Source: Malacoraja senta (lineage: Eukaryota). From it: a stretch of DNA of 64,000 nucleotides. A program made the translations under genes and the position numbers. The DNA lies in NCBI GenBank assembly GCA_038087875.1, contig CM075993.1:9984001-10048000 (forward strand), read 5' to 3'. Shown one piece after another: positions 1-64,000 of this stretch; within the stretch, counting starts at the first letter, position 1, and the number at the start of each line of letters is the position of its first letter. Under the pieces are notes generated by a model, which had not been told where the DNA came from, did no database searches, and saw nothing but the letters and a program-made list of their open reading frames with translations.

Positions 1-1612
1 GCAGCCATCTTTAGCTTATGCTTGTTTTGGGGGCTAGTCCCCTTCAGTTTTCTCTTCAGCATATAAAAGGCATGCTCAATTGGGTTCAGATCAGCTGATT
101 GACTTGGTCACAAGAATTCACCATTTTTTAGCTTTGGAAAAACTCCTTTGTTGCTTTAGCAGTATGTTTGGGATCATTGTCTTGCTGTAGAATGAACCGC
201 CGGCCAATGAGTTTTGAGGCATTTGTTTGAACTTGAGCAGATAGGATGTGTCTATACACTTCAGAATTCATTATGCTACTACCATCAGCAGTTGTATCAT
301 CAATGAAGATAAGTGAGCCAGTACCTTCAGCAACCATACATGCCCAGGCCATAACACCTCCACCACTGTGTTTCACAGATGAGGTGGCATTCTTAGATCT
401 TGGGAGGTTCCTTCTCTCCTCCATACTTTGCTCTTGCCATCACTCTGATATAAGTTAATCTTCGTCTCATCTGTCCACAAGACCTTTTCCAGAACTGTGC
501 TTGCTCTTTTAAGTAGTTCTTGGCAAACTGTAACCTGGCCATCCTATTTTTGTGGCTAACCAGTGGTTTGCATCTTGCAGTGTAGCCTCTGTATTTCTGT
601 TCATGAAGTCTTCTGCGGACAGTGGTCATTGACAAATCCACACCCGACTCCCGAATAGTGTTTCTGATCTGTCGGACAGGTGTTTGGGGATCTTTCTTTA
701 TTATAGAGAGAATTCTTCTGTCATCTTCAGTCTTCCTTGGCCTGCCAGTCCCTTTGCGATTAGCAAGCTCACCAGTGCTCTCTTTCTTCTTAATGATGTT
801 CCAAATAGTTGATTTTGGTAAACCTGAAAGCCCTGTCCCACTGTACAAGTTCATTCCAAGAGCTCACCCGAGTTAAAAAAAAAATCAAACTCGTGGTAAG
901 CACGGAGAATGAACGTAACGGGTACGTCGGAGCTCGGGGACGTCTCTTAGCGGCTCGTAACGCTAACGGCCGGTCCTCGGGAAGACTCGCTAACGACAGG
1001 TAAACACGGTAAGAGTCGTGAAGATGTTTCAACATGTTGAAAAATGTCCCCGAGAGCCCCGAGTACCGACGAGTGGCCATTACCGTAAATCTCTGAGTTC
1101 GAATCAGAGCAAACTCGGGAGAGCTCTTGGAATGAACTTGTACCGTGGGACAGGGCTTTGAGGTTTGGCTGATGTCTCTAACAGCTTTATTCTTGTTTCT
1201 CAGTCTCAAAATGCCTTCTTTGAGTTTCATTGGCACAACTTTGGTCCTCATGTTGATAAACAGCAATAAAAGTTTCCAAAGGTGATGGAAAGACTGGAGG
1301 AAAGACTTGGTGCTGAGAGCTCTCTTATACCTGCATTAAGGAGGCAATTAAACAAACCTGAACAATTACAAACACCCGTGAAGCCATGTGTCCCAAACAT
1401 TATGGTGCACTGAAATAGGGGGACTATGTATAAACACAGTTGTAATTTCTACATGGTGAAACCAACATGTATAAAAAATACCCTTTAATAAAATCTGACA
1501 ATGTGCACTTTAACCACATGTGATTTTTTTCTATTACAAATCTCAAATTGTGGAGTACTGAGGCAAATAAATAAATGATGGATCTTTGTCCCAAACATTA
1601 TGGAGGGCACTG
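1..1612 (-). mobile_element. Tc1/mariner DNA transposon (IR/DR type), defective transposase, runs off left edge
   Basis: Frameshifted HTH + DDE fragments (GRPRK, GGGVMAWACM, QQDNDPKHT, PSQSADLNPIEH). The end reads CAGTGCCCTCCATAATGTTTGGGACA on the minus strand with flanking TA at 1613-1614; an inner direct repeat of the terminal motif lies at about 1388-1412. Confidence 0.93.
828..1158. mobile_element. PIF/Harbinger-type MITE nested in the Tc1 transposase
   Basis: ~45-bp TIRs AAGCCCTGTCCCAC..TACAAGTTCATTCCAAGAGCTC; 3-bp TSD TGA (825-827, 1159-1161). Removing it restores the Tc1 frame DISQT-SGLPKST. Confidence 0.88.
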
Positions 1613-2619
1613 TAGATCAGCCACAATCAAATCTCAGAGCAGACTCGATGGGCAGAATGGCCTCATTGTGCTCCTGTGTCTTATGAATATGTTTGCAAAC
1701 CAGGCAAAGGGCAGTAAACAATATCATAAGATAAGAGGAGTCACTTTTTGGCACCCATTTGCAGAGCAAATGGGGCAATTGGTTTCTAAGCACAGGAATA
1801 AAAGTCCCAGCTGTCAACCAGATGGAGGCAATTCCAACCGAGATAAAACAAGGATCGGACTGTAGAGAAAAGTGGGTGACTGTCAAATTAATGCAAAAGT
1901 GTAAAAGCCACATGTACACATGTAATGTGAATACTCTAAAACGCTACAAGTGTTTTACGTCAGTGAAGCACTTTGGATTCTTTATGATTCCCTGTACATA
2001 AGTCCATGGTTTCAATCGTTTGATAAATTCACCACTGCTGTAAGAAATGTTCTTTGTGTGCTCATCAGGGCCATAATTAACAAGGTGCCTGGGCCCCATA
2101 CGAAAACCAGATTCTGATTAAACATATAAGTCCCTGCCACGAGTCCTTTCTGCACAGAATCCCCAAAGTCTTGCTCCAAGCAACGTCACCTATTCCTTCG
2201 CTCCATAGATACTGCCTCACCCGCTGAGTTTCTCCAGCATTTTTGTCTACCTTCGATTTTTCCAGCATCTGCAGTTCTTTCTTAAACAACCTACTGCGCC
2301 CAATCTCATTTACTGAATGATTCCCAATTTAAAATCTCAATCTTTTTTTCTCTCTCCAACTCTTGCACTAGTTTCTTCTACAAACATCCCAACGATCACT
2401 GCCACTCCCTCACCCACTTTATTTTCCTACACTTTGTCGTGGCCATGCTGAGATTCCCATCACATTCCACATCTCTCTCCCTCAGTTCACTAGCCGTTAG
2501 GTTCACACACCTACTGCACCAATCCAGTAGGCGAGGTCTTCATCTGAATTAAATTGTCAGCGATCTAACCAGCTGCCCTTGATATTCAGTGACATTACCA
2601 TTGCTGAATCCCCAATATC

Positions 2620-3178
2620 CCCCCCTCGACTCCATTCAAGGACCCAAGCAGTCGTTCCAGGTGCGACAGAGGTTCACCTGCACCTCCTCCAACCTCATCT
2701 ATTGCATCCGCTGCTCTAGATGTCAGCTGATCTATATCGGTGAGACCAAGCGTAGGCTTGGCGATCGTTTCGCCGAACACCTTCACTCGGTCCGCACTAA
2801 CCAACCTGACCTCCCGGTGGCTCAGCACTTCAACTCCCCCTCCCATTCCGTATCCGACCTCTCTGTCCTGGGCCTCCTCCAAGGCCAGAGTGAGCGACAC
2901 CGGAAATTGGAGGAACAGCACCTCATATTCCGCTTGGGGTGTCTGCATCCTGGTGGCATGAACATTGAATTCTCAAAATTTTGTTAACCCTTGCTGATTC
3001 CTCCCCTTCCCACTTCAGCCCTCGGGCTCCTCCTCCTCCTTTTTCCTTCCTTTCTTCTCCCCGCCTACCCCCACCCCCTATCAGTCTGAAGAAAGGGTTT
3101 CGGCCCAAAACGTTGCCTATCTCCTTCGCTCCATAGATGCTGCTGCACCCACTGAGTTTCTCCAGCATTTTTGTGTGC
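2620..3178 (+). mobile_element. 5'-truncated Penelope-like element (GIY-YIG endonuclease and 3' pLTR)
   Basis: ORF 2589..2987 reads NLIYCIRC..C...YIGETKRRLGDRFAEH (GIY-YIG); 10-bp TSD CCCCAATATC at 2610-2619 and 3179-3188. Confidence 0.9.
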
Positions 3179-3806
3179 CCCCAATATCAACATACTGGGA
3201 TCACCACTGAAGCTCCACAGGTCCAGCCACAAAAGTACCACGGCTTCAAGAGCGGGCTAGAGGTTGAACCTCCTGCTGAGAGGGGGGCACCATCTCCCCC
3301 CCCCACCCCCGTAGATCCTCTCATCATGTACAAGGCTCATCAGCTTGCGGTGGAATACTCTGCCATTGCCTGGATGAGGGCAGTTCCAGCAACATTAAAA
3401 AACTCGGATAATTCAGTCTGCTTGACGGCATTGTATTCACCCAGACAAACAATATACAGACTTGAAATTTATCACTGCTCCTTCATTCAAAACACAAAGT
3501 ACCGGAGGAACTCAGCGGATCAGACAGTACCTGCGGAGGGAATGGACAGGTGACGTTTCGGGTATTAAGCTGATCACAAAGGATACCAGCAGCGCCCATT
3601 CCCTCCACAGATGCTGCCTGACACGCTGAGCTCCGCAGGCACTTGTGTTTTGCTTGGATTCCAGCATCGGCAGTTCCTTGTGCTTCCATTTCATTGTTCC
3701 TTCCTGTCGTTCAGTCTAAATTCAGGAGGTGTTAACCAGAGAAGGTTTTAAATACAAGCAGCTCCCAAGTCCTCCTTCCCAATAAAACGAATCCATTTCC
3801 ACTTAC

Positions 3807-23999
<20,193 letters not shown>

Positions 24000-24639
24000 C
24001 TTGGCGCTGCGCTGTTCCAACCCGCAGCTCCTGTTCACCACAGACGCCGGGCTGCGCCAATCACAGGCCCCGGGCCGCGTAAAGCCCGCCTCCCTCGCAG
24101 CACCATAGGACCGGGTCTCTGTCAATCACAGGCTCCAGGCTGCCTAAAGCCCGCCCTCTCCTATCACCAATAGGACCCGGTCTCTGTCAATCATAGGGTC
24201 CAGCCCAATGCCCGCCCTCCCCAGCACCATTGGACCATTCCACTGCCAATCACGTGATCCATGTCTCCAAAGCCCCCCCCCGTATCCCCATAGGGTCAGG
24301 TCAATGTCAATCAAAGGATTCTGCCTTAACCCCGCCCCCAAGTGTGTCGCCATTGGACCAATCATAGGCCCCCCCCCCCAAAGCCCGCCCTCTCCTGTCA
24401 CCAATAGGTCAATCATAGGATCCAGCCCAAAGCCCGCCTCCTCCATCCAATGGATGGGTCGACTGGGATTGTATTCACTGGAATTTACAAGGATGAGACG
24501 GGATCTTATAGAAACATATAACATTCTTAAGGGTTGGACAGGCTGGATGCAGGAAAAATGTTCCCGATGTTGGGGGAGTCCAGAACCAGGGGTCACAGTT
24601 TAAGGGAATTCTCTGCCACAGAAGGCAGTGGAGGCCTAT

Positions 24640-26646
24640 AGGGGGGTTGCACGTAAGGTCACCGGGTCATAGGGCTTGACGCACGGAGCCGCTCAATCTA
24701 TCTGGAGGACATACGTAACTTCCGGTATATGTTATTAATGCTAGAAACGCGTACTTTCCTACCTGTTAAAAACCGCCAAAATGTTGAATTTTTTCCGCTG
24801 TAAAAAATTGTGGAAGTCGGGGTAAGTGTGAGAGACATGTACTAGAATTCCAAACGTGAAGCGAAATGGAGGTAAAGAGAAGCGAGAGCTGAAGGGACAA
24901 CAGCAGCTAAAGTGCTTGGCGGACATTGGCCGTGCAGATATCGGAATTGAAAATATTGGGAATTATCGCGTTTGCTCACTGCATTTCATTAACAGTAAGG
25001 CATTATTTGGGTTTTTTCTTGATTCCTTTGGTATCTAAAAAGTCTCAGAAGTGATCGACATCCACTACAATCCCACCGACTCCCATGGCTATCTGGACTA
25101 CACTTCTTCCCACCCTGCTTCCTGTAAGGACTCCCCCCCCCCCCTCCCCCCCCACTCCCAATTCCTCCGTTTACGCCGCATCTGCTCCCAGGATGAGGCG
25201 TTCCACACAGGGCATCTGAAATGTCCTCATTCTTCAGGGAACGGGGGTTCCCCTCCTCCACCATAGATGAGGCTCGCACCAGGGTCTCTGCCATACCCCG
25301 CAACACTGCTCTCCCCATCCCCCCACTCACAACAAGGGCAGAGTCCCCCTAGTCCTCACCTTTCACCCCACCAGCCGTCACATACAACAAGTGATCCTCC
25401 GTCAGTTTCGCCACCTCCAACGTGACCCCACCACTCGCCACATCTTCCCATCTCCCTTGTCAATTCTTCCCTTCCCTCCCATACCACCCCTCCCCTGGTA
25501 CTTTCCCTTGCAACCGCAAGAGATGCAACACTTGTCCCTTCACCTCCCCCCTCGACTCCATTCAAGGACCCAAGCAGTCGTTCCAGGTGCGACAGAGGTT
25601 CACCTGCATCTCCTCCAACCTCATCTATTGCATCCGCTGCTCTAGATGCCAGCTGATCTACAACGGTGAGACCAAGCGGAGGCTTGGCGATCGTTTCGCC
25701 GAACACCTCCGGTCGGTCCGCAATAACCAACTTGACCTCCCGGTGGCTCAGCACTTCAACTCCCCCTCCCATTCCGTATCTGACCTCTCTATCCTGGGTC
25801 TCCTCCATGGCCACAGCGAGCAACGCCGTAAATTGGAGGAAATGCACCTCATATTCCGCTTGGGCAGTCTACATCCTGGGGGCTTGAACATTGAATTCTC
25901 CAATTCTGCTAGCCCTTGCTGTCCCCTCCCCTTCATCAGCCCTCTGGTTGTCTCCTCCCCTCCCCCAGCCCTCGGGCTCCTCCTCCGCCTTTTTCCTTTT
26001 TTCCTTTCTTCTCCCCACCCCCTATCAGTCTAAAGAAGGGTTTCGGCCCGAAACGTTGCCTATTTCCTTCGCTCCATAGATGCTGCTGCACCCGCTGAGT
26101 TTCTCCAGCATTTTTGTGTACCTTTGATTTTCCAGCATCTGCAGTTCCTTCTTTAACACTCAGAAGTGATCAATCTGGTTGTAAATTTTGCTTCAGAGGC
26201 GTTTTCTTTTTGTATGTAAAAACCCACTTGAGAACCATGGGCGATTTAAAAATTTTACAGCCAGATTTTTCCCTTCTGAAACTTTTTAGATGCCAAAGGA
26301 ATCAAGAAAAAACACAAATAATGCCTTAGTTGATGAAATGCAGTGAGCAAACGGCCAATGTTCGCCAAGCACTGGCTGTGTTTGTCCCTTCAGCTCTCGC
26401 TTCTATCTAACGTCATTTCTCCTCACTTTTTGAATTCTGAAGTAGGCTAAATGTCTCTCACGCTTATCCCGATTTTCATAATTATTTACAGCGCAAAATT
26501 TGACAATTTCGGCGGGTTTTAACGGGCCCGCTACGCTGGAAACAATGATAAGTACTTACCTGCAGTTCATCGCGTGTAATCCATTTGGCGTAGCGTAGCA
26601 ACAGTACGGGTCATGGGTCGTGACCCGACTGCCGTGAAACCTCCCT
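24640..26646. mobile_element. Non-autonomous DNA transposon with AT TSD and two inverted THAP-like arms (ISL2EU/Harbinger-related by inference), inserted into a CR1 fragment
   Basis: Termini AGGGGGGTTGCACG / CGTGAAACCTCCCT; AT duplicated at 24638-24639 and 26647-26648; the CR1 host is contiguous once the element is removed; each arm translates to a decayed THAP domain. Confidence 0.8.
25057..26158 (+). mobile_element. Penelope-like element (end of RT, GIY-YIG, pLTR and tail) nested in the THAP element
   Basis: ORF 25422..26033 contains the GIY-YIG region; perfect 13-bp TSD CTCAGAAGTGATC at 25044-25056 and 26159-26171. Confidence 0.92.
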
Positions 26647-26684
26647 ATTCACTGATGTATTCAAGAGAGAGTTAGATATAGCTC

Positions 26685-27380
26685 GAAGATAGACACAAAA
26701 AGCTGGAGTAACTCAGCGGGACAGGCAGCGTCTCTGGAGAGAAGGAATGGGTGACATTTCGGGTCGAGACCCTTCTTCAGACTGGTTAGGGATAATGGAA
26801 ACGAGAGATATAGATGGTGATGTGGAGAGATAAAGAACAATGAATGAAAGATATGCAAAAAAGTAACGATGATAAAAGAAACAGGCCATTGTAAGCTGTT
26901 TGTAGGGTGAAAATGAGAAGCTAGTGCGACGGGTGGAGGAGGGATAGAGGGAGAAGGAATGCCGGGGCTACCTGAAGTGAGAGAAATCAATATTCATACC
27001 ACTGGGCTGTAAGCTGCCCAAGCGAAATATGAGGTAGACAAAAGTGCTGGAGAAACTCAGCGGGTGCAGCAGCATCTATGGAGCGAAGGAAATAGGCAAC
27101 GTTTCTGGCCGAAACCCTTCTTCAGACTGATGGAGGGTGGGGGGGGGGGGGGAGCGGGGAGAAGAAAGAAAAAGGAGGAGGAGGGGCCCGAGGGCTGAGG
27201 GAGAGCTAGGAAGGGGAGGAGACAGCAAGGGCTAATGGAATTGGGAGAATTCAATGTTTATACCACTAGGGTGCAGACTGCCCAAGCGGAATATGAGGTG
27301 TTGTTCCTCCAATTTACGGTGGTGCTCACTCTGGCCATGGCTGACCTCTCTGTCCTGGGCCTCCTCCATGACCAGAGTGA
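26685..27380 (-). mobile_element. Two adjacent Penelope-like 3' fragments (two subfamilies)
   Basis: Reverse complements of the GIY-YIG end and pLTR seen at 35500-35920 and 25840-26120. Confidence 0.8.
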
Positions 27381-27384
27381 GCAC

Positions 27385-27930
27385 TAGCAAAACCAAGGAA
27401 CTGATTGTGGACTTTGGAAGGGGTAGGATGGGGACCCACAGTCCCGTTTATATCAACGGGTCGATGGTGGAAAGGGTCAAGAACCTCAAAGGGTGAAGGC
27501 TGCAAAAAGTTGTAAACACTGCCCAGTCCATCATCGGCTCTGATCTCCCTACCATCGAGGGGATCTATCGCAGTCGCTGCCTCAAAAAGGCTGTCAGCAT
27601 CATCAAGGACCCACACCATCCTGGCCACACACTCATCTCTTCGCTGCCATCAGGTAGATGGTACAGGAGCCTGAAATCTGCAACACCCAGGTTCAGGAAG
27701 TTTCTTCCCCACAGCCATCAGACTATTAAACACAACTTCAAACAAACTATGAACTATAACAGCCTAATGCATTTTATCTGTTTATTTATGTGTGTGTATA
27801 TATATTCTATGGTATATGGACACACTGACCTGATCTGTATTTATGCCTATAATATTCTGTTGTGCTGCAGCAAGCAAGAATTTCATTGTCCTATCTGGGA
27901 CACATGACAATAAACTCTCTTGACTTGACT
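27385..27930 (+). mobile_element. Rex1/Babar-like LINE 3' fragment
   Basis: SKTKELIVDF...PVYINGSMVERVK..., LQKVVNTAQSIIG, IIKDPHHPGH peptides; tail TGACAATAAACTCTC(TTGAC)n. Related decayed pieces at about 18050-18480 and 53510-54290. Confidence 0.75.
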
Positions 27931-29892
27931 TGCTCTCTGCTGCCCTTCTAATGTGTTCCAGACTATTTACAATTTATTGTGTAGAAGGACTGTTTATCAC
28001 TGGTAGTTATTTTGTCAATTACTTATGTTCTCCAGTAAGTGACTCTGCCTGACTTCCTTTGTCGAGGAGATGAAGCAATTTACTTCCAACTGCCTGCTTC
28101 ATCATTAATAGATAGAAATGCAATCAATTGGCATTGAGTTCCTGATGACATAGACTGTGGTATTAACATTTTATCTAATGAAAATTAAATCACTTTGATC
28201 TGTAGATGCTTAACTCCTTCCTGCCTTGGCCAGAAGGCAGAGAAAGTACAATTATTTGTGAACGGCACAGTTGGTAGGGGTGCTGCCTTACAGCGCCAGT
28301 GACCTGGGTTCGATTCTGACCTCAGGTGCTGACCGTGTGGAGTTTGCACATTATCCCCATCCGGCACTCTGTCTCTCTTCCGCATCCCACTGATGTGCGG
28401 GTTTGTGGGGTAATTAGTCTCCGTAGCTTGCCCCTCGTGTGTTGGGAGTGGATGAGAAAATGGGATAACAGAGCTAGTGTGAATGGATGATCGATGGTCA
28501 TCGTGGACTAAGTGGGCCTAAAGGCCTTTTTCCATGCTGCATCTCTATAAAAAATGTTTAATGGTGGTCATGGGGATTTATAAATCTTTGAGACAACTGG
28601 TAAATAAGTGTACTAATGCCTTGATTTTAGTTTAGTGTTTAGTGTTATGGTAGTTTAATGTCAATAATTGATATAAAAGTTGTCCTTGTTTTAACATTTC
28701 AAACGATTGCGCCGTAAACATCCTTACCAGTAAGTTTGGTATGGAATCATGTTTTTCTCAAGAAGGCGTCACATTCTGATAGACCGAATCATCTTCTGAT
28801 TGTGACTTATCAGAAAGTTAAAGCCCAATGATAAAGATTATTCTGTTCAACACTTTTTGTGTTCAGTACTTTTTGTGATTATACTGAACGCCACAGCACA
28901 TGTTTTAAACAGCACAATCTACTTTAGATCTCTCAGTAAGAAAATTCCACAAAAAGGTAACACGCAACCCAAACCATAAGATAAACACAAAATGCTGGAG
29001 TAACTCAGTGGGACAGGCAGCATCTCTGGATAGAAGGAATGGGTGACGTTTCAGGTCAAGACCCTTCTTCAGTCCAGCACCTATCAGTGTGGTAAGCAGG
29101 AGAAATGTAAAGGAAATCTAAAGGATAGATGTTTCCATACAGAAGGTGGTGATTATCTCAAACAAGCTACCAGAAGAGTTGGTGGAGGCAGATTTAATTA
29201 CATCAATTAAAAGTCATTCAGACAGGCACTTAGATAGAACGGGTATAGAGGGATACGACATTAACAGAGGCAAATTTAATGAGCGTAGATAGGGCTGAAA
29301 GGCCATGTCCGTGCTGTACAATTCTATGATCTTTATTCTTGTACTCCAATCCGCTTATTATTAAGACTGACGCAGAGCTTGCTGAAACAGTTTGTGAGGC
29401 ACACAGCTCTACTGCTTTCAAAGGCTGCATCTTGGAGGCATATATTTAACAGCAAGCTATGTCATTTACATTTTCCTCATGGACCTTGTCAAAAGCTCAG
29501 CATGTTTCACAACACTCAAAAGCCAGGGGAATAGGCGCTAGCCCCAGAGTAATCAAGCATCACAATTTGAAATTCGAAAAGACTCAGAAGACAACATAGG
29601 TTATCTTTGGAAATTAAATGCCATGGTGGGAAATTCTCAGAGCTCTATTGCTCCAATGATTCAATTCAATGATTCAATGACTTACGATTCATGTTGAAAA
29701 CAAAACCAATGCCTTACATCTGAGGTTTAAACATTAATCACAGTGATTCTGATGAAAGGTCGCAACCAAACTGTTAACAATCCCTATTCCGGGCGTACAG
29801 TAGCCCTATCCCCGAACTCTATTTCTGCTACATTGACGACTGCATCGGTGCTACCTCCTGCACCCATGCAGAACTCACTGACTTTGTTAACA

Positions 29893-29984
29893 TCTATCTA
29901 TCTATCTATCTATCTATCTGTCTATCTATCTATCTGTCTGTCTATCTATCTGTCTGTCTATCTGTCTGTCTATCTATCTATCTG

Positions 29985-30028
<44 letters not shown>

Positions 30029-30060
30029 GTGTGTGTGTGGGTGTGTGTGTGTTTGTGGGT
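29893..30060. repeat. (TCTA/TCTG)n followed by (TG)n microsatellite
   Basis: Direct reading of the sequence. Confidence 0.95.
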
Positions 30061-30847
30061 GTCAGATTTGGCCTTTGATTCCTTGGTCCGCCAAAACCAC
30101 ACGCGAAAACTCAGAGATTTTTTTCCATTTCGCTAGACATTACACTTTTACATACCCTAACACACTCCTTATTAGATTCAGACATTTTTATATACACATT
30201 TTTTAATAAAATAGACATTTTTATGTACACATTTTAAAATAAAATCCATCCCCCCCCCCCCCCCCACTCACTCATTTTGTCGCCTCCTGCTGGCTGCCGC
30301 CCGGCTCTGCTCCAAAAACGCCGACATTTTTATTCTTTCGATGGTGATTTTCGCAGCTGCCGCCCGCCTCTCCACCACTACCCCCCCCCCCCCCTGGGCC
30401 GGCTCTCTCACGCTGGCTCAAGCGCCCGGCTCTCCTCCAAAAACGCCAACATTTTTCTTCATTCGCTGGCGATTTTCGCTGCTGCCGCCCGGCTCTCCTA
30501 CACTACCCCCCCCCCCCCTCCCCGGACCGGCTCTCTCACGCTGGCTCAAGCCAAACATTGGCTCTTCCCCCTCTGCTTTTCGCCGTCCCCTGTCCGAGGA
30601 CGCCGAAAAGCAGCGGCGGAACAACCCATCTTTACCTTCAGCCAGCGTGACAGAGCCGGCGTGTCAACGGCCTGTCGGCCCGCAGCCCCATTGAGGGCGT
30701 ACGCAGCGTCTCGACGGCCGTACGCAGCGTCTCGACGTTGTATGCAGCGTCTTGACGGCGTACGCCGCCTACACCGTCAAGACGCTGCGTACGCCGTCAA
30801 GACGCTGCGTACGACGTCGAGACGCTGCGTACGGCCGTCCAGACGCT

Positions 30848-32097
30848 ATTTTATTAGAAGTACAATCATATGGCACCAAAGTGCCTAATACATTTTATGT
30901 ACAGCTTCTTATTTTTTTAATTATAATGAAGACGAAAAAGAAAAAGAGAATAGATAATAAAAGATAGAAAAACGTGAGATATATAGTGTGTGAAAAAGAA
31001 AAAAAAAGAGTGAAAGAAGAAAAGTGAAGAAAAGAAGATAGAAAGAAAAGGAGTAAATTAAGGAGATCATTATTTATAATCTTGACCGTCCCTCACCCAG
31101 TTCTGGAGCAGTTAGCTTCTACAATTGTGTTGCACCATATGCTTCCAAAAAGGCAACAAATGGAGACCAACTCGTTAAGAATTGGTCTGATTTATCTATT
31201 AGGAGGAATCGCATTTCCTCAAGATGTGCGGTGTCCAACATGCTTGAAATCCACATTTTAAGCGTTGGTATTGGTGTATTTTTCCAGAATTTAAGTATTA
31301 GTTTCTTTGCCATTATTAAACCATAATTAAAAAATAAATGTTGAGATGAGTTCAATTTATTCCCATCTTCCATTCTCCAAATATAATCATTTCAGTATTA
31401 GGTTCCATTTTTATCTTAAATAATTTTGTAAATATTTCAAAAATATCACTCCAAAATTTATAAAGTTTTATGCAGGAAACGAAAGAGTGTGTTATAATTG
31501 CGTTTTGGGATAGACATTTATCACAAATGGGGGATATTATATGAGTACAATTTATTAAATCTAGTTTTTGAATAATATAATCTATGTAAAATTTTAAATT
31601 GAATTAAATTATGTCTTGCATTAATCGAACATTTGTGTATATATGTCAAATACTTTTCCCATGTAACCTTCGTAATTTTTATCATTAATTCCCGTTCCCA
31701 CTCTTCTCTAAGTACCTCTGTCGAGGGTAGGTCTATATTTAAAATACTATTATATAAATATGATATTAATTTCTGTGAGTCAGCCTTAATATTCATTGCT
31801 TCTTCCAGTGGATCAAAAGTTATGTTTTGATATCTTTGTATGTATTTCTTCATTAAATCGCAAATCTGAAGATATTTAAAATATTGGTTATTTTTCAGTT
31901 TAAATTGTAATTGTAATTGTTGGAATGATAATAGGTTTCCCATTTCATACATATCACCGATCCTTTTAATTCCCATTCTTTCCCATTGGTTATATGTTTT
32001 ATCAATAAAAGATGGTTTAAATGAAGGATTATTCACTAGTGGCATTAACAATGATAAATTTCTTAATTTTAGGGATAATTTTATTTGTTTCCAAATT
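30848..32097 (-). mobile_element. L1-clade LINE 3' fragment (ORF2 C-terminus and 3' UTR)
   Basis: ORFs 31521..32051 and 31119..31373 (FKYLQI, LIQFKILHRLY, CDKC..H..C zinc knuckle, WSPFVAFL); minus-strand end GTACTTCTAATAAAATA. Confidence 0.85.
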
Positions 32098-32759
32098 CAT
32101 AAAACTCTGTGTGTGTGTGTGTTTGTGGGTGTATGTCACATTCCATTTTCAGATTTTTTTTTCAGATTAGATTATTGGCCTTTGATTCCTTGGTCCGCCA
32201 ATACCACACGCGAAAACTGCGCGATATTTTCCATTTCGCTAGCGATTTTGCTTTTACATTCGCAAATCCACTACTCATTAAATTTAGACATATTTATGTA
32301 CACATTTTAAAATAAAATCCTTCCCCCCTCCCCCCCCCCCCCCCACACACACTCATTTAAAAATCTAAATGGGACTCACGAGCTGCTGACGTCACAATCC
32401 CACATGCCGACCAATCACAGCCGCTTCTCTCTCTCTCTTCATTTGGCAGCCCGGCTCTCCTCCCCCCCTCCCTCCAACTACGCTCGCGCCGCGCCTCCCG
32501 TAGCTCGACTTGCCCGCCCCCCCGCTCCAACCCCCCACCCCACGTTCTCAAAATGCTCTGCAGATCGGGAGAAGAGATAAGTCTTTGGCTCTCTGACCTC
32601 CCTGTTCTGTGTTCCTCTCTCTGAACGAGCAAGATCCTGGGGAGGTGAAGAGGGGGAGTGGGCGGATTGAGGGAAAGGGGGGAATGGGGAGGTGAGGAGG
32701 GAGAGTGTGGGAATAGAGGGAGAGGAGTGGGGGTGATAGGGAGTGGGGAATAGATGGAC

Positions 32760-33660
32760 TGCCCCACACCTCTCCCTCCCTCCCCACTCTTCACCCTCCC
32801 TCCCCTACCCCATCTCCTCCTCCCTCCCCACTCTTCCCCCTCTGTCCCCGTACCCCTCTCCCCCTCCCTCCCACACTCTTCCCCCTCTCTCCCCCTACCC
32901 CATCTCCCACCTGCACTCCCCTCCCCTACCCCTCCCTCCACCCCATCCCCCCCCCCTCCCTCCCCTCCCTCCCCCCACCTCACCCCCCTCCCCCCTCAGT
33001 CCCCTCTCTCTCCTCCCTCTCTCTCTCCTCCCATCTCTCTCACCCCCCTCCCCCCCTCCCCCTCACCCACTCTTCCTCACCCACCCTCATTCTCCTCCTC
33101 CCCTCCACCCCCTCTCCCGCTGTCTCTTGCCCTTCTGTCTCTGCCCCTTTCTCTTTGTCTCTCCCATTCTCTCTCTGCTCTCACTCTCTACCCCCCTCTC
33201 TCTCCCTCACCCTCCCTCTCTCTCTCCCCCGCTCTCTCTCCCCCTCCCCTTCTCTCCCCTCCCTCTCTCTCTCCCCTCTCTCCCCTACTCTCCCCTAAAC
33301 CCCTTCCTCCCTCCCCTCCACACCCTCCCCTCCACCCGTCCCCTACCCCCTTCCCTCCACCTCCCTTCCCCCCACCTCTCCCCCTCCCTTCCCCCCACCT
33401 CTCCCCCTCCCTCCCCCCACCTCTCCCCCTCCCTTCCCCCCACCCTTCTCACCCCATCTCCCCCCTTCCCTTCCGCCCCTCTCAGCCCCCCTCTCCCCCT
33501 CTCTCTCCTCCCCTCTCTCCTCCCCTCTCTCCTCCCATCTCACTCTCCCCTCCTCCACCACCCCGTCCTCCCTCTCCTCCTCCTCTCCTCCACCCCCCTC
33601 TCCCGCTGTCTCTCCCCATTCTCTCTCTGCCCTCACTCTGTAACCCCCTCTCCCTCTCTA
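32760..33660. repeat. ~900-bp C/T-rich low-complexity tract (G-rich on minus strand)
   Basis: Almost purely CCCT/CCCCCT units; explains the Pro/Ser/Leu pseudo-ORFs. Confidence 0.92.
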
Positions 33661-34660
33661 GACGCGCCTGCGAGTTGGGGGCTATGCGTCAGTGGCTAGG
33701 GCGGTTATGCGGTAAAAGGATCTAATTAATAATATTAGTATAATATCAAGGGGGTAGTTAGTGTGGGGGTGGTTAGTGTGTGTGACGCCGCATGCCGCCC
33801 CGCACCCCCCCCCCCCCGCAAACGCGCGTTGGGGGAACAGACCCGACGGGTCTGCACTTGGTCTAGTATACTTTAAAAACTCTGTGTGTGTGTGTGTGTG
33901 TGTGTGGGTGTGTGGGTGTGTTTGTGGGTGTCAGATTTGGCCTTTGATTCTTTGGTCCGCCAAAACCACACGTGAAAACTCTGAGATTTTTTCCATATCG
34001 CAAGACATTACATTTTTACATACTGGCTTCCCTAACACACTCCTTATTAGATTTAGACATTTTTATGTACACATTTTTAAATGAAATCCCCCCCCCCACT
34101 CACTCATTTTGCCGCCTCCTGCTGGCCAGCCACCATAACGGGTGCTGCCGCCCGGCTCTGCTCCAAAACCGGCGACATTTTTATTCTTTCGCTGGCGATT
34201 TTCGCAGCTGCCGCCCGGCTCTCCTCCACTACGCCCTCTTCCCCCCCCCCCCCCCCCGGGCCCGGCTCTCTCACGCTGGCTCAAGCCAAACATCGGCTCT
34301 TCCACCGCTGCTTTTCGCTGTCCTCTATCTGAGAACGCCGAAAAGCAGCGGCTGAACAACCCATCTTTGCCTTCAGCCAGCGTGATAGAGCCGACGCGTC
34401 AACGGCCTGTCGGCCCGCAGCCCCATTGAGGGCGTACGCAGCGTCTCGACGGCCGTACGCAGCGTCTCGACGCCGTAAGCAGCGTCAACACGCTGCATAC
34501 GCCGTCAAGACGCAGCATACGACGTGGAGACGCTGCGTACGGCCGTCCAGACGCTGTCTACGCCATCAAGACGCTGAAGCACGTTCGGGAACCAGACCCC
34601 GGGGTCTGAAGCACGCTCGGGTACCAGACCCAACGGGTCTGCACTTGGTGTAGTTACTAC

Positions 34661-35919
34661 TAATTTCCATCCTGGACTCGAATTTACGTGGACCATCTCC
34701 GAAATCTCCCTACTGTTTCTTGATCTCACCGTCTCTATCACAGGAGATAGACTATCGACTGACATGTTTTATAAATGCACTGACTCCCACAGCAATCAGC
34801 CTGCTTCCTGCCAAGACTCTATTCCCTGCTCCCAATTCTCCGTCTACACCGCATCTGCGCCCAAGATGAGATGTTCCATCCCAGGACATCTGAGATTCTT
34901 TAAGGAATGGGGCTTCCCCACTTCCACCATAGATGAGGCCCTCACTAGGGTCCCCTTGATATCCCACAGCTCCGCTCTAACTCCCCATTCCCCCAGTCGT
35001 AACAGGGACAGAGTCCTCTCAGTCCTCACCCTTCACCCCATTAGCCGTCGCATACAGCACATAATCCTCCTGCATTTTTGCCACCTACAACGGGATCCCA
35101 CCACTGGCCACATCTTCCCATCTCCACCCCTTTCCGCTTTCCGCAGAGACCGTTCCCTCCGCAACTCCATGGTTAACTTGTCCCTTCCCACCCAAACCAC
35201 CCCCTCCCCAGGTATTTTCCCCTGCAATCGCAGGAGATCCAACACCTGTCCCTATATCTCCCCCCTTGACTCCGTCCAAGGACCCCGACAGTCTTTTCAG
35301 GTGAGGCAGAGGTTCACTTGTACCTCCTCCAACCTCATCTACTGTATCCGCTGTTCGGGGTGTACTCTCCTATATATCGGCGATACCAAGCGCAGGCTCT
35401 GCGAACATTTCGCTGAACACCTCCGCTCAGTCCGCCTTAACCTACCTAATCTCCCGGTTGCGAAACACTAACTCCCCCTTCCATTCCTTTCTGTCCTGGG
35501 CCTCCTCCATTGTCAGAGTGAGGCCCAGTGCAAATTGGAAGAACAACAAATCATGTTTCTCTTGGGCAGCTTACACCCCAGCGGTATGAATATTGACTTC
35601 TCTAACTTCAAGTAACCTTTGCCTTCCCTCTCTCTCCAAACCTCCCCCCTTTCCAGTTCTCCAACTAGTCTAACTGTCCTCATTTACATTTTATCTCTGT
35701 TTGCTTTGTTGTTACCTTCTCCTAGCTAACAATGATCTATTCTATACTGTCCTTGATCTTCACCCCTTTTGGCTCGTATTCACACCTTACATTTTCTTAT
35801 CTCTGTGTCTCGATCTCACAATTCAGTCTGAAGAAGGGTCACGACCCGAAACGTCACCCATTCCTTCTAACCAGACATGCTGCCTGTTTCACCTAGTTAC
35901 TCCAGCATTTTGTGTCTAT
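34661..35919 (+). mobile_element. Penelope-like element fragment (RT thumb, GIY-YIG, pLTR)
   Basis: NFHPGLEFTW...FLDL and ORF 34764..35471 with NLIYCIRC..C..LYIGDTKRRL; ends in the CTGAAGAAGGG...GAAACGTC pLTR motif. Confidence 0.9.
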
Positions 35920-36563
35920 AAACTATTAACTATTTGCCTCTACAAATTCTGCCCAGCCTGCTGACTATATCTAAAATTTCAGTTTTGATTTCACATTGTC
36001 AACATGCTTTTGCATATATAGTGGTATTTTATTTCTGCAGCATTCTTCAGGAAACATTAAATGGTTTGGTATTGCAGGTCATCTTATATGAATATATTTC
36101 TCACCAGGGTTTTGAAATACAACAGAGACAACATGTACACTTGATCACAAGCTGTGAATAGTTGGTGCATTTCAGTTAAATTATCAAACTTTAACAGATG
36201 TGTAGTGCATTACTACATTAGTCAGTACAGTGATAGTGCAAGGGTTTAGAAGCTTTAAGCACTGACCAACAGGTGCACTTGTCTGCTGGATGTGAGGTGG
36301 TAAAACACAATTCAATGCAGCATGTTATATATCTTCCCTGGTTATAAGGTCTGGCTTTTTCATGGCTTTCTGCGGCAAATATTCCACCCACATAGAAATG
36401 TGCAGTAAACAGTCTGCAGAAGGGTTCGGCCCTTTCTTTGGTTTCCGTAACAGTTTCATGGTAAACACACGTTGGCTCTGGTGTCTGTATTAATCAGTGG
36501 CGCCAGTTTGAGTATTGCTCAGGTTTCTGGAGGTAACAGCGACTATTGTCAGAGGTGATTGGC

Positions 36564-36649
36564 TTATTTCACAGCCCTTGGCATCGTTTTGGTTTTTGTA
36601 ATGACATCAGCAGCCTTGCTCTTCAGCTCTCTGCATTCTTTTAAAAGTT
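36564..36649 (-). CDS. LRRC61: LRRC61 last coding exon (ELLKECRELKSKAADVITKTKTMPRAVK*)
   Basis: 86 nt, catag acceptor, TAA stop at 36566-36564; candidate AATAAA at 36033-36028 on the minus strand. Confidence 0.82.
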
Positions 36650-39600
36650 CTATGCGTTAAAATAAGAAGCATCCATATTCAAAATAAATGAAGGCGAAAA
36701 ATTCAAAGAAAATACGTAAATAAAATACATATACAAAATCTTAATTAGTTCTTAGAAATTAAAATTGCACAGTGGATGAAACAAGTCAAGAGAACTCTTA
36801 CCAAAAAACTGTTCAGAAGCTTTATCAGTCTGAGTTTGCTGCATTGGCTTCAGTTCCCAGTACCTGTCCTCAACCCATTTTGTCGGACTGACCGATACAT
36901 GGATAGGACGAATGCTGTCAATTTCTGAAAATAAAGAACTTGCATCTCTGTAAATAATTTTCACAACATGAAGATATTCCCAAATGAATTGCTCTTATTG
37001 AAGTATTTATGAAGTGTGAAAATTGTCTGTCATAGAATCTTACAGCATGGAAACAGGCATTCATCCCAACTTGCCCACACCAGCCAACATGGCTGCACTA
37101 GTCCCACCTGCCTGCGTTTGGTCTGTATTCCTCTAAACCTGTCCAATCCATGTACCTGTCTAAATGTTTCTTAAGCGTTGCGATACTACCTACCTCAACC
37201 ACCTCCTCCGCTATCTATGGTAATGTGGTAAATAGGACATAATGTTCACAATGCAACGCGAGTTATCGGCTGAGATGATACATTAAAAAATATACGGACT
37301 GTGCATGTTTGAGGTGGATATATTCACTGGCCTTGATATGGGAGCAAAATACATGGGTAGAAACCCATGCAGTCCCATGGAGAACATGAAAACTCCACAC
37401 TGATAGGATCAAAACAGGGTCGCTGGAGCAGCAGCACTAATACTTCACCACTATGCTGCTCTTGGGGGGACAAGAGCAGGCAAAGAGGTAAAAAGCATTT
37501 ACATATTTGATTATTTCCTGTCATAATGTTTTTCATTATAAATTCATAACTACAAAATTGGTTGATGGGGATCAAGCAGCCTCAGCATGAATTCAGTACA
37601 GAAATTGTAACCTTGCTCCAAGCTTCAAAGGAGAAGACAACCTAACATTTTCTTAACAATTATACTGAGTGATAAAAAGACAATGCACAGGCAAAGTGGT
37701 TCATTTTGCCACTTAGTGATTAATTAAATGTTCACAAGCAGATCAAGTGTAAAGCACATATAATGGCATAATAAAAGTTACTATTGTTGCTTTTGACCCT
37801 GTATAAGTTTTTAAAAGTTGCAAAAGCCCATGTTGGTATCTGTGAAGATAGCAATTAAATCAAGGTTAGAGGCAGTTTAAAGTCACACAATCGTGCATCT
37901 CATTCCCATTTGAGCATTATTTCAGATTATTCGAGCATCTTTGTCATTATGTTTCATGAAGAAGATACTCTGAGTGATGCCACGTCCCATATGTGGTTCT
38001 AACTGTAAACCTGATAAGCTCCGACTCTGGAAGTCAGACATTGTTGCCTTCAACCACCTTCTTAAAACTGTCTTTGGGCAAGATTATTTCAGACTGATGT
38101 CTGAAGAAGGGTCTCGACTCGAAACATCACCCATTCCTTCTCACCAGAGATGCTGCCTGTCACGCTGAGTTACTCCAGCATTTTGTGTCTATCTTTGGTT
38201 TAAACCAGCATCTGCAGTTCTCTCCTACACAAACATCCTGGTAAATCTATTCTGCATCCTTTCCAATTTAATGATATCTTTCCAATGGCTGGATGTCTCG
38301 AACTGCACACAGTACTGCAAGTATGGTCTCATCAATGACATGTACAACTTTTGTACTCGGTACCCTTCCAGATGAAGACAAATGTGCCAAATACCTTCTT
38401 CAGCACCTTATCCACCTGTCTCACCTGGTAACCATGCACCTGTACTCCTAGATGTCTCCGTTCTTCAACACTCTCCGGGGCTCTACCATTTGGTGTGCAA
38501 GTACTGCCCTGGTTCGACCAAAGTGCAACACCTCACACTTGCCACAATTAATTCCATTTGGCATTCCTTGGCCCACCTTCCCAACTAATCTAGATCCCGT
38601 TGTAAACATAGATATCCTTCTTCACTGGCCACTGTCACCAATTTTGATGTCATTTTCAAATTTACTAACAATATTCACCACATTGTCATCCAAATTGTTA
38701 ATGTATATAACAAAAACAAGCCTCCAATCAGAAAGACAACCCTCTCCAACTTCCCTTTGACAAAGATGTTGCCAGATTTGAGCGTCTGAGCTATAGGCAG
38801 AGATTGAGCTGGATAGGACTATATTCTTTGGAATGATCTTATAGAGGTATATAAGATCATGAGGGGAATAGATAGTGTGACTGTGCAGAGTATTTTACCC
38901 AGAGCAGCGGAATCAAGAACCAGAAGGCATAGATTTACGGTGAGAGGAAAACATTAATAGGAACCCGAGGGGCTTCACACTCAGGGTGGGGGATATATGG
39001 AACAGAACAAAACGTACCCTTTTAATTTGGTTAAGTAGGTAACAGAGAACTAGAGAACATTTCACAGAAGTAAAATCGGCAATTAAGTTATTTGGGAGTA
39101 AAATCATAACCAGGATGACACGTGTGAAATCCAGACTGGCAAAACACATAGAATATAGAACAGTATAGCACAGGAAAAGGCCCTTCGGCTCACTATGTGC
39201 TCAACATGCATGATGCAAAGTTAAGTTCCTCTGCCTGCATGTGATCCATATCCCTTCATTCTGAATCATTAACAGTTTAGTTCTGCCCATGTTTCACTAT
39301 GCGTACTCACTTTACTGGAGTGAAAATGCCATTTAAATTACGATCAAACCAAAAAGCACTATCAAACCTTTCAGAGAATCATCAATGTCTTTACAGAGTC
39401 GGTACAAATCACTGCCCCTTCCTGAAAATCTCTCTCCTGTGAATAGAACAGAACAGAAACAGTTCTCAAGTGCTCAGATTCTTTTAATTTCATCAAAAAT
39501 AAAGGTATGGAAAAACACAATGGATGTAACTTAAAAACTTTAAAGCAAAGAAAAGGAAATATCTTAAATATCACTGTAACACTTGATAACTGTGAGTGCA

Positions 39601-42600
39601 TCAAAAACATTTATCTTTAATTTTTCACTTGGAACAGCTGACAGAACAGGATGGATTGTTTTCAGATTCAAGACCAAAAAGTTATAATTCCCCAATTAAT
39701 TTTACAATGATGCGCCGTTACTCCAGAGTCTGAGCTGCAGGGAGAGATTGGGCAAGCTAGGACGAAGTGCAGGAGGCTAAAGAATGACCTTTTAGAGGTG
39801 TATATAAGGAAATAGATATGGTGAATACACAAGTCTTTTCCCAGGGTAGCGGAATCAAGAACCAGAAAACATAGGTTTAAGGACATAGGAGAGGAGAAAA
39901 ATGTAATAGGAACCCGAGGGGCAACATTTTCACTTGGAGCGTAGTGGGTATATGGAACAAGCTGCCAGTGGATATAGTTGAGGCAGGTGCATATAGGAAA
40001 AGTTCAGAGGGATATGGGCCAAATACAGGCAAATGGCACTAGCTTATATGGAGCATTTTGGTTGGCATGGACAAGTTTGGCTGAAGGGCCTGTTTTCTTG
40101 CCATGTAACTCTATAATCGATTTGCACAATATTAAAGGTAGACAAAAATGCTGGAGAAACTCAGCGGGTGAGGCAGCATCTATGGAGCGAAGGAAATAGG
40201 GAACGTTTCGGGTCGAGACCCTTCTTCAATATTAAAGATGGGTTTGCACTATGGCAAGGTTCTTTGGCAAGAGCTGCATCATCATTATCTTGATGAATGA
40301 AAATTTATGTCCAATAAACTTGCTCGTGAATAGCCCAGTGTTCAGGTCCTGATTATTTTCATCCACCAGATTCCCATGCTGATCACACTACTCCAGGAAG
40401 ACTTGGGGCAGAGTTGTCCCTCAAGGTAGTGAAAGGCAAATAATAAATGAAAGAAAAGTCTAGTGCTGAATGTCTGACACCATCGGAAATCAAAAGGAAC
40501 TGAGCACCATGGAGAGAAAATATATAAATTATTTATTAAATTATTTCTTAGTATCTTAGGTCTCCTTTTAACCTTGCAACTTGGTGGGCCACTAGAAAAT
40601 ATTAAGAATCAATCATAATCATAAACAGCCTGGTTTTCATGAAGGTGGCAGTTGGCTGATAAGATATTTCATGAGATTTCAAAACCAACAATCAAATCAG
40701 CTTTCGAAATTTTGAATTCTTTAAGGATGAAGAAAAGAGGTTGGATAATGTGGACCCAGCAAATACAGTGTATTTGGATTTCTAGAAGGCATTTGATAAT
40801 ATCTAATTAAAGGTTTTCATGAAGGTAGCAGATTATATATTGTCATTGACAGAGAAATGGTCAACTAAAGAAAACAGATGGTGAGGATAAATTGGGCCAT
40901 TTTTTCAGATCGGCAATTCTTAACTAATACTATGATCGTGTGATCACAACTTTGCTGAGAGTATAAAGATAGATAAACTATAAAGTTACAAGCACACAAT
41001 GAGCATTCAAAAGAAGTATAGAAAGTTAAGTGAATAACCAAGAACTTGATAGATAGGGAATTATGTTGTAAATTGTGAAATTATACACTTTGGAAGAAAG
41101 AAATTAAAAAAAACAGATAATCAAATAGAGACTACAAAATGTAGAAAAAGGATCGGTGGGTGAGGGGGTGGAAGTGTTTGAAATACAAAGAGCTAGCATG
41201 CAGGTACAGCGGTTACAGAGGAAGGTTAATGAAATCTGTTGTAAGTGGCATGGAGGATAACAATATATTGAAGTTCTGATGCAAATTTACTGGGTGCAAG
41301 AGAGACACCCTCCGTGAGTACCGAGTAGTTTTAGTCTCCATACATAAGGAACTATATTCTTGTTTTTCCAAGTAGGTTCATTCCTTGATGGAAGGTATTG
41401 ATGTATCAAGAGAGGCCTGATAGGATAGGAGGTTGTGCCCACATACAATAGTTTTGAAGAATGAGAGGAAAAATAAATTGAGGGAGATCACCAAGATGGA
41501 TGCTGAGAGGATGTTTCTCCACTATGGACATCCAGAACCAGGGTACATAATTACAAAATAATGGGTGATCCATTTACAATGGAGATCAAGAGAAATTCCT
41601 CCTCTCAAAATATTTAGAATTGTCCACTTCCACAGCTCCCTCGGGGTAATCATTAAATATATTCAAGGTGGAAATTAACAGAAATTTGAATGACATGAGA
41701 ATGAAAGGGATATGGTGAGGGAGCAGGGACACGAGGCCATAAATGGATCAGATACAATTACAATTACATTGAATAATAGAATGGGCTTGTTGGCCTACTC
41801 CTGCTTGTGTTTCTTATGTTCTGATGTAGAAATTCATGTTGATAACATCAGAACCATGTCAGCAGCATAGCCCAGAAGAACTTAGAGCAGCTATTTGAAA
41901 AAAAAAGTCTCAACATATTAAAATTGATAGGATGGTTTCAATATTGTGCAAATACAAAATTAATGAGGCCACGCAATTTCTCAGACCACGCAATTTTTGC
42001 AATATTCTTTCAGGCACAAATTTCTGTTGGGATCTGCCATGTGCCATTGCTGCATGTGTAAAAATGATAGGGCTAGAGGCAGCATATGTAGAGGGAAATA
42101 GATTGACAACGTATCATGTCGAGATACTTCCTCAGACTGATTGGAGTAAGGAGGAGAAAGCCAGAATGGAGAGGCAAAGCCGAATGGAGGGAGGTGGGTG
42201 GAAGGGGATGGGGTAGGGGAAAGAGGACGGGATAAAAGAGGAATTTTGGACTCAGGAATAGGAGATGAGGATATGGAGAGAAAAGGAACAGGGTGACTGA
42301 TTGTGGGAGAAATGTGCGTGAACCAAAGCTGTGGGTGGTGGCAGGTGAAAGAGAGGTACATGGGTGGGGGGGGGGGGGGGGTATTACTTAAAATGGAAGA
42401 ATTCAATGTTCATAATTTTGGGTTGTAAGGAACCCCAGTGGAATATGAGATGTCTCTGAAAGGAAAGAATGTGCGATAGGAAGATGGACCAGCTGGATTG
42501 TTCTTACATAGAACAGTAATGATTCTGTGGGCTGAATAGCTTCCTTTAGAATTGTGACTGTTCTGCAATTCTGTGAACACTTAGGACATGAAAACGTTTT

Positions 42601-45600
42601 TAAAATGTAATGTTCTCAAAAACACATTCATGCATTAAAAATAAATGTAAATGGTGAGATTAAATAGGTTTTTTTTTAAATAGAATTATCTTGCAGCTAG
42701 TGCCTCCTTATCATTTGAATAGGGATTGCTGTGCTTGGTCAGCAGGCAGATTTCCAACCCAAGACTCGGGAAAGCTGCAGAACATTGTGCTTTCCTGTTG
42801 GAACTCTGCAATGAGCGAACCGGAGCAGCCAGAGCTGGTCGCGGCAGAGCAGGAAATGCAACCCCCCATAGAAAACGCACCCCCCCACAGAAATACAGAA
42901 TTCTATCACTGGTATCATGCTTTAGTCGGATACCAGTGATAGTAATCTGTATTTCAGTGGGAATGTGAAGAAAAACACTGATGTTCCTGCTGGCATTAGG
43001 GAAGAACATCTGCATAAATATCTTAAAACAGAAACTTCTATTGTTTACAGTTTCTCAAATTACTCACCATCTAATATCTTTATGTTTGGGAACATGTCTA
43101 GTATAGTGTTCAGATATGATGTATTCATACACACTGAAAACAAAGGATTTAGAGTCACATCTTTCTGTAGAAATATTTATATTTATGATGCATGTCCCAG
43201 TGCTTTACAACATTGACAACGTGTTAACTTTGAGGTAGCAATTTTGCTGTCCTTTAAAAGCGGTTTAATATCCCAGATAATATATATGCTGCATTTACAG
43301 GAACCATTACATGGTGACTAAATAGCTTTAAATGGATTTGCCCTTTCTTTAACCTTGCAACATTACATTCTGCCAAGACACCATAAATAATGGAAAATAT
43401 AGGATTTATTCTGTGCCTTTGAACTGTTGCTGTTCTGCCACATACTAGGGCCAGAAATTAACCTAATTCTTGTCTAATTATCGCATTTCCTTCAAGGATG
43501 AACAGAATTATATTAATCTAGTGCATTTTTACAACCTTGGGATGTTTCCAAGTGCTTTACTTTCAATGAGATTCTCACTATTGGGTTACACAAAAGCATG
43601 AATCTATTTTATATGCAAGCTCCCATGAACATCAATGTGATAAATGATTTTAGTAATGTCAATTGAGGGATGAATATTAGCCTAAGCATAAGAAAATTCC
43701 CTTGTAGGAGTACCATGGGATTTTTTGCATCCAGGAAGAAGCCAACTCATTGGTTATTACTTCATCTTAAAGACAGTTTCTCCGACATTCGAGAATTCCC
43801 TTACTATCGGTCTTATTAGTGTTGGAATAACAGTCTAAATTCTATGCTCAAAGCTTTGTAGAAAGGTTTAAATTCAAAGCTTCTGACCTGAAAAGTGAAG
43901 GTATGAATCGTCACAGCTAAGAGAAAGAATTACCTGGATTACTAAAGCTGAAAACTGTATCTTTCAGTCGAATCGTATCCAGATTCTTCAGCTTGGTTAT
44001 TGAACGAAGTGCATCCACACTAAAGAGCAGTGCACAGATACGGAGATAGGTTAGATATCCAAAACTGCTGCAACTACTAACAGCAGCATATTCTGTCACA
44101 CAGGATTACTGCAAACAAGTTTTCAACACTAACCTGCTGATTAGGTTTCCTGCCAAATTGAGGTTCTGCAGATTTTCACAGGAGTACAGAGGATCTGGAA
44201 TAGAAATGAAATGTGGAAAATACTTACAAAGGGAAAAAGTACATGGTGAAGAATGATATTTTTTTTCCATAACTCTGATGTTAACATTGTTCAAGGCAGA
44301 GGAGAAATCTGGAAATTTAAATTACTACCCACTTATCGAAATAAATACAAAAGGCAAGTGCAGCCCAATAAGAACGTTCTGGCATGAAAAGTAAACCCTG
44401 TTTCTCTCTGCACTGACGTTTCTGACTAACAAGAGCTTTTCCATCGTTTTATGTGTTTATTTTGTTTCCGACTGAAGGTGGCACCACTACTTCATTTCCA
44501 ATAGAAGCATAGTGCAGGAGGGTGAGATTTAATATATTTCAAACCAACTTTTATTGGCTGTTTTCCTCAACTGCAAAACAGACCCCTGAGTGCACATCAT
44601 TTAAACATGCAAAGTGTAAACTGCATTAAAAAATATATATATATGATGAACTATGAGCTTAAATTCTCTATTGAACATTTGAAAATGAACACGTTTTTTT
44701 AAAATAACTAAAGACCTGAAAACATACAGCTAAGCTTACATCAGTTAGACTTCAGGGAAAATTCCCTTTAGACACTGCATTAAATGGCTGGTAATCCGAT
44801 GCTGCTCATTTTGCATTGTGCCTGCAATGAATGTCAAGTTCTAGTTCAACAGAAAGCAACGTGATCTATTGGAAAAAAGAATCTTTACTGCTTTGATGAC
44901 CAAGTATACTGAAGCAAAAACAAGCCATCATACATGTACTGATGTTTAGCCCCGCAAAGCTTCTCACACATTTATTTTAGTGAGTCTATGGAATATGTTC
45001 CCATGGAGATATGGAAACAGTATTTATTAGAATTTACTTTTAGACTTTAGAGATACAGTGCGGAAACAGGCCCTTCGACCCACACATTCCACGCCGACCA
45101 CCGATCACCCCGTGCACTAGCATTTTCCTACGCATTAAGGACAATTTACAATTGTTTACCAAAGCCAATTAACCTACAAACCTGTACATCTTTGGAGTGT
45201 GGGAGGAAAACTGAGCATCCGGAGAAAACCCACACGGTCACAGGGAGAACGTACAGACAACACGTAGTCCGGATCGAATCCATGTCTCTGGCGCTGTAAT
45301 GCAGCATCTCTACCACTGTGCCTCCCCTATATAAACAAGATCTATTTTGTAAGATATTCTGTGATGCAGTATACAAGTAATTTGAGGGGTAACAATGGTG
45401 AATGGAGATTGGATAGGGAGGTAACGGGAGCTTTGCATTCGCTATTCTCAAAGATCTCCAACAATGAGTCTGTCACCATATGAAAACTAAGAATGGTGCA
45501 GACAAATCAATCCAATTATCATTCTGTCAAGTGACCTCAAGGATGGTAGAATTTGTGTATATTTTTCTCCTGCTTAGCACAGGAACATAAGAAGTAAAAA

Positions 45601-48600
45601 CAGGAGCTGCCATTTGGCCCTTCCTAATTTCTCCATTTAATAAGATGGGGAACCTTTCACTTTAGTGCCACTTTCTAGCAACAACCCATATCCCTAGATT
45701 TCCTAAGCAGGGCTTTTATTGCTGGTCTATTAACTTCATGTGTCAATAGTCAGTGTTATTTACTGCATTATCATATTAGATATATCTGTTACAATTCCTC
45801 AGAAGCGCAAGGCAAGGAACAATCAAAATGAGTAGAAACAAAGAATTGCATATGCTGGTTAGTACACAAAAAGGACACAAAGTGCTAGAGTACTCAGTAG
45901 GTCAGGCAGCATTTCTGGAGAACATGGATAGGTGACGTTTCGGGTCGAGACCCTTCTTCAGATTCAAAATGAGTTGATATATTGATATTTAACCTTGGCT
46001 GAGTTCTTAAAGCTGCCATAGCTTAAACAATGGACCAAATAAAACACTGAAGAATCATCATTAAGTTTTACATTTTTGCTATATTATCTATGCAATAAGG
46101 CAGAACTGCAACTCAACTTCAAAAGATGTTTCTTGGTAATCATGTACCTTAGAACACAAGCTTGTGAAGTTATTATACAAATGTGGACTTCCTTCCATAC
46201 CCCCCAAATGTTGAGTGTAGGAAGGAACTGCAAATGCTGGTTTAAAGCAAAGATAGACACAAAATGCTGGAGTAATGCCTGTCCCGCTGAGTTACTCCAG
46301 CGATTTGTGTCCCCCCAAATGTTGATATTGTTTGACTCTTTTTAATTTAGCAATCTTCCATGCAGAAATGTAAGTGCTTTCACTTAATAATCAGATAATT
46401 AATCACTTCATCAAATTCAAATTGGAAATCCTATCCCATTTAAAAATATTTTTGATGAGCATACCTCACTGAGAATCTTAATTTTTAAGACCCTTAGAAC
46501 AGCATGCTCTGAATGTATCATGAAATGTAAGTTAGCTACAGATACTGCTAATCTGAAATAGAAAACTGATGATTAATTGCAACTGTACGGCTATTTGCCT
46601 TACTTCACCAAAAGGTTGTTTGCATCATTTATATTGTGGGCTTTCTTAGTCTTTGCAGCTAACATACCAGAAAGCTGAAGTACTAACACGAGAGTGGGTT
46701 TGTGGACACCTGCCATTTATAGAGAGTAAATGAGAAAAAAAAGCCTGTACATTGGGGAGATTTGAAATAAAAAATACTGGAAACAACAAATCAAGAATAA
46801 CAGAGTTAATGTTTCAGATTGAATACCATTCACCAGAAAGTAGTTTTGAGCACCTATGCAGTGCATGTCATTGTAGTACTGTGTATATGAGAGAGCAAGA
46901 GTTACATAATAGTTATACTTCAGTCTGAAGAAAGGTCCCAACCTGAACGGTGCATATCCATGTCATCCAGCGATGTTGCCTAACCCACTAAGTTACTCCA
47001 GCACTTTATTTTCTATGCAAGAGTTACATTATAAGTATTCCCAATACAATATTTCAACAATAGTATTAATTATTGAAGATGAAGCATCTTAGTTCTTGCG
47101 ATACAAAAAGCAGAGAATACTGGAAATATATCAGACAGCGTCTATGGAGAGAGAAACGGTTAACATTAAGATCACTAAATCCGAAGATGAGAGATTTTGT
47201 GATTTTTTAAATTAAAATTATTTTTAATGATGATGAAGATAGTCACTTTACCGAGATTGGAGATTCTATTGGCTGACAAGTTGAGCACAGTTAGAAGTTT
47301 CAGTGATGCCAAGGGCTTGAGGTTTGAGATATCATTTCTCGACAAGTCCAGCCTCTCCAGATTTACACAGTCTCCAATGCATCCAAGATTGCAGATGTCT
47401 GCAGCAAGCAACAGCACAAATATTCCTTTATATAATTTTCCTTTCTGCAACTACTCTTGTTAAAAAAAGACACGGGTTTATATCATATTTTAAGTTTTAC
47501 TTTCTAAAAATTGATATTTCCAACTATTGTCAAAAGTACAAAGTAACTAGCCTACAGATGAAGTGTTGGATTGCTGATGGCATTTCACCAGGGAGAAGTG
47601 GCTGTGTGATACCAAGAGTTTCTGTCTGAACCGAGGCATTCTAGGGAGCTAGATCACTGTCTAACACTGGCACAATGTGTCAATGGCGTCACTCTAAAAT
47701 AAAATGTGAGTATTTCTCTAGATGCAGGGTGAAAGGAGAAAGCACATAACTCTCAGAATGATTTCAAAATATCAATAGGGTTATTGAACGAGTAAGCTAT
47801 CTGTTACAGTCTCTACTTTATGGAAAGTCGTGAAGATGGGAGGGAAGAATAGAAGCTAAGTGAAGAGAATGTCAAAAGAAAGGGAAAAAAGGGGGGAAGT
47901 ATGGTAAAGAGAGCTGTCTTAAGGTGGGAAACATAATGGACTAAAATACCAGGTCTGCTCATATGGATACTAAAATTGCTTGTTTTTGGTGGGAGAAAGA
48001 ATCTGTTCTGATCTGAACACACTTCATTCATCTGGTCCAGTTATTTAACTATACTTAAAGACAAAATAAATCACATCAATGCAAGTATATGTTGTTTAGA
48101 GAATCAGATGGAGTTATTTTGATCGTTCTTTCAATGCTGTTGCTCAATTAGCTGTGACAAAACAACCAGACTGTTTAGTCTGTTTGGGCCTGGCTATGTG
48201 TGGATTCAGTAACCATGTTTGCTTGTAAAATTGGAGTCACTGCATAACAAACAAGAATCCAATTTTGTAAGAGCTCTTTGGAAAGTTATGAAGACGCGAT
48301 AAGGTAGTAAAATAACAGCAACTCATCAAATGGACTGACAATATAACAGTAATCCAATGAGAGTGATTTTTGCAAGGAACCAAAATGATACGAGACAGTG
48401 AGAGAGTGTGAGAAAGAGAGAGAAAGAGAAAGAGTGAAAGTGTGACAGGGACAGACAGGGACAGCGGGTTGCATTTGTTCAAAAGAAAACACAGGATTTG
48501 ACAGCCAGTGAGTGTCACTACTCACTCATTTTCGTCAGCTTTAAGAACAAAATAGACTCCAGATCAAACTCCCCAGTGATCGATTTGAGCAGCTCGACGG

Positions 48601-48725
48601 TGATCTTGACATCTTCTTCCTCTGAAATAACAAAGGAAACGCAAATGAAGTGATTGCTGAGCGGGGAGGGCGCCTGTCGCCGGGTCCAGCTCACTCTACT
48701 CACCGGCTCTGGCCCTGGGCTCCAT
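36564..48725 (-). CDS. LRRC61: Leucine-rich repeat-containing protein 61, complete 9-exon CDS, 756 nt / 251 aa
   Basis: Exons 48725-48704, 48621-48526, 47398-47252, 44194-44134, 44019-43934, 43133-43068, 39436-39368, 36924-36802 and 36649-36564 join in frame with GT..AG introns: MEPRARAEEEDVKITVELLKSITGEFDLESILFLKL...LERLDLSRNDISNLKPLASLKLLTVLNLSANRISNLDPLYSCENLQNLNLAGNLI...SNPVC...KILDGERFSGRGSDLYRLCKDIDDSLK...WVEDRYWE...RAVK*. The motifs ITxxLLKSxTGEFxLESI, CENLQxLNxAGN and DGERxxGRGS match LRRC61 as I recall it. Confidence 0.93.
36802..36924 (-). CDS. LRRC61: LRRC61 coding exon 8 (EIDSIRPIHVSVSPTKWVEDRYWELKPMQQTQTDKASEQFF)
   Basis: 123 nt, ttttcag acceptor, GTAAGA donor; WVExxYWE motif. 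Confidence 0.88.
39368..39436 (-). CDS. LRRC61: LRRC61 coding exon 7 (GERFSGRGSDLYRLCKDIDDSLK)
   Basis: 69 nt, ttcacag acceptor, GTTTGA donor. Confidence 0.9.
40760..41825 (+). mobile_element. Old, degenerate CR1-like LINE fragment in LRRC61 intron 6
   Basis: Remnant YLDF*KAFD motif and GGCCTACTCCTGCT tail; many stops. Confidence 0.65.
43068..43133 (-). CDS. LRRC61: LRRC61 coding exon 6 (VCMNTSYLNTILDMFPNIKILD, LRR-cap)
   Basis: 66 nt, ttttcag acceptor, GTGAGT donor; LRRcap-like Y..I...P.I..LD. Confidence 0.9.
43500..43910 (-). mobile_element. Ancient Deu-domain SINE (SacSINE1/AmnSINE-like) remnant
   Basis: Minus strand shows ...AAAATCCCATGG...GGCTAATATTCATCCCTCAA...ATTTATCACATTG..TTCATGGGAGCTTG...AAAGCACTTGG, recalled as the DeuSINE core/tail; a similar remnant lies at about 59260-59645 (+). 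Confidence 0.5.
43934..44019 (-). CDS. LRRC61: LRRC61 coding exon 5 (SVDALRSITKLKNLDTIRLKDTVFSFSNP)
   Basis: 86 nt, ctttag acceptor, GTAATT donor. Confidence 0.9.
44134..44194 (-). CDS. LRRC61: LRRC61 coding exon 4 (DPLYSCENLQNLNLAGNLIS)
   Basis: 61 nt, ttccag acceptor, GTTAGT donor. Confidence 0.92.
47252..47398 (-). CDS. LRRC61: LRRC61 coding exon 3 (LRR repeats)
   Basis: 147 nt; NICNLGCIGDCVNLERLDLSRNDISNLKPLASLKLLTVLNLSANRISNL; ctgcag acceptor, GTAAAG donor. Confidence 0.94.
48526..48621 (-). CDS. LRRC61: LRRC61 coding exon 2 (EEEDVKITVELLKSITGEFDLESILFLKLTKM)
   Basis: 96 nt, tttcag acceptor, GTGAGT donor. Confidence 0.93.
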
Positions 48726-49025
48726 CCCGCCGTTGCCCGGGCAACGGCCCGAAGCCCGCGGCCTCCTCTGGCGCGCTGCTTATTTGGAGTCGTTTTGCCC
48801 CTCTAAACCCCCGCTTCCGCTTCCCCCTTGCCCACCCCCGTCTCCGGCTCCTCTAGCTCGGCCGCCACGACGCTCCGGGACTACATTAACCAAGCTCTCC
48901 GCCGATCCGTTCCCGAGCAACCGTTGCCATGATTGCTGCCGTGATCCCAAGCGGTGGGAGCTCGTCGATGCTCGCAGCGAACACAGCGCCAGCGACCAGG
49001 TGTAGAGGCCGCCCGGCTCCCCCAA
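48650..49025 (-). promoter_or_regulatory. CpG-rich LRRC61 promoter with palindromic RFX X-box
   Basis: GC-rich stretch; GTTGCCCGGGCAAC at 48732-48745 lies inside a perfect 20-bp palindrome; further RFX half-sites (GCAAC, GTTGCCATG) near 48916-48930. Confidence 0.7.
48704..48725 (-). CDS. LRRC61: LRRC61 coding exon 1 (MEPRARA)
   Basis: gcgggATGGAG start, GTGAGT donor, 82-nt intron to exon 2; phase 1 matches exon 2. Confidence 0.75.
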
Positions 49026-49157
49026 CACAAAGTAATTTTACAATTTAGTTCAACGTCGTTGCTGTGAAAAACATTCTTTGACAACGTTTAGAAAGGTTGC
49101 TGAGTAAATAACACTGACTCCCTCAGGACTCCAAGGAAAGTTCCAGAAACACTGAAT

Positions 49158-49660
49158 AGGGAGGTTGCACGGCAGTCGAGGCCACGACTGTTGCTACGCT
49201 ACCCCAAGTGGAGTACACGCGATGAACTGCATGTAAACACTCACCATTGTTTCCAGCTTAGCGGGCCCATTAAAACCCGCCGAAATGGTCAATTTTTCCG
49301 CTGTAAATAATTATGGAAATCGGGGTAAGCGTGAGAGACATTTATCCTACTTCAGAATTCCAAAAGTGAGGAGAAATGACGGTAGAGAGAAGTGGCAGCT
49401 GAAGGGACAACGACAGCTAAAGTGCTTGGCGAACATTGGCCGTACAGATATCAAGATTGAAAATATTGGCAATTATCGCATTTGCTCAACTCATTGCATT
49501 TCAGCAACAGTAAGGCATTATTTGTGTTTTTTCTTGATTCCTTTGGCATCTAAATAGTTTCAGAAGTGATAAATCTGGCTGTAAAATTTTAAAATATCAC
49601 ATGGTTCTCAAGTTGGTTTTTACATACAAAAAGAAAACGCCTCTGAAGCAAAATTTATAA
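49158..49660 (+). mobile_element. Single arm of the THAP-bearing AT-TSD element family
   Basis: Begins AT|AGGGAGGTTGCACG and is colinear with the reverse complement of 26180-26646; ORF 49285..49557 MVNFSAVNNYGNRG...RIP...ICSTH is THAP-like. Confidence 0.82.
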
Positions 49661-51508
49661 TTAAAAAAAAAGCGCAAACCATACGTGGGTTTTGAATTAC
49701 ATTTTACTCAGATGCAAGCCAAGGAATGGCATAATTGTTAGCTGTTAATTGGACATAATCAAGCTCAGCAAATTGACAATATCCTATTGAAAGGGGGTGG
49801 GTGTTTAAGCTGTCAGGACATTTTATTATTTGCCAAAATATACATCTCAATAGCATAATGATAAAAAATTTACTTTTCCACACACCACTGGAGATCTTTT
49901 TAATGATAAATTTAGCTTCAGAGTGTGTGTGTGTGTGTGTGTCTGTCTGTGTCAACTTGACAGTTGCTGGCAATTTGCTGAAAAATCCCATGTGGGACAG
50001 GCCCATAACTGCTTCCACCACCACCCTGCCAGCGCGTTCAGGCACCCACCACTCTGCGTTAAACAAACTTGTTCCGCACACTTCATTTAAACCTTCTCAT
50101 CTTAAAGCTCTGCTCATCTTTGACAATTCCACTCCAGTGAAAAAGGTTCAGCCTATGTATCCTATCTATGCCTCTCATAATTTCATATACTGTACTTTGA
50201 CGAACATCCTTTCTGTAATGGGGTGACCAGAACTGCACACAATTCAGGTGGTAAAGTGGACCAGCTGAACAAAAGCTCTCAGAATTTCAGTTGCTGCCTT
50301 ACAGCGCTTACAGCACCAGAGACCCGAGTTCGATCCAGGCTGTGGGTGCTTGTCTGTACGGAGTTTGTAAGTTCTATCCGTGACCGCTTGGGTTTTCTCC
50401 GAGATCTTTGGTTTCCTCCCACACTCCAAAGATGTACAAGTTAGTAGGTTAATTGGGTTGGTATAAGTGTAAATTGTCTCTATTAAGTGTAGGATAATGT
50501 TAATGTGCGGGGATCGCTCGTCGGGCGGATTCAGTGGGCCGAAGGGCCTGATTTGCGCTGTATCTCTAAACTAAACTAAACTAAATTTCTGTTAAAATTA
50601 ATAAAACAACTTCTGGTGCTGGAAATGAGAAATAAAAACAGAAAATGATGGAAACCGTGAACGTCAGGCACCATCATTCCCAGTCTGATTCCCTTCCATA
50701 TCTCTAGACTCCCTTTCCGCTGACTTTCAGTCTGAAGAAGGGTCTCGACCTGAAACGCCACCCATACATTTTCATCAGAGATGCTGCCTGTCCCGCTGAG
50801 TTACTCCAGCATTTTGTGTCTATCTTCGGTGTAAACCAGCATCTGCAGTTCCTTCCTACACAAAGGGTTTTGGATCTGATTGTTGACTATTTCTCTTTCT
50901 CTTCAGAAGCTCCCTGACCTGCTGAGTATTTCCAGCATTTTCTGTTTCTATTTCTTTATTTTTTGTAAATCCCAGATGGTTGAACACAGCAAAATACTTC
51001 ACAGTGAATATATATTTTTTGCCACTGCTGTGATCTAGATGTTGTCCTCCAATCTACACACCATCCTGACTTGTAAATATATCGCTATTCCTTTACTATC
51101 TCTGGGTCGATATCCTCCCATAATGGCATTACAAATGCATCCATACCTCAAAGACTGCAGTAGCTCAAGAAAGTATCTCACCACCACCTTCTGAAGGGTA
51201 ATTAATTTGATGGGCAATTAATTGCTGGTGCAATCTGTGAAGCCCATATTCTTTGAATGAATATTAAAAAACAGTAATTTTGTCCATAGCAAAGTCCCAC
51301 AATCAACTAGGAGACAGGGCCATGTAATATATGGAGCTGGTCTAATATTAGTTTTTGTGATGTGCCATTAATCTTTGGAGGCTGAAACATGCTACAAATC
51401 CAGCATTACACCTGCTGGCAACTATTGTTCATCCATTCAGATTGTAACTTGCAGGAAATATGCAAGACATTTCCAGAATTTTCTTCAAACAGAGCACAGA
51501 TGTAGGGT

Positions 51509-51817
51509 GGCACGGTGGCGTAGCGGTAGAGTTGCTGCCTTACAACGCTTGCAGTGTCCGAGACATGGGTATGATCCCTACTACGGGTGCTGTCTGTACG
51601 GAGTTTGTACGTTCTCCCTGTGACCGCATGGGTTTTCTCAGAGATCTTTGGTTTCCTCCAACACTCCAAAGACATAGAGGTTTGTCGGTTAATTGGCTTG
51701 ATATAAGTGTAAATTGTCCGTAGTGTGTGTAGGGTAGTGTTAATGTGCGGGGATCGCTGGTCGGTGCAGACTCGGTGTGCCGAAAGGCCTGTTTCAGTGC
51801 TGTATCTCTAAAACTAA
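51509..51817 (+). mobile_element. tRNA-derived SINE (HE1/V-SINE-like), full length
   Basis: GGCACGGTGGCGTAGCGGTAGAG head through ...GCTGTATCTCTAAAACTAAAA tail; same family as 5557-5858. Confidence 0.85.
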
Positions 51818-54472
51818 AAAAACAAAATGTATAAATATATAGTAGCAATGTAATTCATTAAACATTTGGAGATATCTGATGTAATGAAATGCCCAAGGCA
51901 AGACAAAAAGACAAAGGAAAGGGAATTATGACATTCAACTTGTACCACCAAACAATTAGATCAAAAGTCAAGTCACATTTATTTATATAGCACATTTAAA
52001 AATCAACTCTCGTTGGCCAAAGTGCTTTACATTCGTTATAAGAATAGTATAAACAAACAAACTACAAACATATATACATATAGCCCTCGCTCAGAGGACG
52101 TCACGAAAGGGTTGGGAGTACAGTGATCTGCTTCCATTAACTCACTGTAATCTTGTGTCGTTAGGAAACAATAAATCAGAATCTATCAATCAGTTTTGAA
52201 ATTTTCAGTAAAGTCAACTTCAACAGATTTTTGTAGAGCACAGGAAAAGCCCCTTCGGCCCACAATGCCAGGCCGAACATGATATCTGGTTAAATTAATC
52301 TCTTCCGCCTGCAAGTGATCCATACCACTCCCTGAATATTCATGTGACCATCTACAGAAGAGATTTTCACAAACCTATGTTTATTTTCAGATTTTCCTTT
52401 GGACAGCTCTCTAATTTTCTTTCCATTCATCATCTTGACTGGGGTCAAGGAAAGAGCGTTCACATCGCGGCCCTGTTTCCACCAATCTTTCCACCACCAC
52501 GCACAAGAAGCATAAGACAGACACCATTGTATGCATATGCCGAGAAGTGTGTTCAGCTCTGGCTGAGCAACTTCTAATCTTGTGTGTGGACTCGATAAGA
52601 AGAAGATCATCTTGACTTCGAGCTCCCCTTGACCTTTTATACTCAAGAATAAAAAAAATAATCAGCAATCATCATAAGCTAGCCCTTCCCGAGTTGGTTT
52701 TCTGGTTCTCATCAATTTACCATTTCAATATTAATGTTTAAGGCAGCAGGCGGAGAGAGGTAACTAGCCAAATCAAGACAATGTCCAGCTTCCTGGTTCT
52801 GAATAGAAGGGGAGGGTGAGTAATTTTTTCCTGTCAATGAAGAACTTCATACCATGTTTTATTGCAGAATTGATAGGGGTAGAAGGGCACAGAGGTCGAA
52901 GAATAGGAAAAATGAACAAAATAAATCAAAAGCAACACTGGCTTATGAAGAGAATGTCAAATCCAAATGATTTACTGCAATCTTTTCAGGGTCTAACCCT
53001 GCCAGGTGATGGAAGCAATGTTGTTGATCTTGAATTTCAGAAAACATTTAATATAGTCCTTAATGATAAATCTATAGCTAAGGTGAAGTTCATGGGATTG
53101 AGAAGAAAATTGTAAATTGAGCAGTGACGTGTAGAGGCAGTGGGAGAAAGGTGGTACTGTTGTCTTGAAATGGTTCTGATTACACAGAGGCTAATATCTA
53201 CACCAACCCTGACATCTCTTCAATTTTCAATGGCCTAAAGAAAGCAAGATTATTAATTTTGCCAATGAAGAAAATCAAACCAACTGAATTGTGTCCAAAC
53301 CCAAATCAGCTTGTGCCTCAATTCAGCCTGTATCCTCAATGAAAAGTACATATAATGTACATATAATGGTGTAACCCCAACTCACACTCTGAATCCATAT
53401 AGTAAATTAAATAAAAGCAACGAGGAATTCAGAAGAAAGTGTTTTGTCCCTTTCATCAAACTTTGACATAATCTGTAGTAACTGTAGTGAGTCAGTGTAC
53501 AAGAGAGAAAGGATGCCTGGTTGAGTGATTCTACAACAACAACCTCATACTCAATGTTAAAGCAACGAAGGAACTAATTGTTGAGAGAAAGAGAAGTCAG
53601 GAGACCATGTGCTCAGCGGGACAGGCAGCATCTCTGGAGAGAAGGAATGGGTGATGTTTCCGGGTCGAGACCCTCCTTCCCGAAACATCATCCATCCCTT
53701 CTCACCAGAGATGCTGCCTGTCCCACTGTGTTACTCCAGCACTGTGTGTCTTTTCGATGGAAACCAGCATCTGCAGTTCCTTCCTTCACACTATGCCCAG
53801 TACATTACGGGCACAGCCCTCTCAACCATTGAACATCTACCGCATCTACATGAGGTGCTGACTCAAGAAGGTGATATCTATCATCAAGAATCCCCACTAT
53901 CCAGGTAAGGCCCTCTTCTCACTGCTACTTTGGGTAGGAGATACAGCAGCCTGAAATTGCACATCATCAGGTTCACGAACAGCTACTTTCCTACATATAT
54001 CAGGTTCTTAATACAACTTGCATGAGGCTTATCCTTTCTTGGCAACGGAACAATACAGACCTTCTCTTACACTATCATGGACGGGTTTTTTCTACTTGTG
54101 CTGTCTTGCACTGCTGAGTTATTTATTTTGCACACTTTTTTGAATTTTATTGTTCTGCAGAATTCATTTGTAATTCCATTTATTGTGTTTGTCTGAGTCT
54201 TACGTGTCTTTGATGCTACTACAAGCAAGATTTCGATGTACCTGTACCTCAACATACTCGTGCATATAACAATAAATCTAATGTGGTTGAGTATTATGTT
54301 TTGTTCAATAACATTGTGAAATATCGTTGATGTTTTATTCCATAAAAGGACCATTAAACATGTAGATTGTTGGTGGAAATGTGTGGAATGTGTCACCACT
54401 CAGTAGTTGCGCGGATTATGTAGACGTGAGAAAAATATATAACGGGAAAGTTTGAATGAGCTACTGTAATAA

Positions 54473-55932
54473 AACCCCTGTCTCAGTACCCCGAGCTTAA
54501 AACAAATTTAACTCGTGGTAATCACGTACGATTAACGTAGCGGGAACGCCGGAACTCGTGGACGCAACTTAGCGACTCTTGGCGCTAACGGCAGGTACCC
54601 GTGACGCTTGTTAACTCTTGGAAAAATTCAAACATGTTTAAACTTTTCCACGAGTAAAATGTACTCTGGAGGTTAAAATTTGAAACATTTAAACACGTTG
54701 TAAGAACGTAGTGGCCCGTGCGTTTACCTTCGTGACTCGTGAGTCTACCGTGGGAACTCTTTAACTCAGCGGGCAGGCAGCATCTCTGGAGAGAAGGAAT
54801 GGGTGATGGGATGACATTTCCAAATTGGGGGGGAGTGGGGGGTTGGAGGAGGGAGGGGGGTGGAGGAGGGAGGAGGGAGGGGGGTGGAGGAGGGAGGGGG
54901 GTGTAGGAGAGAGGGTGGAGAGTGGAGGGAGAGGAGGGGGAGACAGATGGGTGTGTCTTCATTCACTAGCGGCGGGTGCCGGTCACTGAGGCAGGTGAGA
55001 TTTCACATCCACCTTGTGTGTGTGTGTGTCTCTCTCCCTCCCTCCCTCTCACATAGGCTGAGAGACTCTGCCTCTGTGAGTGTACGTCCCTTTCTCCCCT
55101 CCCACACACAGTAAGACCGAGGTAAGTCCATCTGTGTAAGTCCATCTGTGTCTCCCACATACACAGTAAAATTCTGCTTTGTGTGTATATACGTCGCCCC
55201 CCATTTCCCTCCCCCCCCACCTCTCTCTTTCTCCCCCCCCCCCCACCTCTCTCTTTCTCCCCCACACACAATAAGACCGATGTATTCTGCTTAGTCTCTC
55301 TCCCCTCCCACACACACAGATAGACCGAGGTCCTGTGCGCTCTTTCTCTCTCCCCCACAGTCACGCCGAAGTACACCACACTGCCTCTGTGCCTCTCTCC
55401 CCCTCTCCCCCTCTCTCCTTCATACACAGTCAGAGGTCCACACTGTCTCTGTGTCTCTCCCCCCTACACAAACACACACATCTTCAGTCTCCCCGCAGTG
55501 TGTAGACCTGGCAGTAAATTCAATTAAAATATAGCAAACCTCCGCCTGCTGGTCTTCTAACTACGTGATGTGTGTTTCAAACAAATCATCAGTATAACTG
55601 CTCTGGCACTGGACGGTGCGCATTTTCCCTTTGTAGGTCACATCCATAGATGCGGCCGCGCTGAATTCTATCTTTAACTCAAAGCCGCAGGATGGAGATG
55701 TTGCTTATTAAAACAGACCTTCATTGAAGGTTGGCTCAAGAGTAACTCGGGAAAGGAACTTGTTAACTCGGGAGACGAACTTGGAACATCGCAGAAATGA
55801 CAGTTAACGGCAAACTTGAGTCATACCCGTGGGAACCCGGTTAAACTCTTGATCATACACTTGGAATCTCGTGCACAACCACGAGTCTTTCGCTCGGGGT
55901 ACCTCGTGGGTCAACTCGCACCGTGAGACCGG
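54473..55932. mobile_element. Degenerate Harbinger-type MITE pieces related to 828-1158, separated by a PLE tail and low-complexity DNA
   Basis: TAA|AACCCCTGTCTCA left end; shared ACTCGTGGTAA / CGCTAACGGC motifs; right-end-like CCGTGAGACCGGGC at about 55921-55934. Confidence 0.5.
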
Positions 55933-56832
55933 GCGTGTGGAAGGAGACTGAATTACCAAGAGCTGTGGGAGTAGCTTGGTCCTGAATATTAGGAGGTATA
56001 TGCACACATACACGCGCACACACACACACATACACACACACACACTCACACACACACATACACACACACACACACACACACTTTCCAACTGAACTCACTA
56101 GATTACTCTCAAGCAGGAACCGTGATGATGGTTCTCGCTGCTGTGACATGCGGCGTTCGATCCCACTGTCGGCTTCCCTCCGTAAAACAAAGATTAATTC
56201 TATTCATCCTCCTGCAAATGGTTCTATTATGTAAAAAAATTATTTTTTGCAAATCTACCAATTTTAGAATGTTCATAGACAATGAAGAACGATGAATAAT
56301 CATAGATACCAGGTCAATGTCCTACAAGTCAATGTCAAGAGAGAAAACATAAATGCCCAGTTGTTATAGGCTAAATAAAGGTAGAGGTCTTAAAGAAACG
56401 TTGTATGTCCATTCCCTCCACGGATGCTGCCTGACTCGCTGAGTTCCTCCAGCACATTATTTTTGCTCAAGATTTCAGCATCTGCAGTTCATTGTGCCTC
56501 CAAAGACAGCATGTGCTTCATTTATGTCTTCTTCATCGAGACAGACCAGTCAGTGTTTTCAACGTCCAATTCTAGCCTCTTGCATGTCTAGTTGTTTTAA
56601 TAGCTCCATCGCTTCAGCTACCAATTCCCTAAACCGCGGAAATCCTAAAAAACAGCCTCGCCACCTTCATTTCTCCCTTAAAACTACCTCTGACCATGGC
56701 TTTTGGTGAAAGATTCGGTGTTACATCGTCTTGAAGTGCTTTGGGGCATTTTTACATTTAAAATCATTTTTTTATGCTTTCACTGCCTCGGAATAACTGT
56801 TTTACAGCCAAAGAAAACATCACAAAGTGTGG

Positions 56833-57025
56833 ACAAAATTGCTGGAGAAACTCAGCGGGTGCGGCAGCGTCTATGGAGTGAAGGAAATAGGCAACGTTTC
56901 GGCCCGAAACGTTGCCTATTTCCTTCACTCCATAGATGCTGCCGCACCCGCTGAGTTTCTCCAGCAATTTTGTCTACCTTTTGTCTACCTTCGATTCTCC
57001 AGCATCTGCAGTTCCTTCTTGAACA
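56833..57025 (+). mobile_element. Fold-back Penelope pLTR mini-insertion (~145-bp palindrome plus tail)
   Basis: Near-perfect inverted repeat centred on TTTCGGCCCGAAA; TSD TCACAAAGTGTGG / TCCCAAAGTGTGG at 56820-56832 and 57026-57038. Confidence 0.85.
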
Positions 57026-57722
57026 TCCCAAAGTGTGGGCTCTGTTCCAGTGAGGGAAACTCAGCTGCCAATTTGTACAAAAGGAAGACCCCACAAGTTA
57101 CCATAATGATGGGTGCGGCATAAATAATATTCAGCACGAGGGAGAAATCTCTCCTGCTCCCCCCCCCCACCCCCCACCCCATAATGTTCTGTGATGTGAT
57201 ATTTTTATAGTCTTCCATTGATGTATCCGATAGTGCAGCACTCTCCAGACTCCTCCCCGAAGGATTGGGGGACTGACAGGAAATCCATAGGGGATAATTG
57301 GGAATAGACCGTTCAGTACTTTAACCACAACTACAGCTGTGCTCTGACAACCATGTAAACGCGGCGCCCCTACTGGTCTCCGGCTGGCTGGGCCAGTTGG
57401 ATTCTGAGCTCAGAACCAGTCTCAGGGAGCTATCCCTGTTGAAACTGTGGCCGAGCCAAGAGACAGTCGAGCAGAGAAGAAAACATGTAACCCTTCCCCT
57501 TCTAGCCCAATCTAAAGGAGCAAGGACTGTACAAAGCCAGGGGAGGAAGCAAGCGTCCACTCACCTTCCAGATGCCGGCTGGTGCCTTTGAAATTCAATG
57601 CCGGCTGGGGATCCTTCAGCGTGGGATCACGCCGTGTAAATGCCCTAAATGCATACAGTAGAAGGGGCGCCTGGAACTGCTAATGTGATGCATCTACACA
57701 AGAGGAATGTAACTGGTTTAAG

Positions 57723-57773
57723 ATGGGTAATAAACAGACGATATTTACTGATGAACAACTAGACGCCTATCAG
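57723..57773 (+). CDS. CIB2: Calcium and integrin-binding family member 2, first coding exon (MGNKQTIFTDEQLDAYQ); rest of gene beyond right edge
   Basis: 51-nt ATG exon ending CAG|GTAAGA; the N-terminus is diagnostic of CIB2/CIB3. CIB2 is preferred because of TIFT and the divergent linkage to IDH3A, recalled from other vertebrates. Confidence 0.85.
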
Positions 57774-60700
57774 GTAAGAAGATGGAAAGCGAACCGCAGC
57801 AGATGGCTGAGGGGAACTCGTGTGGGAACTCGTGTAGCGGTCTCACATTTAACTAACCAGATCAGTCTGAACACCTCGGCTAGTTATTATATTAAAGCCA
57901 AAATATTTCTTCCCGAAAGTGTTTACTTTTGAAGTTGTGGTTGATTTGAACAGTGTACAATGTTTTTGTAAACAGCATTCTCTAACCCCGCAACAGTTCC
58001 ATCAGTTAGCCGCGTATATCACTGTCTCGTTTGTCCATCGTTCGGTAAAACAGAGACAAAATTAAACTTAAAATGTACCAGGTCTGTTCAAAGTTTGAGG
58101 CGAAGCACTGAAATTGGCTGAATTGAACGGGAGACTTGGTCCGCTCGAAGCAATTTTTAATCAGTTAATTGTGTTTATATTTTCACAACTTGCGCCTCAT
58201 CAAATTCCCCCGGGTTGTGGCAGCTGTTATGCGTTGCATACATCCAGTCAATGCAGTTTGCTAAGTGGGAACGTTTTCTTGGAAGCGATTGCGCTTATTT
58301 CATGCGATACCGAGAGTGGGGATTGGGAACAGGGGAAGAGCAATTTAACTCCGGTAATATTGAAGATAAAACAGACCTAGCTTTGTATGTTGTGTGCAAA
58401 TATAGTCCACATAGATTTAGTGACTAAACATTGCAGTCTGCATTAAGCCGCAGTGTCCCGTTAACGACCGGTTGTAAATTTAACGCCAGTTTCACTCACA
58501 GAGAGTCAACCATGAGGTCATTTTATTTAGGCTAATCCAAGTATAATGGTACGAGAAATAAAAGCATGCTCATTTATTTCGAAAGAGAAATAAAGTATGA
58601 ATGGATCTGGTTAGCGTTAACACAGACGTTATTCCCAGCAAGTGGCACAGAATTGATGGAGTACCTGATAATTCTTCCATGTGTCATCTCAGCAGAACAG
58701 GAGATGCAACGTGTTGTGAAACTATGATATAATATTCTGTATAATGTTGGGGTGAAATAGACTTAAGGGGAACATTTACAACTGTTTAGTTGATTACATT
58801 TTCTGAGGCAGTAGCAAGGGGGGTCAGTGGGAGCAGAGCATTTGATACCTTCTGCTAGGTTTTAGCAAAGCTGGTGATGAGGTCCCGCGGGGCATCTGCT
58901 CAAAACAAAACAAACGCATATGGGATTCATGGAAGAGTGGACAACTGGATGCAATATTGGCCCCGTGCCAGAGAATGAAGGTGATAGATGCATTGGTAAC
59001 TGTTACCATACATATTTCACAGTATTAATTAACTGGATCCACACATACATAAACAAATAGAACTCAGCGAGACGGGCAGCATCTGTGGAGGGAAAGGACA
59101 ATGACCTTTTGGGATGGGAGCCTTCTTCAGACTGAGTCCAAAGTAGGATCCTGACCTGAAATGTCATCTGTCCATTCCCTCTACAGCTGCTGCCTGGCTG
59201 GCTGAATTCTTCCAGTAGTTTGAACTTTTTGCAGCAGAGTTTTGTTCTCAGCATTAGGTGTCAGATAATGTACTTTCCCAGTTATAATGTTGAGAGCTCA
59301 AGTCTTATCCAACAGAGCTGTGCAGAGTTTAAGCTCACACTAGTAGAGATGACGAAGCTCTCATTTGAGTGAAACTTTAAACTAGTCTTGCCCTCTGCAT
59401 TGGAGAAGTCAAGGCATTATCTCCAATACGAGGAGGGAGCTCTGCCTAGTGTCTTTATATTTTTCAGAACCAACACCACTATAAGAGATTGTCCAGTCAT
59501 TATCTCATTCGTGTTCGTAAGATGTTACTTCTGTTTTTCTTATATTGCACTAGTGACTCTATTTCAAAAGTGCTGAATTGGTCGTAAAGCACTCGGGATA
59601 TTTTGACACCTTGAAAAGAACTGAGTATATATGCAAGTCTTTCTTTTGAAGATTTCCTCACCTAAATACCATATCCTTAATTTTAGCAAAGGAATATTAC
59701 ATTTAATAGGACAAATAGATCATTCATCAACAAAGCTTACCATAGGAATTAATTATATTAATCACTAAATTCTCTGGAGAGAAGGAATGGGTGACGTTTC
59801 AGGTCAAGACTCTTCTTCGGACTGAGTCTCCCATTCCAAAGATGCTGCCTGTCCTGCTGAGTCACTACAGCATTTTGTATCTATCTTCGAAGTAAATCAG
59901 CATCTGCAGTTCTTTCCTATGATTTAGCTAGAAGTTGGGAACCCACTGATCACACATACTTTACAACTGTGATGGGAATAGGAAAGCGAAGGTTCATAGC
60001 CATCAAGACTAGATTGGGAGAATACGTGAGAAGTTGATAATTGACCATAGCAAATGTGAGCAAGAGGGGTTAAAAAGTAGTGTCTACAAATTTATTATGA
60101 ATGAAAAAACAAGCCTGGTTACTTTCCAAAAGGAAGACAACACCGGCCCCCGACTGGGAATTGAATGGATTTCAATGTTTTTCAGGGATCAATAACATTA
60201 TTAAAATAGAGGGAATGGGAAAATACCTGGAATGAGTCCTTCTATTGAAATAAGGTCAGGTGCTTATGTAATGTTGGCAAACTTACTTGTGCAATTTTAC
60301 ATGATAATAGAATAGCTACAAAATCATTTAAACCAAACACTGTTAGAGATTGTGGGGATAAATTGAACCAGGAGAGACTAGCAGTGATTGTAGTTGTTCC
60401 AAAAAAAATCTGTTGTGGCGTTACTTCCTCAACATTTTCTTAGATAGGTTTCTGCACAGACTTAATGATAGAGCACATCTAGTTCATGTTACAAGAGGTA
60501 ATGTTCAAATGGACATTAAGATAGCTACATCTATGGAATTCACCTCTAAAATTGGAAAGAAAATTTGTCCTTTACTGAATGTTAGTGTAAAAGTGGTATG
60601 CAGATGAATGGTGAGAAGTGTGTATGAAGGAACTGCAGATGCAGGTTTAAACTGAAGATAGACACAAAAAGCTGGGGTAACTCAGCGGGACAGGCAGCAT

Positions 60701-60967
60701 CTCTGGAGAGAAGAAATGGGTGATGTTTCGGGTCTTGAAACAAAACGTCACCCATTCCTTCTCTCCAGAGATGCTGCCTGTCCCGCTGAGTTACTCCAGC
60801 TTTTTGTGTTGATCAATGGTGAGAAGTCTGATGTCAAGTGAGTGTGAGTGGACCAAAGTCTGGTGGGAAATCTTATTCTTGTTTCAATGGGCATTATTAA
60901 AAACGTATGTGTCACTTCAGTGGGGCAACATTTTTGAATTGTAGAAAGCAAGAATGCATATCCTCTG

Positions 60968-61154
60968 GTACACAAAAATGCTGGAGAAACTCAGCGGGTG
61001 CAGCAGCATCTATGGAGCGAAGGAGATAGGCAACGTTTCTGCCCGAAACGTTGCCTATCTCCTTCGCTCCATAGATGCTGCTGCACCCGCTGAGTTTCTC
61101 CAGCATTTTTGTGTACCTTTGATTTTCCAGCATCTGCAATTCCTTCTTTAACAC
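60968..61154 (+). mobile_element. Fold-back Penelope pLTR mini-insertion (~150-bp palindrome plus ~37-nt tail)
   Basis: Perfect arms centred on TTTCTGCCCGAAA; 15-bp TSD AATGCATATCCTCTG at 60953-60967 and 61155-61169. Confidence 0.9.
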
Positions 61155-61207
61155 AATGCATATCCTCTGCATGGAAGAGCAATTGTATGGTCAATTTGTG
61201 AGCTTGT

Positions 61208-61699
61208 ACGTTTGCACCCTATACTTGTAATAATTCTATAAATGCAGACCACGTCAGGTGGAAGTGATCTGGTTAATTATCTGGTTAGGTACTAAAAAAA
61301 AAACTGAGGTCAGGTAAGGGGGGATGAAAGCTGGAGAGTTGGTATGTCCCATTTGCGTGATGCTTACAAAAAAGTATTTGTTTTTCTCTTTTCCCTCTTT
61401 CACTTTTTTCTTCTTTTTTAGGGTCTATTTCTTAACTCTTTCTTTTTGTTTTTAATTTTTTTCTTATAGGGTCTTTGTTTTTTGTTTTTGTTGTTTGTTG
61501 TCACGTTTTTCACACCTTCACTTTTTCCCTTCACTTTCTTCTTTCTCTCAATCTCATCCTTTCCCTTTATTAGTGTAGAAAATAAACGGAGTACTTTAAT
61601 GGTAATAAGATATATGTGATGAGTACTAGTGTAATTGGTTGTAATGTAATGTACTTCTAATAAATAAAAATTAAAAAAAAATTAAAAAAAATTAAAAAA
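61208..61699 (+). mobile_element. Short L1 insertion with inverted 5' segment
   Basis: 12-bp TSD TTGTGAGCTTGT (61196-61207, 61700-61711); 3' end GTACTTCTAATAAA plus A-rich tail; 61208-61275 is antisense ORF2 C-terminus. Confidence 0.78.
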
Positions 61700-62782
61700 T
61701 TGTGAGCTTGTGGCATTTGAGCAGTGTCTCAATGAAGGGAAACAAATAAAACAGAAAAGCACAGAAAGACATTCACATAACATTAAAGTTGAGACTGTTA
61801 TGTTTTATATACCAGATGTGGTGACAAGAATGTAGCAAAATTAGAGATTAACAATCAAGACATCAATATTACCATAGTCACAGATAATTAAATAATAGAA
61901 AATTTAAAAAAGAACTGTAGATGCTAAACTTCTCAAATTAAAAAAAGCAGTAAAAGGAGGAAACAGCATTCGAGGAATATGAAGATCAGAGTGGGAATAG
62001 GATAGTGAATGAACATGCAGCCAACCAGTCACTCTGGGATGATGCTTGTAGACTGAATGTAGCTGCTTCATAAAATGGCCACCCAGTCCACGTTTGGTTT
62101 CTGCATTGTAGTGGAAACACGGAAGGCATCATTGGTGGGAAACACATAAAGGTTGATAACATTTTTTGGTGAGATTTGCTGAGAGTATTAGCCCCTGTTC
62201 TTTTACCACAAAAATAGAGGAGACATTGGTTGTTACTTAAAGAAAAATCTACAGATCAAGAAGCAATTCCTCCAGATTAGAGGGCGACAAATGTAACTTC
62301 GGTTTAAAAAAAAGATACAAAACTGGGAACTTCGAACAGATAGCCCAACATCTGTGGTAGGGAAAATGTTCACATTACTGTAAGGGATGAGACGGGAAAC
62401 TGAGCACATTTCAACAGGATTAGACAAAATCAACATGGATTTATGAAAGGGATGTCATGTTTGATAAACCTACTGAAAACCTTTGAGAATATAATTGTTA
62501 TATTAGATAAGGGCAAAACAGTGGATGTGGTGTATTGATATTTCCAGAAGACCTTTGGTGAAGTTCCACAAAAGATTGAGGGTCATATACTTGCAGGGGT
62601 TGAACATTAGTCGACAGGTAGGAAAGTGATAGTACGAATAAATGTGACTTAATAAGGGTGGCAAGTTGTGAGTAGTAGGGTACTGCTCAGGATCAGTTAC
62701 TTACAACGTATATCAATGATTTGGGTGAGGAAACCAAATCTTATAGTCTTTAAGTGAGTAGGATTGTGATTTTTTGTGTGTG

Positions 62783-63048
62783 TTTAGTTTAGAGATACAA
62801 TGTAGAAACAGGCCCTTCGGCCCAACATTCTGCGCCGACCAACGATCACCTGTACACTAGTTCTATCCTACACACTAGGGACAATTTACAGAAGCCAATT
62901 TGGAATGTGGGAGGAAACCAGAGCACCCGGAGAAAACCCACACGGTCATAGGGAGAACGTACAAACTCCATACAGACAGCACCCAGTCAGGATCGAAAGA
63001 GGTATCTGGCACTGTAAACAGCAACTCTGCCGCTACGCCACCATGCCA
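62783..63048 (-). mobile_element. tRNA-derived SINE (HE1/V-SINE-like) in CIB2 intron 1
   Basis: Reverse complement of the same head/core/tail as 51509-51817. Confidence 0.8.
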
Positions 63049-63289
63049 CCATGTAAGGAGAATGCAAAGGTGCTTCAATGCAAATTAAGACACAAAATGC
63101 TGGAGTAACTCAGTGGGTCGGGATGCACCCCTCAAGAACATAGATAGGTGACCTTTTGGGTTGGTCCCTACCCGAAACGCCACCTATCCGTGTTCTCCAG
63201 AGATGCTGCTTGACCCACTGAGTTACTCCAGCATTTTGCATCTTGGTAAACTAGAATCTGCAGTTCCTTGCTTCTACATTTTTGATGCC

Positions 63290-63900
63290 ATTTTGACAGG
63301 TTGAGTGAGTGGGCAAATATATGGCACACACATTAACATGTGGATAAATGTGAAGGTATCAACTATGGTAGGAAAACAAACAAAGCAAATGGTGACAGAT
63401 TGGGAAATAGTGACTTTCTGAAAGCAAACATACAGATGCAGCAAACAGTTAGGAAGGCAAATGTTAAGACGGTTTGACTACAGAGAAGTGTTATCTTGCT
63501 ACAATTATGCAGTTTAGTGAGATCACACTGGGAATATTCTGTATGTTTTTTTCTCCTTATATAAGAAAGGATATGCTTTCCATAAGGGAGCAAAGCCAAG
63601 GTTAGCAAGACCAGGCTTGTATTCACTAGAGTTTAAAAGAATGAGTGGGGATGCCATTGATACATACAGGATGCTGACAGACTGAGATAGACTGGATGCC
63701 AGGAACATGTTTCTCCTGGCTGGAGGTGTCTAGAACAGGTAGTCACAGACTCAGGGTGGATCACACATTCATCACTGAGGTGAGGATAGTGGTGAATCTG
63801 TGGAAGAAGAGACAGATCAGGCCAAGCCACTGAATGTAAAGCAGGAGATAAATTGATCTCTGGATATTAAAGGCTTTAAGGCATAAGGGGAAGATGGGTA
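63290..63900 (+). mobile_element. Degenerate CR1-clade LINE fragment in CIB2 intron 1
   Basis: Colinear, decayed match to the CR1 at 9520-10280; its upstream part at about 62420-62750 is separated by SINE and PLE insertions. Confidence 0.7.
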
Positions 63901-64000
63901 TGGGTAGGAAGGAACTGCAGATGCTGGTTTAAACCGGATAGACACAACATGCTGGAGTAACTCAGCGGGACAGGCAGCATCTCTGGAGAAAAGTAATGGG

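Follow-up and report, generated by a model that had tools for sequence, protein, structure and literature searches.

A non-autonomous ISL2EU-type element in a skate with inverted copies of a THAP first exon behind two dissimilar ends

A single ISL2EU-type insertion, flanked by AT dinucleotides and splitting a LINE 3′ fragment, occupies positions 24640-26646 of the window, the 64,000-nt stretch of Malacoraja senta DNA analysed here. Inside it, two copies of a THAP first exon, each with the start of its intron, face inward behind ends that resemble each other in little more than their terminal inverted repeats (TIRs). Judged by its target site and source transposase, the element is a non-autonomous ISL2EU, as a reading made from the sequence only had proposed: AT is duplicated within an A-AT-T site and the exon matches skate transposases of the THAP-HTH-DDE_Tnp_4 type. 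The layout is unusual and most likely arose as a copying accident. We lean, with some reserve, towards an origin in which the left and right ends of one family each came to carry exon 1 and the start of intron 1, inverted relative to each other.

Boundaries, arms and exons of the element

The TIRs follow the consensus AGGG(G/A)GGTT(G/T)CACG, which occurs at both ends of the element (24640-24653, plus strand; 26633-26646, minus strand) and a third time at 49158. A TIR 14-mer with two mismatches is weak evidence alone, since 12 of 100 shuffles reach three matches, but each of the three matches fronts a homologous 300-bp core. The empty site, GGAGGCC-AATT-CAC, was seen in reads (loose ends behind 24636 in DNA runs X1, X4 and X5) and in a paralogue of the LINE fragment near 17570 in the window; we take this fragment to be CR1-like. 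Because AT is duplicated and the LINE paralogues continue across the site, both element ends were used in one transposition; two chance insertions are ruled out by the target-site duplication (TSD) and the cleanly split target.

Each arm runs from the 14-bp TIR through ~110 bp of its own sequence into a common core of leader, exon and intron start. In gapless comparison the left (L), right (R) and third (T, at 49158) cores are 86% (L-R), 87% (L-T) and 92% (R-T) identical, and the introns of all three ~90%. The sub-terminal segments of R and T are 90% alike; those of L and R (~110 bp) are unalignable beyond the TIR, 305 of 1000 shuffles scoring equally well. The CpG o/e of the element ends is near 1.2. 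The left arm is interrupted, and the hairpin of this copy thereby broken, by an insert with a perfect 13-bp TSD (25044-25056 / 26159-26171), presumably Penelope-like in view of a GIY-YIG match that is weak (E 0.004) and misses the Pfam cut-off. Without it the element measures 892 bp. The sequence-only reading had given ~0.9 kb once the nested element with its 13-bp TSD was removed, the same termini with distinct sub-terminal segments, and a THAP exon present twice in a unit inserted as one; these points were all upheld, the last by the AT duplication, the split LINE and the two inward cores. It had the arms meeting near 26180, and meet they do, though at 26182-26189.

Features of the element and of the third copy, in window coordinates
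Feature	Position	Strand	Remarks
LINE 3′ fragment (target), left half	24454-24637	+	paralogues at 9949, 11662 and 17375; resumes at 26647; reads give the empty form
Left AT target duplication	24638-24639		A-AT-T site; here the flanking A is mutated to T
Left TIR, 14 bp	24640-24653	+	matches right TIR at 12/14
L-type sub-terminal segment	24654-24761	+	TGGAGGACA motif at 24703; unalignable to R-type; putative native 3′ (YqaJ-side) end
Left exon 1 (THAP) copy	24781-24994	+	reading frame shifted; carries Cys5Ser and Trp47Cys; GT donor at 24995
Intron 1 start, left copy	24995-25056	+	resumes at 26172-26189
Penelope-like insert (presumed; GIY-YIG remnant), later arrival	25057-26158	+	1102 bp; paralogues at 2620 and 34829
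Arm-to-arm junction TAAATTTT	26182-26189		microhomology of 4-7 nt
Right-arm intron 1	26190-26328	-	92% to third copy; includes ~60-70 nt missing from left arm
Right THAP exon 1 copy	26329-26507	-	lost: start codon, Pro26 and donor; changed: Cys10Tyr and Trp47Cys; also a stop and a 38-bp deletion
R-type sub-terminal segment	26529-26632	-	motif at position 64; 90% to third copy; putative native 5′ (transposase-side) end
Right TIR	26633-26646	-	followed by AT (26647-48) and T
Third arm, R-type	49158-49667	+	exon at 49285-49509; longer intron; 27-bp inverted copy of inner end at 49897-49923

The arms span transposase residues 1-73 and end at the donor where the skate proteins continue; the rest of the transposase is absent from the 64-kb window. 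A profile built from the arms picked out three skate proteins from 95 candidates. Two of these (P0001 and P0003, at 79% and 66%) are transposases with THAP, HTH_Tnp_4 and DDE_Tnp_4 domains, of which the element copy holds exon 1 only, and the third (P0002) is a gene model joining THAP to cdk2ap1. The left exon copy matched P0001 by tblastn with E 1e-20. Identity to relatives with the THAP-HTH-DDE_Tnp_4 arrangement is 38-43%, and the ESM Atlas returned only generic THAP clusters. The Pfam THAP profile, put forward earlier as a check, gave a divided answer: the third copy fell just under the cut-off (E 1.3e-4, 23.1 bits; cut-off 23.9), the left piece scored E 0.21 and the right piece had no match. 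A THAP profile that includes skate proteins matched all three arms (1.7e-22, 2.3e-13 and 2.3e-7).

Pooling the arms does recover all four C2CH ligands, as had been noted, each arm lacking at least one, but each of the three has Cys in place of the invariant Trp: codon 47 reads TGC, at a site that is W, F or Y in all 167 aligned relatives with a residue there. The last invariant Pro belongs to exon 2, which is absent here, and the full THAP signature is found neither in any arm nor in the three pooled. The exon ends at GT in the left and third copies, in keeping with the splice donor first proposed, but the right arm has lost both donor and start codon. In the accessible text of PMC3479173, Pro, Trp, Phe and Pro are the invariant residues of the THAP domain, and single changes at invariant residues of THAP1 abolish DNA binding. 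As far as can be read from sequence, the exon is dead, no working THAP protein is made and the exons are passengers; to say that the family "amplified the DNA-binding exon" overstates their function, the signature being incomplete in each arm and in the pool. Since Trp47Cys is common to the three arms, one exon, already dead, was probably duplicated. Among 443 difference rows from the reads, none of the 40 rows shown restores the Trp47 codon, which weakly supports a family-wide change. Cys5Ser is common to L and T and Cys10Tyr to R and T, a mixed pattern that suggests conversion between arms.

Several skate proteins deserve mention in their own right. The transposases P0001 and P0006, from two skate species, agree in a set of changes, one of them Lys where the P0003 family has Glu in the RIHVERV motif, and both have isoforms without the THAP exon; they are possibly domesticated, or an old shared copy. 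P0002 joins the skate THAP exon and the exons following it to CDK2AP1 sequence, possibly by exon capture or as an annotation artefact. P0003, P0009 and P0010 are near-identical transposase copies of one skate species, two of them full length and with the DDE motif region intact, and would represent a recently active sister family. P0011, of 1963 aa, consists of six tandem THAP-containing repeats, each resembling a transposase N-terminus.

Copies in sequencing reads and the third copy

Part of the left arm is present in 20 of 22 listed runs from several organisms, and in runs from three organisms each arm type is found repeatedly. In contigs that stem from other copies, the L end is continuous with the exon in X5 (records 17-19), and the R end with the exon in X1 (records 7-8) and X4 (record 16), in line with the earlier claim that the arms are repeated elsewhere. 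Summed depth is similar at the two ends (X1 225k/218k; X4 111k/105k; X5 297k/236k), and the listed contigs have depths of 4-130; the high summed end depth suggests many copies, depth not being a copy number. None of the 24 listed contig pieces bridges the arm-to-arm junction, and X5 record 21 diverges at 26182, as the third copy does. Both arm types are repeated; the arms joined are known from this locus alone. Between 26269 and 26228 summed depth halves in three runs, which would fit a family-wide junction, but the halving is not counted here given that arm depths vary some 70-fold. Poly(A) reads favour the sense strand of the exon and include the intron (X22), and their source may be any copy. 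No match was found to a 28-nt arm pattern in metagenome contigs, to P0003 or alignment A3 in viral contigs, or to alignment A3 in prokaryote genomes.

In the third copy the R-type end is attached to a longer, uninterrupted intron; an L-type end for it was not found within the window. Over 49158-50004 the third arm is followed by 230 bp with a 27-bp inverted repeat at their borders and then by a TG run; next comes a lone GTGGGACAGGCCC terminus that has no partner within the window. The tail of this stretch is a relic second arm or else part of another element. The 27-bp inverted copy, 230 bp on, may be the start of the second arm of a longer master, for which the third copy predicts ~1.25 kb, in which case the junction in the 24640-26646 element would be a later deletion. 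CpG islands adjoin both copies (23650-24450, o/e 0.78; 48600-49050, o/e 0.97; two cases only), and repeated CCAAT and GC boxes lie at 24030-24450.

Identity of the ends and origin of the layout

The ends were compared with those of 80 ISL2EU-like loci from metagenome contigs, relatives in which the transposase and YqaJ genes converge, each starting near one end. Among 64 THAP starts (61 from the loci, 3 from the window), upstream DNA was alignable (local score ≥87) in 21 of 23 non-window pairs with 84-93% exon identity, pairs that come from few families and of which both exceptions involve one locus; seven pairs with exon identity above 93% also had low upstream scores. The window arms scored 109 (R-T), 15 (L-R) and 13 (L-T), the L-R value being at chance level. 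In seven complete relatives the 5′ and 3′ ends have in common the TIR (12-14 of 14) and a TGG(A/T)G(G/T)A(C/A)-type motif, which lies at the same offset (within 1 nt) at both ends in five of the seven (that of L004 was placed by eye). The L and R ends likewise have in common only the TIR (12/14) and the motif, which each carries at position 64. The motif is modestly supported, its score being reached by 28 (L), 9 (T) and 399 (R) of 1000 shuffles, and the comparison of 5′ with 3′ ends gives scores of 21-165 in the relatives and 14 here. From these comparisons we infer that L is the native 3′ end and R the native 5′ end. The R-type end is assigned to the 5′ side because the third copy shows it joined to the longer, uninterrupted intron; neither end holds a YqaJ coding trace by two profiles, so the 3′ identity of L is inferred rather than proven. 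Stretches picked by eye as possible YqaJ N-termini (GLDAR in L, with an ATG at 24728; TRDELQ in R) were not significant with the two profiles and were set aside as chance. One metagenome contig (L042:2784-3930) carries two THAP starts, 93% alike and head to head ~600 bp apart.

The favoured course of events would begin with a derivative that retained the R-type 5′ end, exon 1 and part of intron 1, with the THAP Trp changed to Cys. Excision would have been followed by gap repair, in the course of which fold-back or template switching copied the intron start, the exon and ~20 nt of leader in inverted orientation and placed them beside the native L-type 3′ end, replacing the start of the YqaJ gene. 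Amplification of the product in trans would have followed, driven by a THAP-HTH-DDE transposase that acted at the TIR and at the sub-terminal motif TGGAG(G/T)ACA; the YqaJ partner of this transposase probably took part. The 4-7 nt of microhomology at which the arms meet would mark the fold-back point or a later central deletion, and the Penelope-like element would then have broken the left arm. A single source exon is favoured since Trp47Cys is common to the arms. Several observations count against this course: private changes are in excess in the L core (26 in L and 12 in R, p 0.03; once five near a deletion and the junction are removed, 21 and 12, p 0.16), the fold-back site forms no stable hairpin (z 0.98), the end-versus-end score is low and the motif modest, the mixed distribution of Cys5Ser and Cys10Tyr needs conversion or recurrence, and the junction is spanned by none of the listed contigs.

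The excess of private changes in the L core would instead suit a chimera of two families, which we regard as unlikely, if the strongest of the alternatives: L would have come, as a 5′ end, from a more distant ISL2EU family that has the TIR in common, recombination or conversion from the R-type family having overwritten its exon and homogenised the core. The ATG lies at a similar offset from both termini (142 and 140 nt), relatives at 74-81% exon identity mostly lose upstream alignability, and at least two transposase families, with 73% identity, exist in skates. Yet the L core is no nearer P0003 than R or T are, and Trp47Cys together with the intron identity of L to R and T means that the whole exon and the intron start would have to have been replaced. 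The reading given from the sequence alone, a tail-to-tail fusion of left ends from two sister families, each with its own exon, accounts for two inward exons, cores that differ by 14% and arm types that are both multi-copy. It is now disfavoured, and we hold it improbable, since the upstream segments of L and R are unalignable although sister ends normally align, and a common change at an always-aromatic residue would be unlikely in two independently active families.

Somewhat less probable again is a one-off event, in which this locus, or one parent copy, brought together arms that had belonged to separate or longer elements. The junction is indeed unbridged among the listed records and no L-type end accompanies the third copy within the window, but the matched AT duplication and the cleanly split LINE point to one transposition using both ends, depth is similar at both ends in three runs, and the 27-bp inverted relic at the third copy fits the start of a second arm. 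If an autonomous ISL2EU had THAP as the opening exon of both its convergent genes, a simple internal deletion could have produced the layout. This reading would draw on the fact that in relatives the transposase and YqaJ genes begin near each end; we consider it very improbable, as THAP was found in none of 120 listed YqaJ proteins, YqaJ in none of the 59 proteins of ~230 aa or more scanned among the best 150 THAP relatives (20 of the 59 carry HTH/DDE_Tnp_4), and THAP on both strands in 1 of 80 loci, there head to head.

Relation to known elements

In the accessible sections of PMC4482050, PMC4122938 and PMC9179366, ISL2EU elements (PHIS superfamily) have an AT TSD in an A-AT-T site, short TIRs usually starting with GG and a THAP-HTH-DDE transposase, to which autonomous elements add a YqaJ exonuclease ORF. 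The skate element agrees in TSD, target site and short TIRs and in having such a transposase as the source of its exon; it differs in having no transposase body or YqaJ ORF, the latter as expected of a non-autonomous derivative, and in the inverted duplication of exon 1. Its TIR starts with AG, as do both ends of five of the seven complete relatives. No skate YqaJ was found among the 120 listed matches. The consulted portions of the three accounts, including Table S2 rows 255-272 of PMC4482050, describe no such derivative; no description of the layout was found in the literature searched, though Repbase, Dfam, subscription journals or supplements may hold one. PHIS elements were absent from the sharks surveyed in 2015, in the part of PMC4482050 available, and no report of ISL2EU was found among the papers listed for skates and cartilaginous fish; an ISL2EU family in skates is a small, curation-level addition.

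The nearest counterpart in layout is the 2RT (extended-TIR) form of Galileo in Drosophila mojavensis, non-autonomous copies of the structure TIR1-F1-F1-TIR2, as set out in the available text of PMC3573991. There, too, sequence beside TIR1 is repeated in inverted orientation beside TIR2, the ends are chimeric and the form is amplified as a subfamily. Galileo belongs to the P superfamily, with a 7-bp TSD, long homologous TIRs and a non-coding recruited piece, whereas the skate element has a 2-bp AT TSD, a DDE_Tnp_4 source, ~110 bp of unrelated end outside the repeat and a coding exon within it. By analogy, the skate element works like the extended-TIR copies of Galileo and is no member of that type; recruitment of internal sequence into an inverted repeat can, on this comparison, include a transposase exon and occur in another superfamily.

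A second comparison is with Mu killer of maize, in the accessible part of PMC3440606 a single locus where one 5′ TIR is present twice and silencing has been demonstrated. In both, the 5′ part of a transposase gene is duplicated in inverted orientation and could yield hairpin RNA; in the skate element the ends differ (unalignable beyond 14 bp) and the arms are multi-copy. The insert-free element folds at -451 kcal/mol, against -238 ± 6 for 12 shuffles, and an Rfam search gave two chance-level matches only. It is conceivable, if doubtful, that the two-arm family is a mobile, high-copy killer, amplified by the very transposase whose exon 1 it mirrors, and that transcripts reading through from either side would form a duplex of ~300 bp whose small RNAs silence autonomous ISL2EU; if so, the burst in this vertebrate germ line would have been self-limiting. 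Were intact two-arm copies numerous and small RNAs directed against the transposase, the family would be a mobile silencer resembling Mu killer, with self-limitation testable in a vertebrate. A weaker side option is that, in either insertion orientation, one arm offers host genes an ATG and a splice donor; another skate has the THAP-cdk2ap1 gene model P0002.

Elsewhere in the window, a GC-rich repeat that contains tandem as well as inverted units occurs twice, at 30254-30847 and 34112-34575. Minus-strand frames at 128-863 resemble a transposase remnant, which we take to be of Tc1 type.
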